Shown here: piece after piece, positions 1 through 64,000 of the stretch | Numbering within the stretch: the stretch's first letter is position 1 | How the letters are laid out: each line of letters opens with the position of its first letter | Source: Candidatus Bathyarchaeota archaeon | GTDB taxonomy: Archaea; Thermoproteota; Bathyarchaeia; Bathyarchaeales; Bathycorpusculaceae | DNA: 64,000 nucleotides | NCBI GenBank assembly: GCA_963768425.1 | Contig: CAVYHV010000030.1 | Location: 1 to 64,000, forward strand | Direction of reading: 5' to 3' | The notes under the pieces: generated by a model | What the model saw: only the letters and a program-made list of their open reading frames with translations | The model's database searches: none | What the model was told of the DNA's origin: nothing | Program-made: the position numbers and the translations under genes

Positions 1-125
1 GGTATCGTATCGGGGTGTTCCCGCGTCGTTAAAACGTATTCGTGCCCCGCTTTCCTTAGTCGTTGCCCGATAGCTGACCCGTACCTAATGTGTTTGCCCG
101 TACAAGCGTCATACCAAATCTTCAT
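1..125 (-). CDS. DUF354 family GT-B fold protein, N-terminal part (runs off window)
   Basis: Manual translation MKIWYDACTGKHIRYGSAIGQRLRKAGHEYVLTTREHPDT; ATG overlaps the stop of the upstream acetyltransferase (ATGA). Confidence 0.7.
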   Translation of the reverse strand, partial: MKIWYDACTGKHIRYGSAIGQRLRKAGHEYVLTTREHPDTI

Positions 126-634
126 TTCTTCACCTTATGCCTTGTGTGAATGAAATTTTTCCGTTTAGCTTCATAATCTTCTAAACTCATCACGACATCC
201 GCAGGAACTCCGGCATAGACGGTTCGGGGAGGTACGTTCTTGGTTACGACGCTTCCGCCGCCGATCACCGCTTTTTCGCCTACCGTCACATCCGGAAGCA
301 CGGTGACTCCACCGCCGATTGCCGCGCCATCTTTGATGACTGGAGGAGACAAAAGGTCACTTTTTGGATACTTGTCATTCAAAATTGAACTGTTAGGAGC
401 GATGAACACATCATCGCCTATTACGACGCCGTTTGAGATGGTTACATGTGCCTGAATATTGCATCTTTTGCCTATGACCACGTTTTTTCCTATGTCACAG
501 AAACTTCCAATGAGGGTGCAGTCGCCGATTTTGGTGCCGTCACCTATTACAACGTAATTCCAGATCGCAACGTTTTTGCCAATTTCAACGTTGGTGCCTG
601 TAACTATGCCTACGCCTTTCTTTGGATTCAGCAT
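122..634 (-). CDS. Hexapeptide-repeat (left-handed beta-helix) sugar N-acetyltransferase, WbpD/WlbB-like
   Basis: Repeated [IV]GxxxxIG hexapeptides; NDKYP and GAAIGGG...VTKNVP..TVYAGVPA motifs. Confidence 0.85.
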   Translation of the reverse strand: MLNPKKGVGIVTGTNVEIGKNVAIWNYVVIGDGTKIGDCTLIGSFCDIGKNVVIGKRCNIQAHVTISNGVVIGDDVFIAPNSSILNDKYPKSDLLSPPVIKDGAAIGGGVTVLPDVTVGEKAVIGGGSVVTKNVPPRTVYAGVPADVVMSLEDYEAKRKNFIHTRHKVKK

Positions 635-707
635 AAACTCACCTTGCGGGCTCCAGATTTAAATAGTTTAAGCTAAACATTGATTTTCCAAAGGCGGATG
701 CAACAAT

Positions 708-1592
708 TTGACCAAAGAAACAGTTCTGATTATAGGTTTAGGCGAAATTGGGCATACTCTTTTCGTTTTGCTGAACGAACAGAAAAAAGACTTTAGCGTT
801 TACGGCTTAGATTTAGATGAAGTAAAAATGTGTCAGCTTGGTCAAAGTAGAAAAAACCTTCCAAGCCAGGTTGATACTGTACACGTTTGCTTGCCCTACG
901 GATCACAGAAAAAATTCTTGAATGCTGTTGAAGGCTACATTGAAGAATTCAAGCCCAAGCTTGTTATTGTCAACAGCACAGTTCCTCCTGGAACCACCCT
1001 AAAGATTGCGACAAAATGTAATTGCACAGTTGCTCATTCCCCATCGCGCGGGGTGCACAAAAATGCTGAGCATATGGTTTGGGAAATGAAGCGTTGGACC
1101 AAATATGTCGGCGGCGCTGATGCGACCGCTGCGGAGCTTGCCAAAGCCCATTTTGAAAAACTCGGCTTAAAAGTGAAGGTTCTCAAAAGCTGCAAAGAAA
1201 CGGAGCTCGCGAAGCTTTTCGAGACAACTTATCGTGCGTGGATGATTGCTTGTTTCCAAGAAATGCATCGGATTTCCAAAGCTTTCGGCGCCGACTTTAA
1301 CGAAACAGTCGATTTCCTTGAAGATACCCACCGTGTACGGTTCGACAGGCCCGTGATGTTTCCAGGTGTGATTGGCGGACACTGCCTAATCCCAAACACT
1401 GAACTGTTGATGGATGCCTATGACTCGGATTTTCTGCGGTTGATTTTGAAGTCGAACGAAAGGCGCAAAGAAGAAGTTAAGGATGAGAATATTAAAGCGG
1501 AAGTAGCGAAGGTTGCTGAGAGAGCTGTGGCGTTGGAGAAGGAGATTGCGGGCGAAAAGAACGAGATCACAGAACCAAACCAGTGCGGCTAA
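708..1592 (+). CDS. UDP-glucose/GDP-mannose dehydrogenase family protein (short form lacking the C-terminal domain)
   Basis: IIGLGEIG Rossmann motif, STVPPGTT, ELAKLFET, IGGHCL with catalytic Cys. Confidence 0.85.
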   Translation: MTKETVLIIGLGEIGHTLFVLLNEQKKDFSVYGLDLDEVKMCQLGQSRKNLPSQVDTVHVCLPYGSQKKFLNAVEGYIEEFKPKLVIVNSTVPPGTTLKIATKCNCTVAHSPSRGVHKNAEHMVWEMKRWTKYVGGADATAAELAKAHFEKLGLKVKVLKSCKETELAKLFETTYRAWMIACFQEMHRISKAFGADFNETVDFLEDTHRVRFDRPVMFPGVIGGHCLIPNTELLMDAYDSDFLRLILKSNERRKEEVKDENIKAEVAKVAERAVALEKEIAGEKNEITEPNQCG

Positions 1593-1715
1593 AGCCCTTT
1601 GCGGATGCTTTACTGCCTACATTTGGCGTTTGAAAATGATTTTTCATCAGCCGCTTTTTTCTGGCAGGATCGATCTTTGAATATGATAACATTAATACCA
1701 AAAGAGATACAATAA

Positions 1716-2558
1716 ATGGAAAACGTTCACGTGAACACGATGAAGCTAGACGTTGTGTTGTTAACAAAAAACAGCCTTAAACCTTGTTTGTCTGAATGCG
1801 TCGAATCGATTTACCGAAACGTACCCGTCAACAGGCTTCTTGTCGTGGACGGCGGAAGCATCGACGGCACCCTGGAGCTTCTCCAGAAATACCCTGATGT
1901 CAAAATCATTGAGGATTTGCATGGCACCAGAGCAAGCGCGCGGCAAAAGGGAATTGACGCGGTAGCAACAGATTGGCATATTCACGTTGACTCCGACGTT
2001 ATTCTATGCGAGGACTGGTTTAGAAAAGCTTGGAAAAACGTTGCAGCCGACGTTGGAGCTGTCTGGGGTGTGGCGGTTCCTAACGAGAAACATTACTACA
2101 ACGCGACCTACGCAATGTCTAGGCTGTACCGAATAAGTGTCAAAGACTTGATGGTTAGGCAGATGCGTAGCGAACGCTGCATGATGCATGACACGCTAAT
2201 CCGAACAAGCACTGTCAAAGACGTAAAGATCCCTCCTAACCTGCACATCTATGAAGACGACTACATCGGCAAGCACATAATTCAGAAAGGATACAGATTC
2301 CTAAAGGTCACAGAACCTTTCTGCCTGCACAACGTTACACCTAACGAGCGTACGCAGGGCTATGTCACGACAGGCTATCTGCTAAAAACTTATCATTACG
2401 GTCACTTCAGTCAGGTTCTCCGCTGGGTTCTGCTAGCGATTCCCAAGTCAGCATGGATATTCATCGTAACCCGAGATTTCCAAGCGTCCAAAACCAACTT
2501 TATCAGTAATGTATTAGTTTTCAAGGGTTGGCTAGGCAGCTGCGTAAAAAAACAATAA
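1716..2558 (+). CDS. Glycosyltransferase family 2
   Basis: VVDGGSIDGT, HVDSD (DxD) and ED motifs; start may be the second ATG (MKLDVV). Confidence 0.9.
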   Translation: MENVHVNTMKLDVVLLTKNSLKPCLSECVESIYRNVPVNRLLVVDGGSIDGTLELLQKYPDVKIIEDLHGTRASARQKGIDAVATDWHIHVDSDVILCEDWFRKAWKNVAADVGAVWGVAVPNEKHYYNATYAMSRLYRISVKDLMVRQMRSERCMMHDTLIRTSTVKDVKIPPNLHIYEDDYIGKHIIQKGYRFLKVTEPFCLHNVTPNERTQGYVTTGYLLKTYHYGHFSQVLRWVLLAIPKSAWIFIVTRDFQASKTNFISNVLVFKGWLGSCVKKQ

Positions 2559-2655
2559 TCCGCGTTGCAACTTCCCAGTTCTTTCAACTATTTCCAGAAA
2601 ACTAAATTAAGTCTTTAATGCTTTAGTGAACAAACTCAAAGTGTAAAGGTCGCCG

Positions 2656-3471
2656 GTGTTGACGGAGAAAGTTGACGTTGTCTTTCTTACAAAGAACAGT
2701 GTGAAGCCTTGCCTAAAGGAATGCTTAGACTCCTTATACGCAAACGTTCCAGTCGGGCGCCTTTTGGTAATTGACGGCGGAAGCACTGATGGAACCTTGG
2801 GTGTCGTTAAGAGTTACGCGAATTGCGAAATAATTGATGATTCAGGTGGCAACAGGGCAGCCGCAAGGCAGAAAGGCATCGAAGCCGCGGCGACAACTTG
2901 GCACTTGCACGTTGATTCTGACGTTGTTCTATGCAAAGACTGGTTCAATCAGGCTCAAAAGCACCTTAACCCGAAGGTTGGCGGCTTGTGGGGTGTAACC
3001 ATTCCTGGCGATAAACACATTTACAACCAGAACAAAGCGATGGCGATGCTCTACCGTAAAGACACGATTGACTGGATCATGGCGCAAAAAAACCTCAAAC
3101 GTTATCTGACCCATGACACGCTACTGCGAACCGAAGCCGTTAAAGACATCAAAATACCCACCGACCTACACCAGTGGGAAGATCACTTTATAGGGCAACA
3201 TGTTATTGCCAAAGGTTACGAGTGGATGAAAACCCGAGACCCCTGTTGTCTCCACTACTTCCACGAAGGCATGACTTGGAAAGAGTTCGTGCAAAACGGC
3301 AAGCTTGCGCGTAAAGTTAAATCGTACACAAACCGCCAAATCCTGCTCAGGGTAGGGTTAGCCGTTCCCAAGTCGCTTTGGATTATCATGGCAACAGGCG
3401 ACTTTACCGCAGGCAAACAGCAACTCGAAAACTACATCGGCCTGGCAAAAGGCTGGTACGAAGCTAGATAA
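2656..3471 (+). CDS. Glycosyltransferase family 2, tandem paralog of the preceding gene
   Basis: VIDGGSTDGT, HVDSD; strongly similar to 1716..2558 along its length. Confidence 0.9.
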   Translation: MLTEKVDVVFLTKNSVKPCLKECLDSLYANVPVGRLLVIDGGSTDGTLGVVKSYANCEIIDDSGGNRAAARQKGIEAAATTWHLHVDSDVVLCKDWFNQAQKHLNPKVGGLWGVTIPGDKHIYNQNKAMAMLYRKDTIDWIMAQKNLKRYLTHDTLLRTEAVKDIKIPTDLHQWEDHFIGQHVIAKGYEWMKTRDPCCLHYFHEGMTWKEFVQNGKLARKVKSYTNRQILLRVGLAVPKSLWIIMATGDFTAGKQQLENYIGLAKGWYEAR

Positions 3472-3503
3472 CTTGTTTGCGAGGGTTTAAAACAAGAGAT
3501 CAG

Positions 3504-5078
3504 TCAAGTGCTCATCGACTTTCCATTCTTTTCTGCTCCGTTTTCATTTTCGAAAGCGTTTTCATCTTGTTTTTTAGAAGTTAACTGACTCATCGTTTCT
3601 CTGAATTCCTTCGATATCAACCGGACAAGATGTCTCGCTTGTTTATCTATTGCCACTAACAGAGCCACGTAGATGCCAAGACCGATGATTGCTTTGACAA
3701 TAGTCGCGAGCAGCGTCATTGTAGTTGGAGCCAAAAACAGAATTATCGCCATCACTCCGGCAGCTAAAACGTATTTTGCTATGCTTTTCCAAGCGATAGG
3801 TACGCAGATTGCACGTCGCATTAGCCAGTAGAGGACAGCGAATGTCGAGATTTGGACTCCTACAAGTATAATTATAACGTAAAACGCCGCTTGAACTGAA
3901 CCAGCTATAGGCAACATGGTTAAAACAAAGTATGCCAAGGGAATCGATATAGCTGCCTGAATGTACTGCAAAGTGAACATCTTGAAGATTTTGCTTCTCA
4001 CAAGGTGATGCATTGATATTTTTCCTTCAGCATCGAAGGCTTCGATACCAGCTAAACAGTAATAATAGAATTGATAAATTGTATTGATGAAGGTGTTGAT
4101 TGACATTGCAATCAGGACGGGCCAAGCAACACCATAGGCTGCTTTTAGAATAGTCAAAAACGAAATTGACATGACGAACGTTATTGCTGTTAATGGGATG
4201 GCCATCATCATCACTGTCCTGAATGAATCTCCGACTTGTTCTTTCGAACAACCTCTAGCTAACAGCTTAGGGTAAAGCGCCGTTGACAAGGAAATAGAGT
4301 AACCAATTACTACTGTGAAACTGGACGCGGCTTGGAAATAGGCTCTTGCGTTAGGTCCGCCGTAGAAGAAAAGCAAGATGTAAGTAAAGGATGATAGTTG
4401 GCCTCCGATAGCGTTGTAGGCAAGCGCTATTGACCCTTTCAGCCATTCTTTTAGGTATCCCCAGTTCACTTTCTGCTTCAACTCGTCTCGCAAGAGCGAA
4501 ACATAGTAGCCTATTTGAACAACGCACGAAAGAACTAAAGCTAAAACTGCGCCGAGAAATAACTGCTTAAAGCCGACTATCAAAACAAAGGCAACACTTA
4601 CTTTCACAATCTCCTCTATCAAGAAGCCGTACCCGAGCGCTTGAGGCCTAACCGATTGCAGAATGCTCTCAAAGTTGGTTATCATGTAAAACGTCAAAAT
4701 GTAAAGACCCGCGATCAAGAAGATCGGCAAGTAAGCTTCAGATACGATTCTTTTGGCTATGGCTAAAGTATAAATCAGGAAAATAACGGGAAAGTAAATT
4801 GCCATTGAAATAAGCGAAATCACAAGTTGCGCTACCGTGCTGGTTTTAGCTGCTCCCTCTTTGCTCCTCGCGACAAATCTAGTTGCCCAAAACGGTAACA
4901 AACCGCTAAAGATTGCAAAGTAAGCAGTGTAATCAAAAATGTTGCTCCAGACACCATATTGGTGCACATTCATGCTTCGTGTCAACAAAAGCGTAAAAAT
5001 GAGCCCGGTAGCTACACCTATAAGTTGTGAGGAAAATATTATCAATCCACTGTATTGTAGCCTTAAATTCCTGCTCAA
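3504..5078 (-). CDS. Polysaccharide flippase / MOP-superfamily exporter
   Basis: 524 aa, many hydrophobic helices, LLTRSM..QYGVW N-terminus typical of Wzx-like flippases; glycan-cluster context. Confidence 0.8.
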   Translation of the reverse strand: MSRNLRLQYSGLIIFSSQLIGVATGLIFTLLLTRSMNVHQYGVWSNIFDYTAYFAIFSGLLPFWATRFVARSKEGAAKTSTVAQLVISLISMAIYFPVIFLIYTLAIAKRIVSEAYLPIFLIAGLYILTFYMITNFESILQSVRPQALGYGFLIEEIVKVSVAFVLIVGFKQLFLGAVLALVLSCVVQIGYYVSLLRDELKQKVNWGYLKEWLKGSIALAYNAIGGQLSSFTYILLFFYGGPNARAYFQAASSFTVVIGYSISLSTALYPKLLARGCSKEQVGDSFRTVMMMAIPLTAITFVMSISFLTILKAAYGVAWPVLIAMSINTFINTIYQFYYYCLAGIEAFDAEGKISMHHLVRSKIFKMFTLQYIQAAISIPLAYFVLTMLPIAGSVQAAFYVIIILVGVQISTFAVLYWLMRRAICVPIAWKSIAKYVLAAGVMAIILFLAPTTMTLLATIVKAIIGLGIYVALLVAIDKQARHLVRLISKEFRETMSQLTSKKQDENAFENENGAEKNGKSMST

Positions 5079-5414
5079 GGAAGCTTTCCTACTTTGTCGA
5101 ATTTAGACTCGTATTGATATTATTAAAAGTTTAAGCTACGTGATTGTCCGTATAACGCGCAAAAGACGAAGCAAAGATTGAGAAATGAAATTGAAGGTAG
5201 ACAAGGATTTTTTCATTTCCATCTTCAATAGCCCCGGCATGTTTTGGCAACAAAGGAGATGGACAGTTAAATAATGAAAAATTGATGAGATGAACAAAAA
5301 GAATTTATTCGTTGCCTATCTTTTAATGTAAGACTTGCATTGATTACCTCGTTCTCTTTACAAGGGCAAAGAAGCAAGTTTACACCTTCGGAAAGGGTAA
5401 AAAGGATCTGAATT

Positions 5415-6223
5415 GTGCGGTTGAGAGAAATGAAATTTAGATTAATGCGCAAACCTGAGTCTTTGCTATCTGAAAGGAGGAAGGAAGCAACCACTGAAAA
5501 GGTACCGATATTCATCATCAGTTGTAATAGACTACGTTGCTTGCAAGCAGCAATTGGCTCCTACAGAAAATGTATAGGGTCTCCTTATGAACTGGTAATT
5601 CACGATAACAATTCGACTTACAGGCCCTGCTGGACTATCTCAAGCGGCTGGAAAAGGAAGGTGTATCGGTTTATTATTCAGCCGTGAGTGTTTCGGTTGA
5701 AAAACAACTGGACACTGTGTCAGATACTATTGATGATTGGTTTACTAAACACTCAGCTTCACATTATGTTGTAACTGATCCAGACATTGCTTTGGAAGGA
5801 AACTGTGAGGATATCTTAGAGCTTTACGCCTACCTGTTGGATACCGTAAGGAGCATTGAAGTTGTCGGTCCGATGCTTCGTATTGATGATATCCCTGATT
5901 TTTATCAGTTGAAGCAGGAAGTTATCGAGAGGCATACCGAACAATTTTGGCATAAGAAACCCTTAACTTTGCAGTGGCGAAACAAGATTATTCAATACCA
6001 ATTAGCTCGAGTTGATACGACATTTGGAATGTATCGACGCCATTTCAAATTTCATCGTCTAACCAAGGGTTACCGTACTTATGCGCCTTACTGGGCGAGG
6101 CACTTAGATTGGTATATAAATCCCAACTCTATGGAGGAAGATCAGCTTTACTATTTGAAGAATGCCTCAGGTGTTAGCCACTGGAGCGGAACTTGGCTAC
6201 GTGAAAAACTTGAGAAGCGCTGA
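5415..6223 (+). CDS. Glycosyltransferase family 2, frameshifted near 5625 (C run)
   Basis: ORF1 IFIISCNRL..IHDNNSTY; adding one C gives RPLLDYLKRLEKEG, joining ORF2 with YVVTDPDI (DxD). Confidence 0.75.
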
Positions 6224-6303
6224 TTTGGTGTCCTTCTTTATAAAACCAGTTGTTGAAAAAAATAATTCAGAAGAACCGAAGATTTTTCCGTCCGACTTTA
6301 GCC

Positions 6304-8043
6304 TCAACTGAAGTTTATATCCACTTTAGAGGTCGCGGCGGTTACAGTCACTTGGGCGTTTGCGGCTGAGTAGTTCCACCCGTCGCCGCTGGTGGCTGCC
6401 ACGCCGTCGATATCAACAGATGTTGGAGCAGTATTGGCTGAGAAGGTTTGTGTTCCGTTTCCGCTAACCGTGTAGCTTATCAAAGCCGAATTAACGTTCA
6501 CCACTGTGATGTTGGTGCCAAGGGCAGATGCTGTAAAGCTTGAAGTGGCATTATTCAGCGTTAGGCCCGTGAATGTGAGCTGATCACCGTACTGACTATA
6601 AGTTTGCAGGGTTGCAGGAGCTGCAAAGCTGATGCTGTAACCGCTTGAGCCCACAAAATCGGTGCCAGCTGGAATAGTAATGTTTGATGTTATGTTGGGG
6701 TTGTACTGAATAAGGTGCGTTGAGAAGTTGAACTGGTTGGCTGCATCGAGAAGATACTGCGGAGTTCCGTAGGTCTGATAAGTTGATGCGAACACATTTG
6801 GATTGGTTGGATTGGTCATATCAAAAGTGTAGATCCGAACTGTTGCTGCGCCCGTATTGTTGTCGATTTCTTGCCTGTTGAAGAAAATCTCTTCCTTGTT
6901 ATCAATTTCGGTGTGATATGCTGGGCCATAATCGATGTCGTGCCCATTCACAGTCATGAACACATTAGGGTCCTTGTTCAATATTTGTTGGAAGTTTACC
7001 GCCCAGGTCACATCGGCTTGGGTCAAGGTGCCATAAGTGCCGTTTCCATTAAGAAAGTTATGTGTTGCCACGATGACGTTAACGTTGGGGTTAGTGTTGA
7101 TAAGTGTCTGCATCCACTCTAAGACTGTGTCATTGGCGTTGTATTCAACGTTAACTACCATAAATTTATAGTTTCCATAACTGAACTCGACAGCTGTGCT
7201 CGTTCCGTCAAAAATGTCTGAGACCCAATAAGGTTCTTGCCGCATGATCGTAACATTGAAAGCAAGATAGTTCCCGCCCAACCAGCCGGAATCAGGGTTC
7301 CCGTCGCCTATCATCACACCGCCCGGCAGCAACTGGTCGTGGTTTCCGCAATTCCAACAATAAGGAATGCTGTCGTTGTACAAAACCATCATTGCGTTGT
7401 TTGCATTTGCCCATTGATAAGGTTGATTCGCGAAGTTAACGATATCACCCGTGTGGACTACCATCATTAGATTCAGGTTTTTGCTTTGGTTCGCAATCCA
7501 GTTTGTGAGTCCATAGAAGAGACTCGGGGTACTTTGGGGCAAATATTGAGTGTCGGTGATCTGAACTATGCTAAATCCGTTGAAGGGGATGCTTTGGTCT
7601 AACGAAGTGACCTGGGTTTGCAAGTTAGACACTTGTGAGCTCAAACTTGCAATTTGCGTCTGATCCGCCGACAACTCCTTTTGAAGATCGCCCACGGAGG
7701 CTTGAGCAGACTGCGAACTTTGCTGGTACGCTGTGTCCTGAGCCACTAATTGAGCATGAGTTTCACTTTGCAGGGTTTCTTCGGTCGTTAGATTATTTTG
7801 CAGTTCTGTGTTTGATGCGTTGTCGGCTGAGATCTGACTTCTGAGGTTCGCTATTGTGGCATTCATGGAAGAAACCTCAGAGTTTTGTTTATCAAGCGCT
7901 GACGTTTTTGACGCCAATTGATTTTGGATGCTCACCTTCTGATTTTCTATCACACCAAACCCGAACGCCAAGAGAACAATACATAAAACAGCAATCGCCA
8001 AAACAATTCTAAAGGAGATCTTCTTCCTGCTTCCCCAAGTCAT
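6304..8043 (-). CDS. Membrane-anchored calcineurin-like metallophosphoesterase with coiled-coil stalk and C-terminal beta-rich domain
   Basis: N-terminal TM helix, Q/S-rich heptads, motifs DTQ, HTGD, GNHD, ATH, NGH. Confidence 0.85.
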   Translation of the reverse strand: MTWGSRKKISFRIVLAIAVLCIVLLAFGFGVIENQKVSIQNQLASKTSALDKQNSEVSSMNATIANLRSQISADNASNTELQNNLTTEETLQSETHAQLVAQDTAYQQSSQSAQASVGDLQKELSADQTQIASLSSQVSNLQTQVTSLDQSIPFNGFSIVQITDTQYLPQSTPSLFYGLTNWIANQSKNLNLMMVVHTGDIVNFANQPYQWANANNAMMVLYNDSIPYCWNCGNHDQLLPGGVMIGDGNPDSGWLGGNYLAFNVTIMRQEPYWVSDIFDGTSTAVEFSYGNYKFMVVNVEYNANDTVLEWMQTLINTNPNVNVIVATHNFLNGNGTYGTLTQADVTWAVNFQQILNKDPNVFMTVNGHDIDYGPAYHTEIDNKEEIFFNRQEIDNNTGAATVRIYTFDMTNPTNPNVFASTYQTYGTPQYLLDAANQFNFSTHLIQYNPNITSNITIPAGTDFVGSSGYSISFAAPATLQTYSQYGDQLTFTGLTLNNATSSFTASALGTNITVVNVNSALISYTVSGNGTQTFSANTAPTSVDIDGVAATSGDGWNYSAANAQVTVTAATSKVDINFS

Positions 8044-8150
8044 TCCTCAAACCCGCAGTTATTGAACTTTAGTATTCCTTTTATATTTTTTCGATAAAAA
8101 CGATTCAAAAAAATCTCATCGTTATCTGCAATTTCATAGTAACTATTCTT

Positions 8151-8185
8151 GAAAAGAAGTTGGCAGCTCTCATAGAGCTACCAAC
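8151..8185 (-). terminator. Hairpin plus U-tract terminator-like element downstream of the FkbM gene
   Basis: Minus strand GTTGGTAGCTCT-ATG-AGAGCTGCCAAC (12 bp, one G-U) followed by TTCTTTTC. Confidence 0.5.
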
Positions 8186-8366
8186 AACATTCCACCAATG
8201 TGCATTTTATGTTGAAGACTCATTTAGAACCATGGATAAAACAACATTAGCTGACTGAATTATTTTGATTGACCTATTTTTTGTGATGAACATAATGACG
8301 TTTTTAGTTGTGTTTTTGGTCAGCGACTATCAACTTGGCCAAAACTGCGAAAGGTGCCACAGAAGT

Positions 8367-9395
8367 CTATCTTTGCATTATCAAGTGTATTTGTCCTTTT
8401 TCAGGAATCATGTCGCTTAGTTCTTTTGCTGATGGGTTTACTTGAACTTGAGGGCAATACTGCGAAAGCGCGTTCAGCGTTGTCACAACCTCATATGCAG
8501 TTTTTAGCCCCAGATGGTGAATGATTGGGTAATATGCATAGATCATTTCATTAATGGCAATCGACACCTTGAAGTTTTGTTCGCCGAGTTTTTTCAGAAA
8601 AGCGATGGCTCCTTCTTTGTTCGGAGTGCCGGGCGGGATGATGTGAAGTTCCATGCATATGGTCTCGATTTTGTCTGGAAGACGTTTTTCCAATATTCGG
8701 TATTCGTAACCTTCAATGTCCATTCTGATCATCGAGATAGGATACTTCTCGGCAACTTTATCAAGAGAGATTGCTTTAGCACGTATCTCTTCAGAAACTT
8801 TGTGACCGTGGGTGGTTAAGATCGCTTTTGAAAACGAAGTGACGTTTCGTTGATCGGTGGAAAAAAGATTCAGAAAATCAGCTCCGTCTGAGATCGCGGC
8901 GTTCATAAGTTCAAACTGGTCTTGGCCTTCAAGCGTTTTGGAAAGGAAGCCAAACGTGGAGGGAACTGGTTCCAGAACTATCACCTTCTTGGCGCCTGCT
9001 TCACGTTCCAACAGGGCGAAATATCCGAGGTTGCCGCCTATGTCAAGAACTGCTGGTTTAGTTCTCTTCACAGACTTAAAAATTGCGCGAGAATTTAAGG
9101 GCTCACGGAAGCCGTAGACATTGAATTCCCTGGAAAAACCTGTGTCTGAGGGATTCAGTAATAGTCTTGCGGAACCTTTGATGTCTAAAGCTTTGAAGTT
9201 AATTTCACGCCAGACAGGCTTAACGAAATGGATCTTGTCTCTTTGAAGGTTAAAATAGTCTCTGAGCAGCTTGTAAGCATAGTTCTGCGCGTAGTAGTTT
9301 AGACCTTGTTTTTGGATTGTCTGAGTTGCTCGTCGCGCTCTTTGTAGGAAGCTTCGCGATGGTTCGGGAAAAGTGCTTGGCTCCAAAAAAATCAC
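8367..9395 (-). CDS. FkbM family SAM-dependent methyltransferase
   Basis: LDIGGNLGYF, LEPVP, RMDIEGYE motifs. Confidence 0.9.
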   Translation of the reverse strand: MIFLEPSTFPEPSRSFLQRARRATQTIQKQGLNYYAQNYAYKLLRDYFNLQRDKIHFVKPVWREINFKALDIKGSARLLLNPSDTGFSREFNVYGFREPLNSRAIFKSVKRTKPAVLDIGGNLGYFALLEREAGAKKVIVLEPVPSTFGFLSKTLEGQDQFELMNAAISDGADFLNLFSTDQRNVTSFSKAILTTHGHKVSEEIRAKAISLDKVAEKYPISMIRMDIEGYEYRILEKRLPDKIETICMELHIIPPGTPNKEGAIAFLKKLGEQNFKVSIAINEMIYAYYPIIHHLGLKTAYEVVTTLNALSQYCPQVQVNPSAKELSDMIPEKGQIHLIMQR

Positions 9396-9695
9396 CCTTC
9401 AACGAAACAAAGATCTGATGAAAGCGCATTTTCGGACTGTGAACCGTTAGACTTAGAAGTCCATGCCTTTTCAAATGATTTATCTGTCATATGATTGGAA
9501 TCACATCGTGTGTGGCGAGCTGATTTTTCTGAAATGATGCGGAAGTGAATTTGGCGCTTGCAAGTATGCCTTCACCAACAGCGTCCGTTCGCACCATGCA
9601 AAATCCTCTGACTCTATATAATAACATTTCTCTTTGCATAGGAGGCTCTCAAAACTTGATATTATACGAAAAGTGCAGACTGGTTAATTCCTTGC

Positions 9696-10682
9696 CTATT
9701 CAGCTGACAGGAGTCTTGCAGTTCTGTCTCTGCGTTTAGCGATGATTTCATGCAGGCTCAAAAGGTTACTTGACCAAGCAGAGAAGTTTACCCGTAGCCT
9801 AGCAAACATTTCTTTGCCAGATCTAAGATTAAACGGCAATGAAGCTCTCTTGTTCTTGCTTCCAGTTATAAAGCAGCCAATGAAAATCCTGACTTCTATA
9901 GGCACGCGCTTCAGAAGCCATGAGTTAGGAAAATTCAGAAGCATAAACCTGATAAGGTTTCTTCTGACGACAAATTCAACGTACGTCGAATTAACTTTGC
10001 CCACTGATCTTCTCCAGAAATGCACGACACTGACTCCGAGAACCATTCGGGTTCTGTAGCCGGCTTTCTTGGCGCGGATGCAAAAGTCAGATTCTTCATG
10101 AACAAAAGGTGAAAACCCAACATCTAAAAGCCCGATTTTGTCAAGAACTGCCTTCTTAATCAGAAAACAGGCGCCGAGAACTGCGTCAACGTCAAACGTC
10201 TGGGGAAGGGTATCTTCGTTCAGCGGGTTAAGCCAAGTAAGTCCTTTAACGGTTACCTTCGTGCCGATGTACTGTGTTTTTCCGTCTGGATAAATCAATT
10301 TGCAACTGACTATCCCCACATCCCTATCAGGTTCCGCCACACGAACCATTCGGGTCAGCCAATCGGGCTGCACTATTTCGATGTCGTTATTCAACAACAA
10401 TATGTAGTCAGGTTTGAATTTCTTCAGGGAATACAAAATGCCTTTGTTGTTGCCGACAGAGAAGCCATAGTTTTTGTTCAATGCCAGTACATTCACCCAT
10501 GGAAAAATCTGCTTCACCAACTCTGCCGAACCGTCCAAGCTGCCATTGTCAACGACGACAACATTGTAGGCTGAGTAATTGGTCTTCTTTTTCAAAGAGC
10601 TTAAACAGGTGTCTAAAAGTTTCTTCTGGTTCCAATTGACAATTATTATTGCCACTGACTTTTGGTTTTCCAGAGGTTTCAC
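9696..10682 (-). CDS. Glycosyltransferase family 2 (rhamnosyltransferase-like)
   Basis: IIIVNWN, VVDNGSLDGS, NYGFSVGNN, LLNND, EESDFC. Confidence 0.9.
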   Translation of the reverse strand: MKPLENQKSVAIIIVNWNQKKLLDTCLSSLKKKTNYSAYNVVVVDNGSLDGSAELVKQIFPWVNVLALNKNYGFSVGNNKGILYSLKKFKPDYILLLNNDIEIVQPDWLTRMVRVAEPDRDVGIVSCKLIYPDGKTQYIGTKVTVKGLTWLNPLNEDTLPQTFDVDAVLGACFLIKKAVLDKIGLLDVGFSPFVHEESDFCIRAKKAGYRTRMVLGVSVVHFWRRSVGKVNSTYVEFVVRRNLIRFMLLNFPNSWLLKRVPIEVRIFIGCFITGSKNKRASLPFNLRSGKEMFARLRVNFSAWSSNLLSLHEIIAKRRDRTARLLSAE

Positions 10683-10863
10683 CTGTTGCGAGATGCGGTT
10701 GAACCTAATACTATGCTCAGAGCGAAATATGTAAACCTTGCATATTTAGTTTCAGAAATTTCAGACGGCTTTTGCGGTTCTCAGATTTTTTTGGGGTAAA
10801 CCTTCATAAAGCGCAACAAAGATACCGCATATCAAAAAAGGTAAAACTCAAGGCTGATCTAAC

Positions 10864-11994
10864 TTGGCGACGTTTCTCGTTGTTCACCCCTATTTAGACA
10901 TTTACGGTGGAGGAGAAAAAGTATGCCACAACGTAATCAAAGCATTAATACTGCATGGGCAAAAGGTCGAGTTACTGACTTTTGACTTTGACAGCGAAAG
11001 ATATAGAGATATCATAGGCGAAGAATTTCCCCATGAAGTCACCGTGCACTCACTGGGGGCACGAATCGAAATTAAACCTCCTTTTGCACTTTACAAAAGG
11101 CGTCGCTATTTCGCGAAATCTCTAAAGGAGCATCGGAACAGTTTGAATTATGATTATCTGTTCTCGACTCAATCATCGCCGCCTTTTGAACCAGTCTTCC
11201 TGAATAAAGCTAAGAAAAATATCGCTTACGTCCACTTTCCAGAGATTCACTTCAAGTACGAAAGGGCAAGCGTGAAAAGGAAAGTTTACCTTTGGCCATT
11301 CAAGAAAATGGTTGAACAAGGCGTAAGCAAACTCGACCTAATTTTCTGCAACAGCAACTACACAAAAGAACTGCTTGAACGCTACTGGAAAACCGGCAGC
11401 AAGAAGTATACTGTTGTCTATCCGCCCGTAAACTTGAATGCTTTCTGGTGCGACAAGCCCTTATCTGAAAGACGCAAAAGGGTAGTTTATGTCGCTCGCT
11501 TCGCTCCCATAAAAAACCATGAGACCATGAAGAAGTTGGCCTCTGAGATGTCTTCCTATGAATTCGTGAGCGTTGGAGCACTAATCAAAGACGAAAAGAG
11601 TTGGTTCGACAGATTCTCTGAAGACTTGCCTCAAAATTACAATTTGAGAACGAACCTGCCGACGCCAGATCTGATCGATCTTTACCATGATTCGCGGATT
11701 TACGCGCATTTCATGGAAGGCGAACACTTCGGCATAGCGCCCGTTGAAGGTGTGGCAAGCGGATGCGTAACGTTAACCCACAATAGCGGCGGAATGAGAG
11801 AGTTTATCCCAGAAGAGTTCAGATGGGAAAACTATGCGGATTTAAAGGATAAAATTGTCAGATACATGGAATCAACTGATGAAAGCCTAAACTGGCAAAA
11901 GAAACGCAGCGAACTTTGGAGCAAGATTTCAGACCTCGATCCTCAAAACTTCCAAAACAATATTTGGTCGCATATACAAAAACTGGTTAGCTGA
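10864..11994 (+). CDS. Glycosyltransferase family 4, ALG11-like
   Basis: HPYLDIYGGGEKV, YVHFP, NSNYT, VVYPP, EHFGIAPVE (EX7E). Confidence 0.85.
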   Translation: MATFLVVHPYLDIYGGGEKVCHNVIKALILHGQKVELLTFDFDSERYRDIIGEEFPHEVTVHSLGARIEIKPPFALYKRRRYFAKSLKEHRNSLNYDYLFSTQSSPPFEPVFLNKAKKNIAYVHFPEIHFKYERASVKRKVYLWPFKKMVEQGVSKLDLIFCNSNYTKELLERYWKTGSKKYTVVYPPVNLNAFWCDKPLSERRKRVVYVARFAPIKNHETMKKLASEMSSYEFVSVGALIKDEKSWFDRFSEDLPQNYNLRTNLPTPDLIDLYHDSRIYAHFMEGEHFGIAPVEGVASGCVTLTHNSGGMREFIPEEFRWENYADLKDKIVRYMESTDESLNWQKKRSELWSKISDLDPQNFQNNIWSHIQKLVS

Positions 11995-12106
11995 TCAGAT
12001 ACCGCCGAAATAGTTGCGGGTGAAACTGCGCCAACTCGAGCGTTCAACTCTTGGCAGAGGGTTTATAACCAAAACCGCATTTCAACTTAAAACAAATGAA
12101 TAGACA

Positions 12107-13622
12107 ATGATAAAGCTAAGAATCGACGTTGACTATCCCTATCCATCGAGAGCTAAAAGCTTTCTGTATGTGGGCTTTCGGATTAAAAAAAGAAAAAGCG
12201 GCAATTACCTGAAAAACGCCCGAATTATCGCTAAAATGATTAACGAGTCCCCCGATAGAAGTTAAGGCTTACTGGTTTTTCACGCCTTACACGATTCCGG
12301 ACGCGAAGTTTCTTGGTCTGCTCAACCCTAGCAGGCACGAAGTCGGATTGCACGTCGTAGTCAACCCCTATAGAGAATGGAAGATTTTAGAAAACGAAAC
12401 TAACCGTACAATAAACTACTATACTATTCACGGAACCGAATCGCTTGTTGCCCAACTGCTGTGGGGACGCTGGCGGCATAGGGTTAAGCAGGCAAAAGTC
12501 CCCGATGACTTTCCAGTTAGAATTCTTCCAGCTGATCCTACCAATAACCCCACGTTTCAACTGGATCTCCTTAGCCAAAAGCGCGGCTATAAGGGTATGA
12601 TGGAAACACTTCAAAGATGGGCAGGCAAAGAGGTTACGTGGTCAATTCATCCAGAATGGCTCTTCAAGGAAGGAAGAACACGCGGCCCATACTATCAGGT
12701 GCTGAAGAGTTTTTTGGAAGTCGATAAAGAGCTTGATCCCTTAAGAACTCGCAAAATAGGATTCGCCAAAGTTGCTTCTAGCAGCACGGAATACCAAAAA
12801 AATGTTTATCCCACAGATGATTTCCTCGAAAAACTCCGTGAAAGAGGCATAGATGTTTTTTCTTTTCTGGAAAGAAAATGGTCTTCTCCCGTCGACAATC
12901 CGCCAGCCATTTGGAAAAAAACAGAAGATAATGTTGCTATGCTTCAAATCGAAAACTATGAAGGATGGTGGAGCAATGTCGGGAAGAAAACTCGAAACAT
13001 GGTTCGCAGAGCGGAGAAATGCGGCGTAAGAGTGGCGATCGTGGAGCCCAGCGACACGCTTGCTGAAGGGATATGGAAAATCTACAATGAGACGCCGGTG
13101 AGGCAAGAGAGAGCTTTCCTGCACTACGGCGAATCACTCGCAACTGTGGCTGGCAACATGTACGGATCCAAGGAAAACTCGACATTCATCGGCGCCTACC
13201 TGAACGATGAACTGGTTGGTTTTATTCAGTTACTCTACGGCGAAGACATCGTGATTATTTCTCAGATACTTTCGATGATGAAGCACTGGGACAAAGCGTT
13301 GAACAATGCGCTTCTTGCTAAGGCTGTTGAAGTCTGCTCATCCAAAAGCCAGCGGTGGCTTATGTATGGACGAATAGGAAATCATCCCTCGCTTGACAAG
13401 TTCAAAGAAAGCAACGGATTCGCCAAGTATCCTCTAACACGTTACTTTATACCTCTAACATGGAAAGGCAAGGTTGATGTGCGCTTGGGCTTACAAAGGG
13501 AGTTTAAAGATGCTCTCCCACAATCTTTGAAGGGTTCCCTTATCCCAGTCATGAATTGGGTCAGCAGGAACAGGGCACGTTCAAAAGCCCATGTTGGGGG
13601 AAAGACAGAACCCACCAACTAA
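12107..13622 (+). CDS. Polysaccharide-deacetylase-like domain fused to a FemAB/GNAT-like domain; frameshift near 12250 (C run)
   Basis: MIKLRIDVDYPY from ATG 12107; removing one C gives ..VKAYWFFT..HEVGLH, joining the 12348 ORF; C-half has GKKTRNMVRRAEK and SLDKFKESNG. Confidence 0.65.
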
Positions 13623-13888
13623 AGCAGAAGTTTGGATAGGAGCGCATTAAGTTCTTCCCGGTTTTTGACGCCGCGGAAAATGGCTTTCCCGCTTGTGTAG
13701 AGCCGGAAAGAAAAGTTTTCAAATGTTAATTCAAAAATTATGCCGGCGATCTTGTTGTTTACAGTCACTTTCTTTAGGATGTTGGAGATGATTTCATCCT
13801 TTTTTTCGTACTTAAAAAACACGATGACATCTTTTTCCGCGCCACATGTTCCTTCTACCCGTGCTACGTAATCTTCGAGGGTTGGCAT
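13619..13888 (-). CDS. Small hypothetical protein, last gene of the Fe-S operon
   Basis: 89 aa ORF coupled to sufS (TAATG overlap); FRLYTSGKAIFRG resembles the C-terminal extension of some MoeB/ThiF proteins. Confidence 0.7.
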   Translation of the reverse strand: MPTLEDYVARVEGTCGAEKDVIVFFKYEKKDEIISNILKKVTVNNKIAGIIFELTFENFSFRLYTSGKAIFRGVKNREELNALLSKLLL

Positions 13889-15120
13889 TAAAGCTGCTCT
13901 ATCTCCTTTAAAATCTCAATGAATCGGTCGATCTCTTCGCGCGTGTTGTAAATGTAAAAGCTCGCCCTAGCGGATGACTGAAGTTTAAGGATCTCTTGGT
14001 GCAGGGGCTGCGCGCAATGGTAGCCGCTTCTTATCATTATTCCATAGTTGTCGCAGATTAGGGCAACGTCATGGGAAGATAAGCCTTCAATGCCAAAGGA
14101 TATTATGCCACATCTTTTAGAGATGTCCCCTGGGCCGTGGATTGTGATTTTGCGACATTCCTGCAGGCGTTCAAGGGCGTACTTGGTTAAATCTTTCTCG
14201 TGGCGTTGCACGTTATCCATTCCGGCGGCTTGAAGGTAACTTACGGCTTCACTCAAGCCAATGGCTCCGCAGATATTCGGAGTGCCTGCCTCAAACTTCC
14301 ATGGCAATTCATTCAAGCTTATGTTGCAGCCAACTCCCCGACTGAACTCAACTTCTTTAATCATTTCTCCTCCGCCTTGGAACGGTGGCATAGCTTCAAG
14401 CAAAGCCTTCTTGCCGTAAAACACGCCTATTCCCGTGGGTCCAAGCATCTTGTGCCCTGAAAAAGCCAGAAAATCAATGTCCAAATCCTGGACGTTCACA
14501 CTCAAGTGAGGGACAGATTGGGCGCCGTCCACCAGCATTAGAGAACCATTGTCGTGAGCAGCCTCCGTGATCCTTTTAACGTCGTTGATTACTCCTGTGA
14601 CGTTTGAGACTTGGCTTAAGCAGGCGATTTTGGTTTTTTTGGAAAACTTGGCTTCAAAATCCTCGTAATCAAGTGTGCCGTCTGGTTTGACGTTCGCATA
14701 TTTGATTGTGAAACCTTTGAGTTTAGCCGTGATTTCCCATGGTACAATATTGCTGTGATGCTCCATCAGGGAAACCAGCACCTCGTCGCCTTTGCCTAGG
14801 TTGCTTAGACCCCACGTATAAGCGACAAGGTTGATGGCTTCAGTTGTGCCCCGGACAAAAACAACCTCCGAGGATTCTTTGGCATTTATGAATTTTGAGA
14901 TTCTTTCCCGTGACTTCTCGTAGAGGTCAGTGGCTTCTAGCGATAACGTGTGGACTGCGCGGTGGATGTTGCCATTGTGCTTTTCGTAAAAGTTAACTTC
15001 AGCTTCAATTACTTGGCGCGGTTTCTGGGTGGTTGCAGCGTTGTCAAAATAGATTAATTGGTAGTTGTTGATCCTGCGTTTCAGTATCGGGAAATCTTCA
15101 CGGACCGCTTGTATATCCAC
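13888..15120 (-). CDS. sufS: Cysteine desulfurase, SufS (group II)
   Basis: YFDNAATTQKP, MEHHSN, DGAQS, SGHKMLGPTG, RSGYHCAQP. Confidence 0.95.
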   Translation of the reverse strand: MDIQAVREDFPILKRRINNYQLIYFDNAATTQKPRQVIEAEVNFYEKHNGNIHRAVHTLSLEATDLYEKSRERISKFINAKESSEVVFVRGTTEAINLVAYTWGLSNLGKGDEVLVSLMEHHSNIVPWEITAKLKGFTIKYANVKPDGTLDYEDFEAKFSKKTKIACLSQVSNVTGVINDVKRITEAAHDNGSLMLVDGAQSVPHLSVNVQDLDIDFLAFSGHKMLGPTGIGVFYGKKALLEAMPPFQGGGEMIKEVEFSRGVGCNISLNELPWKFEAGTPNICGAIGLSEAVSYLQAAGMDNVQRHEKDLTKYALERLQECRKITIHGPGDISKRCGIISFGIEGLSSHDVALICDNYGIMIRSGYHCAQPLHQEILKLQSSARASFYIYNTREEIDRFIEILKEIEQL

Positions 15121-15122
15121 GA

Positions 15123-15635
15123 CTACTTCTCTGCCTTCTCTTCAGTCTTAAGCCTTTTTGATAGCAGCTTCGCGAGTTCTTCTTCCTCCAGCGCCTGTTT
15201 TTCTTCAAAAGTGTTTTCCGCAGGCATCCAACTGGGGATCAATGCGCCTTTTTGCTTAAAGTACTGCCGTATCGCACGCTTCAAGGCGCCAACGGCAAGG
15301 ACTCCACAGTGAAACTTGACGCTGGGTAAACCGCCGATTTCCTCAGTGACTTTCTTCCAAGTTACATCTTGCCATGCTTGTTCAAGGCTCAATCCCTTAA
15401 TCATTTCCGTGACGATGCTGGAGGTAGCGATGTTTGCGGCGCAGCCGTAGCTTTCGAAGCTTGCTTTCTCGATAACGTCTTTGTCGGTTATTTTGAGGTA
15501 GAAGGTTATCATGTCTCCGCAGGCTGGATTACCTGCAACTGCCACGACTGTGGCGTCATCCATTTTTCCCAGGTTCTTGGGGTTCCTGAATAAATCCATA
15601 ACTTTCGGGTTGTAAGGTAGTGGTATACGTGACAT
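15123..15635 (-). CDS. iscU: Fe-S cluster scaffold IscU/NifU-N (MisU-like)
   Basis: NPACGD, GCAANIA, LPSVKFHC. Confidence 0.93.
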   Translation of the reverse strand: MSRIPLPYNPKVMDLFRNPKNLGKMDDATVVAVAGNPACGDMITFYLKITDKDVIEKASFESYGCAANIATSSIVTEMIKGLSLEQAWQDVTWKKVTEEIGGLPSVKFHCGVLAVGALKRAIRQYFKQKGALIPSWMPAENTFEEKQALEEEELAKLLSKRLKTEEKAEK

Positions 15636-16859
15636 TTAATCAACTCCTGTTGAGCCAACTATTCCCCTAATACGATTAACTGATGGCGGTAAGACGCTTA
15701 AAACGTAATCGATGTCTTGTTCTGATTGGTAACGTGTGGTTTTCATGAGGATACTTCCGTGTGCTTCGCTGAATCTGCGTCCTATAGCAACGAGAACGTG
15801 ACTTGGCTGAAGCAGTCTTCGGCTGCAGGCGCTGCCGCTGGAAACATAAACGCCTTTCAAGCTTAACTCGATTGTTAATGCTTCGCCTTCCGCTCGCAAT
15901 ATGCTAACGTTGGCGTTGTCCGGCGCTCGTTTGTTACCTTTGGGACCGTTAAAGCGGAGGTCGTCGAGTTCTGCGAATATGCCGTCAACAAGTTTGTCGC
16001 GGAGCATACGCATTTTGGCGACGTTTGCTTCGAAGTTTTGGAATGCTAACTCGCACGCTTTTGTGAAGCCGACGATTAAAGGTGTGTTCTCGACGCCTGG
16101 CCAAAGCTTCTGTGTGCCGATTTGCCCTTCAAGAATGCGTTCCATGTTTACTCCGTCTCGAAGATACATTGCTCCCATTCCGCGTGGACCCAAAATCTTG
16201 TAGCTGCTAAGCGTTGCCAAATCCACGTTTAGGTCTTGTACGTTTAAGGGTATTCTGCCGTAAGCGTCTGAGGCATCGGTGTGGAAGAGCGTTTGGGGGT
16301 TTTTGGCTTTAACGATGTCGACTGCTTCCTTTATGGGTTGCACTGTGCCGATCTCGTTGTTTACAGAGGAAACACTTACAAGAACGGTTTCGTTGTCAAC
16401 TGCTTCTTTGAGTTTTTCAAGGTTTATGAAGCCGTCAGGGTTTACGGGGATCTTCTGCATTGTGAACCCGAATTTCTGCATCATTTCAGCAACCTGCAAA
16501 ACGTTGATCGGCTCGATTTCAGATATGACTATTTTTTTGCCCATGCTTTTTCGCGCGAAGCATGAACCCATTATTGCAAGATTGTTTGCTTCGGTTTCGC
16601 CTGGGGTGAATGTGATGTCTTCAAGGTTTTTGGCGCCGATGGATTTGCTTATGGTCTGGAAGCAGTTCATTATGACTTCAAAAGCTTCCCAGCCTGGCTT
16701 GTGGGTAAGAGTCGGGTTACCGTAGGCTTTCTTGTTAAAATAAGGCAACATTTCATCCACGATTTCTTGTGGAACAATGCTGGAGTTCTCGTTGTCAAAG
16801 TAGACCTCATGCGTTATGCCTTCATGCAGTTTAAGAAGTTCCTTTACGTTTTCAACCAT
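15636..16859 (-). CDS. IscS/NifS-like (group I) cysteine desulfurase homolog with degenerate PLP-binding residues
   Basis: YGNP, VNNEIGTVQP, SSYKILGPRG and SSGSACS present; several canonical PLP residues substituted. Confidence 0.85.
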   Translation of the reverse strand: MVENVKELLKLHEGITHEVYFDNENSSIVPQEIVDEMLPYFNKKAYGNPTLTHKPGWEAFEVIMNCFQTISKSIGAKNLEDITFTPGETEANNLAIMGSCFARKSMGKKIVISEIEPINVLQVAEMMQKFGFTMQKIPVNPDGFINLEKLKEAVDNETVLVSVSSVNNEIGTVQPIKEAVDIVKAKNPQTLFHTDASDAYGRIPLNVQDLNVDLATLSSYKILGPRGMGAMYLRDGVNMERILEGQIGTQKLWPGVENTPLIVGFTKACELAFQNFEANVAKMRMLRDKLVDGIFAELDDLRFNGPKGNKRAPDNANVSILRAEGEALTIELSLKGVYVSSGSACSRRLLQPSHVLVAIGRRFSEAHGSILMKTTRYQSEQDIDYVLSVLPPSVNRIRGIVGSTGVD

Positions 16860-16970
16860 ACAATATCCTTTCCGTCTGTGGGGATTAGATAACTCGTTAT
16901 TTTTAATATCTTAATCAAATAGAAAAATGTAGCTGAAAAATATTGCGTGCCTCGCTAACACTATTAAACT

Positions 16971-16987
16971 AGCATATTCAATATGCT
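16971..16987. promoter_or_regulatory. Palindrome AGCATATT-C-AATATGCT between the TATA-like box and the hel308 start
   Basis: Perfect 8-bp arms immediately downstream of TATTAAA (16962-16968). Confidence 0.4.
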
Positions 16988-16989
16988 GT

Positions 16990-19239
16990 TTGAATGGCGA
17001 GTTCAAGTTGAAGATTGCAGAGTTACCTGTTCCAGAGGCAGTTAAAGAAATCCTGCAGAACATAGGGATAGTTGAGCTTTTCCCGCCGCAGGAAGACACC
17101 GTTCGGGCAGGAGTGTTGGATGGTCAAAATATTGTTTTAGCCAGCCCAACTGCGTCTGGAAAAACGTTGATTGCGGAACTCTGCGGTCTCAAGCATATGC
17201 TGGAAAAAAATGGAAAAGTGATTTATCTCTCGCCGCTCCGAGCTTTGGCCAGCGAAAAATTTGAAGAATTCAGAAAATACACATCCATACGTAAGCAGGA
17301 CGGCAGGAAAGTCTCTGTCGGCATCAGCACGGGCGACTTTGACACCGCCGACAATTGGCTCGAACGCTATGATATAATCGTCACCACAAACGAGAAGGCA
17401 GATTCTCTTCTTCGGCACCGAGCCAAATGGATGGATGAAATCTCACTTGTCATAGCCGACGAAGTCCACCTCCTTAACGATGCAGGACGTGGACCTACAC
17501 TTGAAATCGTCTTGGCTAGGTTGTTGCAGGTTAACCCTGATATCCAAATCCTGGCGCTCAGCGCCACCATAAACAACGTTGACGAAATCGCGGGTTGGCT
17601 AAACGCCAAGTTCATCGTGACTGAATGGCGCCCGGTCAGCTTAAAAGAAGGCGTGCTTCTGCAGGATGAAATCCAGTTCAAGGACGGCGACGCAAAAAAA
17701 ATCGAGCGCAAGACCCGTTACCCAACTATTAACCTCGTTTTAAACACGCTTAAGACTGGTGGACAAGCCTTAGTTTTTGCTTCAACACGTAAAAATGCGG
17801 TTTCAGCTGCGAAAACCATTTCTCAGCACACTGGCGAAGTCCTGTCTAAACCTGCGAAGCGGACGTTGGAGCATGAAGCGGAAAAAATCCTCTCCGCGGG
17901 CGAACGAACCCAAATCAGCGATACCTTAGCTGAGCTTGTCAAGTGCGGCACGGCTTTTCACCATGCAGGCTTGTCAGGCGCTCATCGAAAGATTGTTGAA
18001 GACTCGTTTAAAGAAGGCAAAATCAAAGTTTTAACTGCAACCCCGACTTTGGCTTTCGGCGTAAACCTTCCGGCCAGAACGGTCATAATTCAGGATTATA
18101 GGCGTTTCGAGCCGGGCTACGGCAATTATCCCATCAGCGTTTTGGAGTACAAGCAGATGGCGGGCAGGGCTGGACGACCCAAATACGACAAGGTAGGCGA
18201 ATCAATCCTTCTTGCAAAAACCTCAGATGAAGCAGACTACCTGATGGAAGGCTACGTTCTGGCTAAGCCTGAACGGATTTGGAGTAGGCTCGCTGTTGAA
18301 AAAATCATGCGGGGACATGTGCTGGCAACGGTCGCGTCGGATTTCGCACATACAGAGAATGGGATTTACGAGTTTTTCGGCAAAACATTCTACGCTTACC
18401 AATACGACGTTAAAGCAATCAAGGGCATTATCGGCAAAATTTTGAAGTACCTCTACGAAGAGGAAATGATTGCCGTAAACGGGGACGAAATCTACGCTAC
18501 GATGTTCGGCAAACGAGTAAGCGAACTATACATTGATCCTCTGTCAGGCGTCGTTATTCGTGAAGCACTCAAGAAGAAGGCTAAAGAACCAGCTGATTTT
18601 GGTTTGTTGCACTTGATTTCCTATATGCCTGATATGGGGCCAGTTATGCGCCCCTATGCGCAGGAAATTGATCCGCTGGCGCTTGCTTTGGAGCAACATC
18701 GCGACGAACTTTTCGTTGAAGTACCCAACGAGTGGGAGGACCACTTTGGCTTTGAGGAGTTTCTTGGGGAAATAAAAACCGCATTAGTGATGAAGAGTTG
18801 GGTTGAAGAGGTCAGCGAGGAAAACCTGATTCGACAGTTTAACGTGCAGCCAGGCGACCTTTACCGCACGATTGAGAACGCGAAGTGGCTTCTTCATGCG
18901 ACGGACGAATTAGCAGGGCTATTTGGATGCAAAGAACTTCGCCCCTTGACCAGCGAACTTGTTGAACGGGTTTCTAAAGGTATAAAGAAGGAACTTCTGC
19001 CCCTCGTTCGGCTTGAAGGCGTGGGAAGAGTCCGCGGACGCATAATGTTCAATGCGGGTTTCCAAACCATCGAAGACATAAAACGCGCCTCAATGGAGGA
19101 ATTAAGCAACCTGCCGCTTATGGGTCCAAGGCTTGCCAAAAAGATTAAGGAGCAGGTCGGCGGCTTCGTGAAAAAAGATACGTGGGAAAAACTCGGCAGG
19201 GAACAGGATTTCAAGCAAAGTGCGCTCTCTGAGTTTTAG
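16990..19239 (+). CDS. hel308: Ski2-like DNA helicase Hel308/Hjm
   Basis: PTASGKT, DEVH, SAT, FHHAGL, GVNLPAR, QMAGRAGRP; C-terminal HhH (GVGRVR). Confidence 0.95.
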   Translation: MNGEFKLKIAELPVPEAVKEILQNIGIVELFPPQEDTVRAGVLDGQNIVLASPTASGKTLIAELCGLKHMLEKNGKVIYLSPLRALASEKFEEFRKYTSIRKQDGRKVSVGISTGDFDTADNWLERYDIIVTTNEKADSLLRHRAKWMDEISLVIADEVHLLNDAGRGPTLEIVLARLLQVNPDIQILALSATINNVDEIAGWLNAKFIVTEWRPVSLKEGVLLQDEIQFKDGDAKKIERKTRYPTINLVLNTLKTGGQALVFASTRKNAVSAAKTISQHTGEVLSKPAKRTLEHEAEKILSAGERTQISDTLAELVKCGTAFHHAGLSGAHRKIVEDSFKEGKIKVLTATPTLAFGVNLPARTVIIQDYRRFEPGYGNYPISVLEYKQMAGRAGRPKYDKVGESILLAKTSDEADYLMEGYVLAKPERIWSRLAVEKIMRGHVLATVASDFAHTENGIYEFFGKTFYAYQYDVKAIKGIIGKILKYLYEEEMIAVNGDEIYATMFGKRVSELYIDPLSGVVIREALKKKAKEPADFGLLHLISYMPDMGPVMRPYAQEIDPLALALEQHRDELFVEVPNEWEDHFGFEEFLGEIKTALVMKSWVEEVSEENLIRQFNVQPGDLYRTIENAKWLLHATDELAGLFGCKELRPLTSELVERVSKGIKKELLPLVRLEGVGRVRGRIMFNAGFQTIEDIKRASMEELSNLPLMGPRLAKKIKEQVGGFVKKDTWEKLGREQDFKQSALSEF

Positions 19240-20584
19240 CTTTTCGCGAACTTTTCCGCTTGTTTAACCGCCGTGCCCAAATAGTTCTTCGGGTTCAATG
19301 CCTCGTCGATTTCTGCTTGTGAAAGTTTGCCGCTAATGGATTTGTCTTGCAGAAGGATCTGTTTGAAGTCTTTTTTCTCAGTTGCACTTATGATAGTTAG
19401 TTTCCTTAGCATCTCATGTGCTTCTTGCCTGTTAACACCCTTCTTCGCTAATGCCATCATAACCGCTTCAGACATAGCCCGCCCTTGCGTTAGGGTCAGG
19501 TTCTGCAGCATTCGCTGTTGGTCAACCCGCAAGTTCGTGACAACGTCACACATTAAGCTGAGCATGTAGTCAAGAAGAATGTTTGATTCAGGAAAAATGA
19601 ACCTTTCAGCCGACGACTGAGTCAAGTCTCTTTCATGCCAAGTCACCATGTTTTCCAGCGACGGGGTAGTGAGGCTTCTGACTATTCGTGCTAAACCGCT
19701 GATGCGTTCGCATGTTTCCGGGTTTTGCTTGTGAGGCATTGTTGAGCTGCCAACCTGTTTGTTGGCTTCAAACGCCTCCGAGAGCTCGCCGATTTCGGGT
19801 CTTTGCAGCTCGCGGATTTCAGTTGCGAAATTCTCAAGCGAAGAAGCAACCATGCGTAAACACAAACGAGTTCTGCGTAACGATCTCTTTGAACAATTTG
19901 GGTTGAAATCTCGGCGGGGCGAAGACCAAGCCGTTTCATGACGAGTTCCTGAATTTGCTCCGCGTGTTCGCCTAAACCCGCTTGGGTGCCGACTGCGCCG
20001 CTTATTTTTCCGACTAAAACCCGTTTTTTGCACTCGTTCAATCGTTCGATTTGTCTGTTGACTTCATAGCCCCAAACCGCAAACTTGAAACCCAAAGTAA
20101 TCGGCAAAGCGTGTTGCCCATGGGTTCTGCCAATCATCACAGTTCCCTTATGCTGATCAGCCTGTTTCTGCAGAGTCGCCTTTAAATTTGCAAGCCTCTC
20201 CTCAATGAGAGCCAATGCGTCTTTGAGCTGCAACGCGTTAGCCGTGTCAACTATGTCGTAACTTGTCGCTCCCAAATGCACGTAGGCGCCGCTTGATCCG
20301 CAAACCTCGGCAAGAGCCCGAACCAGCGAGGCGACGTCATGTTTTATTTCCTTTTCAATGGCCTTGACTCGGTCAACTTTGACGTATTTTGTGGATGCCA
20401 TGGCGGCGATTTTTTTGGCATCTTTCTCTGGAATGTTGCCAACTTCAGCATGCGCTAAGGCTAAGGCGGCTTCAACGTCAAGCAGTTTTTGGACTCGGGT
20501 TTCTTCTTGGAAGATTTTCAGCATTTCTGGCGTGCCGTAGCGGCCAGTGTCTATGGGTAGGATTGGCAAGTTAGTGTTCCTCAA
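19236..20584 (-). CDS. purB: Adenylosuccinate lyase, one frameshift near 19854
   Basis: HLGATSYD and GRTHGQHA in ORF 19691..20584; GSSTMPHKQNP and HERDLT in ORF 19236..20033. Confidence 0.93.
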
Positions 20585-20682
20585 GGTGAAGGATATGTCA
20601 GATTAAAGATTAATGTTTTTGTCAGTTGGCCATAACTTTGATGGGTTATCTAAATTTGCGCTACTCTCGTGGGGTTGTTTGC

Positions 20683-20853
20683 TATTTTTCATTTTGTCAG
20701 TATTTCTTCTCCGCTGAAAGTTGCTACGCTGAATTACAATAGAGCTAAATCAACGATCAGGAGGGCACCTGAAGTAATCATTTGGTTGTTTGTGTTGTGT
20801 TGAGTGTTATCGCGTCTATCTTGCCTGTGAAGTAAATGACCGTGTTTTTGGCA
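20683..20853 (-). pseudogene. Degraded C-terminal remnant of an ABC-2-type permease
   Basis: Manual translation VIYFTGKIDAITLNTT../MITSGALLIVDLALL*FSVATFSGEEILTK*K with in-frame stops; resembles permease C-termini ending ATFxREEILTKWK (from memory). Confidence 0.35.
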
Positions 20854-21005
20854 ATTTTTAATATCTTCTTCTGAATGCTCGCGTATGTACGTCTGAATTT
20901 TAAGCCATTTTTGCTCAAGATGTTTAGGCTGATTTTGGGCTAATGGCGGCAGAAAATTAATATTATACGCTTGCGCATGGGTTTTGGAAACGTTGGTGTA
21001 GAATT

Positions 21006-21221
21006 ATGAGTTTTGGTACTTCTAAGGTGTTTGGCGGCATTCAGGAAGCGTTCATCCTTGCGTTGATGCTTGTTTCTGTTTTCGCGGTTTTATACATTAA
21101 CATGAGCATCATGTACAAGGTAAGCATTGTTGCAATAGTATTCTCAATGATTTTCTTGATGACTATTGCCTCTCAAATTCTGAGGGAACAAAAAGAGGCA
21201 CGCAAACAGCAGCAATCCTAA
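21006..21221 (+). CDS. Small two-TM membrane protein
   Basis: 71 aa, two hydrophobic helices, charged tail, upstream TATA-like TATTATA. Confidence 0.7.
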   Translation: MSFGTSKVFGGIQEAFILALMLVSVFAVLYINMSIMYKVSIVAIVFSMIFLMTIASQILREQKEARKQQQS

Positions 21222-21263
21222 GTTTACGTGTTTTGACTCTTCACTTTCAATCTACCCTCCCCT

Positions 21264-22064
21264 ATGCCTAAACGTCGTTTGGACGATGCTTTAAAAAGGG
21301 TTAACCTCCGTAGTGCCCTCAATGGACAGGAGTGCAAAAATGGAATGATGCAAAATCTACTGGCGAAGCCTACAATGGCGCAACCGCTGTTTTCCTTAAA
21401 CATGCCAGGTGTCGATGATCTTTTTCCTGGGTTTGCTCCAGGCGACTTCGCAGTCCTTTATGGGTCACCGTCAGTTATTTCGTTAACTTCTCTTCTTTGC
21501 ATCCGAGCGCAAGTGCCTACGCAGCTTGGTGGCTTAGGAAGCAACGTTGTCTTCATCGACGGCGGAAACACGTTTAGACTGTACAAGATTGCCCGTTTAG
21601 CCCAGCTTCACCAGCTTGACCCGCAGGAAGTGCTTGAACGCATCTTTATTTCAAGAGCATTCACCGCTTACCAGCTGACTTCCCTTATACTTGATAGACT
21701 TGAAGAAACCGTGAAGAAATACGATGCTAAACTCGTGGTGATTTCCGACATAGCCGGGTTCTTCTTAGACAACGACGTCCCACATGAAGAAGCGCAAAGG
21801 GTTTACAGCCAAATTGTCAGTTACCTTTCAAGCTTTGCCAGAAAGCACCAAATAGTCGTCGTCGCAACTTACCTCCCTTCTGACAGCCGAAGAAACGTTC
21901 TGCTTCAAGAAGTGACCTGCGCCAAAGCAAATACAGTCTTATCCTTCAGCAAAACTACGTACACGCGGGAAGTAACCCTGGAGAAACACCCATTCTTCAT
22001 GTTAGGCACCGCTGAATTTCCCTCCGAAAACTTGACTTTGACCGACTTCATGGGTGCTCGATAA
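21264..22064 (+). CDS. RadA/Rad51-like paralog lacking Walker A (inactive ATPase)
   Basis: QLGGLGSNVVFIDGGNTF, RIFISRAFTAYQ, LVVISD; P-loop position reads YGSPSVISLT. Confidence 0.85.
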   Translation: MPKRRLDDALKRVNLRSALNGQECKNGMMQNLLAKPTMAQPLFSLNMPGVDDLFPGFAPGDFAVLYGSPSVISLTSLLCIRAQVPTQLGGLGSNVVFIDGGNTFRLYKIARLAQLHQLDPQEVLERIFISRAFTAYQLTSLILDRLEETVKKYDAKLVVISDIAGFFLDNDVPHEEAQRVYSQIVSYLSSFARKHQIVVVATYLPSDSRRNVLLQEVTCAKANTVLSFSKTTYTREVTLEKHPFFMLGTAEFPSENLTLTDFMGAR

Positions 22065-22396
22065 GAACCGATTCAAAACAAACTTCTGGGCTTAAGTTGC
22101 GGTTAGCGGTTAAGGCTGTTGAACATGTCTTCGGCGGCTGACTCTGGCAGTTTGAGCTCCAACCTTACAACTTGAGAAAACAGGAAATTTTAGAATTCAT
22201 TGGCCATATCTATCTTGGTTCTGGCTTCTTTCGGCTTCATAGTTTCCCGTCTTTTCTTTTCTTCTGTTGAGTTTAAGAATTTTGTCCCCAAGATCCTTTA
22301 GTTTCGTGAACCGATATCGCTTGCCCGTTCAGCCTTTGGTCCAATCTTGTTAGCGTTCAAATACTGCTTCTGCATATTGGGAAGAGAGGCACCTAA

Positions 22397-22939
22397 ATGG
22401 CATCGTGGACGGAGTACTTCGCATGGACTATGTTCAAGATAGCGAGAACGCTGCGACTTACGAAGCTACTCCGTGTAGGGATTTCAACTGGCTTGTTTCT
22501 GGACTATTTTACCGGGTTCGAAAAATCTGGGGCAGTGCGCGGCATTTTCGGCGATGCGACCGATGAGGTGTTGAGGAGCCTCAAAGTTCAGTTCATGTGG
22601 TTCGGGTACATGGGCGTCGACGACAACGATGGGCATTTAATGGTTAACAAGAGCTACCTAAACAGCGGCGACAAAACTGACATTTACCTAGACGTGGTCC
22701 ATGAACTCTGCCATGTCAAGCAGCATCTAGACGGGAAAGAACTGTTTAATCCCAGATACGACTACGTGAATCGACCCACTGAGGTGGAAGCCTACCGCTA
22801 CACAGTAAAAGAAGCCAAGCGGCTTGGGTTAAGCGACGAGCGAATCCTTCGCTACTTGAAGACAGAGTGGATGAGCGACGAGGATTTGGAGCGGCTTGTT
22901 AAGAACATTGGAATCGACCTTCACATCGCCAAGAACTAA
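22397..22939 (+). CDS. Hypothetical zincin-like protein (HExxH)
   Basis: VVHELCHVKQH followed by PTEVEAY. Confidence 0.7.
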   Translation: MASWTEYFAWTMFKIARTLRLTKLLRVGISTGLFLDYFTGFEKSGAVRGIFGDATDEVLRSLKVQFMWFGYMGVDDNDGHLMVNKSYLNSGDKTDIYLDVVHELCHVKQHLDGKELFNPRYDYVNRPTEVEAYRYTVKEAKRLGLSDERILRYLKTEWMSDEDLERLVKNIGIDLHIAKN

Positions 22940-22988
22940 CTTGGAAGTCACAGCTTACTTAAAGGAACTGAATGATTTAGAAAAAGGT

Positions 22989-23789
22989 TTAGTGGGAGAA
23001 TAGCTTCTCGTAAGGTCTTTTCGAAACTGGCAGTATCTTCTTGAATTTGCGCGCCATGATCTGGTTTGGGTCCGCTCCGAAGTGGCTGCAGTATTCTTTG
23101 ACGAGGGCTTCAATCGTTTTTATATCGCGTTTTCCAGCATCGAGCGTTTTGGTGCCTTTTACTGGCTCCAATATTTCGCCTCGTTCGTAGATGACTCCGC
23201 CGTGCATTCCTGTCCCGACGAATTTGGCTTTGCATTTTTCGCTTTCTTTAAGGTTTAAACCCAGGATGACCATTACACCGCCCGCCATGTACTCCGCTAA
23301 GAAGTCGCCTGCCGTTTGCCCGATGACGATTTGTGGGATTTTGCGTTGGTACTCTTTCATGTGTATGCCGACTCGGTAGCCGACGTAGTCTCGGACAAAG
23401 ATTTTTCCGCCCCTCATCGAGTTCCCGGTTACGTCTCCTGCGTGTCCATGTATGACGATTTGTCCTTCGTTCATTGTGTTGCCTGAGCCGTCCTGTCCGT
23501 TGCCGTAAATTACGAGTTTGGGGCCGTTCATAAAGGCGCCGAGGTCGTTTCCGGGGGTTCCATAGATGTCGATTTGGATGTTTGTGTCAAGGTCAGTGCC
23601 TATGTATCGTTGTCCGCAGACGTTGTGAATCTCTATTCTTTCCACATCGGTGCAGATTGCTTGTCTTAGCAATGCATTTAGGTCCTTGTAGTAGAGGTCT
23701 TCAGCGTTGATTTTTAGCAGGTTGCCCTCCATTTTTATGTATTGAAGGTATTTTGCGTCGATTTCCACTTTGATTTTTTGTTCTAGCAT
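22989..23789 (-). CDS. Glutamate synthase GXGXG-domain subunit (GltB3)
   Basis: GQRYIG, GTPGNDLGAFM, GDFLAEYMAGG, GTGMHGG. Confidence 0.9.
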   Translation of the reverse strand: MLEQKIKVEIDAKYLQYIKMEGNLLKINAEDLYYKDLNALLRQAICTDVERIEIHNVCGQRYIGTDLDTNIQIDIYGTPGNDLGAFMNGPKLVIYGNGQDGSGNTMNEGQIVIHGHAGDVTGNSMRGGKIFVRDYVGYRVGIHMKEYQRKIPQIVIGQTAGDFLAEYMAGGVMVILGLNLKESEKCKAKFVGTGMHGGVIYERGEILEPVKGTKTLDAGKRDIKTIEALVKEYCSHFGADPNQIMARKFKKILPVSKRPYEKLFSH

Positions 23790-23795
23790 GCTCTT

Positions 23796-25307
23796 TTATT
23801 CTCCAGCCATTTTCACACCTAAAATCTTCAGCTCGGTTCGGCTTAACCCGACGCCTCTTAATGCGAGTCTGTTGCCTCGTAAGCTTTCGATGGCGTTTAT
23901 TCCCATGCCGCCCATCATGTCTTTAATCTCAACGCTCCAGCTGTTAAGCAGGTTAACGAGCCGTTTAGATGCGATGTCGGGGTTGATGCGTTTGCTGATC
24001 CAAGGATCACTTGTAGCGATACCCCATGGGCATTTTCCAGTGTGGCAACGTTGGCAGACGCTGCATCCGATGGCTATCAAAGCTGCAGTTGCAATGTACA
24101 CGGCGTCTGCGCCAAGAGCTATGGCTTTGAAAACGTCGGCGCTGCTTCTAAAACCGCCTGCCGCAACCACGGATGCCCGGTTACGGATGCCTTCTTCACG
24201 TAGCCGCTGATCAACTTGTGCAATAGCTAGCTCGATGGGTATGCCTACGTTATCTCTGATGACTTTTGGTGCCGCGCCAGTTGCACCTCTGACACCGTCA
24301 AGGGCAATGACGTCAGCTCCTGCGCGAACCATGCCACTGGCGATTGCTGCGGCGTTGTGTACTGCGGCGATTTTGACTGAAATTGGTTTGGTATAGTTTG
24401 TTGCTTCCTTGAGCGCATAGATTAGTTGGCGTAGGTCTTCGATTGAGTAAATGTCATGTTGGGGATAAGGAGACAACGCGTCGGTTCCTGTTGGTATCAT
24501 GCGTGTTCTAGCTACATGCTCAGTTACTTTTTCGCCTGGCAAATGTCCGCCTATACCAGGTTTTGCGCCTTGTCCAATCTTGATTTCCACGGCTGCGCCA
24601 GAGTTAAGGTATTTGGGGTGGACACCGAAGCGTCCTGATGCAACTTGGACGATAGCGTGTGCGCCGTATTTGTAGAGGCTCTTATCTAAGCCGCCTTCCC
24701 CAGTGTTAAAATACGTGCCGCATTCAGTAGCTGCCCTCGCTAAAGATTCATGCACGTTTAGGCTTATCGCGCCGTAAGACATAGCTGAGAACATTATCGG
24801 CGTGTCAAGACAAAGTTGCGGAGTGAGCTTGGTTTTGAGGGCAGCTCCGCCATTTTCAATTTCCAAATCCAGCTTGTCCGGTTTCGCGCCAAGATAAGTT
24901 CTAATTTCCATCGGTTCACGTAGCGGGTCAATCGACGGGTTAGTAACTTGGCTTGCGTTTAGCAGCAGTCGATCCCAGTAAGTGTAGTAGGGTTTGTCGT
25001 TTCCCATCCCCGTTAGGATAACTGCTCCGTTTTCAGCCTGCTTCTTCACGTCCCGTATGGCTTCAAAAGTCCAGTTGGCGTTTTCGCGGTTAGCATTCGG
25101 GTTCCGTCTTATGGTAATTGCATGTGTCGGGCAGAAGGTTACGCAACGTTGGCAATTTACGCAGTTTTCCTCTTTACTGCAAACTGTGTCTGTTTCCTCA
25201 TCGTAGTAATGTGTATCGTACGTGCATTGGTTAACGCATACCTTGCAGCGTATGCACCGATTCTGATCCCGTTCAACAATATACTCGGGAATAACGTAAG
25301 TTTTCAC
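23796..25307 (-). CDS. Glutamate synthase FMN-binding subunit (GltB2) with N-terminal 2[4Fe-4S] ferredoxin
   Basis: AMSYGA, NTGEGG, QVASGRFGV, KIGQGAKPGIGGHLPG, CSVCQRCHTGKCPWG. Confidence 0.95.
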   Translation of the reverse strand: MKTYVIPEYIVERDQNRCIRCKVCVNQCTYDTHYYDEETDTVCSKEENCVNCQRCVTFCPTHAITIRRNPNANRENANWTFEAIRDVKKQAENGAVILTGMGNDKPYYTYWDRLLLNASQVTNPSIDPLREPMEIRTYLGAKPDKLDLEIENGGAALKTKLTPQLCLDTPIMFSAMSYGAISLNVHESLARAATECGTYFNTGEGGLDKSLYKYGAHAIVQVASGRFGVHPKYLNSGAAVEIKIGQGAKPGIGGHLPGEKVTEHVARTRMIPTGTDALSPYPQHDIYSIEDLRQLIYALKEATNYTKPISVKIAAVHNAAAIASGMVRAGADVIALDGVRGATGAAPKVIRDNVGIPIELAIAQVDQRLREEGIRNRASVVAAGGFRSSADVFKAIALGADAVYIATAALIAIGCSVCQRCHTGKCPWGIATSDPWISKRINPDIASKRLVNLLNSWSVEIKDMMGGMGINAIESLRGNRLALRGVGLSRTELKILGVKMAGE

Positions 25308-26446
25308 TGCTTTAGTCCTCCTTCTGAAACTTCAACAGCTCTTTCCTTGCTGTTTTTTAGTCTACACACGACTGGTTCTCCGCCTCTGGGCGCCCAGAAT
25401 TTGTCAAGCTGCGGCGAAACCAACCGCATAGCAGATTCCTCCGACGACAAATAAGTTAAGTCGCCGTTTGTGCCCGCTACAAGTGGCCGAAGCTTGATTC
25501 GGTCCGTTAACCCAATCATTTCGCCGTGGTGAGCGACGACTATGCTGAAGGGTCCATTCATAAGTAGACTTCCATAAGTTTGGCGAAGCGCCCTCAGCAA
25601 CTGAGCTTTTTTGGGCTCCATCTGATCAATTTCATCCCATAAAGGCGCGGCAAGGATTTGGGCAACAAGTTCGATTGGCAGTTTTTGCCTTCGCATTAGC
25701 AGGTCTACCGCGTAGGCTAGTACTTCGGTGTCTGTTTGCATGGTGCATTTGTAGCCGTACATTTCGAGGTAGCGTCGGTTTATGCCATAGGATGAGAGTT
25801 CACCGTTGTGAATTACTGTCCAGTCCAGGATGTTGAATGGGTGTGCTCCACCCCACCAGCCTGGCGTGTTTGTTGGGAATCTGCTGTGGCAACTCCAGAG
25901 GTAACCTTGGTAGTCTTCAAGGCAGAAGAAGTCTGCTACGTCTTCAGGGAAGCCTACGCCTTTGAATACACCCATATCTTTGCCGCTTGAGAAGACAAAC
26001 GCCTTCCCGGTTTCCGTGTTGATTCGCATCACAGTTTCCATAACGTAGTCTTCTTCAGTTTGGTTTTCAGGTCTGACCTTTTTGGGTTGAACGAAGTAGC
26101 GCCAAACAAGCGGCGGATTATGAACGTCGGCGGGTTTTGTCTGCATTTCCTCGTCGTAGATCATTTCGAACTTCGACGCGAGTATGCGGTTGGTTTGTTC
26201 TTTTGCGTCTTTGCTCAGGTACATTATGTGGAACGCGTAGTAATCTTTGAAGTCTGGGTATATCCCGTAGACGGCGAAGCCGCCGCCTAAGCCGTTGCCG
26301 CGGTCATGCATGTTCTTTATCGCACGCACGGGGTTCTTTGAACTGAAACGGTTGCCTTCGGTGTTCATTATGGCAAAGATAGCGCAGCCTGAAAAGTCCT
26401 TGTCGTCGCCAAATGGGCTGATTATTTTTTGGTCTTGCCGGTTCAT
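25304..26446 (-). CDS. Glutamate synthase class II glutamine amidotransferase subunit (GltB1)
   Basis: SGCAIF Ntn Cys after a short propeptide, HSRFPTNT, HPF, HNGE, TDTE, DRIKLRP. Confidence 0.92.
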   Translation of the reverse strand: MNRQDQKIISPFGDDKDFSGCAIFAIMNTEGNRFSSKNPVRAIKNMHDRGNGLGGGFAVYGIYPDFKDYYAFHIMYLSKDAKEQTNRILASKFEMIYDEEMQTKPADVHNPPLVWRYFVQPKKVRPENQTEEDYVMETVMRINTETGKAFVFSSGKDMGVFKGVGFPEDVADFFCLEDYQGYLWSCHSRFPTNTPGWWGGAHPFNILDWTVIHNGELSSYGINRRYLEMYGYKCTMQTDTEVLAYAVDLLMRRQKLPIELVAQILAAPLWDEIDQMEPKKAQLLRALRQTYGSLLMNGPFSIVVAHHGEMIGLTDRIKLRPLVAGTNGDLTYLSSEESAMRLVSPQLDKFWAPRGGEPVVCRLKNSKERAVEVSEGGLKQ

Positions 26447-26447
26447 T

Positions 26448-27728
26448 TTATTGCACCACACTCATTTTTCTCTGCAGAGTAACGGGGAAAGATGCCCAGC
26501 TGAAGTCGTCTGCCAGAAGTTGCTGTTTGAATTTTTTCACGTTCGTTGAGTTCTTAATTAGGTAGAACAGTATGCCTGCTCGTTCAATCGAGTTCACAAG
26601 GGTCATACCCAGAATAACGTTGTTCTTAAGAACCAACTTTTTGTAAACGTTGTGCTCAGGATCGATTTTGGTCAGCACTTCCAGCGTGGGGTCGTCCTTT
26701 GGGTTAGCTAAGCCGACGGAGACGACTGGGATGCCGAAGTACTTGAGGCTGCTCATGTTTGTGCCGCCTGAATAAGTGCTTTTTTTACCTGCCATGTTGC
26801 AGCCTGCAATCTGGCCTTCCAACACCGCAAGTGGCCAGAGAGGCAGAAGACGGTTCTGGTTGAGAACGAAGTCGTAAGCTTCAGCTACATCGCCGCTGGC
26901 GTAAACGTCAGGAACATTTGTCTGCATCATGTTGTCAACGACGATTCCTCTGTTAGTCTTCACTGCTGTTCCTGTTACCAATTCAGTGCGTGGAATGACA
27001 CCTATTGCTACTACGACAAGGTCGCAAGGCACCTGGTCTCCTTTGGTTAAGATCACTCCTCCGACAGTGTTTTCGTTGTCTGGTTTTCCTATGATTTTTT
27101 GAACCGACTGGCCAGTGATGATGTTGACGCCTGCTTTTCGGACAACCGCTTCAACGATATCTGAGCCTTTAGGGTCCAAGAGCAAACTTAGGATTTTATC
27201 TTGCAACTCGATCATGGTAACTTTCAAGCCGCGTTTCACGAGGGCTTCAGTTACGCTTATCCCGATGAGTCCTCCACCGATGACTACTGCAGACTTTGCG
27301 TTTATGCTAGCGATTTTGACTGCAATGACCTGAGCGTCTTTGAGTGTTGTGAACGTGAACACCCCCTCTTTGTCTGAGCCTTCCATCTTGGGAACAAAAG
27401 GTTTGCCGCCTGTGGCAATGAGCAGTTTTTCGTAAGGAATTTTTTCGCCGCTTTCAAGCTGGACTGCTTTTTCCTCAAACTTTATGGCTGTGACTTTCTT
27501 GCCCAAGAGTGCTTCTACATTGTTTTCTTTCCAGAAATCCTCGTGCCGGCAATCAACTTTTTTGAGGTCGGCTTTGCCGCTGACAAAATCGCTTATCATT
27601 GGGCGGCTGTAATGGGAGCACGCTTCGTCGGTGATAACAGTTAGTGTTCCAACTGGGTCGACTTCTCTTATGGCCTCAACTGCGCCTATGCCTGCTGCAG
27701 AAGCACCTACAATCACATACTTTGCCAT
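26448..27728 (-). CDS. FAD-dependent NAD(P)H oxidoreductase (NirB/rubredoxin-reductase-like)
   Basis: IVGASAAG, ATGG, IGGGLIG, TNVPDVYASGD. Confidence 0.9.
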   Translation of the reverse strand: MAKYVIVGASAAGIGAVEAIREVDPVGTLTVITDEACSHYSRPMISDFVSGKADLKKVDCRHEDFWKENNVEALLGKKVTAIKFEEKAVQLESGEKIPYEKLLIATGGKPFVPKMEGSDKEGVFTFTTLKDAQVIAVKIASINAKSAVVIGGGLIGISVTEALVKRGLKVTMIELQDKILSLLLDPKGSDIVEAVVRKAGVNIITGQSVQKIIGKPDNENTVGGVILTKGDQVPCDLVVVAIGVIPRTELVTGTAVKTNRGIVVDNMMQTNVPDVYASGDVAEAYDFVLNQNRLLPLWPLAVLEGQIAGCNMAGKKSTYSGGTNMSSLKYFGIPVVSVGLANPKDDPTLEVLTKIDPEHNVYKKLVLKNNVILGMTLVNSIERAGILFYLIKNSTNVKKFKQQLLADDFSWASFPVTLQRKMSVVQ

Positions 27729-28175
27729 TTAGGATTTCGCCTCTTTGAAAACCAAAGCTTCGTTAGGGCAGTTAGCGACGCATGCAGGCGCGTCGAAGCC
27801 TTGACATAAATCGCATTTTGCGACTACATGTCCTTCCTTATCCATCATTATGGCGCCATATGGGCAAACCATCACGCACGTCCAGCAGCCCATGCATTTC
27901 TGGGGGTCATGCGTGACTTGGCTTGTTTTCGGATCTTTACGCATTGCGCCTGATAGGCATGCGTTTACGCAGGGTGCATCTTCGCAGTGTCGGCATTGTA
28001 TGGCAAATGAGACAGGTTTGTTTCGTTCTACTCTTACTCTGCTTATTGGTTTGGGGCGTTCACTGTTGTAGGCTTTGATTATGTCTTTTGATTTCGAGTG
28101 TTGGACTGTACAGAAGACTTCACATAGTCCGCAGCCCATGCAGTTTTCTTGTTTTGCGATTATTCTTTTGACCAT
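27729..28175 (-). CDS. 4Fe-4S dicluster electron-transfer protein (HydN/CooF-like)
   Basis: CMGCGLC, CRHCEDAPC, CMGCWTCVMVCP, KCDLC..PACVANCP. Confidence 0.92.
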   Translation of the reverse strand: MVKRIIAKQENCMGCGLCEVFCTVQHSKSKDIIKAYNSERPKPISRVRVERNKPVSFAIQCRHCEDAPCVNACLSGAMRKDPKTSQVTHDPQKCMGCWTCVMVCPYGAIMMDKEGHVVAKCDLCQGFDAPACVANCPNEALVFKEAKS

Positions 28176-28386
28176 AAACTTAGCCTCAATTTTTCATGTT
28201 TAGCGTGGACAAGTGAGCATGAAAATATGCAGCTCCACGTCGGTTGTGCATAGAACATTTTTGGTAGTGGTTGATTGTTTACCACATTCCAAGATTATTT
28301 TACGTGTGTTCGCTGGCGTTTTTACCACTTTCCTGAAGGAGTTAGCCCACTAAAATGACATGTATTCTATATAACTTTGTTGGTAA

Positions 28387-28426
28387 TCATTTATATGACA
28401 GTTCATGAACTATGTAATATAAATGA
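28387..28426. promoter_or_regulatory. 40-bp imperfect palindrome between the divergent glt operon and regulator
   Basis: TCATTTATAT-GAC-AGTTCATGAACT-ATGTA-ATATAAATGA: 10-bp perfect outer arms each containing TTTATA, and a 12-bp perfect core. Confidence 0.55.
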
Positions 28427-28447
28427 AACATATATCAGGCGAATTCG

Positions 28448-29563
28448 TTGGCAGAAAAAGACCTAGGATATAGAAGAGTCCAATGCACGGGCAGAGGTTC
28501 CTACATAATATCCCTGCCTAAAGAATGGGTGCAAGACCTCGAGTTAAAGCGAGGAAGCGAGATAGCATTCAACATAGAACCAGACTCAACCCTATTACTG
28601 GTACCAAGAAAAATCCAAGAAAAAGAAGGCCGAGGCAACGCAGCTAAACCCAAAGAATACTACATAAGCATCGACCCCAAAGAAACAATACAGTCCACCC
28701 TCAGAATGATAAAAGCGCTGTACGCGATAGGCGCCGACATAATCAGAGTCCACATCAAAAAGCCCCAAGATGCCGCCAAATATAAAAACGAAATAAAAAC
28801 CTTAGCTAGAGACAGCTTTCTAGGTTCAGAAATAATTGATGAAACTTCAGATGAGATCACTCTGCAAATCTTAATCAAACATTCCGAATTCCCAATAGAG
28901 AAAGCTGTTAGAAGAATGGCGATCGTAGCATTATCTGCAAACAGAGATGCAATCACTGCATTCAAAGACCGAAACACTGCATTGTTTGACGCAGTCATTA
29001 ACGCCCACAACGACGTTAACCGATTGGGCTTGTATGTTGTTCGCCAACTCAAATATGGCATAGAACGAAACCTGTATCGGGAACTCGGTTTCAGAACGCC
29101 CAAAGAATTCCTTCTTTACCGCATAGCGGTCAACGACATTGAAAGCATCGCCCAAAACGCACTAAACATCATAAATAATCTCGGTTCAATTCAAAAACTA
29201 ATCGATGATGAAACACTCTTTCTACGAGATCCAGTTGACGAAGAAGTTTACAACCAACTGGTAAATTTCAGCTCTCTTGCTCAGCAGTCGTATGATGATG
29301 CAATTAAGGCGCTTTTTAAAAGGGAATACAAAGACGCGGAAAACCTTATCCTGAAATGTGACTCCTTTGTCCCCCTTGAAAATCAACTGGTTACGTTAAT
29401 ATCAAGCAAGAAACTGGACCCCAACATCGCTTCAGCTTTGAGGTTGATCTTTGATAGTTCCAGACGAATAATGGATTACAGCCGAAACATGGCAGAGCTT
29501 ACCCTAAATCGTACTGTTGAAGAGAAGTGCTCTTCACTAGTCACAAACAAGGCGCAATCGTAA
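28448..29563 (+). CDS. AbrB-domain / PhoU-repeat transcriptional regulator
   Basis: RRVQCTGRGSYIISLPKEW N-terminal AbrB-like motif followed by two PhoU-like helical repeats. Confidence 0.9.
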   Translation: MAEKDLGYRRVQCTGRGSYIISLPKEWVQDLELKRGSEIAFNIEPDSTLLLVPRKIQEKEGRGNAAKPKEYYISIDPKETIQSTLRMIKALYAIGADIIRVHIKKPQDAAKYKNEIKTLARDSFLGSEIIDETSDEITLQILIKHSEFPIEKAVRRMAIVALSANRDAITAFKDRNTALFDAVINAHNDVNRLGLYVVRQLKYGIERNLYRELGFRTPKEFLLYRIAVNDIESIAQNALNIINNLGSIQKLIDDETLFLRDPVDEEVYNQLVNFSSLAQQSYDDAIKALFKREYKDAENLILKCDSFVPLENQLVTLISSKKLDPNIASALRLIFDSSRRIMDYSRNMAELTLNRTVEEKCSSLVTNKAQS

Positions 29564-29646
29564 GCAAACGGAAGACTAATAGTCTGAGCAGATTTATTCG
29601 TTTTTTTGTTGGTCTTCATGATCAGGAAAATCCTAACTTAGAGTTA

Positions 29647-29755
29647 TGGTGCTCCGGCCGGGATTTGGACCCGGGTCCGCGACTCGAGAGGCCGCTATAC
29701 TTAGTCCCTTAGTAAGAAGTCTTAGTAAGGTTTGACCGGACTATACTACCGGAGC
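29647..29755 (-). tRNA. tRNA-Glu(CTC) with a 31-nt D-loop intron (29701-29731) and encoded CCA
   Basis: GCTCCGG/CCGGAGC acceptor, anticodon arm GCGGC-CTCTCGA-GTCGC, T arm CCGGG-TCCAAAT-CCCGG, ACCA end; removing the intron gives 78 nt. Confidence 0.93.
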
Positions 29756-29894
29756 ATTCGCAGAAGGGTTGTTCTTTAAGAAATAAATATGTTTTTATGG
29801 GTTCTCCCAAGGTTGAGCAAATAACGCGTAGGTCGTACCAAATTAATCAAAAGCGGCCAAGGATTTTAGTTGGGCTGAAAAATCGTGCGGTAAT

Positions 29895-30230
29895 CTATTC
29901 TTCTTCATCCACATTTAGAAAACGCTTTATGGTTACCATCATCTCAGCCAACCCTTTCGCAGTAATTGGGGGCTGGTAGGGAATACGGAGAACTTCCCAG
30001 CCTTGTGCTTCCAGCAACTCGTCGATTTCGCTGTCGCGCTGTTGCTGCTTGTCGCTTGAATGGACAGGTATGCCGTCTATGTAGACAATTTTCCGTTTGT
30101 TTATCCAGCAGAAATCCGGTATGGTCGATTTGAGAATAATTGGTTTCTGGGTGACCATTCCCGATGTTAATCCAGCTTTGCTTAATTCGTTGAATAATGC
30201 CATCTCTGCTTGGCTGACTTTAGGATGCAT
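29895..30230 (-). CDS. DUF559 / Vsr-like endonuclease-domain protein
   Basis: SQAEMALF..PDF..IVYIDG..H..RDSEIDELLEAQGWEVLRI; likely start ATG 30230. Confidence 0.8.
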   Translation of the reverse strand: MHPKVSQAEMALFNELSKAGLTSGMVTQKPIILKSTIPDFCWINKRKIVYIDGIPVHSSDKQQQRDSEIDELLEAQGWEVLRIPYQPPITAKGLAEMMVTIKRFLNVDEEE

Positions 30231-30324
30231 GTGTTTTTTGTAGCTCAAGTTGTTTCCCGAAAGAGTAGCATTATATGTTACCCTTAATAAATCATATACC
30301 GTAAAACGGTTAGTCTCATTTGCC

Positions 30325-30474
30325 GCGAAACCAAAAGTAGGCTTAGCGGACCGCGCCTGCCAATCCGAGACGCGAATCAGAAGAAGCACCTGTTTGTAAG
30401 GGTTTTACAATCCGCGCTTTGTTTGACCGCGACCCGCCAAGCATGGGTGTACCTCTTGGATGGCTATTTCTCGC
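30325..30474 (-). ncRNA. Candidate structured ncRNA (~150 nt), family unknown
   Basis: TTTATA 24 nt upstream, paired termini, six or more nested helices whose G-U pairs mostly favour the minus strand. Confidence 0.55.
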
Positions 30475-30611
30475 AAGATAACCAATCCCTTGTGCGGTAT
30501 AAATGGAATTGTGGTTGTGTAATTGCAACAACAGGCATGCATGCTTCGCGAAGCCACGTTTAATTTCGTGGAGTTGCAAATGATGGAACGTAGCGATTGT
30601 TTGTTTCATCA

Positions 30612-30830
30612 TCAATTTAAAATTGGTGGTGCTTCTTCGAAAACTGCTGGTAAAAGGGTTACATTGTCTTTTTTTGGTGCTGTTCGGTTTTTTGGTTTTG
30701 GTCTTTTCTTGTCGCCTATCCAGTACTGGCTCCAGCCCATGAAGAAAATAAAGATTAATGCTGGAAGAAGCAGAAGTGCGATGTTGCTGCGTTTACGCCT
30801 GCGGTTCTTTATTGCCAAGTTTGCACACAT
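30612..30830 (-). CDS. Small single-TM protein
   Basis: Basic N-terminus, hydrophobic helix, GWSQYWIG, basic tail. Confidence 0.6.
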   Translation of the reverse strand: MCANLAIKNRRRKRSNIALLLLPALIFIFFMGWSQYWIGDKKRPKPKNRTAPKKDNVTLLPAVFEEAPPILN

Positions 30831-31017
30831 TACCTCGTTGTGCAGTTTGCAAGATAAGCTTTGATAACTTGCAATATTGATTCAGAATCAACAAATGCGA
30901 AAGGAGAATAAGCTGCTATTCTGCAAAAGCTAAGAATACTCAAAAACCATTTCAATTAAGAAAGTTATTTCGTTTAAGGTCGGCAAAATTAAAAAAACTA
31001 ACTAAAAGAGGAAGAGT

Positions 31018-33467
31018 TTATACTTCCTCCAGCTTGTGTTGGTTTAGTCTTCGGTTTTTTTCTTTACATTCGAAGGGTGGATACTCTTTTAGTTTGTCAG
31101 CCATTTCGGTGAGTTGTTTGTTGACAAGATAGTTGATTGTTCCTTCTTCGAAGGTTCCGTCTGCCCGTAATTCGCCGGCTTTTGTTCCCGTGAGAAACTC
31201 TATTCCTTCATCGATTGTTTTTACTGAGTAAATGTTGAATTTGCCTGCTTTCACCGCTTCAACGAACTTCTTCTTTGAGCATCAGGTTCTGCACGTTGCT
31301 TTCCGGTATCATGACGCCTTGTTGCCCCGTGAGTCCTTGAAGTTTGCAGACTTCGAAGAAGCCTTCGATTTTTTCGTTTACTCCGCCGATGGCTTGGACT
31401 TCTCCTTTCTGGTTAACTGAGCCCGTGACGGCTATGTTCTGCTTTATTGGTAGCCCAGAGAGCGCTGAGAGGATCGAGTAGAGTTCGGTGCTTGATGCGC
31501 TGTCGCCTTCGACGCCTTCGTAGTTCTGCTCAAAAACCAGTCTTGCGGAGAGGCTTAAAGGTTTGTCTCGGATGTATTTATCGTTTAGGTAGCCGCTTAG
31601 GATCAAGACGCCTTTGGTGTGTATTGGTCCGCCCATCTTGGCTTCTCTTTCAATGTCAATTACTCCTTCTCTGCCCAAGCCGATGCTTGCCGTTACCCGC
31701 GAAGGGTTTCCGAATGCGAAGTCGCCCATACCCATAACTGATAAGCCGTTAACTTGCCCCACCTTTTCTTGAACCGTGTCGATAAGGAAGAATCCGCGTT
31801 TTATCATTTCCTGGATTTTTTCTTGGATGAGTTTTGAGCGGTAAACTTTTTCTTCTATCGCTTTCTTTATGTGCTCTCCAGTTATGAAGTCGGAGTTATC
31901 TTGTGTAGCGTAATAGTTTGCTTCGCGGATTACGTCGGCGACGTAGGCAAATTGCGTTGACAGTTTGTACTGGTCCTCTGCAATTCTTGAGCTGAACTCA
32001 ACAAGTTTTGCGATGCCTGTCCCGTCAAGGTGCTTGAGGTTTTCTTTTTCGCAAAGTGCGCATACCCAAGCGGCGTACTGCATCACTTTGCTCTTCTGTT
32101 CTATCCATAACGGTGTCGAATTCTGCTTTGATTTTGAAGAGCTCCCTAAAGTCAGGGTCTAACTCGAACATCATTTGGTAGAGGTAGGGGCTTCCAATCA
32201 GGATCACTTTGGCTGTTAATGGAATCGGTTGTGGTTTGAGGGTTTTGACGCTGAGGAATCCGTAGCGTTCTTCAGGTTCCGCTATGGTCATGTTTCCGTC
32301 TCTTAGGTCTCTTTTGAGGCCGTCGTAGGAGAACGGGTTTTGTAGCAACTCTTCAACTGGGACGATTAGGTATCCGCCGTTGGCTTTGTGGATTGAACCC
32401 GCACGAATCATGCTGAAGTCGGTGGTTAATGCTCCGAACTGAGCTTCTTTCTCGGTTTTGCCAAGAAGGTTGGGGTACGTTGGGTTTGTTTCCATAACCA
32501 CAGGGGCGCCTTTGGTTTCGGAGTTGTCGATGACAACGTTTACCTCGTATTTCTTGTAGGGGTCTTCACTCATCCAAGGCATCTGGAACGGAAACTGCTC
32601 CTGCTGCTCGCCTCCTTGGCTTCTTCTGATGAACTGCTGAAGGTTATCCAGCATGTCATTCTCCACAGCTTTAAGATACTCTGTCACCTCCGCGGAATCA
32701 CCATATTTCTCCCTGAGTCTTTCCACAAGATTGCCGATGGCGTAAAGTGCAACTTCCTTGTTTAGCTTCTTTAAGGCATCATGAATCTGTCTTTCCATAT
32801 CGATGAGTTGACGCATCGTGTTCCTGAATTCTGTCTCCAGCGTTTCCCTTTTCTCTTGAAGTTTATCCTTCGTTTTCTGGGGCAACGCCAACATTTCTTC
32901 TTCGCTGAGAGGTTTGCCGTCTAAAACTGGAATAAGTAGCAGGCCGATGGGTGTAGTTTGGATGACGAAGCCTTCGCGTTGAGCTTTTACATTTAGTTCT
33001 TCAATCAGCTGTTTTCTCTTTTCTTCTAAGCCCCGGATGGTGGCTTCCCTTCTTGCAGCGTAATCTTCACTTTCGAAAGCTTTTGGGAGCGCATTTTTTA
33101 CGTTTTCAATAAGATTCTTCATGTCATCTCGAAATTCTTTGCCTTTTCCCGCCGAAAGCTGTATGGCTTTTGGTTCGTATTGATTCCCGAAATTGTTAAC
33201 GTAGCACCAGTCAGGGGGGACAGGCTGAGTTTTAGCTTGGGCTTCAACGAAGCTTTTAACTGTTGTTTTTCTTCCTGTCCCAGGGTAACCTGCCACGTAC
33301 ATGTTGAATCCGTGGTTTTTTATTCCTAAGCCGAATTTTAAGGCGCGAACGGCTCTTTCTTGCCCGATGATCTCATCAAGGGGTGATAGTTCTTTTGTTG
33401 ATTCACATTGCATAAGGTCAGGGGGACATGTGTTTCTGAGTTTTTCCATTGGCAACTTGTTTACCAT
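31018..33467 (-). CDS. LonC-type soluble Lon protease (AAA_32-like plus S16 protease domain), frameshifts near 32088 and 31262
   Basis: IIGQERA, GYPGTGRKT, PPDWCYVNNF, GSIHKANGGYL, EGDSASS (catalytic Ser), GGVNEKIEGF (Lys); no TM insertion. Confidence 0.88.
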
Positions 33468-33675
33468 GTCAGAGTCACTTCGTTAAACAGACAAAACCAG
33501 TTACAATTTTAATGAGGGTTGCTTCGTAATTAAGTTTCTGTTAGCTTAAAATCTATGTACTTAGGATCATGCGAGCGCAAAAACAAATTAAGGGTTGCTT
33601 GCCTGCAAATGTATGTCTATTCGATGAATCGATATCCGGGGGCAAAAATGTTTAGAAAAATCAACTTATTAATTT

Positions 33676-34224
33676 TCATTTTGGTGTTCGAACGAATTTT
33701 CTTAGGATTTCTTGGTTTCTAACTTCAGGGTGGAACAAGGTTCCGTAGATGCTTTTGCTTTTGTGCTTTATTAATTGAATGCACAGTGGCGATTTTGCCC
33801 AAACCTCAAAATCCGCTTTGGGTTCCAAGCAGATGCTGTGAAGCGAATAAGCCTTAAAGTCGCCTGAAAAAAGCGGGTTTTCCTTTACTGTGCTCACAGG
33901 GGTCATCCCGATTTCCAAACATCGCCTCAAACCCATGCCGTAAACCACTCCGATTGTTTGCATGCCAGCGCAGATGCCCAGCGTCGGCTTCTCCGTTTCC
34001 TTGAGCCATTGAAATTTGTCTGGCTGACTTAACGTAGCCGTATCCTTCAGTGGGGTTCCTGAAAGGATGATGACCTCGCACGCGCTAAGATCCTCGCTGG
34101 TTAAGTCAAGATAATGCTTGACAACCCACTTGTCTAAGGGTTTGGCAATTTCAATTATGGGTAACACGAACTCGAAATAGCCCAATGAATCCTTCTTGCA
34201 ATTCATGTCAACAATTAGGATCAT
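33676..34224 (-). CDS. Class I glutamine amidotransferase (GuaA-A-like)
   Basis: ILSG, LGICAGMQ (Cys), FHPE (His-Glu). Confidence 0.88.
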   Translation of the reverse strand: MILIVDMNCKKDSLGYFEFVLPIIEIAKPLDKWVVKHYLDLTSEDLSACEVIILSGTPLKDTATLSQPDKFQWLKETEKPTLGICAGMQTIGVVYGMGLRRCLEIGMTPVSTVKENPLFSGDFKAYSLHSICLEPKADFEVWAKSPLCIQLIKHKSKSIYGTLFHPEVRNQEILRKFVRTPK

Positions 34225-34901
34225 TTTTCGACCAGCCGCGCTCTGTTAATCTTAAACACTCCCGAGTTTCCCCTTGCTGTGGAGGTGTAATCGAGGATTT
34301 CGATTTTCTTTTTGAACAGTGGTGCGTCCAAAACGGTGGTTTCAATTTCGCCACCTTCCCCAGAAGGACTAATCGAGTATTTTTGTTGAAGGTCCAAAAG
34401 CCTACTTATAAGATTGGGGTCGATTTGTTTTCCAAGCCATTTCTCGTCAAGAGGGTACGCGAAAACCCCTGAGATAACCACTTCAAAGCGCTTTTGGACA
34501 AGTTCTTCCAAAAGGGCCTTCTGGTCATGTTTCCAAAGTGGGTTAAAACACCAAAGACCCAGGTTATTGCAAATGCGTTGAACGCGCTCCGTCTGGTAGA
34601 CCGACTCGACCGCGCCAGTCACGACACCTTCAATCTGGAATTCTTTGGCTGTTTGAGCGATGGCTTCTTCGAGGTCTAAGAGTTCTTTTTCTTTTTCACC
34701 CCGAGTCCTCTTTGCGATACGCGGAAGATTCAGGGCTTCAGCTTGAAGAGCCGTAATGTCGATGTTAGGTGTGTGAAACATGTAACTCTCCTTGTTTTCA
34801 GATAACAAAGTGACGAGGCAAACAACTTTTTCCACCTCTTCCGCGTAGTGAAGAGCAAGCGTAGAATCTTTGCCACCCGAAAACAGAACTCCCAGTCGCA
34901 T
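34221..34901 (-). CDS. dph6: Diphthine-ammonia ligase family PP-loop ATPase (Dph6-like)
   Basis: LFSGGKDS, SYMFH, VTGAVESVYQ, PLW, GEGGEIETTVLDAPLF. Confidence 0.88.
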   Translation of the reverse strand: MRLGVLFSGGKDSTLALHYAEEVEKVVCLVTLLSENKESYMFHTPNIDITALQAEALNLPRIAKRTRGEKEKELLDLEEAIAQTAKEFQIEGVVTGAVESVYQTERVQRICNNLGLWCFNPLWKHDQKALLEELVQKRFEVVISGVFAYPLDEKWLGKQIDPNLISRLLDLQQKYSISPSGEGGEIETTVLDAPLFKKKIEILDYTSTARGNSGVFKINRARLVEK

Positions 34902-34953
34902 GGCTAACTTAAAAAGAAAACCGACTAATATCCCTGTTTGACGAAATTGCTCT

Positions 34954-36150
34954 TTAAGCTTTTACGTTGCAGATATTGGGAATTGCCTTTAGCTCCTTTA
35001 TGATTTCGGGACTGACTTTTTGGTGGAGCACATACACTGATATTGCGTAGCCGCTGCTTCCTATTTGCCTCGAGTAATTAGCTCTTATGTTTATGTCGTT
35101 GTCAGCCAAAACCTTGTCGATGTTAGCGAAGACCCCTGGAACGTCACGGTGATGAATGAATAGAGTGTAGACGGGTTTTTCCTCAAGTTCGATGCTCTCT
35201 CCAGCGTTAACAGCGTTCAAGAAGTCGCCGCCCAGCAGGAATCCTGAAACTACCCGGGCTATTTCGGTTGACGTTTCCTTTTGAGCTTCAACAGTTGAGG
35301 CTCCTAGATGGCTGCTCAAAACTACGTTATCAAGCTCTTTGAGGTTGGTTTTGAATTCGGCGCCTTCAGCTTTGGGTTCATCAACGAAGACATCGAGTGC
35401 GGCTCCCGCAATTTTTCCTTCCTTTAAGGCTTTGTACAATGCTTGTTCGTTGATATTGTTGCCTCTCGAAGTGTTAATCAAATAGGCTGTTGGCTTCATC
35501 ATACCGAGTTCCCTTTCGCCGATAACCGCTTCCTTTCCGCCTGGAGTGTGAACACTCAAATAATCGGCTTTTGCCAAAACCTCTTCTTTCGTAATGAATT
35601 TTATGCCTGACTCTAAGCATGGCTTGATGTCGAAGCCGATAACTTCCATTTCAAAGCCTCGATGCGCGATTGCAGCCAGTCTTTGCCCGATTCTTCCGCA
35701 ACCCAAAATCCCCAAGGTTTTATAGGACAGTTCGTTGCCTTTCAGCTTCGCCTTTTTCCATTCGCCACCTTTCAGCGACTGATGAGCTTGGGGAGTTTTC
35801 CTTGAGATCGAAAGCATTAATCCGATGGCTAACTCTGCCACTGCGTTGGTGCTTCCGTAAGGGGCAGATTTTATCACTATCCCGTTTTCGGACGCTGCCG
35901 AAACATCGATGTTGTCATAACCTACACCTGCTCTTCCGATGATTTTGAGTTTGCCTTTTGCGCCTGCTTCGATAACTTGCCTTGTGACTTTGGTAGCGCT
36001 TCGCACGATTAGCGCATCGAAGCCATCGATGTCAGCTAAAAGCTTTTCTTCGTCTCGTTTATGCATGTCTGTTTCTATGCCAGCCTCTTCTAGCAGTTGT
36101 AAGCCTTCTTTTTCCAAACCATCGTTTAATAGCACTTTCATTTTAGCCAA
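34954..36150 (-). CDS. serA: D-3-phosphoglycerate dehydrogenase with ACT domain
   Basis: VRSATKV, RAGVGYDNID, GCGRIG, INTSRG, HLGASTVEAQ, HRDVPGV. Confidence 0.9.
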   Translation of the reverse strand: MAKMKVLLNDGLEKEGLQLLEEAGIETDMHKRDEEKLLADIDGFDALIVRSATKVTRQVIEAGAKGKLKIIGRAGVGYDNIDVSAASENGIVIKSAPYGSTNAVAELAIGLMLSISRKTPQAHQSLKGGEWKKAKLKGNELSYKTLGILGCGRIGQRLAAIAHRGFEMEVIGFDIKPCLESGIKFITKEEVLAKADYLSVHTPGGKEAVIGERELGMMKPTAYLINTSRGNNINEQALYKALKEGKIAGAALDVFVDEPKAEGAEFKTNLKELDNVVLSSHLGASTVEAQKETSTEIARVVSGFLLGGDFLNAVNAGESIELEEKPVYTLFIHHRDVPGVFANIDKVLADNDINIRANYSRQIGSSGYAISVYVLHQKVSPEIIKELKAIPNICNVKA

Positions 36151-36244
36151 CTCCTCCTATGCTTAGCAAGTTGGTGATTTAAGCTGATTGGCAGTCTACG
36201 ATAATAAATATTCTCAGAAGCAACGTTTTTGCTTTCATTCTGAG

Positions 36245-36529
36245 TTAGATTTTCTTTTTCAAGGCAGCAACTTGTTGCTTGCTCAAACGGGCAGTTGCTA
36301 CATTAAAGGTTGATACTTCATGACAGTAGGGACAGCGCAGCCGACGCATGTTTCCACGGTAAATGGAAATGAAGCTTGCTCCTGGAACCCAATGATAATT
36401 AAATTGCCTTTTGCATTTCGGGCAGGTTAACCTCGAAATTGTGTGGGGTCCGTACCTTGGTAGTAGCATAAAAACAACTATGAAAACAATAGCGGTAATT
36501 ATTACGTAGAATATTAGAAGATCTACCAT
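36245..36529 (-). CDS. Small membrane-anchored Zn-ribbon protein
   Basis: N-terminal TM, CPKC and CPYC. Confidence 0.75.
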   Translation of the reverse strand: MVDLLIFYVIITAIVFIVVFMLLPRYGPHTISRLTCPKCKRQFNYHWVPGASFISIYRGNMRRLRCPYCHEVSTFNVATARLSKQQVAALKKKI

Positions 36530-36641
36530 TGGTTTTCAGTTTTCAAAATGAGTATGTTTTGCTTATTAATATTTAGCCTTACTTTTTCAAGTCCACAGTC
36601 AAATTTGCCTAGTTTCGTAATAGCGCAAAAAGAGTTGGAGA

Positions 36642-38009
36642 CTACGCCTTTCTTGCGTAGGATAGAGCCTCTTCGATGTTTTGGAACCCGTATTTGACTT
36701 CGCTGAACTCTTTTGTCAGCATTTGCACATCTTGTTTGATCTGTGCAGGCGTCCGTTTGCCTTTTATAACGTCGAGCATTAGGTCACAGAGGTGTTTAAT
36801 GTCTCCTTCTCCAAGGCCCCTTCGGGTTACATCTTGGAAGCCGATTCTTAGCCCTGAGGGATTTTCTTTGCTGCTTTGGTCATCATAGGGCAAGAGGTTC
36901 TTGTTGAGGATTATGTTTGCGTCTTCGAGGTCTTGAGCAATCTTGTTGCCGCCGCCGAAACTGCGGATGTCAACGGCGATTTGGTGGCTCTTTGTAAAGC
37001 CTTTCTTTTCAGCTAGGACTTTGATACCGTTTTCAAACAGGTATTGCCCAGCGGTCTGAGCGTTCTTCACTATTTGTTTTGCGAAGTCCGCACCGAAAAG
37101 TTTCATCTCTAAAGATGCGACACCGAGAGCTGGCAACCTGCCCAGATGCGTGTTTGACGCTGTAAGTGGGAAAATGGCGAATTGGATTTTTTTGACCGCT
37201 TTTTCCAATGCTGGATTGTTCTGGTTTCCCATTATGACTCCGCCCTGTGGACCTGGGAAAGTTTTATGGGTTGAGGAAGTGATGAAATCAGCGCCTTCAC
37301 GAAGTGGGTCTTGGAATTGGCCTCCAGCTATTAAGCCTAGAACGTGCGATGCGTCGTAGGCTACATATGCGCCAACTTCGTCGCAGACAGCTTTTAACTC
37401 TTTAACTGGGTGCGGAAAAAGGAAGAGGCTGCCGCCGAATGTGACGATGCCGGGTTTGGCTGCTCGTATGACGTAGGCTGATTTTTCTGCATCAATGTTG
37501 AATTCGTCTGTGTCGTAAACATGGTTGATGTTATCTAAGCCTAGTATGTTGCCTGCTAAACCCGTATAGTCGTGTGAAATGTGGGCTCCGCAGCTTAGAG
37601 GTGTGACAACCATCTTGTTGTTTTTTGAAGCTAAAGACAAGCCTTTAAAAGTAGCTAGGTTCGCGTGGGTGCCCGAAACTAAGCGTACGTCTGCCCAGTC
37701 AGCTTTGAAGAGGCTCTTCATCAGGTCTGTTGCTAAATCTTCAATTTGGCACATGTACTTCTGTCCCTGATAATAACGTTTTTTGACATGGCCCTCTCGG
37801 TCATTGTCTCCTTCCGCGTACCTTTGTGCCAAGTCATGAGAGAAACATAGCATCTGATTGACAGCAGGAGACTTTAGTCCCTCGCTCGCAATCATGTTGA
37901 TACACTCTTTTTCGCGGTATTGCTCGTGTTTGCGGCTCGCCGAAATCAAGTTTTCGAATAGGTCTGAGAAATTGTCCATTTTAAGCTCTTCCCACGCTTG
38001 AATAATCAA
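36642..38009 (-). CDS. glyA: Serine hydroxymethyltransferase
   Basis: MIASE, YAEG, SGTHAN, YDASH, STHKTFPGPQGG, LNKN, SGLRIG; true start probably MDNF (~37980). Confidence 0.93.
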   Translation of the reverse strand: MIIQAWEELKMDNFSDLFENLISASRKHEQYREKECINMIASEGLKSPAVNQMLCFSHDLAQRYAEGDNDREGHVKKRYYQGQKYMCQIEDLATDLMKSLFKADWADVRLVSGTHANLATFKGLSLASKNNKMVVTPLSCGAHISHDYTGLAGNILGLDNINHVYDTDEFNIDAEKSAYVIRAAKPGIVTFGGSLFLFPHPVKELKAVCDEVGAYVAYDASHVLGLIAGGQFQDPLREGADFITSSTHKTFPGPQGGVIMGNQNNPALEKAVKKIQFAIFPLTASNTHLGRLPALGVASLEMKLFGADFAKQIVKNAQTAGQYLFENGIKVLAEKKGFTKSHQIAVDIRSFGGGNKIAQDLEDANIILNKNLLPYDDQSSKENPSGLRIGFQDVTRRGLGEGDIKHLCDLMLDVIKGKRTPAQIKQDVQMLTKEFSEVKYGFQNIEEALSYARKA

Positions 38010-38074
38010 CCGAATTGCACTTTGGACTATTTAGCCGTTACTAGGTTCATGTAAGCTTCAAAGGTTCATTCTTG

Positions 38075-38503
38075 TCATAGCATGTACATTACTATGTAGA
38101 ATATTTCTCCTGAAAGGAACGCAAACCACCAGATATAGAAAAGAGGTGAAGTCAGTAAGCGGTGATAACGGTTTTGTTTTTTTGCGCAAAGTGCCCAAAA
38201 ACCCGTAATAAGTGCCAGAATTTCCAGGGTCATGACAATAATGGCTACTGGCACGTGAACAACCATGAAGTAAATGTTTAGAAGAGGAGTCATTTGCAAT
38301 GTTTCTCCGTTCACGGCTCCGCCAAATGTTCGGTAAACCATGTAGCCTATTGAGACCGAAAGATCCCAAACAATAGCTGCAAATCCGGAAACCGGGTGAA
38401 AACGCTTCTTGCTTCTTCCAGTTAAGAATGCGTGGACAAACAGAAAAGCCACGGGAATCAAAGCGATTGCGACAAATGTGCTTGCAAACGGAGCAGTTGT
38501 CAT
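38075..38503 (-). CDS. Four-TM membrane protein with His residues (DUF420-like)
   Basis: Four hydrophobic helices with spaced His residues (RFH, VVH, RYH). Confidence 0.65.
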   Translation of the reverse strand: MTTAPFASTFVAIALIPVAFLFVHAFLTGRSKKRFHPVSGFAAIVWDLSVSIGYMVYRTFGGAVNGETLQMTPLLNIYFMVVHVPVAIIVMTLEILALITGFWALCAKKQNRYHRLLTSPLFYIWWFAFLSGEIFYIVMYML

Positions 38504-38542
38504 TATGTATCACCAATGGTTCAATGGGGTATGGAGGGCTTG

Positions 38543-39364
38543 CTAATTAAGGGTACGGTTTTTTGTTTCCGTTTGTATTGGGGTCTGAGTTATTTTTGCA
38601 ACGACTACTCCGCCTGACAAGATGCTGTTGTTGAGGAAGGTTATTTCTTTTCCAGAATCTAATTGGATGGCAGTGTTGAGTGCGGTGATTTCTTTGACTG
38701 TGCCTTGTTCGTTCATGAATGAAGTTACTACTCGATCGCCTACCTTGTAGTGTAGTCTGCTTTCTTTCAGCGTTTCATTTTCACGGACTGCTGTTATGAT
38801 TACTCCACCAGATGCGATGGCGCCGTTTGGAATGGTGATTTGACCTACATCTGTTTGAATTCTCATGACAAGAGCCGTCATTTCAATGACCTTTCCAGGG
38901 ATGCTGTTGACCATCACGTTATCTCCAACCTTAAACTTGTAGTTGGCGAAAACTAGAAAACCTGACAGGATGCTGCCGACGAACGTGGATATGACTAAGC
39001 CCGCGGTGATGGAGATTATTCCTGCACCTGTTAGTAGGTCAGTTGAGCGAACACCGATGGTTTCTAGAATTCCAAAAGTCGCGAACAGAAGGGCGATCAG
39101 AATCATTACGTAGTAGATTATCGTTGACGCTTGGGTGCCCATTTGCTGTGTCATAAAAACTCTAAAACGCAGTATGATTCCTATTGCAGCCAGAGAAAAA
39201 CCAATAATGATGATTATTCTCACTGCCTCGCCTATGATCTGGGTGAAACTGATGGGTTGAGGTTCAATGAATTGGTTGAAAAGGTAGATGGCGGCAACCG
39301 TTAAAGCTAATGTTACGATTAAGTAAACGAAGAGTCGTTGTAATGATGGTATAACTTTAGCCAT
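38543..39364 (-). CDS. MscS-family mechanosensitive channel with duplicated beta-domain
   Basis: TM helices then FKVGDNV..IPNG and a second YKVGDRV..FLNN repeat. Confidence 0.85.
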   Translation of the reverse strand: MAKVIPSLQRLFVYLIVTLALTVAAIYLFNQFIEPQPISFTQIIGEAVRIIIIIGFSLAAIGIILRFRVFMTQQMGTQASTIIYYVMILIALLFATFGILETIGVRSTDLLTGAGIISITAGLVISTFVGSILSGFLVFANYKFKVGDNVMVNSIPGKVIEMTALVMRIQTDVGQITIPNGAIASGGVIITAVRENETLKESRLHYKVGDRVVTSFMNEQGTVKEITALNTAIQLDSGKEITFLNNSILSGGVVVAKITQTPIQTETKNRTLN

Positions 39365-39507
39365 TTTAAACCTTCATAGCCAATAGTTTGCGAGCATGTT
39401 TCTATAGTTTTCCCAGCCACTTTGTTTTCTTGCTCTTTACATTAGGTTTTTATAACATTTATCGATGTTCGAAAATGATATATGCGTTCTAAAAGAATAG
39501 TTTAGTT

Positions 39508-39621
39508 ATGTCTGCGCCCAACTGCCCGTGCCCGAAGAAAGATTGCCTCCGTCATGCTAATTGTCAAGAATGCGTGGACTATCATAAGGCGAAGAATGAG
39601 TCGCCGTTTTGCGCCAGGTAA
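39508..39621 (+). CDS. 37-aa Cys/His-rich small protein (DUF6485-like), missed by the ORF track
   Basis: MSAPNCPCPKKDCLRHANCQECVDYHKAKNESPFCAR*; CxC-x4-C-x2-H-x2-C-x2-C-x3-H pattern. Confidence 0.75.
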   Translation: MSAPNCPCPKKDCLRHANCQECVDYHKAKNESPFCAR

Positions 39622-39628
39622 ATTGCAG

Positions 39629-39871
39629 ATGACTAAAGAATCAGACATGGACGCCCGAAGGAAACGGATGAAAATACAGGCAAAGTTCTGGAACCAAGTC
39701 GGCGCATCGGAACATGTTAACTTGCCCAAGCTGGAAGACGCTATTAGAAAAGAATTTGACTCTGCTGACGACAGGTTTGTAGAGGCGCAGGTTCGGCTAA
39801 TGCGGTCTGAAGGGCTAGTGAGCGTGCAGGAGAAAGCTAAGGTTTGGATCAAGCAGCCTAATGAGGGTTGA
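39629..39871 (+). CDS. Small hypothetical protein, possible winged helix
   Basis: ATG 8 nt after the small Cys protein; ends with helix LMRSEGLV plus a beta hairpin. Confidence 0.6.
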   Translation: MTKESDMDARRKRMKIQAKFWNQVGASEHVNLPKLEDAIRKEFDSADDRFVEAQVRLMRSEGLVSVQEKAKVWIKQPNEG

Positions 39872-39904
39872 TGGATTTTTCCCAGCAACAATTCCGGTAA
39901 TGAA

Positions 39905-41122
39905 CTATTCTTTTTCCAGCCAGTTTCTCGAGTGCATCACTGTTTGCCCAGCAACTTTCAAAGACAACGCGTCCTCATACGGACATGCCTCAACGCATCT
40001 TGCGCACAGGATGCATCGGGATTCTGTTACGTCGCCTCCCTTCTTCTCATAAACATCCGTCGCTTGAGTGGGGCAAACCCGCTTGCAAACGCCGCATTTC
40101 GTACATTTCTGTTCATTTTTCTCCAATTTGGTAATCGCTATTTGCTTGAAAGGCGTAAAACTACTAAACGCTGCGGTTATGGCTCCCAACGGGCAGATCC
40201 TGCAGAAGAACCGCCTGTAAGCTAACGCCAAAGCTGTGATTACGATTAGACTGATAATGTTTATGGATGAAATGTAGCCGCCTCGAATAGCTAGTGGCCC
40301 ATAAATGATCTGGGAAACGTAAGAGTACTTCATAGAACCTACGGCACACTCAACCAACACGCAAAGTGGGCGCATTGGACAAACCAAGCAGAAAGGTTCA
40401 TTGAGGAACCCGACGTTGCCCGCCTCGGTTCCTTCAGGTCCACCCGGGTTTGTGCCCGGAATCAGTTGATGACCGAAAATCTCGTATGACGCGAAAATAA
40501 CACTTAGAATTAGGAAAATCGCAATTATTACCCACCTTGATTGACTAAGCGCCTTGTTAGTCTTCTGTGAAAAGCTCAAGTGCTTGAGCCGAGATGCCTT
40601 CCGCACGCGCGTCAACAAATCCTGATAGAGGCCAAACGGGCATAACCAACCACAGAAAAACCTCCCTAAAATTATAGCTGCCAAAGCAACCAAACCAATG
40701 ACGATGCCTATTTTCTCAAGACCTGAAGTTGAGTAAACGACGTCGTAGCCTCTTGCGTAATTCCAAAATGGGAAAATATATGCTTGAATCTGCCAGATTG
40801 GACAGGTCACCGTTCTTCCATTGGGATAATAGCAAGCTAGGACTGGTAGAGAAATGCCGTCCGGGAACTGATTGCCTAGCAGGTTGCCTCCAAGCAGAAG
40901 GCTGCGTGGAGATATCCCCAGAGGCGCGTACAGCGGAACATCGAATGGACCTAAAATCAACCCCATGAAAAACGCAAAGACAGCGGCAACTTGGACAAAA
41001 AGCCTGAGCGAACTTATGTTCTTAGTTTTGTCTTTGGTCAATTTGTAGATAAGGAGGATTCCGACTACAACTACGACGACATATATGGGCAACACTATGT
41101 AACTGGGGTTCTGCCACGTCAC
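39905..41122 (-). CDS. NapH/MauN-like membrane polyferredoxin
   Basis: GRFFCGWLCPFG, FCRICPLGA, CTKCGVCKRVCP, CILCARCVEACP. Confidence 0.88.
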   Translation of the reverse strand: MTWQNPSYIVLPIYVVVVVVGILLIYKLTKDKTKNISSLRLFVQVAAVFAFFMGLILGPFDVPLYAPLGISPRSLLLGGNLLGNQFPDGISLPVLACYYPNGRTVTCPIWQIQAYIFPFWNYARGYDVVYSTSGLEKIGIVIGLVALAAIILGRFFCGWLCPFGLYQDLLTRVRKASRLKHLSFSQKTNKALSQSRWVIIAIFLILSVIFASYEIFGHQLIPGTNPGGPEGTEAGNVGFLNEPFCLVCPMRPLCVLVECAVGSMKYSYVSQIIYGPLAIRGGYISSINIISLIVITALALAYRRFFCRICPLGAITAAFSSFTPFKQIAITKLEKNEQKCTKCGVCKRVCPTQATDVYEKKGGDVTESRCILCARCVEACPYEDALSLKVAGQTVMHSRNWLEKE

Positions 41123-41170
41123 AGGAAAATCCTCCGCGACCTTCCAGACTCCGAAACCGCCAAGTCCCGC

Positions 41171-41800
41171 CTAAGCAATTTGGCTCAACTCCTTCCCTTG
41201 CCGCCTCTTAACCTCAACCTTCAAAACCACAGCCACAACAATTGTTACTGTGACAGCCACGGTTACAACAATTGCAACTGAATGTGCCTCATAGAAAGGC
41301 AAGTTGGAAACTCCCAGCTGACTCAAAAAGCCAAAATAAATTACGGTTATGTTACCAGTTAAGCCAGTCACAGTTACAGTTCCGTCGTGCGAGACACTCC
41401 AGTCGTTGCTTACGAAGGTACCGTTAGTCAAGATGACCCAGTCGACACTGCTTCCCCCATTTACTCCTACATCCATGTTTATTATCTGCTCACCTTTGCC
41501 TTGAGCTATATAGTTTAGGCGTTCGTTTGGAAAATAAACAGTTGTAACGAAATGCCCGTAAACGGTAACGTTTGAGTTCTTGGCTGAAATCGTGAAGTTT
41601 TCTAAAGGATCAGAGCCAATAAGGTGTAGATTTGTAAAAACCCAGTTGTTATCTTCAAACGTCGCTGACGAGTAGTTTCCACTTACCCCAAAGTTAATGA
41701 CGCCGTTGTAGGCGGGAATGCCGAATTTTGTATCAGGCCCAAATGCCTTGCTGCTTTGAGCCAGAGAGTTGGGACAAAAAAATGGCAAAAAGAGCGCCAA
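41171..41800 (-). CDS. Secreted beta-rich protein with C-terminal TM anchor
   Basis: Signal-like segment extends upstream in frame (GAAFGIAIIILALF); C-terminal hydrophobic helix and basic tail. Confidence 0.7.
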   Translation of the reverse strand: MALFLPFFCPNSLAQSSKAFGPDTKFGIPAYNGVINFGVSGNYSSATFEDNNWVFTNLHLIGSDPLENFTISAKNSNVTVYGHFVTTVYFPNERLNYIAQGKGEQIINMDVGVNGGSSVDWVILTNGTFVSNDWSVSHDGTVTVTGLTGNITVIYFGFLSQLGVSNLPFYEAHSVAIVVTVAVTVTIVVAVVLKVEVKRRQGKELSQIA

Positions 41801-42115
41801 AATGATTATGGCGATTCCAAATGCAGCGCCGTTTCTAGTAATGCCACTTGCCCTCCCGCATTTTCCATATAATAATTTCTTTTAGCTATAAGGCTTTTCA
41901 GACTCCGTAATCTTCCATTAAAGTTCTCAGCCTTGTAAAATATTATGATAATGGCAAACACGGCAAGACTTTCCCAGACATGCCTTGGGAACCAAAGGAA
42001 TCTTTCAGGGCTGTGGCAGATTATTACGCTAAGCATTGATCGACTCTACTCTCCGGGGAAGTTTGCCTAGTTTATTTATAATCGTGAACCACACCTCTAA
42101 GAATAGGCATATTGA

Positions 42116-42382
42116 ATGGCTGCGCGGGCAAAAGCCAACATTCGGCTAAAACTTCAGTCTGAGGAACAATTGACCACCCTTCTCCAGGCTCTCGATCCTG
42201 AAGCCAAAGCGACTATGACGAGACGCGCCATTGTGAAACTTGAAGAAGACGGCTTGTCTCTCGTGCTAAAAGTTGAAGCGGAGGATACTGTTGCATTGCG
42301 GGCAACTCTAAACGCTTATTTGAGATGGATGGGTACGGTGATTAATGTTATTGATGTAGTAAGCGAAGCTAAGCTTGGGTAG
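42116..42382 (+). CDS. pcc1: KEOPS complex subunit Pcc1 family
   Basis: ALDPE..LVLKVEAEDTVALRATLNAYLRW. Confidence 0.85.
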   Translation: MAARAKANIRLKLQSEEQLTTLLQALDPEAKATMTRRAIVKLEEDGLSLVLKVEAEDTVALRATLNAYLRWMGTVINVIDVVSEAKLG

Positions 42383-42385
42383 TTG

Positions 42386-42667
42386 TTATTTGTATTTGGC
42401 TTTGAAAACTAAGATTGCCAGTGCTTGAATGAATGCTAATGAATTCGCGAGTATGATGGGCAAGTCTTTGATGAAGATACCATAGACGAACCACAAGAAA
42501 ACGCCGCCGCAGAAAAGTGCAAACATCCCTGTTGAGATATCTTTGGTTGACTTGGTTTTCCAAACTTTCATCAACTGTGGAAGAAGCGAAACCGTGGTAA
42601 AGGCTGCAGCGATTAAGCCAACGATTGTTATAGTGTCTATCATGCTCTTACGCCTATAGCTTGCCAA
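42386..42667 (-). CDS. SemiSWEET (PQ-loop) transporter
   Basis: TTVSLLPQ..KTKSTKDIS..LWFVYG..PIILAN; start probably MIDT (~42643). Confidence 0.9.
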   Translation of the reverse strand: MASYRRKSMIDTITIVGLIAAAFTTVSLLPQLMKVWKTKSTKDISTGMFALFCGGVFLWFVYGIFIKDLPIILANSLAFIQALAILVFKAKYK

Positions 42668-42823
42668 TGAACAGTATTTAGGTTTCGCTTACAAGTCAAA
42701 CAGCCTTCTTCATGCGAGGGTTGTTGATGTAGCTGCACAATCACAAATGTTCTTAAAACAAGTTAGCTCTCTCAACCTTGAGAGTACAACCTGGTTCAGA
42801 ATCTTTGTTCTCTTACTGAAACG

Positions 42824-45133
42824 GTGAATTGGCGATTGAATCATCGGAGTTTTCGATCTAAGAAGTTACCCGGCGAGGCAGAGGATTCAAACTCTAATGG
42901 AATTTCTCCCCAACTCGGCAAAGGAAGACGGACTGTCAGCAGCCAGGGGCTGGAGAGAAGAGAATTCTTGAAACTGACAGCCTTAGCAGCAGGCGGTGGC
43001 TTAGCCGCAGTTTTTTTATCTGGCGCCCTGAAGCCGTTGGGTTTTGTTTCGAAAGCAACAAATCAGCTTCTTGAAGCCCCAGGACAAGTAACTCCGAGAA
43101 TAGGGCTGATGGTGCCCGTTGCAGATTCCGCTTTGACCGTTTTAGATCCTACAACAATTCCGAAGTTCGAAAATGAGCTGGTTGGCCCCCCTCCTGTTTT
43201 CCAGCCTAATGTCGTAACAAACCAAGGCAAAGTGATTCGACACGACTACACAGTGACAATGGCAAGCTTCACTCAACAAATTCTTCCTCCCTCCATGAAA
43301 TTAATGACCCCTGTTTGGGGTTACTCAGGTTTAGCCACGGACGCACTAACTGGTGCATCTTTAGGATCCGTTCAAAGCACTCCCGGACCGTCTTTTGAAG
43401 CCATAAGAGGCGTACCCATACAAGTTCAATGGCAAAACAACATTTCATCCCCCTATATGTTACCAGTTGACCCAACAATTCACTGGGCAAACCCAAACAA
43501 AAGTCCAATGTCCGCTCAGCCTTTCCCAGTATTTCCGCCAGGATATCCAAACGCGCAATCTCCTGTTCCCCTTGTCACTCATCTTCACGGCGGCGAAAAC
43601 CAATCTTACTCTGACGGAGGTCCAAACCAATGGTTTACTTCCGATGGAAGACATGGTCAAGCATACTATACGGCTGAAAAAGCTAGTTCGAACGTCGCAG
43701 TCTATTATTATCCTAATGCTCAGCAACCGACTACCTTGTGGTACCACGATCATGCCTTAGGCGTCACTCGACTAAACGTGTTGTCAGGTCTAGCAGGTTT
43801 CTATTTGATCCGCGAATCCATTGGAAATGACAAAGTCGCGGCTGTACTGCCGAATGGAAAATACGAGATGCCGCTTGTGATTCAGGATAGAACATTCAAC
43901 AGCGACGGTTCCTTAAGTTATCCATCCGTCAGCTTTGTTCCTGACATCCATCCTTTCTGGGTTAACAGTTTCCTAGGCAATGCAATAATGGTAAATGGCA
44001 AGGTCTGGCCTAACATGAATGTTGACAGAGGACAATATAGGCTCAGAATCCTAAACGGATCAAACACGCGATTTTACGCTCTCAACTTTTCAAACGCGAT
44101 GACCTTCATCCAGATAGGAAGCGACGGCGGATACCTGAAAGCCCCAGTCGCCCTCACTTCCTTGACCTTAGCTCCTGCTGAACGTGCAGATATAATAGTT
44201 GACTTTTCAAATCTTGCACCCGGAGAAAGAGTCACACTGCAAAACTCTGCGTTGCTCTCGACCTTTGGTATCGAAGCACAAACCGTTGGACAAATAATGC
44301 AGTTCACAGCCAACAACACGCAAGGAATTGTTCCATTTAATATTGCTTCAGCGCCAAAACCATTTAATCCAACTCTTGCAGAATCGAACTTTCCAACCCT
44401 GCCAAAACCCACAAAGCAGCGAGTTCTGACACTTTACGAGATTGCTGATTCAAACGGCTTAATGGTTGAAGCTTTGCTTAACGGGCAAACCTGGGATGCG
44501 CCCACTTCGGAAACGCCTGAGCTAGGTGCAACTGAGGATTGGGTGATTGTTAACCCAACTATGGACGTTCACCCGATTCACCTCCACTTGGTGCAGTTTC
44601 AACTTGTCCAGCGTCAATTGTTAAACGCTCCCGGTTCATACGTAGACGAATGGTTAAGTATCAATGGGCAGCCGCCGTTCAGTCACGCAACAAAAAACGT
44701 TCAATCGCTTTCATCCTTCATGTTTACTAATGTAACTCAACCACAACCGCAAGAGCAATGTTGGAAAGACACGATTACTGTAAACTCCGGAGAAGTTGTA
44801 ACAATCCGAGTAAGATTCGCGCAGCAAGACGGCTCAGGTTTTCCGTTTGACGCAACGGCTGGGCCAGGATATGTTTGGCATTGCCATCTCCTTGAGCATG
44901 AAGATAACGAAATGATGCGTCCTTACAAAGTGACATCGCCAGCTTCAATCGCAGTTCCAATAGCGGTTTCCTCAGCAGTCGTGGGTGCAGCCGTTCTGTC
45001 TGCAGCGTACTACTATCAAAGAAGGCGAAAGAAGAAAGTTGCGAGCGTGGAAACCAACCCTCAATCGTCTCGGTTGTTGGGTAGCCAAGAAATGTCTCAA
45101 CAAGAAGAAGTATCACATGAAAAAGATGATTAA
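42824..45133 (+). CDS. Tat-exported, C-terminally anchored multicopper oxidase (CotA/bilirubin oxidase-like)
   Basis: ERREFLK Tat motif; HLHGG, WYHDH, HPIHLH, HCHLLEHEDNEMM; C-terminal TM then RRRKKK. Confidence 0.92.
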   Translation: MNWRLNHRSFRSKKLPGEAEDSNSNGISPQLGKGRRTVSSQGLERREFLKLTALAAGGGLAAVFLSGALKPLGFVSKATNQLLEAPGQVTPRIGLMVPVADSALTVLDPTTIPKFENELVGPPPVFQPNVVTNQGKVIRHDYTVTMASFTQQILPPSMKLMTPVWGYSGLATDALTGASLGSVQSTPGPSFEAIRGVPIQVQWQNNISSPYMLPVDPTIHWANPNKSPMSAQPFPVFPPGYPNAQSPVPLVTHLHGGENQSYSDGGPNQWFTSDGRHGQAYYTAEKASSNVAVYYYPNAQQPTTLWYHDHALGVTRLNVLSGLAGFYLIRESIGNDKVAAVLPNGKYEMPLVIQDRTFNSDGSLSYPSVSFVPDIHPFWVNSFLGNAIMVNGKVWPNMNVDRGQYRLRILNGSNTRFYALNFSNAMTFIQIGSDGGYLKAPVALTSLTLAPAERADIIVDFSNLAPGERVTLQNSALLSTFGIEAQTVGQIMQFTANNTQGIVPFNIASAPKPFNPTLAESNFPTLPKPTKQRVLTLYEIADSNGLMVEALLNGQTWDAPTSETPELGATEDWVIVNPTMDVHPIHLHLVQFQLVQRQLLNAPGSYVDEWLSINGQPPFSHATKNVQSLSSFMFTNVTQPQPQEQCWKDTITVNSGEVVTIRVRFAQQDGSGFPFDATAGPGYVWHCHLLEHEDNEMMRPYKVTSPASIAVPIAVSSAVVGAAVLSAAYYYQRRRKKKVASVETNPQSSRLLGSQEMSQQEEVSHEKDD

Positions 45134-45252
45134 CAGTCTCTGCAGGAATCTCTCAGCTCAATCGCAGTTAAGTTTTCCCAGTCAAAAAGGTTTAAATAAA
45201 CACTGTCTCATTTCGTATATGCTTTCAATGTAAAAACGGATGAAAATTTAGC

Positions 45253-45744
45253 ATGTCACAGGAATATCGTCATATACTTCGTATTATGGGTACAGACGTT
45301 CCAGGTACCCTTAAGACTTCTTACGCTATCGCACAAATAAAGGGCGTTAGCTCAAGCCTTTCAAACGCGATTTTGAAGAAGGCAGAAGTGAATCCTGACC
45401 TGCGAGTAGGCTTCCTAACAGAGTCAGACATATCAAAGATTGAAAACGTTATTCGGGAGCCTGCAAAGTACAGTCTTCCAACTTGGCTTTTTAACAGACG
45501 AAAAGACTCTGACACAGGAAAAGACATGCATCTTCTCAGCGCCGACTTAGTTCTGAGGACGAAGCAGGATATTGACGATGCCAAAAACATCAGATCTTGG
45601 CGTGGATACCGCCATGCATACAGCCTCAAAGTCCGTGGTCAACACACTAAAACCACAGGACGAGCAGGCAAAGCTTTAGGCGTCAAGAAGAAAACTCTCT
45701 TGCAGAAACCTGGGGGAGCAGCACCTGCCGAAGGAGGCAAATAA
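45253..45744 (+). CDS. rps13: 30S ribosomal protein uS13
   Basis: WLFNRRKD, SWRGYRH, VRGQHTKTTGR. Confidence 0.97.
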   Translation: MSQEYRHILRIMGTDVPGTLKTSYAIAQIKGVSSSLSNAILKKAEVNPDLRVGFLTESDISKIENVIREPAKYSLPTWLFNRRKDSDTGKDMHLLSADLVLRTKQDIDDAKNIRSWRGYRHAYSLKVRGQHTKTTGRAGKALGVKKKTLLQKPGGAAPAEGGK

Positions 45745-45746
45745 TC

Positions 45747-46337
45747 ATGGGTGATCCAAAGAAGCAACGTAAAAAGTTCGATACGCCACGGTTCCGCTGG
45801 CGCAAGGACATCCTTCAAGAAGAACTCAAACTTCTGGGTCAATATGGCTTGCGCAACAAGCATGAACTTTGGCGACACAAGACGACCCTGTCTAAGACTC
45901 GAGGCATCGCCCGTTCACTTATCAGCAAAACTCCTGAAGAACGAGCAAAGATGGAGAATGAGTTGCTGACAAAACTCAAGAAAGTCGGCATTCTGCAGGA
46001 AACTGCGGTTTTGGACAACGTCTTAGACTTAGGCATAGAAGATATTTTGGAGCGTAGGCTTCAAACAATTGTTTTTCGCAAGGGTTTAGCGAGGACCGTT
46101 TTCCAGTCACGTCAACTTATCACTCACGGACACGTAACCATTGACAACCGACGAATCACAGTTCCAGGGTACATGGTCGCGAAGTTGGACGAACCCAAAG
46201 TTATCTATTCACCTGAAAGCGCTGTTGCAAACCAAGCCCACCCATTGCGTGCTGGTCTGTCAGTTGTGGCTAAGCAGCCTGAAATTAGGCAGCCTGCCAG
46301 AGGCAGACGAGGCGGAAGAGGAGGCGGCAGGTTCTGA
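45747..46337 (+). CDS. rps4: 30S ribosomal protein uS4
   Basis: [31 protein letters not shown]. Confidence 0.97.
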
Positions 46338-46738
46338 GCGCCAACAGCAAAAGAAACGAGAAATGGGCAATCGTCCACATTTTCAGCTCATATAACAACA
46401 CGTTGATACACATTACTGACATTTCAGGTGCGGAGACAATCGCTCGAACCAGCGGTGGTATGTTCGTTAAAGCAGACCGCATGGAGTCGTCTCCGTACGC
46501 TGCGATGCGTGCAGCAACTGGCGCAGCTGAAGTAGCTAGAGACAAGGGGATAACAGCCATTCACATTAAAGTTAGAGCTCCAGGCGGCAGTGGCCCAAGA
46601 ACTCCTGGTCCAGGTGCCCAAGCAGCTATCCGTGCATTGGCTAGGTTTGGGTTCAGAATTGAACGGATCGAGGAAGTTACACCTATTCCCCATGATGGGA
46701 CAAGAAGGCCTGGCGGCAGAAGAGGAAGAAGAGTCTAA
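46334..46738 (+). CDS. rps11: 30S ribosomal protein uS11 (probable CTG start)
   Basis: [42 protein letters not shown]; the conserved N-terminus lies upstream of the tracked TTG. Confidence 0.95.
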
Positions 46739-46827
46739 ACTCAGTTTCCCCTCTTTATAAACAGAAAAATTGAAATAATGCACCATATCTCTATTGAACG
46801 CAAAAATGTTAAAGTAATCTTACTGGA

Positions 46828-47655
46828 GTGTCTCAGCAAGTGAAAATGGAAATCCTTGAAAAAAACGATAGCAACCTCCGCGTGGTTATCAGGGACGCGG
46901 ATGTTCCGTTAATGAACGCTCTGCGTCGCATAGCGCTTGCTGAGGTGCCGACCATGGCAATTGAAGAAGTTGTCATGATTGAAAACAGCTCTATCCTGCA
47001 GGATGAAATTATAGCTCACAGACTTGGTCTTACCCCACTGAAAACTGATTTGGATGCCTATAACCTGCCTGAAGAATGCGAGTGTCAAAGCGAATTTGGG
47101 TGTTCCCAATGTCGCGTAACATTAACACTTGACGCTGAAGCAAAGGAAGGTACGAGGACGGTTTATTCGGGTGAAATCGTGTCTGAAAACCCAGAGATTA
47201 TCCCTGTGTCGGATAAGATCCCGATTATCAAGCTTGCTAAGAACCAGAAACTTAAGCTTGAAGCCTATGCCCGTTTGGGAAGAGGCAAAGTTCACGCTAA
47301 GTGGCAGCCAGTTTCAATGTGCGCTTACAAGTATTACCCAAAAGTAACTGTTCCAATAGAGAAATGCGAGGAATGCGCAAAATGCGTCGAGATATGTCCC
47401 AAAAAGGTCCTCGAAATTAAAGATGACAAAGTCGATGTGCGAGACCTTTTGGCATGCAATCTCTGCATGGATTGCGTTGAAGCTTGCCCGAAAAAGCCTT
47501 CGCCGCTCAAGGTAGAGTGGGAGAAGGAAGCTTTCGTAATGAACATCGAGTCTACAGGCGCGCTTCCTCCAGGACGCATACTCCAAGAAGCTTCCAAAAC
47601 GTTAGGTAAACAACTTAATGAAATTGAAGAATTGTTAAAGGCTGAATCGCAATGA
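46828..47655 (+). CDS. rpoD: RNA polymerase subunit Rpo3 (D) with 2[4Fe-4S] ferredoxin-like insert
   Basis: NALRR, AHRLGLTPL, HAKWQP; CEECAKCVEICP and CNLCMDCVEACP. Confidence 0.96.
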   Translation: MSQQVKMEILEKNDSNLRVVIRDADVPLMNALRRIALAEVPTMAIEEVVMIENSSILQDEIIAHRLGLTPLKTDLDAYNLPEECECQSEFGCSQCRVTLTLDAEAKEGTRTVYSGEIVSENPEIIPVSDKIPIIKLAKNQKLKLEAYARLGRGKVHAKWQPVSMCAYKYYPKVTVPIEKCEECAKCVEICPKKVLEIKDDKVDVRDLLACNLCMDCVEACPKKPSPLKVEWEKEAFVMNIESTGALPPGRILQEASKTLGKQLNEIEELLKAESQ

Positions 47656-48014
47656 AAGAGTCAAAATCAACAAATCCCGAATTAATCCATCTTATTGGTT
47701 TACTCAAGAAAGAAAGCAAAGAAAAACAAGCAGGCATCTGGCTTGACCTAGCAGAATACCTTTCTAAAACACGGAGTCAACGGATTAGTGTTAATTTGAG
47801 TACTTTAAACAGGAACACAAAACGCGCTGAGACAGTGGTTGTTCCTGGCAAAATCTTGGGTTCAGGCTGCTTAAACCACGCTTTAACCGTGGCTTCGTTT
47901 GGTGCTTCTGAGAAAGCCAAGTCCAAGGTTGTTGCTGCAAAAGGGAAATACATTTCGATTCCTGAGCTTATGGAGAAGAATCCTAAGGGCTCAAACGTCA
48001 GAATTATCCGGTGA
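47652..48014 (+). CDS. rpl18e: 50S ribosomal protein eL18
   Basis: TNPEL, VNL, VVVPGKILGSG, NPKGSNVRII. Confidence 0.96.
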   Translation: MKESKSTNPELIHLIGLLKKESKEKQAGIWLDLAEYLSKTRSQRISVNLSTLNRNTKRAETVVVPGKILGSGCLNHALTVASFGASEKAKSKVVAAKGKYISIPELMEKNPKGSNVRIIR

Positions 48015-48463
48015 AAAACATGCAAACCACGAAAACTCCAGTTGTCCTTGTTAACGCTGAAGGATTGATAGTTGGCAGATTAGGTAGCAAAGTCGCTAAG
48101 TTACTCCTCAATGGGGAAGAAGTAATAATCCTTAACGCTGAAAAAGCCGTGTTCTCTGGAAAAAAGAAAAGCAAAGTTGCCGAAGCCAAACAGTTTCTTG
48201 AGGTAGGTGCACCTGAACGCGGTCCTTTTCATTATCGTAGGCCCGATAAGTACCTGCGCAAGACCCTGCGAGGAATGCTTCCCTACAAGCAGCCTAAAGG
48301 CAAAACCGCGTATAAACGCCTCAAAGTCTTCATGGGTGTACCTATGGAGCTTAAAGGAAAAGAAATGATCACGTTCACAGAAGCCTCATCTGCCACTTTA
48401 AAAGGGCCACATTTCACCCTTATGGAGTTGGCGAAAGAGATAGGCTGGAGCAAAGGTGAATAG
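48011..48463 (+). CDS. rpl13: 50S ribosomal protein uL13
   Basis: GRLGSKVAK, GPFHYRRP, RGMLPYK. Confidence 0.96.
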   Translation: MKNMQTTKTPVVLVNAEGLIVGRLGSKVAKLLLNGEEVIILNAEKAVFSGKKKSKVAEAKQFLEVGAPERGPFHYRRPDKYLRKTLRGMLPYKQPKGKTAYKRLKVFMGVPMELKGKEMITFTEASSATLKGPHFTLMELAKEIGWSKGE

Positions 48464-48465
48464 TT

Positions 48466-48876
48466 ATGCCCGCAAAGAAAGTTTTAGTTGTCAGTGGAAA
48501 AAGAAAAACCGCAGTCGCCCGAGCCGTAGTCAAGCAAGGAATTGGGAAAGTTCGGATAAACAGAACACCAGTTGAAATTTACGAACCCGACGTTGCAAAA
48601 GCAAAAATTATGGAGCCCCTTCTGCAGGCAGGCCCCGAAATCTGGGAACAACTAGACATGGATATCCAAACCAGCGGTGGAGGCTACATGGGACAGGCAG
48701 AAGCCGCCCGAGTTGCAGTTGCAAACGCGCTGTTAAAGTGGACAAAGAGCACTCATCTGCGTACCGTGTTCAGCGAATACGACCGAACCATGATTGTTGG
48801 TGACAGCCGAGCTAAAGAAACCAAAAAGTTCGGTGGAGCGGGCGCACGTTCTAAGGAACAGAAGAGTTACAGGTAA
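48466..48876 (+). CDS. rps9: 30S ribosomal protein uS9
   Basis: GKRKTAVARA, GGGYMGQAEA, KKFGGAGARSKEQKSYR. Confidence 0.97.
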   Translation: MPAKKVLVVSGKRKTAVARAVVKQGIGKVRINRTPVEIYEPDVAKAKIMEPLLQAGPEIWEQLDMDIQTSGGGYMGQAEAARVAVANALLKWTKSTHLRTVFSEYDRTMIVGDSRAKETKKFGGAGARSKEQKSYR

Positions 48877-48885
48877 GGGAAAAAA

Positions 48886-49116
48886 ATGATAATTCCAGTT
48901 CGATGTTTCACCTGCGGCAAACTTGTCGGCGACCAATGGGACGAATTTACACGTCGAATCAAAACAGGCGAAAACGCGAGCGACATCCTTGACAGTCTTG
49001 GTATAAAACGCTACTGCTGCAGACGCATGCTGCTCTCAAACGTGGAAATAATTGACGAAGTCTTGCGGTTCTACGAAGAAGCAGAAAAGAGAAAAGAAGC
49101 GCGCAACTTCTACTGA
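48886..49116 (+). CDS. rpoN: RNA polymerase subunit Rpo10 (N)
   Basis: [21 protein letters not shown]. Confidence 0.97.
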
Positions 49117-49426
49117 ACACTTTCTTGGGTCAATTTTTCAGTCGCCCAGCCTACGCTTTTTGTTTTACAATCTCCTATTAATTGCCCCATTTTGAATAGG
49201 AGCGATATGGTCAACGTTGATTTTGCTCCGTATTCATGGTTGGTATTAATAGCAAAAACAGGCACTCCTGTTGGGTCGCACTCTGGATCTCTTGCAGACC
49301 ACTCTTTAGGTCTACTATACTATCAAAACAGCCTCTGAATTGAACTGACACACTTTAGCTGCCTATGTCAATTTAATGCTGAAAAACCAGAGGAAACTGC
49401 TGCTTTTGCAATTACCGTTTCTATTT

Positions 49427-50125
49427 TTATAGTTGGATTAACGCGTTCACCAGCGCTACTATCCCAAGCAGAATCAGCACAGCCGCGCCCCCGATTGAGA
49501 TCCATTTACGCAACAACGGCGCTTTGTTAAGAAGCCAACCTGTAACGCCGCCCAACAGAAGCATCGGGGACAAAGCGGTTCCTAACCCGAACAAGAAAGC
49601 TAAAGCAACGCTTCCAAGCGGAGTTGAAAAAGGCAGGGAGTAAAGCAGAAGCGCCATCAAAGGCGGACAGATGATTAGTCCTCTGCCCAAGCCCAAAGTG
49701 AATGCTTTGAAGTCAAAGCCGAATCTGCCATTTTTCGCTGGCGTAGCCACGTTTTTGTCACTGGGCGCGTTGAACTCGCATGGGCTTCTTGACTTGATGA
49801 CGATGGTTATGCCGATTGCCATAGTCAAGATACCGAAGGCTATTGCGGAGTAAGTTTGGAAAGGGGAAATGGCTGAGTTGGAGACAAACAGCCTGAGCAA
49901 TCCACTGAACAAACCGACTACGCTCCCGATAAGGGTATAAGCCAATACTCGTCCACTGTTAAAAATCATTGTTATTGTTATGCTTTTGCGGAAACCAGTG
50001 CCGACGCCTGCGATGTAACTTGCTATGTAAGGGAGGCATGAGGCAGTGCAAACAGCTAACCCGTAAAGTAATCCGCCTGCAAACGCCGCCAGAAACGGGT
50101 TGGAAACTTCGGGTATCAACGACAT
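49427..50125 (-). CDS. DsbD_2 / TauE-like membrane protein
   Basis: CTASCLP, FNSGRVLAY, GLIICPPL, FGLGT. Confidence 0.8.
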   Translation of the reverse strand: MSLIPEVSNPFLAAFAGGLLYGLAVCTASCLPYIASYIAGVGTGFRKSITITMIFNSGRVLAYTLIGSVVGLFSGLLRLFVSNSAISPFQTYSAIAFGILTMAIGITIVIKSRSPCEFNAPSDKNVATPAKNGRFGFDFKAFTLGLGRGLIICPPLMALLLYSLPFSTPLGSVALAFLFGLGTALSPMLLLGGVTGWLLNKAPLLRKWISIGGAAVLILLGIVALVNALIQL

Positions 50126-50487
50126 GGGAATGCTCAGCAAGTTTTGATGAAGCAAATAATGGGGGGAGCGTTTTTAAAGCTTACATAAAATTGCTGCCGC
50201 CATGAAACGTTCACCAATTTGCAATATCGGGGTGCCGGGGGTTTGGAAACATGACGGTGCAGGTACCGTTGTTTTTTGTGGTTTTGCAAAGAAATTGCGT
50301 TCTTCATGTCAAATTGCGTAGTTCATGTGAAAAGACAATTAGTTCACCGTTAAGAATGGTTAAAGCGCCTTTCGAAGGCTCAGGAGATTTAGATAAAAAA
50401 GTACGTTTTTACACGCTCACGCAAAGAGCTTATTGCCATAAGAAAGTTAAAAACATGTTTTATAGACCTTAGGCTTATTACAACCTT

Positions 50488-50714
50488 GCAGGTTGAGAAG
50501 CACGCTTTAAATGCAAACGCATTGAAGCAAAGAGTGCGTCAATAAAAACAGCGGAAAATTGACGGGCACCAAAGACTTTGCTTTAATGGGCTGGACGTAG
50601 CTATGTAGCAGGGAAGCTATGAGCGGCGTGGTCAAAACGGTGAAAGACCATGAAGCGACAAAGACATGGCTTCAATGGGCCGCGTAACATCTTTAAGGCT
50701 TAGACTCAACCTGC
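50488..50714 (+). ncRNA. Candidate structured ncRNA (~227 nt), family unknown
   Basis: TTTTATA 24 nt upstream, perfect 10-bp terminal helix, 13-bp internal helix, several further stems, T-rich tract downstream, no ORF. Confidence 0.65.
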
Positions 50715-50789
50715 TTAACTTTTATTCAAACAAAAATTTAATTTTCCATTACCCACTCTTTGGTTTCGCTTCCGGAACACCTGAAGCAG

Positions 50790-50999
50790 TCAGATTCTGT
50801 TGAAGTACTCTAAAGGCGCATACCAGAAAACTGTAATTGTCTTTTGACACTCGGGGTTTTTGCATTTAACCTTGATTTTCACGACATTTCCGTGGAAACT
50901 GCTTCGTATAGGTTTTACTTCTGAAAACGCTGTGTGAAATTTATCTGGCGGTTCAATTTCAAAGGGTTTGTAACAAAAGGGGCATTCAAGAACAGCCAT
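50790..50999 (-). CDS. Small Zn-ribbon protein
   Basis: CPFC..CKNPEC; GAGGGTGA SD-like sequence upstream. Confidence 0.75.
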   Translation of the reverse strand: MAVLECPFCYKPFEIEPPDKFHTAFSEVKPIRSSFHGNVVKIKVKCKNPECQKTITVFWYAPLEYFNRI

Positions 51000-51079
51000 A
51001 ATTCACCCTCAACCTAATAATACGCAGAAGAATGCTAAAAACTTGGCGCTATCGCAAAGAGTTGCTTTTTATTTATCGT

Positions 51080-51742
51080 TTATTTTTGGTTTATTGCTTT
51101 ATACACTTCTGATGCGATCAATGCTGCTCCCTGGCTGTTCGGGTGCACGCCATCCACAAAGTAATCTGAGTGATTACCAAATGCATTGTACACATCGATT
51201 ATTGGTAGATTCGTTTGGTTTGCCAGCTCCTGTATTTTTGGAACAATAACCCCGTTGAAATAGGGTATGCTGAGGTCTGAGCTATTGCTGAAAATCGGAG
51301 GAGGCTCTACAACCCAGATTCTCGGGTTACTTTCAATCTGCTGGAATGCGCTAATGAGCTTAATGTAGTCTTCTTCGAAACTTGCATTGGATGGGCGAAG
51401 CATCTCCAGGTCATCGTTTGTTCCAAGCATGATGATAACAATGTTCGGTTTGAAATTAATTGCATTTTGAAATTCGGGTTGATCCATGTAGGGTTTCCAA
51501 GAATCTAGCAACACGGTGGATCCGTTGACGCCGAAGTTTTTTACTGAGTAGTTAGGGCCAAGAAGCGATTGTAGATCTGATGGGTATCCAGTTATCGCTG
51601 TGATGCTGTCACCAACACATGCAACTCGAGTAGGGAGTGCTTCAACTTCATTTTGCGGACTCAGTGGTTGAAATCTAACAATTAAAGTTGCCAATACGAT
51701 TGTTCCAAGCAAGATTGCTGCCCATTTCATTTCCTTTTTCAT
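51080..51742 (-). CDS. Secreted SGNH/GDSL hydrolase
   Basis: CVGDSIT, NFGVNG, LGTND, DGVHPN; N-terminal signal anchor. Confidence 0.9.
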   Translation of the reverse strand: MKKEMKWAAILLGTIVLATLIVRFQPLSPQNEVEALPTRVACVGDSITAITGYPSDLQSLLGPNYSVKNFGVNGSTVLLDSWKPYMDQPEFQNAINFKPNIVIIMLGTNDDLEMLRPSNASFEEDYIKLISAFQQIESNPRIWVVEPPPIFSNSSDLSIPYFNGVIVPKIQELANQTNLPIIDVYNAFGNHSDYFVDGVHPNSQGAALIASEVYKAINQK

Positions 51743-51943
51743 TATTGGTTTTCAACCGGATTCCACTCTAATTTGTTGACAAGTCTTTTGCTTTCTGTTG
51801 TCAACTGTTAAATGGAGTTAATCAAAAGTCGCTGACGGGTCCTTTAAAGATATTGCAACTTTGGTCATACCCGAATTTGCGGATGATTTAGCGATACTGC
51901 GGCAATTTTAAAAGTATGTCTTACAAATTTAAAGGAGGTTAAT

Positions 51944-53890
51944 TTGATTACTCGTTCACGTTCAGCACTCACCAAAATTCATGCCGTAATCATCATAGTC
52001 ATAGTTTTAATTGCAGCGGTAGATACTGTCGCATACCTTTATGAAAACAATTACTTTGGTTCCCAACCAGCCGTCTCCTTCTCCTACTCCTGTTCCTTCT
52101 TCACCCCCGAAGGCTACTGCTGCTCCTCCGCCTACTGCTATGCCTGTCTCGCTTAAGGTTTCAAATTTGCTCATAAACCCGATTGAGGCTTGGCCAAACC
52201 AAACAATCACTGCAACAGTTGAAGTTGAAAACGGCGAAAGCGGAAACATCAGTTACCTGTTTCCCTTCTCGGTGAATGGACAAATCGTGCAAGAAGTTCC
52301 AGTTGAGCTTGCTGGAGGAGCTTCTACGAACGTGACTGCTGCATTAAATGAGAGTAGCGTTGGAAGTTACAACTTGAATGCGGGAGGACAGGCTAACACA
52401 TTTACTGTTGTCCCTACAGGCGAGCATACTTTGAACGTCATCATGAACCAGGATGGGATTACTTTCACTTTGGACGGCGTTACCCACACTACTAGATTTT
52501 CAGGGCTGGTGCCAGTTGGATCCCACACCATTACCGTTCCAGCTTCAGAGCAGGTTGAAAATAGCGAATGGGGACTAGTCACCTACTCGTTTTCAGGCTG
52601 GAATGACGGGTCGACCAGTCCTAAGTGAAACCTTCAATGTTGAAGGTTTAACTTATGAGGTGGGAAATTATGTAAGAACAGCGCCAACTTCGTGCCCTGA
52701 ACTGTACGTGTGGAACGGAACAGGTTACAGTTACGCTGCAGACGTCAATGACGGCACTGGATGGTTGGGTTTCCTTGAGTACTTTAACCCTGACGGCTCA
52801 ATGGTTTTCTCCTACAACTACCCATACGATTACATAAAACTGGATTCGACTCAGCTGCAGCCTCTCAACGGGTTTTACAACATAAAAATTGCTGAAGACA
52901 CAAACGAAATCTTCTATCTGGACTCGGTTAAACTGTTGGCCGTGGATCATCCCGCGGGCACGGATGTTTTCTCGACCAAAAGCACTTTTGTCTACGACCT
53001 CTCTGGTCAAGGAACAATCTATTCTTTACAAGATGACTTTGCCACTCCAGTTTCAGCGGTCAACGGGCAGGGACAAAATGTTCTTCCATTGATCTCCAAG
53101 CTTGACGGCGACTTCACTACCGCCAACAGGTGGACATGGAATAACTTGACGCTTAATCTGGGCAACTTGGCGGGCGCAAAGAACATCGACTTGGTAGTTG
53201 CAGCCCGCACCGAATGGCCAAGCACCAGCGCGGAGGAGAGAACTTCATGAGTTACGCTAGCAAACCTGGAGTGATGCCTTCGCCGCCGCCGTACATGCAG
53301 GTGATGGCTGCAAACGGAAGCTGGGTAAACGTTCCACAGGACCGAGAGTTTCCTATTCCCGCGACTACAGACCAGACTTTCGTGGTTAACTTGACGGCTT
53401 GTTCCCAACTGACAATTTCATGCTGAGAATAAACTATTACCAAGAGATTCCAGTTCGATTACATAGGTGTAAGCACTTCGCCTCAGCAAGACATGAATGT
53501 TTACACTTTGACGCCTTCATCAGCCGACTTGACACAGGCTTATGTTCCTAACTCAACATCCAGCGGAGCATTCACAAGATACGGGGACGTCACGGCGCTT
53601 GTACAGTCTGCTGACGACGAATTCGTGATTGGGCGACAAGGAGACGTGGTTCAATCCAGTTTCCAGCGGATTTGCCTCCTGTTCCCAAAGGCTGGGTGAG
53701 AGACTACTTTGTTGTTGCAAACTGCTGGTTCAAAGGCAACGGGTTGCCCTATGTGCCTTTCACTGTTGACCCGCTTCCATTCCAAACGATGACAAGCTTC
53801 CCATACCCATCAAACGAAACCTACCCCTCCGACGCACAGCATCAAGCGTACCTGAAAACATACAACACAAGAATAGTTGACACACCTTAA
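51944..53890 (+). CDS. Large surface protein (prepilin-like leader, Pro linker, CARDB-like Ig domain, uncharacterised C-terminal region), broken by about 5 frameshifts
   Basis: Six consecutive same-strand ORF fragments form a continuous protein; motifs SCPELYVWNG, LLAVDHP, FTRYGDV, TVDPLPF, YNTR. Confidence 0.65.
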
Positions 53891-54066
53891 ATCCAATTTT
53901 TTATGTGACTCTGCTCATGCGAGGGTTCATCCTCCATTTGTTCAAGAGAAAATAATTAAGACCTTGAAAATACTGTTGTGCTTTTCTTATCGTTTGAGCC
54001 GCGACAGATTTATGGATAAAAAATTAATCGAGTAAGCAGCTTTGTGGAGAACTTTGATCAAGGAGT

Positions 54067-54531
54067 TTAGAGCATGAGCCTCATTTCGGTCGTCAACTTG
54101 AACCCGAACTGTCCCGTAAAGCGGAATTCCCGCCTCTGAAGCATGAAGGCTCATGGTTCTGTATCCGTGCTCTTTGGACCAGTCGATTGCGTGTTGAACA
54201 ATCATTTTCGCAACGCCTGTTCGTCTAAACCCTTCTTCCGTATACATTGACATAATGTAAGGTGCTTCCAAGCATGGGTTGAATGGTCGCGGGGCGTCTT
54301 CTCGGAGCCAAATGCATCCGCTTCCAGCTACCTCTCCTGTTTGGGTTTCTGCAATGAACCCGATGAGTTTGCCTTCAGACAGCTTGGTTTTGATCCAAGC
54401 GCGCGTCAACTCTTTTAGTTCCTCTGCTTTTTCAGCAAATTCTGGACGTATTTCTTTCCACATGCCACTCTATGCTCAACCAAGAGTTCGTTGTCTCCAG
54501 CCTTTGCAAGGACGATTCTAAATTCGGTCAT
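54067..54531 (-). CDS. GNAT acetyltransferase, two frameshifts
   Basis: MYTEEGFRRTGVAK acetyl-CoA motif, LHASEAGIPLY; ATG 54531 next to the MFS stop; corrected end YGQFGFKLTTEMRLML*. Confidence 0.8.
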
Positions 54532-55750
54532 TTATTCACTCTTTATTTGACTAACTCTTTCTTCTGGCATTTTCGTGTTCCTGAAGAAGTACCAGAATAG
54601 CCCTATTGAGACCAGGTAGAATAGCGCCGCCAAAAAGAACGGGGCTGCTAGAAGTGACATGCCTATAAGCCAGGCGCCAACGAATGAACTTAAAGCGTTC
54701 GGCAATCTCCAGAGGGCGGCGCTTATGCCTGAAGCTGCTCCACGTTCATCTTCGGGGACCAACCCCATTATCATCGACTGCGCCAAGGGGCTTGACATGT
54801 TCATTAGAAATGCTCTCGAGGTGTAAACGAAGCTGGCGATGATGTAGTTTGGGGACAGGGGTGTCGCGAACATGAATACTGTTGAAATGGCTTCTGTAAC
54901 AACTATGGCGTTGACAACTCCAAACCTTTTTGCGAGTGTAGGAGCAGCGAGCGTGGATACTCCTACTACGATGCTTGAGACGCCCAGAATTGGACCGCTT
55001 AATGAGTCAGGTATGCCGTACTGTGCTTTCATCCAAGCCGTCATCAGGGGAATAATCATGCCTGCGCCCACAGCGATGATGGCGCCTGTTATGACGTATT
55101 TTGCCAAAACGTTTTTTGATTTTCTAGGGAGCAGTTGACTTAAGGTTGCTTTTGCTTTGCTGAGTTCTTGGTTCCGTGACTTTCAACATAATTAATGTTG
55201 AAGATAGGCTCAACGCTGCAAGAACAACGTAGAGAAGAATATGGCTTTCTTTGTTAGAGAACCCGGCCATTGTTGAAGTCGCCAAGATTGCAGCGGCGCC
55301 AACGCCGAAAGCAGTGCTGTTGGCGAAGCCGAACATTGAGAACACGCTGTTTCTCTTTGTGTCGTCGGCTTTTGCTGCAAGTAACGCGCTAACAGAAGCT
55401 GATGAGGCTGCTTCTGAAATGCCTTCAAAAACCGCGGCTATAATCAGCAAAGCCGTGTTGGTTGTTAAGGCGAAAACCGCAATGATGAGGCTCGCTATTA
55501 CGTTGCTTAATATGAGAATTCGTCTTCTGCCGTATTTGTCTGCTGCGATTCCCATGGGGATGCTGGTGGCGAAAGTGGATATACCCATAATTGTTACGAT
55601 GAGCCCCATGAGGTAGAAGCTTAATCCCTGAACTGTGGTGAGGAAGTAGGCTATGTCGGTGTAAAACATGCCGTAAGCCACTGAGGGCAGCACCGAGAAA
55701 TAGATTAGGTATTTTGCCTGTGTCGACATTCCTCTGTAAACGCTAAACAC
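54532..55750 (-). CDS. MFS transporter, frameshift near 55130
   Basis: GIAADKYGRR motif A in the N-half; LAKRFG and ERGAASG in the C-half. Confidence 0.88.
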
Positions 55751-55876
55751 TTAGATGACCCGTTGGCTGGTTAGAAGTGGTTTCGATATCTGTGGTTTTA
55801 AGGTTTTCTAACTTTTTCAACTTTGATTGATAAAGTTTTTAGCAAAATTCTCTTTTTTTCGATTCGTTCAATGCGG

Positions 55877-56941
55877 CTACTTTTTCTTCTTGGAGCGGGT
55901 TTGCTTGGCGAGGTTGTCGACTGCGTTGATTGCTTTTTCGATATGGTCTTTCTCTATTCCTCGATGCGTCACCATCCTCACGTTGTGCTTGGCTATGGTT
56001 GAGGCTAAAACGTTGCGTTCCTTGAGCTTTTGAACGAACTCTTCGTCTGGGATGCCTAAGCCGCTTATATCAAAGCGTACCATGTTCGTCTGCACAGCCT
56101 CCAAGTCAACTTTGACCCCGTTAATCTTTGCCAGCCCTTCAGCCAGGCGCTTAGCGTTTTTGTGGTCGTCTTCCAACCTATCAATCATTGTTTCAAGGGC
56201 AACGATGCCTGCCGCGGCTATTATTCCAGCTTGCCGCATGCCTCCCCCCAAAATTTTGCGGGTTTTTCTAGCTTTCTCGATGAATTGTTGGTCGCCCACG
56301 ACCAGTGAGCCGATGGGGCAGCTTAGGCTCTTGGACAGGCAGAACATCAGGTTGTCAACGTGCTTCGTGAACTCTTTCACGTCGGTCTGTGAGGCTACAG
56401 CGGCGTTGAATATTCTTGCTCCGTCCATGTAGAATTTTAAGCCGTGCCGCTTTGACACTTCGCTTATTGCTTGCATTTGGCTAGGCGATACAATTGTTCC
56501 GCCGTACCTGTTATGAGTATTCTCGATGCATACCAGGGCGGGTTCCGGAAAATGAATGTTTTTGGGTCTGATGGCGGCTTCAATGTCTTCTGACGCGATT
56601 GCCCCTAGGTGACCTCTTATCAGCCAAGGCAGCAGCCCAGCTACACCTGAAATTCCGCCTCCTTCATACCAGTAGATATGAGACTCCGCCTCTAAGATTA
56701 CGAGGTCTCCACGTTTTGTATTATTTATCAGAGACACCAGGTTCGCTTGCGTGCCGCTTGTGACTAAAAGAGCTGCTTCTTTGCCCATTTTCCGGGCTGC
56801 CATTTCTTCAAGTTTTCTGACTGTTGGGTCTTCTCTGTAAACATCGTCTCCTAATTCTGCATGTCGAATTGCCTCCCGCATTTCCTCAGTTGGCAATGTC
56901 ACTGTATCACTTCGCAGATCAATCATTTCTTTTATTGCCAT
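55877..56941 (-). CDS. ltaE: Low-specificity L-threonine aldolase
   Basis: IDLRSDTVT, GDDVY, SGTQAN, ENTHN, DGARIFNA, CLSKSL, GGGMRQAG. Confidence 0.93.
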   Translation of the reverse strand: MAIKEMIDLRSDTVTLPTEEMREAIRHAELGDDVYREDPTVRKLEEMAARKMGKEAALLVTSGTQANLVSLINNTKRGDLVILEAESHIYWYEGGGISGVAGLLPWLIRGHLGAIASEDIEAAIRPKNIHFPEPALVCIENTHNRYGGTIVSPSQMQAISEVSKRHGLKFYMDGARIFNAAVASQTDVKEFTKHVDNLMFCLSKSLSCPIGSLVVGDQQFIEKARKTRKILGGGMRQAGIIAAAGIVALETMIDRLEDDHKNAKRLAEGLAKINGVKVDLEAVQTNMVRFDISGLGIPDEEFVQKLKERNVLASTIAKHNVRMVTHRGIEKDHIEKAINAVDNLAKQTRSKKKK

Positions 56942-57398
56942 TTCCATTCTTCTCCTAAAATGATTAGTTGACCTCTTGAAAAAGCAAGGGGGTCTTTGCT
57001 TTAAAAGTCTTCTTTTCAAATTTCTTGAGGCAAAAAACGCGACAAGTTTTGCACTTACTCTAGAGCTAAATCTGGGGGCAGTCAATCTTGGGCTGAATGT
57101 TTGTTATCCTCTATTGCTGAGAATGCCAATAAAATCGTAAGTTCATTCGATCAGTGTTAGCTGTTCTGTTGTCGCCGAAAAAGATGGTTTTGAACAAAAC
57201 CTCAGAGTTGATCTGCAAAAAAGAGCTTGTCGTCGAAACAACAGTAGCATCTTCTAACTTCAACGCTCATGATTGCACGGCAAAAGAAAGTTGCTTGCAT
57301 TGAGATTGATCTGCAAATAACAGTTGTATTGGTGCTTTGTGTTCATTGAGACAAGGTTCTTGTTTAGTTTGCTCGCTCTTCGATGTGTGGAGCGTTCT

Positions 57399-58670
57399 TT
57401 ATAGTGGCGCGTAGTGTAAACAGGCGACTAACCTGTTATCTTGTGGGTACATTTCGGGTACTATGCAGGGCGAGAGCTTCAGCTTTACGCCTTCATTGGT
57501 TTCGCTTACATCATCTATGGCAGCAAGGCTCTTAGTCCATTTTTTCTCCAGGCTAATCAATTCCTTTACTGAGATTAAATCGGTGTTCGTGATGATCACG
57601 TCACCGTTCATGTTTATGGACACATTGGTTCCTTCTTTGAACCTGTCTGGATACTTGTCTTCTATTAGGTACTTCAGGTCAGAGACAACTTCAGAGGCAC
57701 TCCATCCGCATCGATTGAAGGAGACAGGGCACCTCGGGTGGAAAGAGCATCCTCCAGGCGGGTCCACCAGATTCGGAGTGTCTCCTTTCAATATTATTTT
57801 AGTTCCTTTGACTGCTTTTCCCGGAACAGCTGAAATAAGCGCGATGTTATAGGGATGGATAGGCTTCAATATCACGTCTTTCTTTTGTCCAATCTCCACT
57901 ATCTTACCTGCATACATGACGTTCACTTGGTCCGCCATGTAAGAAATTACAGCAATATTGTGCGTTATGAGCACCATTCCAATGTTATATTTTTCCCTTA
58001 TCTTGCGAAGAAGCGCTAAAACCTGAGCTTGAACCGAAACGTCCAACGCGCTGGTTGGCTCGTCAAGTACCAAAAACTTGGGAAGAGTCGCTATTCCCCT
58101 AGCAAGAGCAACCCTCTGCCTTTGGCCACCAGAAAGTTCATGTGGGTATCTGTAGGCGAAGTCTCTTGGAAGGCCAACTTCATCCAGGAGTTCCATGCAT
58201 CTTTGGACGGCTTCCTTGGATCGAAGGTAACCCGTGGCAACGATGGGTTCCATTATAATATCCAAGATGTTAAGGCGGGGATCCAATGAGGAATATGGGT
58301 CCTGAAAGACAATGTTTGTTTTCTTTCTAATTTCTCTCTGTCTGCCTCTGTTTTTGCTAAATATCGAATATTGTTTCTCGATTTCAGCAGCCTTGTCCAA
58401 GTCCTTATTCGCTATACAAGTATCGTATTGTTGTAAGACTTCATCTGGAATATCAAAGAAGATTTGACCCGCAGTCGGCTTGAGTAATCCCAAAAGCATT
58501 CTTCCCAAAGTGGTCTTTCCAGAGCCACTCTCTCCTACTATGCCTACAACCTCGCCTTCTCTTACCTGTAAATTTACGCCTTCAACAGCCTTTAATGTAA
58601 GCGACTTTCCAAATGCGCTTTCGCCTTTGATCGGAAAATGTTTAACCAGTTGTCTCGTTGCAATCAACAT
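57399..58670 (-). CDS. Oligopeptide ABC ATPase (OppF/DppF) with insertions
   Basis: GESGSGKT, FQDP, LSGGQRQR, LDEPT, HPY, CSFHPRC. Confidence 0.92.
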   Translation of the reverse strand: MLIATRQLVKHFPIKGESAFGKSLTLKAVEGVNLQVREGEVVGIVGESGSGKTTLGRMLLGLLKPTAGQIFFDIPDEVLQQYDTCIANKDLDKAAEIEKQYSIFSKNRGRQREIRKKTNIVFQDPYSSLDPRLNILDIIMEPIVATGYLRSKEAVQRCMELLDEVGLPRDFAYRYPHELSGGQRQRVALARGIATLPKFLVLDEPTSALDVSVQAQVLALLRKIREKYNIGMVLITHNIAVISYMADQVNVMYAGKIVEIGQKKDVILKPIHPYNIALISAVPGKAVKGTKIILKGDTPNLVDPPGGCSFHPRCPVSFNRCGWSASEVVSDLKYLIEDKYPDRFKEGTNVSINMNGDVIITNTDLISVKELISLEKKWTKSLAAIDDVSETNEGVKLKLSPCIVPEMYPQDNRLVACLHYAPL

Positions 58671-58671
58671 T

Positions 58672-60025
58672 TTAATCACCTTTTGGGAAGCAGGCGACGA
58701 AATCGCCCTCTTCAACTTCCATCATACTTGGTTTTGCAGCTCTGCATTTTTCTGTTGCATCTGGACACCTTGGGTTAAAGGAACATCCAATTGGAACATT
58801 TCTCATATCTGGAACAGTGCCGCCTATGCCTTGGATTTCATTTCCATCAATTGTTGGGATAGCTTTTGTAAGCATTCTCGTATAAGGATGAAGAGGCCTG
58901 CTAAAGACCGCGTCTATGGGAGCAATTTCGACTATTCTTCCTGCGTACATTATGCCGATTCTGTCGCAGACTTCTGATAACACAGAAAGATCATGGGATA
59001 TGAATATGAATGACGTGTTGAACCTGTGCTTAAGATGACGTGTAAGCTCGAGTATCTGAGCCTGCACAGTTACGTCTAAAGCACTAGTAGGCTCGTCTAA
59101 TATCACTAGCTCAGGATTGTTAGCAAGTGCAATTGCTATTACTATTCTCTGTCTCATGCCGCCTGAAAGTTCATGAGGATACATTCGCACTACTTTATCG
59201 GGGTTAGGAACCTCAAGCATGGAAAGAAGTTCAGTCGCCTTGATGTATCCCTCCTTAAGCAACACGTTTTTGGCTGCTCTGTTGACACCTGGGATTCTCA
59301 TCCAACCGCCAATATTCTTCCCGCTTCCAACCCTTTCAAGAACCAATTTCTCAAATGAGCCCAACTTTTCCGAATGGAGCGACAAGATAATTTTCTCTTT
59401 CTTAGCCTCTCCCAGATCGTTTCTTCTCCAGACACTGAGAACTTGATCCTCAATGCCATGTAGATTCTTCGATTCAGCGTACTTGTTGATAGCTTGTTCG
59501 TCTGCACCTTCCTTAAGTAGTTTAATTATCTGTCCAAGGTCATCGTGGGTAACCTTTGTCCTAGGCAATTTTTCTTTCCGCTAGCATCGGCTGATGAGCG
59601 ATGATGGTTTCTGCTATCTGGAAACCGATCTGAAGAACCGGGTTTAAGCTCGTCATAGGGTCCTGGAAAACCATTGAGATCTTGGTTCCCCTAATGTCGC
59701 ATGACTCTCTGTTCAATTTCTTAATGGCTTCCTCGCTTTGTTTAATGTTGAACTTTTCCCCTTCGCTTGGGGCAGCATTCCTCAGACAGGCTGTCAAGTC
59801 TCTGTTTCCGGCAAGCAAAACTTCTCCTTGGGTTACCGCCGCGTTTTTGGGGAGAAGTCCCATTATAGTTAGCCCTAGTGTCGTTTTACCGCATCCGCTT
59901 TCTCCCGCTACACCGAATATTTCACCCTGTTTAAGGCTGAGATCCACGCCGTTGAGGGCTTTGTAGATGCCTCTCCTAGTGTAAAACTGCACGTTTAAGT
60001 CAGAGACTTGTAGAGTGTAACTCAA
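58672..60025 (-). CDS. Oligopeptide ABC ATPase (OppD/DppD) with large insertion, frameshift near 59570
   Basis: GESGCGKT and FQDP in ORF 59561..60025; LSGGMRQR, DEPT and CSFNPRC in ORF 58672..59568. Confidence 0.9.
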
Positions 60026-60026
60026 A

Positions 60027-60917
60027 TCAGCTTCTCCTCCTTGGGTCCATAACGTCTCTTAGTCCATCGCCAACAAGGTTGACAGCTAGCGCAAACAAGG
60101 TGATGGCTACTCCTGGGAAGATGACTGTCCAAGGAGCAGTTTGGATGTAGTTTAGGCCTAAGCTTGAAAGGTAACCGAGTTCTGGAATGCTTGCATTCTC
60201 TATGAAGCCTATGAAGGCAAGGGTTGAAAAGATAACCATTATTGATCCTAAGTCCAAAGATATCTGAATGAAAACAGGCGGCAGAGCGTTCGGGAGTATA
60301 TGTTTGTACATTATCTTGAGCCTGCTGACTCCTGAGGCTTTAGCCGCCTCAACGAATGTGAACTCCTTAGTGCTTAGCGTCTGACTCCTTGTGTACCTCG
60401 CGTATAGAGGCCACCAAACGATTGCGAGGGCGATCGACATGTTCAACAGGCTTCGACCGAGGATGAAGCCGACTGCCAAAGCAAGAATAAGATAGGGTAT
60501 GCTGAAAAAGACATCAGTTATTCTCATTACGATCTCATCCATGAGCCCTCCGACATTAGCTGAGATGACGCCCACTATGGACCCAACTGCTGCGCCTATC
60601 GCCACTACAAGAACTGAATAGAACAGGTCGATTCTTACCGCCTTAACCATGCTGGTAAATAGATCTACTCCTGGATATGTTGTGCCAAAGGGATGTGCCA
60701 ACGACGGCGGTGAGGGCACCGTGTTGTAAAAGTTCTCAACGAGTGTACCTGGGCTGTGGATGCCTATTGCTTGTGGGGCGAACTGGACAAGCAGAGCATC
60801 CACAACGTATGCCATGACTATTATGAGGCCGATGACTGCAGCTTTATTTGCAAAAAAGACGGAGAGTGAAAGCCTGGTGTTTTCCCATTTTCTAGTTTTA
60901 AGTTCAGCTTCCGACAT
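60027..60917 (-). CDS. Oligopeptide ABC permease (OppC/DppC)
   Basis: HPFGT, FVEAAKASG, HILPN, GDGLRDVMDP. Confidence 0.93.
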   Translation of the reverse strand: MSEAELKTRKWENTRLSLSVFFANKAAVIGLIIVMAYVVDALLVQFAPQAIGIHSPGTLVENFYNTVPSPPSLAHPFGTTYPGVDLFTSMVKAVRIDLFYSVLVVAIGAAVGSIVGVISANVGGLMDEIVMRITDVFFSIPYLILALAVGFILGRSLLNMSIALAIVWWPLYARYTRSQTLSTKEFTFVEAAKASGVSRLKIMYKHILPNALPPVFIQISLDLGSIMVIFSTLAFIGFIENASIPELGYLSSLGLNYIQTAPWTVIFPGVAITLFALAVNLVGDGLRDVMDPRRRS

Positions 60918-60927
60918 TTTTTTCCTC

Positions 60928-61983
60928 CTAATATCTTATCCGCGGATCAACCAGAGCGTACACTATGTCCACTATCAAGTTTGCAAACATAAGAATGAGC
61001 CCGAAAAGCAGGGCGGCAGACATGATGCCTCCTATATCGCTAACGAGAAGTGCTTGCGTTGTCCAGTAGCCTATTCCTGGATAATTAAATATGGTCTCCA
61101 CCACGACTGCTCCTCCTAAAAGGCCAGCTACGGTATAGCCGAAAAGAGTAATTACCGGCAATAGAGCGTTCTTCCGTGCGTGAAGGTTAATCACTGACCG
61201 TTCAGAGATACCTTTGGATCTTGCCAGCCTAATGTAATCCTGATCTAATACTTCAAGCATTGAAGATCTGAGTATTCTTATCATGCTGGCAACTATGGCC
61301 AGCGCAAGCGTGACAGATGGCAGGATAAGATGAAGAAACGCATCACCCGCTATGCCCCATGCGCCGTGAATGATTGCGTCTATGAGAATTATATGTGTGG
61401 GGTATGAGATGCCGTTGACGTACCACGATGCAGATGAAACCGAAACTGGGTTAACGACACCTGAGAAAGGAAGTATCTTTAGGTAGACGCCTACAAGAAG
61501 GATCAACACTATGCCGATGAGATATATGGGCATTGCATACAGCGTGAAGGATCCGATTCGTAATGTATGGTCAGCTGGTGAGTCCCTGTTTACAGCTGAA
61601 TAGACTCCCAGTGGGACGCCGATTACCCAGATCAAAATTGATGCTACGACGGAAATCATAAGTGTGTTCGGGAGAAAAAGTGCTATGGCGGTGTTTACTT
61701 GCCAGCTGAATATGGGCGTGTTAGTGACGCCCCAGTTGCCTTGCAGTATTTGCCATAGCCAGTAAAAATATTGAATGTAAATTGGCTGATTAAGGTGAAA
61801 TTGGTTTGTGAGCTGTTGAACAAGTATTTGCCTTGCAGCCCCTGTTAGTTTAGGGCTTATGTATTCTGATAAAATAACGTTTGTTCCGCTTACGTGGGAT
61901 AGAATGAAGACTATGAAAGTAAGTCCGATTAAAGTCGGAATGAGAAGCAATAACCGCCTAATGATGTATACCCAAAGGCGCAT
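60928..61983 (-). CDS. Oligopeptide ABC permease (OppB/DppB)
   Basis: YIIRRLL, HLILP, DYIRLARSKG, ETIFNYPGIG, DPRIRY. Confidence 0.93.
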   Translation of the reverse strand: MRLWVYIIRRLLLLIPTLIGLTFIVFILSHVSGTNVILSEYISPKLTGAARQILVQQLTNQFHLNQPIYIQYFYWLWQILQGNWGVTNTPIFSWQVNTAIALFLPNTLMISVVASILIWVIGVPLGVYSAVNRDSPADHTLRIGSFTLYAMPIYLIGIVLILLVGVYLKILPFSGVVNPVSVSSASWYVNGISYPTHIILIDAIIHGAWGIAGDAFLHLILPSVTLALAIVASMIRILRSSMLEVLDQDYIRLARSKGISERSVINLHARKNALLPVITLFGYTVAGLLGGAVVVETIFNYPGIGYWTTQALLVSDIGGIMSAALLFGLILMFANLIVDIVYALVDPRIRY

Positions 61984-62026
61984 GATGGAATCGCTCCAAA
62001 GAAAAAAAAGGGAACTTAGGAAGAGC

Positions 62027-64000
62027 TTATCCTTTGACCCACCAATAGAAGATTGAGTCTGCAGCTCCGCCTATCATTGGGTTCTCTTCTGATTGTATCC
62101 CGTTGTATCCTTTCATGTATGGCTTAATTACCCAGAAGGAACTGGGTTGCTGAGCATAAACGTACATGTACAGGTTTATTGCGCTCTGTTCTACCAGCTT
62201 GTAGTCTGCAGCTGATTGAGTTGAAGTCGTTGCGGCGTCTGCCTGTTGAATTTCCGTGTTCAGTTGTTGATATTGACTCGCTTCTGAAGCAAATCCTGCC
62301 GCGGTCAAGCCACTGACTGAGAAGCCAGATGCAGATGGGTAAGTTCCTCCCTGCTCATAGAGTGCGTTGACGAAGTCACTTGGATACGGATAGTCAGCTA
62401 TCCAGCCTAGATAGTAGACCGGCATAGGATTCGTGTTTGCTACTTGCTCGGCCTATAATTGTTGCGAACGGTTCATACTCAACGGTTGCCGTTATGGACG
62501 GGTCCATTTGGTGCAATGCAGCGGCCCACATTTGGGCGCCAGCGTAGTTGATTGTATCGCCAGCTGTGACTATGATCGGAATGGTGACAGCCACATTGGC
62601 TTCTCCTGACTGCTGCATAAGGCTGGTGGCGGTGGCTAAGTCGTAGGTTGGAACGTTCTGAAGTTCGCTGGGCGGCACATAGTATGGTAAGCCTGGAATT
62701 ATTGCGCCCGCGTATCCACTTGCGAAGTCTTCACCGTAAACGTTGTTGCCCACTATTTGGTCTAAGTAGTTGGTATAGTTGAACGAGTCGCAAAATGCTT
62801 CTCGTACGTCTGTGTTAGCGAAGTAGTTTGTTGGCACGTTAAAGTTGCTGCCGAATGTTGATTTCATTAGCGACGTGTCTAGGTTTGTGTTGAATACGTA
62901 GAAGAAGCATGATAGTGATGGCACTTGATAGAGGCTGCTTTGGCCTGATGTAACCATTGACTTGATTGATGGCATATCGCTGTTTGGTAATGCTGTGACG
63001 ATGTCGGCTGATCCGCTTGTGTACAGTAGGTATGCTGTTTCAGGATCTTTGACCCATTGTATTGACACTGTGTTTGTTACTGTGGGTATTCCAGATACGC
63101 CACTCCATCCTGAGTTAGGAGTTAAGACTACCGACTGACCCGGCACATAGCTTTGTATTTGGTAGGGACCGGATGCAACAGGGTTGTTCTGGATCTTAGT
63201 GTTGTAGTTGCCTTCGTTGCCTTGGCTCTGGTAATTGTAGAATCCAGCTGGTGAGAAGGTTATTCCAGCACCGACACTCTGAAGCCAAGATGAATCTAGT
63301 ATTCCTGTTCCAAGCGGGAAGGCTATTGCGGTGAAGAACTGTGCTGAACTTGTGGGTGAGACAAGAGTGAATGTGACTGTATTTTTGCTGCTGTCGTATG
63401 TGACTGCGTTCGTTATCGCGTTGTAATCCTTTGTGTCGCTGGCGCTTGACATTATGGGTATTCCTGCGGTTGCTCCTGGAATCAAGTATTGTGCTAAGAA
63501 TCCAGTCAGGCGTTCCAGGTGCTCCACCGACAAATAACAGGTTCCTGATCATTGTATAGTAGATATCGTAGGCCGTAATTGGATCTCCGTTCGAGAATTT
63601 CTCTCCGCTTCTTATCGTGAAGGTGTATGAGGTGCTGTTTGCGTTTATTCCGCCGTTAGATGTGGATGGAACCGATGCGGCTAACATTGGCAGGAAGTTA
63701 GTTGTTGACGATCCGTCGTAGACGAGAAGTGTTCCCATGGTGTTTAGAATTACTTCATATCCGACAGTTTCGTAATCGATTTGCGGGTCAAATGAGTATG
63801 GACCTCCAGGCACGTTTTCGGCGACGTTTATAACTCCGGCGTTAGGCACTTTGGTGGACTGTGTGTACAGAGCATATGGTTGAGAAGAAGAACTGACTAC
63901 TACAGTGCGTTCAATGGTCGTGCAGTACGTCTGATTTGTAACTGAATTTTCCGTTACAATGGTTAAGCTTACAGGGTAAAGACCCGTCTGGGTATAGGTT
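62027..64000 (-). CDS. Family 5 ABC substrate-binding protein (partial, frameshifts near 63500 and 62440), PKD-like segment at window edge
   Basis: SFDPQIDYE, FSNGDPITAYD, ASGPY, VREAF, GWIADYPYP. Confidence 0.88.

Follow-up and report, generated by a model that had tools for sequence, protein, structure and literature searches.

A promoter-driven structured RNA upstream of a DUF559 gene founds a lineage-restricted small RNA family in Bathyarchaeia

A structured non-coding RNA of about 140 nt is encoded on the minus strand, at positions 30474-30333, of the DNA of Candidatus Bathyarchaeota archaeon analysed here (a stretch of 64 kb, hereafter the window). It is the founding member of a new, lineage-restricted family of structured small RNAs (sRNAs), whose copies, one to four per genome, are detected by the models R1 and R2 in 4 of the 70 genera of a single family. 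Covariation supports a fold made up of three parts: (i) approximately 32 unpaired bases at the 5' end; (ii) one long irregular hairpin of about 100 nt (P1-PJ-P2-apical loop); and (iii) a CUACUUUU tail. As to its function, this stand-alone sRNA gene most likely codes for a trans-acting riboregulator, a reading to which we give about an even chance of being correct.

An unrecognised structured RNA with its own TATA box had already been proposed for this strand in a first-pass annotation of the window. Four findings support this proposal, namely the conserved promoter, the covariation, the G-U pairs that form on one strand only and the absence of Rfam matches; its outline (non-coding RNA, promoter and strand) holds, whereas the nested fold that accompanied it is largely replaced by the one described below.

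Bathyarchaeia, which have not been cultured, abound in soils, peat and sediments, and the records of the relatives used here (Bathyarchaeia or Bathyarchaeota) name peat, soil and sediment as their sources. An RNA family supported by covariation provides (i) a handle on post-transcriptional regulation in Bathyarchaeia; (ii) a ready covariance model for the annotation of their genomes; and (iii) a concrete candidate for asking whether the Sm-like proteins of archaea work with dedicated sRNAs in the manner of bacterial Hfq. In the portions of the literature that were available, a search that was in part loosely worded, and hence carries little weight, gave no paper on non-coding RNA of Bathyarchaeia beyond the universal ones.

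The RNA gene and its promoter

The features of the locus are collected in Table 1. The TATA box (TTTATA at 30503-30498) and the first bases of the RNA (GCGAGA, starting at 30474) lie exactly where they had previously been read. TTTATA is found in 17 of the 19 aligned sequences, and the spacer between the box and the RNA is variable in sequence; transcription would start at the G at 30474. The upstream promoter element recurs 5' of divergent copies and of paralogues and, in some of the latter, constitutes the right half of a GTGACTG...CAGTCAC palindrome. It may be a factor-binding site. Inside the window, the promoter motif occurs 7 times, where 7.25 occurrences are expected, and none of these matches is informative; a loose genome-wide search for it with a regular expression returned matches too numerous to use.

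At the other end of the gene, sequence conservation stops a few bases past the CUACUUUU tail, at which the RNA likely ends and transcription likely terminates. The 3' part of the RNA, GCCUACUUUU, is conserved in the alignment of the genus, and UACUUUU recurs in the paralogues, often after P1.

Two other contents of the locus were considered and discarded: (i) a small open reading frame (ORF) from an internal AUG, as 10 of 19 relatives have ACG or AAG in place of this triplet and the indels, which do not come in threes, break the frame; and (ii) bacterial signals, since a scan for bacterial promoters and terminators recovers the ACCGT hairpin only.

Table 1. Features of the locus, in window positions, from the promoter of the RNA to the neighbouring gene
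Feature	Positions	Strand	Remarks
Upstream promoter element	30509..30517	-	CAACCACAA here, CAGTCACAA in most relatives and paralogues; kept in the 19-sequence alignment
TATA box TTTATA	30498..30503	-	22-23 nt 5' of the first conserved RNA base
5' single-stranded region, about 32 nt	30443..30474	-	Holds AGCCAUC and an AAGAGGU stretch; left unpaired by RNAalifold
P1, 5' strand GCUUGGCGGGUCGC	30429..30442	-	Pairs with 30341-30354; 97.4% of cells paired; double changes in 5 of 14 pairs
PJ, 5' strand	30423..30427	-	GUCAA here, GUUAA in most relatives; pairs with 30359-30363; counted within helix 2
P2, 5' strand	30411..30421	-	Pairs with 30366-30376
Apical region	30377..30410	-	Small variable hairpin P3, C/U-rich unpaired stretch, U-run and then GAU before the P2 3' strand
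P2, 3' strand	30366..30376	-	Covariation
PJ, 3' strand	30359..30363	-	Covariation
P1, 3' strand	30341..30354	-	RNAalifold and covariation, on A1 and on the cross-genus alignment
3' tail CUACUUUU	30333..30340	-	Column identity 0.88
Hairpin ACCGUUUUACGGU (ACCGT-TTT-ACGGT)	30298..30310	-	Between the RNA and the DUF559 promoter; not conserved in sequence, a T-run in most relatives
TATA-like element ATTTATTAAGG	30282..30292	-	Putative own promoter of the DUF559 gene
DUF559 gene (Vsr-like endonuclease fold)	29895..30248	-	117 codons; TTG start at 30248

Conservation and fold

Taken singly, the sequence does not fold better than expected by chance: its minimum free energy is -53.9 kcal/mol against -47.8±4.3 kcal/mol for shuffled sequences (z -1.42), a stability matched by 18 of 200 shuffles. 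The case for the RNA rests on the comparison with other genomes. A blastn search with 30300-30510 gave one strong match, with 72-96% identity, in 18 of the 24 other genomes of the same genus; in 16 genomes from other families of the order, no match had an E-value below 0.8. The matches take in the promoter and the RNA as far as about 30329 (query positions 1-182) and break off there. Within the RNA, the first 32 bases are nearly invariant (column identity 0.91, versus 0.66 for the middle).

Six of the 24 genomes gave no blast match, and five of these were searched again with the model, with no convincing match in four and a weak paralogue in one. Furthermore, L096 and L114 hold apparent remnants of the 3' end of the RNA at the expected place. 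Its absence from some members of the genus, with these two remnants, indicates that the RNA is dispensable.

The fold was worked out on A1, a MAFFT alignment of 19 sequences not fitted to any structure, on which 33 pairs (627 cells) were counted. RNAalifold returns a long-range helix of GCUUGGCGGGUC with GAUCCGCCAAGC that shows G-C to A-U exchanges, and working through the alignment added (i) a two-pair extension (P1); (ii) PJ; (iii) P2; and (iv) the small apical hairpin P3. On A1, 91.7% of the cells of the 33 pairs are paired, as opposed to 20.3-49.2% when the 3' partners are slid, and double changes affect 14 pairs versus 6.8±1.9 in shuffled alignments, a value reached by none of 500 shuffles. 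The same count on a cross-genus alignment of 21 sequences, which was fitted to the model and leans towards the structure, is 22 of 33 pairs versus 11.1±2.1, again with none of 500 shuffles reaching it. Finally, G-U cells far outnumber A-C cells (75 versus 11 of the 627), so the pairing works only for the minus-strand transcript; the strand bias of the wobbles had been pointed out for the earlier fold and is borne out on the revised one.

P1 is conserved in sequence across genera, and P2, CAAGGCGCG/CGCGUCUUG, has many variants. PJ reads GUUAA/UUAAC in most relatives and GUCAA/UUGGC here, which corresponds to a U-A to C-G double change specific to this genome. Helix 2 as a whole shows double changes in 8 of its 16 pairs on A1 and in 12 of 16 on the cross-genus alignment. 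In the variable middle, the most conserved element is UUUUGRU, and the 5' region differs between genera and paralogues except for an AGC(C)AUC core. By eye, a pseudoknot between AAGAGG at the 5' end and the C/U-rich apical loop is possible in several members of the genus; it is not conserved in the other genera.

The helices of the earlier fold, taken as a whole, do not hold up in this comparison: 72.2% of their cells are paired on A1, and their 11 double-change pairs are matched by 123 of 500 shuffles (9.6±1.5). The closing helix GCGAGA/TTTCGC is paired in 61.9% of the cells, and its 3' strand TTTCGC is peculiar to this genome, the relatives having GGTTAC. Similar values on A1 were obtained for GCCATC/GATTGGC (63.0%), AAGCGC/GTGCTT (65.7%), TTGTAA/TTACAA (51.6%) and AGGC/GCCT (52.0%). 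Two of the earlier helices survive in part: (i) CCAAG/CTTGG is pairable in 94.7% of the cells, but never covaries and competes with the covarying P1; and (ii) the long arm CGGGUC.../...GUCUCG (columns 42-56 with 111-124) is paired in 87.7% of the cells within the genus, but cannot be formed, as judged by eye in L029, in the second genus. Both compete with P1 and P2, and changes in P1 are compensated on its own 3' strand. CCAAG/CUUGG and the long arm may be alternative conformers.

Paralogues and distribution

In the sample of 151 genomes of the family, the RNA is present in 8 genomes according to model R1 and in 10 according to the broader R2. An order-level sample of other genomes added members in 13 of the 35 that belong to the same family and in none of the 115 from eleven other families, with filters so strict that weak members may be missed. 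The window holds no detectable paralogue. Elsewhere in this genome, there is a weak candidate (C9:59271-59366, 21.5 bits, E 0.14) that keeps P1 and P2 by eye, and G173 carries a tandem pair of copies.

The copies have the following traits in common: (i) P1, as YUUGGCGGRUC / GRUCCGCCAAR or as a compensated variant such as GUUUGACGAAGC / GCUUCGUCAAAC; (ii) a GUUAAC-like PJ and P2; (iii) a C/U-rich apical loop; and (iv) an A/U-rich run that ends in U4-7 just before the P2 3' strand. The C/U-rich loops and the A/U-rich run before P2 were seen in all the paralogues inspected. The promoters of the paralogues have CAGTCACA(A/T) about 6 nt before the TATA box and keep the CAGTCACAA-TATA signature. The unpaired 5' ends are unrelated between paralogue types, save for the AGC(C)AUC core common to two of them.

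The neighbourhoods of the copies are diverse and include genes for Trm1, KARI, an NTPase, Toprim/ParB-like proteins, CysRS and a histidine kinase. In the third genus, the copies adjoin Trm1, KARI, NTPase or polyprenyl synthetase genes, on contigs that do not carry the DUF559 gene. Carriage by viruses was also considered and rejected: a scaffold pattern matched 47 stretches of IMG/VR, none of which is a member of the family.

Comparison with known RNA classes

At the gathering score, a cmscan of the whole window against Rfam 15 gave no match; at E up to 10, three matches were obtained on 29600-30700, none of them inside 30325-30474. The description of the RNA as unrecognised is thus upheld by the very search that had been suggested for it. 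The housekeeping RNAs are accounted for, as the 5S RNA (C6), the SRP RNA (C6) and the RNase P RNA (C15) of this genome were found above their cut-offs on other contigs. A tRNA or tRNA-like RNA was dismissed on the grounds that ARAGORN finds no gene in the window and no tRNA-clan family matches the RNA, ARAGORN being insensitive here, since it missed the intron-bearing tRNA-Glu.

Archaeal guide sRNAs of the H/ACA and C/D box classes resemble this RNA in being promoter-driven archaeal RNAs of 60-150 nt, with a hairpin and a large internal loop. In H/ACA sRNAs, an ACA (ANA) box immediately follows the hairpin, at a distance of some 14-16 nt from the pocket, and the upper stem contains a K-turn or K-loop. 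Here, about 30 bp lie between the large loop and the 3' tail, no ACA follows the hairpin (on A1, P2 is followed by GGRUUAA and P1 by CUACUUUU), and inspection of A1 for a K-turn (tandem G-A next to a 3-nt bulge) found none. C/D box sRNAs are marked by a C box (RUGAUGA) and a D box (CUGA) near their ends. None of the 19 sequences has a C box, CUGA occurs only in this genome (G000; UUGA in the relatives) and no snoRNA family matches inside the RNA, a weak SNORD2 match (E 5) falling in the DUF559 gene.

In Y RNAs, which form the Ro RNP, the 5' and 3' ends pair as a Ro-binding stem, and the genome encodes a protein with a TROVE domain. The RNA described here has a 5' end of about 32 unpaired nucleotides, and there is no match to PF05731 (TROVE) in the genome, which is 91% complete; this class was accordingly discarded.

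The sRNAs that act in trans with Hfq or Sm proteins, in bacteria and archaea, are modular, with a seed region and a U-rich, protein-binding scaffold. The RNA resembles them in (i) its own promoter and its U-run end; (ii) an unpaired 5' region and a structured body with internal and terminal U-runs; and (iii) paralogues that differ in their 5' ends, and a restricted range of lineages. It differs from them in its body, a single conserved hairpin of about 100 nt that is much larger than a typical terminator module, and in its 5' region, which comprises about 32 nt and is nearly invariant in the genus. In its working, the RNA would be most like these modular Sm/Hfq-type sRNAs; to RNAs made of a 5' guide and a scaffold, it would be similar in layout only.

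The adjacent DUF559 gene

Downstream of the RNA, and co-oriented with it, lies a gene whose product matches the DUF559 family (Pfam PF04480) with E 5.6e-8 and 33.1 bits (cut-off 20.6), over profile positions 17-88 of 109. The orthologues align over their full length, those of the second genus also match PF04480, and the TTG start is common to 13 of the 17 relatives compared. The first-pass annotation had correctly placed here a co-oriented, Vsr-like nuclease gene, with a length of about 111 codons that is in fact 117, as well as the ACCGT-TTT-ACGGT hairpin that follows the RNA, which lies at 30310-30298. Of the tRNA-Glu announced after the nuclease gene, a tRNA-Glu(CUC)-like sequence can be recognised by eye at 29755-29647, but ARAGORN reports none in the window; this sequence carries a D-loop insert, and only its 3' half gives weak tRNA-like Rfam matches. 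The intron in this tRNA, like the TATA box, is a sign of an archaeal genome.

The gene order in the genus is Lon-like protease, small membrane protein (12 of 19), RNA and DUF559 gene (19 of 19). The ATTTATTAAGG element is visible in about half of the 19 relatives, and in the rest the 240-nt extract ends before reaching it; a TATA-like element also recurs upstream of DUF559 orthologues without the RNA.

Such an arrangement raises the question of whether both genes form a two-gene module, with the RNA as a functional partner of the nuclease (as a guide, a scaffold, an inhibitor or an antitoxin-like RNA). If it were true that the RNA works with the DUF559 protein, it would provide a first function for a widespread domain. 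We consider such a module unlikely. In a scan of DUF559 loci with one genome per species, limited to the best 80 of 153 relatives, 64 of 80 loci carried the RNA upstream of the orthologue and in the same orientation, in most cases with its end about 75 nt before the TTG/ATG start. The other 16 loci had no convincing RNA even with the filters off (L100, with just 73 nt upstream, is not judgeable), and several RNA-less loci have a divergent methyltransferase-like gene at the position of the RNA. The best argument for a link comes from the second genus, where the pair recurs in 2 of the 3 genomes with a DUF559 gene, the protein being 65% identical and both flanks different. Furthermore, a DUF559 gene is present in each of the 10 genomes of the family sample that carry the RNA, compared with 33 of 151 overall (10 of 70 genera), these genomes being related and hence not an independent test; and the combination of a constant scaffold with a variable 5' end is reminiscent of guide RNAs.

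Other observations speak against the module. Among those 33 DUF559-bearing genomes, the RNA adjoins the gene in 6 (G000, G013, G017 and G171 of the genus; G061 and G123 of the second genus) and does not in 24, and 3 have no locus to examine; the count of RNA-less neighbours was run on 27 loci, three known positives being left out. The third genus has both the RNA and the DUF559 gene, on different contigs; G006, G024 and G188, all three from the genus of the window, have the gene and no detectable RNA; and G010 has a paralogue of the RNA and no gene. No DUF559 gene adjoins any of the inspected paralogues. In addition, the DUF559 gene has a promoter-like element of its own, the complementarity between the 5' end of the RNA and the start of the DUF559 mRNA does not go beyond that of shuffles, and conservation is much higher in the protein than in the RNA. 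The co-occurrence of RNA and gene proposed earlier thus appears at 64 of the 80 loci and fails in 24 of the 30 family-sample genomes examined. While the adjacency, also in the second genus, lends the module some weak support, most DUF559 orthologues are without the RNA, and an independent sRNA, the alternative given in the same annotation, fits better. The search for a guide-like segment ended in a similar way: the 5' end does vary between paralogue types, but no guide-like complementarity was found.

Guide RNAs such as the omega-RNA of IscB or the sgRNA-like guides of Cas9 combine a variable 5' segment with a constant scaffold. This RNA is similar to them in its variable 5' end followed by a structured scaffold, and this copy adjoins a gene for a nuclease fold. 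Nevertheless, the copies in Bathyarchaeia are single, syntenic chromosomal loci, and no IscB, TnpB or Cas family was found with Pfam among the neighbours of the RNA and of 19 other family loci; the neighbour here is a DUF559 protein of 117 aa that mostly occurs without the RNA, and no complementary target was found. A guide RNA of IscB, TnpB or Cas was therefore rejected. A bolder proposal is that of programmable RNAs, whose scaffold would be bound by a dedicated Bathyarchaeial protein (the DUF559 nuclease being one candidate) and whose 5' segments, being interchangeable, would guide the complex to its nucleic-acid targets through short or discontinuous pairing; this would amount to a new archaeal RNA-guided system, co-regulated via the shared palindromic promoter element. 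We see it as improbable.

Another possibility, to which we attach little credence, is that of a cis-acting leader of the DUF559 mRNA (a riboswitch or attenuator), in which the CCAAG/CUUGG and P1 conformers would control read-through of the U-run. The RNA is indeed co-oriented with and close to the gene in two genera, and a short U-run follows P1; the CCAAG of the 5' end repeats the sequence of the P1 3' strand and is pairable with the CUUGG of the P1 5' strand in the proportion of cells given above, and this pairing is possible by eye in two other genera. Nevertheless, (i) the RNA and the gene are separated by a conserved TATA-like element; (ii) a G-to-A change in P1 is compensated on the P1 3' strand and not in CCAAG; (iii) members of the family are convergent with, or far from, any downstream gene, and the third-genus copies and the paralogues are not upstream of a DUF559 gene; and (iv) there is no riboswitch match in Rfam. 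Weakly, it also counts that 30269-30319 is uncovered in all four metatranscriptome runs, with no contig bridging it, in the knowledge that gaps and contig ends do not mark transcript ends.

Lastly, it is hardly credible that the locus is not an RNA gene at all and represents instead a DNA palindrome (MITE-like or a recombination site) or a carry-over from an overlapping coding sequence: the core is admittedly a long imperfect inverted repeat with several copies per genome, and one paralogue type adjoins Toprim and ParB-like genes, possibly the sign of a mobile element, but the ratio of G-U to A-C cells restricts the pairing to one strand, the TATA box is conserved with a fixed spacing, the copies are syntenic between species instead of scattered and near-identical, none of the viral-contig pattern matches is a family member, and the variable AUG triplet and the indels described above speak against coding carry-over.

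Proposed mode of action

The reading of the RNA as a trans-acting riboregulator follows from its own promoter, its U-run end, the constant body, the variable 5' ends, the shared promoter signature, the heterogeneous neighbourhoods and the losses in some lineages. It would work in three steps: (i) transcription from its own archaeal promoter, ending at the short U-run; (ii) binding of a common protein, probably an archaeal Sm-like protein, which the constant hairpin and the U-runs would hold; and (iii) contact with other RNAs through the unpaired 5' end, the C/U-rich apical loop or both.

Sm sites are single-stranded A-U(4-6)-G/A sequences flanked by helices, and the internal run between the helices of this RNA resembles such a site, which makes an Sm-like protein the obvious candidate partner. 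UUUUGRU precedes the P2 3' strand in 18 of the 19 sequences of the genus and is degenerate in this genome (G000), where it reads CUUCUUCUGAU; paralogues have A-rich and U4-7 runs at the same place. That the U-run is weakest in this very genome counts against a trans-acting sRNA.

Regarding the 5' end, a near-invariant stretch of 32 nt exceeds what a seed region needs, which counts against a simple seed model; its invariance may reflect a protein contact or tertiary structure. Possible targets of this 5' end were sought in the 91%-complete genome, where the best ungapped complementarity, with G-U pairs allowed, scored 37 against 83 for a perfect match, within a smooth distribution. With blastn-short, the best exact matches were of 13-14 nt (E 0.19-0.73), that is, at chance level. 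A 13-nt match at window positions 48331-48343 was rejected as a target, since it falls within the coding region of uL13 rather than at a start codon. Control of the DUF559 mRNA by antisense pairing at its start was discarded as well: the duplex value is -12.9 versus -12.7±3.1 for shuffled sequences, and the four genomes compared deviate from shuffles by about 1.5 SD at most. Duplexes with the 16S operon region were unremarkable in energy, the best of them (-28.5 kcal/mol) being located about 1.4 kb upstream of the 16S gene, and the 23S rRNA was not found in this assembly.

Metatranscriptome contigs from at least two studies cover the body of the RNA (X1, 30345-30461; X2, the contig of a relative, 30329-30549 and beyond). 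In one run, the summed depth over the RNA is higher than over the DUF559 gene, and other contigs cover the DUF559 gene. These contigs, which show neither strand nor ends, are weakly compatible with expression; since the X2 record 8 contig runs on past both 30329 and 30549, read-through or DNA carry-over is possible.

As for the C/U-rich loop, the C-rich loops of staphylococcal-type UCCC-motif sRNAs (RsaE/RoxS) pair with Shine-Dalgarno sequences. The RNA is akin to them in the unpaired C/U-rich apical sequence, which resembles the anti-Shine-Dalgarno end of the 16S rRNA of the organism; it differs in that the host is an archaeon and that the loop sequence is not conserved in detail. This resemblance is drawn from the 3' end of the 16S rRNA, which reads ...CACCUCCU. 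In a crude count, GAGG occurs within 20 nt upstream of 8 of the 48 long ORFs of the window.

Genes flanking the RNA and the adjacent DUF559 gene

Upstream of the structured RNA lies a Lon-like protease made up of two ORFs (32025-33467 and 31259-32086) which overlap by 62 nt; this split could correspond to (i) a frameshift; (ii) an assembly error; or (iii) a genuine split. Downstream of the DUF559 gene, which encodes a Vsr-like nuclease fold, a sequence can be read by eye as a tRNA-Glu(CUC) with an encoded CCA. Its D-loop carries an insert of approximately 33 nt that, from the sequence, reads as a non-canonical intron position. This tRNA-like sequence was missed by ARAGORN and also by Rfam at gathering score, and weak tRNA-like Rfam matches came from its 3' half only.

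Features located in the window, its genome (G000) and a relative with a tandem pair of RNA copies (G173)
Feature	Location	Strand	Domains
Lon-like protease	window 31259-33467	minus	AAA_32, LonC_helical, LonB_AAA-LID, Lon_C
tRNA-Glu(CUC)-like sequence	window 29647-29755	minus	
16S rRNA	G000 C14:255365-256855		
Promoter-like stretches ATGAAC.AATCACAA...TTTATAT	G000 C4 (254, 9915), C8 (194771), C28 (46686, 53077)		
ORF with RNA polymerase subunit Rpb5/RpoH C-terminal domain	L032:2-535 (G173 C11)	minus	

Other features of the same genome

The genome containing the window, a 91%-complete assembly, has a 16S rRNA; its 23S rRNA was not found with the Rfam archaeal LSU rRNA model and may be unassembled or interrupted. 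In the same genome, a loose motif search returned near-identical promoter-like stretches upstream of paralogous ORFs that start ATGTTTGG. These ORFs may represent a gene family under a common promoter.

Observations in relatives

Two contigs carrying both the RNA and the DUF559 gene (L049 and L053) belong to bins titled as bacteria (Limnocylindrales and Acidoferrum). Their DUF559 protein identity is 78-79%, and they are probably mis-binned Bathyarchaeia contigs.

In genomes of the same genus, family members of one paralogue type (L117, L153, L168 and L169) have a constant gene setting: a Toprim-domain protein always follows downstream, and on the other side lies a protein of approximately 265 aa, encoded on the opposite strand. 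The latter gives a weak ParB_N match at one of these loci. Such a locus may be the replication region of a plasmid or of an integrated element.

Finally, in G173, an Mrr-like restriction-endonuclease-fold domain precedes the Rpb5/RpoH C-terminal domain within one ORF, whose product is possibly a full-length archaeal protein of the Rpb5-like kind.

Follow-up and report, generated by a model that had tools for sequence, protein, structure and literature searches.

To our knowledge, the circular RNAs that archaea produce through bulge-helix-bulge (BHB) motifs arise in the maturation of tRNA and rRNA, as by-products or intermediates, or belong to the repair of a permuted SRP RNA gene. The locus described here, in a Candidatus Bathyarchaeota genome, has the same hBHBh' architecture as these tRNA introns, pre-16S and pre-23S rRNA intermediates and the permuted SRP RNA of Thermoproteus, with a 4-bp helix and 3-nt bulges. 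It also shares their cut positions and back-joined product, and the genome carries EndA and RtcB genes. Archaeal BHB-dependent circular RNAs are treated in PMC4731332 and PMC7714728, and in the part of PMC12558985 that concerns the archaeal circRNA route, EndA cuts the BHB and RtcB or another ligase then joins the ends. PMC12558985 also mentions the C/D-box RNA in the archaeal tRNA-Trp intron as a stable functional intron. Searches of full article texts yielded no published description of the present RNA or of free-standing BHB circRNA genes in Bathyarchaeia.

Results

The locus and its promoter

The element occupies 50488-50714 on the + strand of the window, by which we mean the whole 64,000-nt stretch of DNA that was analysed. 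It holds no long ORF, and the longest stop-free run in the circle described below is 28 codons. An earlier note, made from the letters of the DNA, had proposed a stand-alone, promoter-driven, highly structured and hitherto undescribed archaeal RNA. That proposal holds, and every string it listed is present where it was placed. The two flanking genes are on the - strand, as the earlier note had said, and encode a DsbD_2 membrane protein (49427-50155) and a 69-aa ORF (50790-50999). Further beyond the 69-aa ORF lies a GDSL lipase gene, and the rpoD-L18e-L13-S9-rpoN operon lies upstream. No mobile-element, Cas or reverse-transcriptase genes were found around the window copy of the RNA gene.

The TATA-like promoter element TTTTATA (50458-50464, +) stands 24 nt upstream of the first paired base of the terminal helix, P1. 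Across the 114 upstream flanks of family loci, A/T accounts for 97-98% of bases at -29 to -27 relative to the P1 start and TATA-like hexamers start mostly at -33 to -28, so that the promoter proposed from a single copy agrees with a family-wide A/T peak and with hexamers at a fixed distance. This spacing places the predicted transcription start at or just before P1. The T-rich tract previously seen after 50714 is found at 50715-50727 (+) and is, judged by sequence, a likely terminator; a run of at least four T occurs within 25 nt downstream at 60 of 115 family loci. The many G-U pairs on the + strand, together with the promoter position, identify + as the RNA strand.

Folding bears out the high degree of structure. 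Against 200 dinucleotide shuffles of 50488-50714, the + strand has a minimum free energy of -77.9 kcal/mol, compared with -56.6 +/- 4.1 for the shuffles (z -5.21, 0/200 as good), and the - strand has a z of -4.29. In gathering mode the whole window gave 0 matches to Rfam 15 (4227 families). In E-value mode, the sole hit for 50300-50900 was Plastid-rpl16 group II-D1, whose 20.9 bits (E 0.36) fall below the gathering score of 43 and which we treat as chance. The element does not match RNase P RNA, SRP RNA or 5S rRNA, in line with the earlier exclusion of all three, and these RNAs are encoded elsewhere in the genome (191.4, 146.5 and 64.4 bits, respectively). A tRNA gene with an intron was also considered and rejected: ARAGORN found no tRNA in the window, and the exon parts consist of 10-nt helix arms and BHB bases only.

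A bulge-helix-bulge motif and a circular RNA

The P1 helix pairs GCAGGTTGAG (50488-50497) with CTCAACCTGC (50705-50714), both on the + strand, and belongs to the precursor only, outside the circle junction. It is followed inwards by a central 4-bp helix, in which AAGC (50498-50501, +) pairs with GCUU (50698-50701, +). Two 3-nt bulges complete the arrangement, ACG (50502-50504, +) on the 5' side and AGA (50702-50704, +) on the 3' side. The earlier note had recognised the terminal helix and its AAGC/GCTT extension, which are present and prove to be parts of this motif. Together, P1, AAGC/GCUU and the two bulges make up a canonical hBHBh' splicing motif. In 72 aligned sequences all 10 pairs of P1 covary, with 96.7% of cells paired, and the central helix is paired in 100% of cells. 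The canonical BHB is found at fixed positions in 110 of 125 distinct family sequences, the rest being mostly 1-nt offsets or truncated matches. P1 varies freely in sequence yet covaries, whereas the cut-site bases are nearly invariant across the 125 sequences, a combination that fits a processing signal.

Assembled RNA contigs from Logan were aligned to 50300-50900, strand and circular:linear ratio being outside the scope of such data. In 4/4 metatranscriptome runs, from four studies, contigs join 50703 back to 50504 with no ambiguous letters at the joint. The joint falls after the second nucleotide of each bulge, that is at 50503/50504 and 50703/50704, with 6 nt between the outer helix and the 5' cut and a single nucleotide between the 3' cut and that helix, a geometry that we take to be that of an archaeal tRNA intron at 37/38. 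The aligned contigs lie within 50504-50703. Two contigs, of 192 nt and 198 nt, are circularly permuted and match the window at about 99% identity, and loose contig ends show the same junction in relatives. A back-joint with no letters shared between the two sites cannot derive from a linear gene, nor from DNA contamination. Since the joint coincides with the predicted BHB cut sites, the mature product is a 200-nt circle, 50504-50703 (+), and in contigs of all four studies the joint goes back 200 nt. The 227-nt RNA proposed earlier is thus a real unit, as the precursor, while the mature form is the 200-nt circle. Similarly, metatranscriptomes do contain the predicted RNA, with bounds at 50504-50703 rather than a start near 50488. 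RNA contig cover is absent from 50300-50488 and 50720-50900, which is no evidence by itself. Wetland and peat metagenomes are candidate DNA carriers of the RNA, an observation that makes no claim about habitat.

Inside the circle, the helix P2 pairs 50504-50510 (+) with 50693-50699 (17-23 with 212-218 in RNAalifold numbering). In short forms of the RNA it extends to 11 pairs, seven of them with double changes. After ligation, P2 is predicted to be capped by the 4-nt loop UUAG (50700-50703), and the resulting junction hairpin, GGC-UUAG-GCU, is nearly invariant in sequence among the 125 family members. The window's genome encodes two EndA-family ORFs of about 199 aa (PF01974, 97.9 and 79.3 bits) and an RtcB (PF01139, 413 bits).

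Pseudoknotted modules

Between the strands of P2 lie two copies of one hairpin module. Module 1 (50520-50593, +) has a lower stem (50520-50532/50576-50588), an upper stem (50534-50544/50557-50567) and an apical loop (50545-50556), in which CAGC (50549-50552) forms a pseudoknot with GCUG (50590-50593). In 72 sequences this pseudoknot is 99.3% paired, with double changes at two of its four pairs, so that covariation confirms the CAGC/GCTG interaction that had been suggested. The 13-bp helix previously described, capped by CGTCAAT/ATTGACG, is the module 1 lower stem. Module 2 (50609-50682, +) repeats the arrangement with a lower stem at 50609-50616/50670-50677, an upper stem at 50623-50633/50646-50656 and a pseudoknot between CGGU (50638-50641) and GCCG (50679-50682), for which the 72 sequences show 99.2% pairing and double changes at each of the four pairs. 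The single-module covariance model R2, introduced below, matches 50488-50624 at 59.7 bits and, separately, 50586-50714 at 60 bits. These matches and the covariation replace the three-way junction formerly drawn in the 3' half by the second module. The strings of the GTGGTC/GACCAT arm are where they were said to be, while the junction that was to carry them is not supported. The strings of the proposed helices GTAGCT/AGCTAT, GCGGC/GCCGC and GAAGC (50652)/GCTTC are likewise present, with pairing that is not conserved. GAAGC at 50614-50618 instead shows conserved pairing with GCTTC at 50670-50674, as part of the module 2 lower stem.

Forms of 133-137 nt, from other families and orders, comprise P1, an internal loop with P2, and one long hairpin (covariance model alignment, 72 members). 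This hairpin has a 13-bp lower stem, an internal loop, an 11-bp upper stem and a 12-nt apical loop, and the four central apical-loop bases pair with four tail bases just 3' of the hairpin. In the 18 short-form sequences pairing of the pseudoknot is 100%, with covariation at two of its pairs. Because the two stems are similar in length and the apical loop finds its partner at the foot of the lower stem, the hairpin must bend sharply at the internal loop. That loop is asymmetric and purine-rich; its 5' strand carries an invariant GA and its 3' strand GACAAAGA. The hallmark of a kink-turn is a 3-nt bulge followed by tandem sheared G.A pairs. The GA dinucleotides of the internal loop have K-turn polarity and are invariant on both strands, and the bulge would be 6 nt rather than 3, a departure from the canonical K-turn, of which the loop may be a variant.

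Each RNA carries one, two or three modules of about 80 nt on the conserved junction hairpin, which gives element lengths of about 133, 227 and 316 nt. The corresponding predicted circles measure 105-110 nt (one module), 192-208 nt (two) and 289 nt (three). The window's genome has a second two-module locus on contig 9 and a three-module, 316-nt locus on contig 6, and a three-module locus similar to the latter was found in another genome.

Distribution and covariation of the family

A DNA search of 61 related genomes gave matches in 22 and two further loci in the window's own genome. Homology is bounded by window positions 50486-50714, the same boundaries as had been drawn from the single copy. 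A covariance model, R1, was built from 16 full-length members and complemented by R2. Within the genus, R1 matches 96 of 120 genomes (64/73 of high quality) with one to four matches per genome, and the element seen earlier as a singleton is therefore one member of a modular family. At the level of the order R1 matches 74/151 genomes, and in the class R1 matches 25/151 and R2 28/151. In a phylum sample R2 matches 8/151, all eight among the 20 genomes of the window's class, and it gave no match in the 131 genomes of other classes. The RNA is not universal in the class, R1 and R2 having no match in many Bathyarchaeia families. An exact-pattern scan of one genome per prokaryotic species found 102 stretches. 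Among the 80 listed, on which these figures rest, 66 are archaeal and all 66 match the model, compared with none of the 14 bacterial stretches. The 66, again among the 80 listed, comprise 62 labelled Candidatus Bathyarchaeota or Bathyarchaeia, three 'uncultured archaeon' and one 'Crenarchaeota archaeon'. Homologues in Bathyarchaeia, which the earlier note had looked to, thus form an RNA family conserved across many members and several orders of the class.

Covariation, the other support then anticipated, is very strong. RNAalifold on 18 natural single-module forms from several orders gives 44 pairs, 36 with compensatory changes. With the pseudoknot included, 95.2% of 876 cells in these 18 sequences are standard pairs; shuffling gives a mean of 80.9%, and slid registers never exceed 43.9%. 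Both sides change at 39 of the 49 pairs, and none of 500 shuffles equals any observed measure. The RNA family is real, conserved and structured.

A protein encoded beside the RNA in other families

At 19 loci, in at least four other families, the RNA gene adjoins divergently a gene for a protein of about 215 aa. The protein has no sequence match in Pfam, NCBIfam or PDB. It is 58-68% identical across families, with D81, E94 and E96 invariant, and its relatives in the ESM Atlas are solely Bathyarchaeota-dominated. An AF2 model (pLDDT 90.9) was compared structurally by VIA-align, in which residues ~49-203 gave Z 9.3 (3dnx), 9.0 (XisH, 2okf), 8.9 (AF1548, 1y88) and 7.2 (NucS, 2vld). Can2 and restriction enzymes are lower-ranked structural matches, tRNA-endonuclease subunits score Z 5.7-5.8, and Foldseek E-values for the model are 1e-3 or weaker. 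These moderate scores indicate that the protein probably adopts a PD-(D/E)XK nuclease-like fold.

Within the class sample of 151 genomes, 28 contain the RNA and 74 the protein. Both are present in 26 of the 28 RNA-positive genomes, and the two exceptions have completeness values of 85% and 68%. In 15 of these 26 the genes stand side by side and diverge; in some of the other 11 they are on separate short contigs and may yet be neighbours. In genomes negative for the model, 19 full-length stretches upstream of the protein gene were also searched. Six contain a divergent BHB that keeps the conserved cut-site bases and has an outer helix of 10 bp, here around a different, rod-like RNA cargo, giving circles of 124-141 nt. 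Two more have a GC-rich BHB variant (105-107 nt), and one further region shows only the 3' motif. An RNA variant of about 150 nt occupies the same position in two more genera of the window's own family. One family has the protein in 27/27 genomes and the RNA in only 1/27; a BHB upstream of the protein gene was found in none of six genomes of that family and in neither of two genomes of another.

The RNA genes of the window's genus lie apart from the protein gene, and the genome's own copy of the protein gene contains an in-frame stop or frameshift. Beside this copy, R1 and R2 with filters off found no RNA, and there is no BHB of the conserved type. Because the RNA genes of the genus have moved away and the protein copy is broken, the link between RNA and protein at the window locus is a lead rather than a finding.

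Discussion

The element is most probably a dedicated gene for a BHB-processed circular RNA, and the biogenesis of the circle is well supported. In the proposed mechanism, a TATA-type promoter would drive a precursor of about 230 nt or slightly more, whose ends would pair as P1 (10 bp) and form the hBHBh' motif with AAGC/GCUU and the two 3-nt bulges. The archaeal splicing endonuclease would cut at 50503/50504 and 50703/50704, past the second bulge nucleotide on each strand, and an RtcB-type ligase would then join the ends into the 200-nt circle. By analogy with known systems, the genome's EndA and RtcB presumably act on this transcript. The circle would consist of the junction hairpin (P2 and UUAG) carrying two tandem modules of about 80 nt, each folded back on itself. 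We infer that the circle and not the exon stub is the product, because all conservation lies in the circle.

What the circle does is approached more tentatively. It may be a nuclease-resistant scaffold in which the repeated modules and the invariant junction hairpin bind protein, a suggestion that we put forward as possible, at rather less than even chances. The candidate partner for such a scaffold is the PD-(D/E)XK-fold protein encoded beside the RNA gene in other Bathyarchaeia families. A more specific and somewhat more speculative proposal is a ribonucleoprotein particular to Bathyarchaeia lineages, in which GGC-UUAG-GCU might serve as a handle for the PD-(D/E)XK-fold protein and the variable cargo might tune its activity. 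The cargo would be one to three pseudoknotted modules here, or other rods in other families. If this were true, archaea would have their first example of a circular RNA produced as an end in itself and working with a nuclease-like partner.

Alternatively, the circle could be a sensor whose pseudoknotted modules are ligand-binding aptamers acting in trans. The highly conserved loop sequences with covarying helices flanking them, the compact pseudoknot-clamped fold and the varying number of modules invite this comparison, which likens the RNA to tandem riboswitch aptamers. However, no downstream gene is there to be controlled, both neighbours being on the other strand, the modules match no aptamer family, and the gene context offers no clue to a ligand. 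We regard a sensor as unlikely.

A small RNA associated with the ribosome or with translation, whether as an rRNA-like component or as a biogenesis factor, is less probable again. All four environmental RNA libraries contain the RNA, one of them with near-identical contigs at k-mer depths in the thousands, and the window copy is near an operon of ribosomal-protein and RNA-polymerase genes. Against this, the RNA has no similarity to rRNA models, the family model is without a match in many Bathyarchaeia families, and the conserved loops show no significant complementarity to the 16S rRNA of the genome. Of six conserved loop and tail motifs compared with 16S by RNAduplex against 200 shuffles (16S only, the assembly being without 23S), five were unremarkable. 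The sixth, the module 1 apical loop, was equalled by 1/200 shuffles, which fails multiple testing, and this loop is engaged in the pseudoknot.

It is very unlikely that the RNA acts in linear form, as a free-standing ncRNA of about 227 nt with a terminal helix closing it, and that the circular joint is a minor by-product or artefact. P1 is indeed a stable 10-bp helix that is included in the covariance model alignments, and contigs cannot give a circular:linear ratio. The contigs nevertheless lie within the circle bounds, every run bridges 50703 to 50504, and the free variation of P1 next to near-invariant cut sites fits processing rather than a finished end. Still more remote is a DNA repeat, such as a miniature inverted-repeat transposable element, in which P1 would be the terminal inverted repeat. 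The one to four model matches per genus genome, at different loci and with 10-bp inverted termini, resemble such an element. This reading is opposed by compensatory changes, G-U pairs included, through all helices and pseudoknots, by a conserved promoter at a fixed distance, by a position beside one gene that is conserved across several orders, and by an RNA-level back-joint at the BHB sites with no transposase gene nearby. The exon halves left by BHB cleavage could also be joined by RtcB, and the resulting short hairpin is scarcely credible as the functional product with the circle as a discarded intron, given that the exon parts vary freely apart from the BHB bases and the 'intron' holds all the conservation and covariation.

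A gene dedicated to a circular RNA therefore remains the preferred reading. If correct, it offers a testable case of a purpose-built prokaryotic circRNA in several orders of an abundant uncultured archaeal class, a naturally occurring scaffold for expressing circular RNAs and a candidate pair of RNA and protein. Set beside known systems, the biogenesis is of a known kind. What is new is the dedication of a gene to making a circle, a modular fold with pseudoknots, and a conserved association with a nuclease-like gene.

In other known archaeal BHB circRNAs the host transcript is tRNA, rRNA or SRP RNA. The host transcript here is none of these, the 'exons' are two helix arms, and the cargo is a modular pseudoknotted fold with no Rfam match. 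Because the exons are only these arms, the free-standing gene appears to use the splicing machinery only for making a stable circular RNA. The C/D RNA of the tRNA-Trp intron is likewise a BHB-excised circle that is itself a structured RNA. Unlike that intron, the present circle has no tRNA around it in the window, and a C/D box sRNA was rejected because neither a C box (RUGAUGA) nor a D box (CUGA) occurs within 50504-50703. Archaeal H/ACA guide RNAs, which have one to three hairpins, resemble the RNA here in its one to three hairpin units with internal loops and in the ACA downstream of some of them. An H/ACA identity was also rejected: the internal loops are conserved in sequence rather than variable guide pockets, the apical loop pairs with the tail, the ACA is not invariant and lies about 10 nt past the stem rather than directly 3' of it, and no Rfam H/ACA model matches. 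Lastly, the RNA is small and base-paired and is seen as permuted contigs, as are viroid-like and rod-shaped circles in metatranscriptomes. Unlike those circles, it is chromosomally encoded, bears a promoter and is syntenic across orders.

Genes adjoining the RNA and other genes of the genome

The RNA is followed, 79 nt downstream, by an ORF of 69 amino acids on the opposite strand (window 50790-50999, -), which has no match in Pfam or NCBIfam. An ORF of similar size is found at equal distance and in the same orientation from the RNA in five close relatives (loci L002, L047, L048, L054 and L057). A different neighbour is seen in one genus of another order, where a single-module RNA gene is followed after 30 nt, at the one locus checked, by a Cas6-family endoribonuclease gene on the opposite strand (L095:1665-2144, -; PF10040, E 5.6e-13).

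The genome assembly from which the window derives (G000) carries its gene for the conserved protein of probable PD-(D/E)XK fold elsewhere, on contig 17 (116932-117547, -; locus L106), with no RNA gene beside it. This copy is interrupted by one in-frame TGA, and the protein match is spread across two frames. The match to the ligase RtcB (contig 8: 125066-126375, -) is broken into two segments that overlap and lie in different frames, covering profile positions 1-303 and 299-426, which suggests a frameshift or assembly error in the RtcB gene. The 16S rRNA gene is located on contig 14 (255365-256855, -); a 23S rRNA gene was not found in the assembly, which is 91% complete. As no LSU match lies beside the 16S gene, the probable explanation is either unlinked rRNA genes or a 23S gene that is missing from the assembly. 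Within the window, adjacent half-length ORFs at 54532-55107 and 55124-55750 (both -) each hit the MFS_1 profile over its first half and may represent a split or duplicated-half transporter gene.

Related RNAs

One genome of the window's genus holds a degenerate copy of the RNA (L224:1501-1626, +; 32.5 bits) that keeps the module, lacks the bases of the bulge-helix-bulge (BHB) motif, and may be a decayed paralogue. BHB-framed, rod-like RNAs occur in other Bathyarchaeia families (L240:248-415, +; L241:670-823, -; L242:126-276, +; L243:136-290, +; L249:614-766, -; L250:609-760, -; L245:272-405, +; L246:251-384, +), with further examples at L222:1506-1656 (-) and L225 ~1500-1665 (+). They lie upstream of the gene for the conserved ~215-aa protein and divergent from it, a position matching that in the window RNA family. 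Their bases at the cut sites and junction are also the conserved ones of the window RNA family and their cargo is unrelated; together these RNAs look like a superfamily set by frame rather than by cargo.
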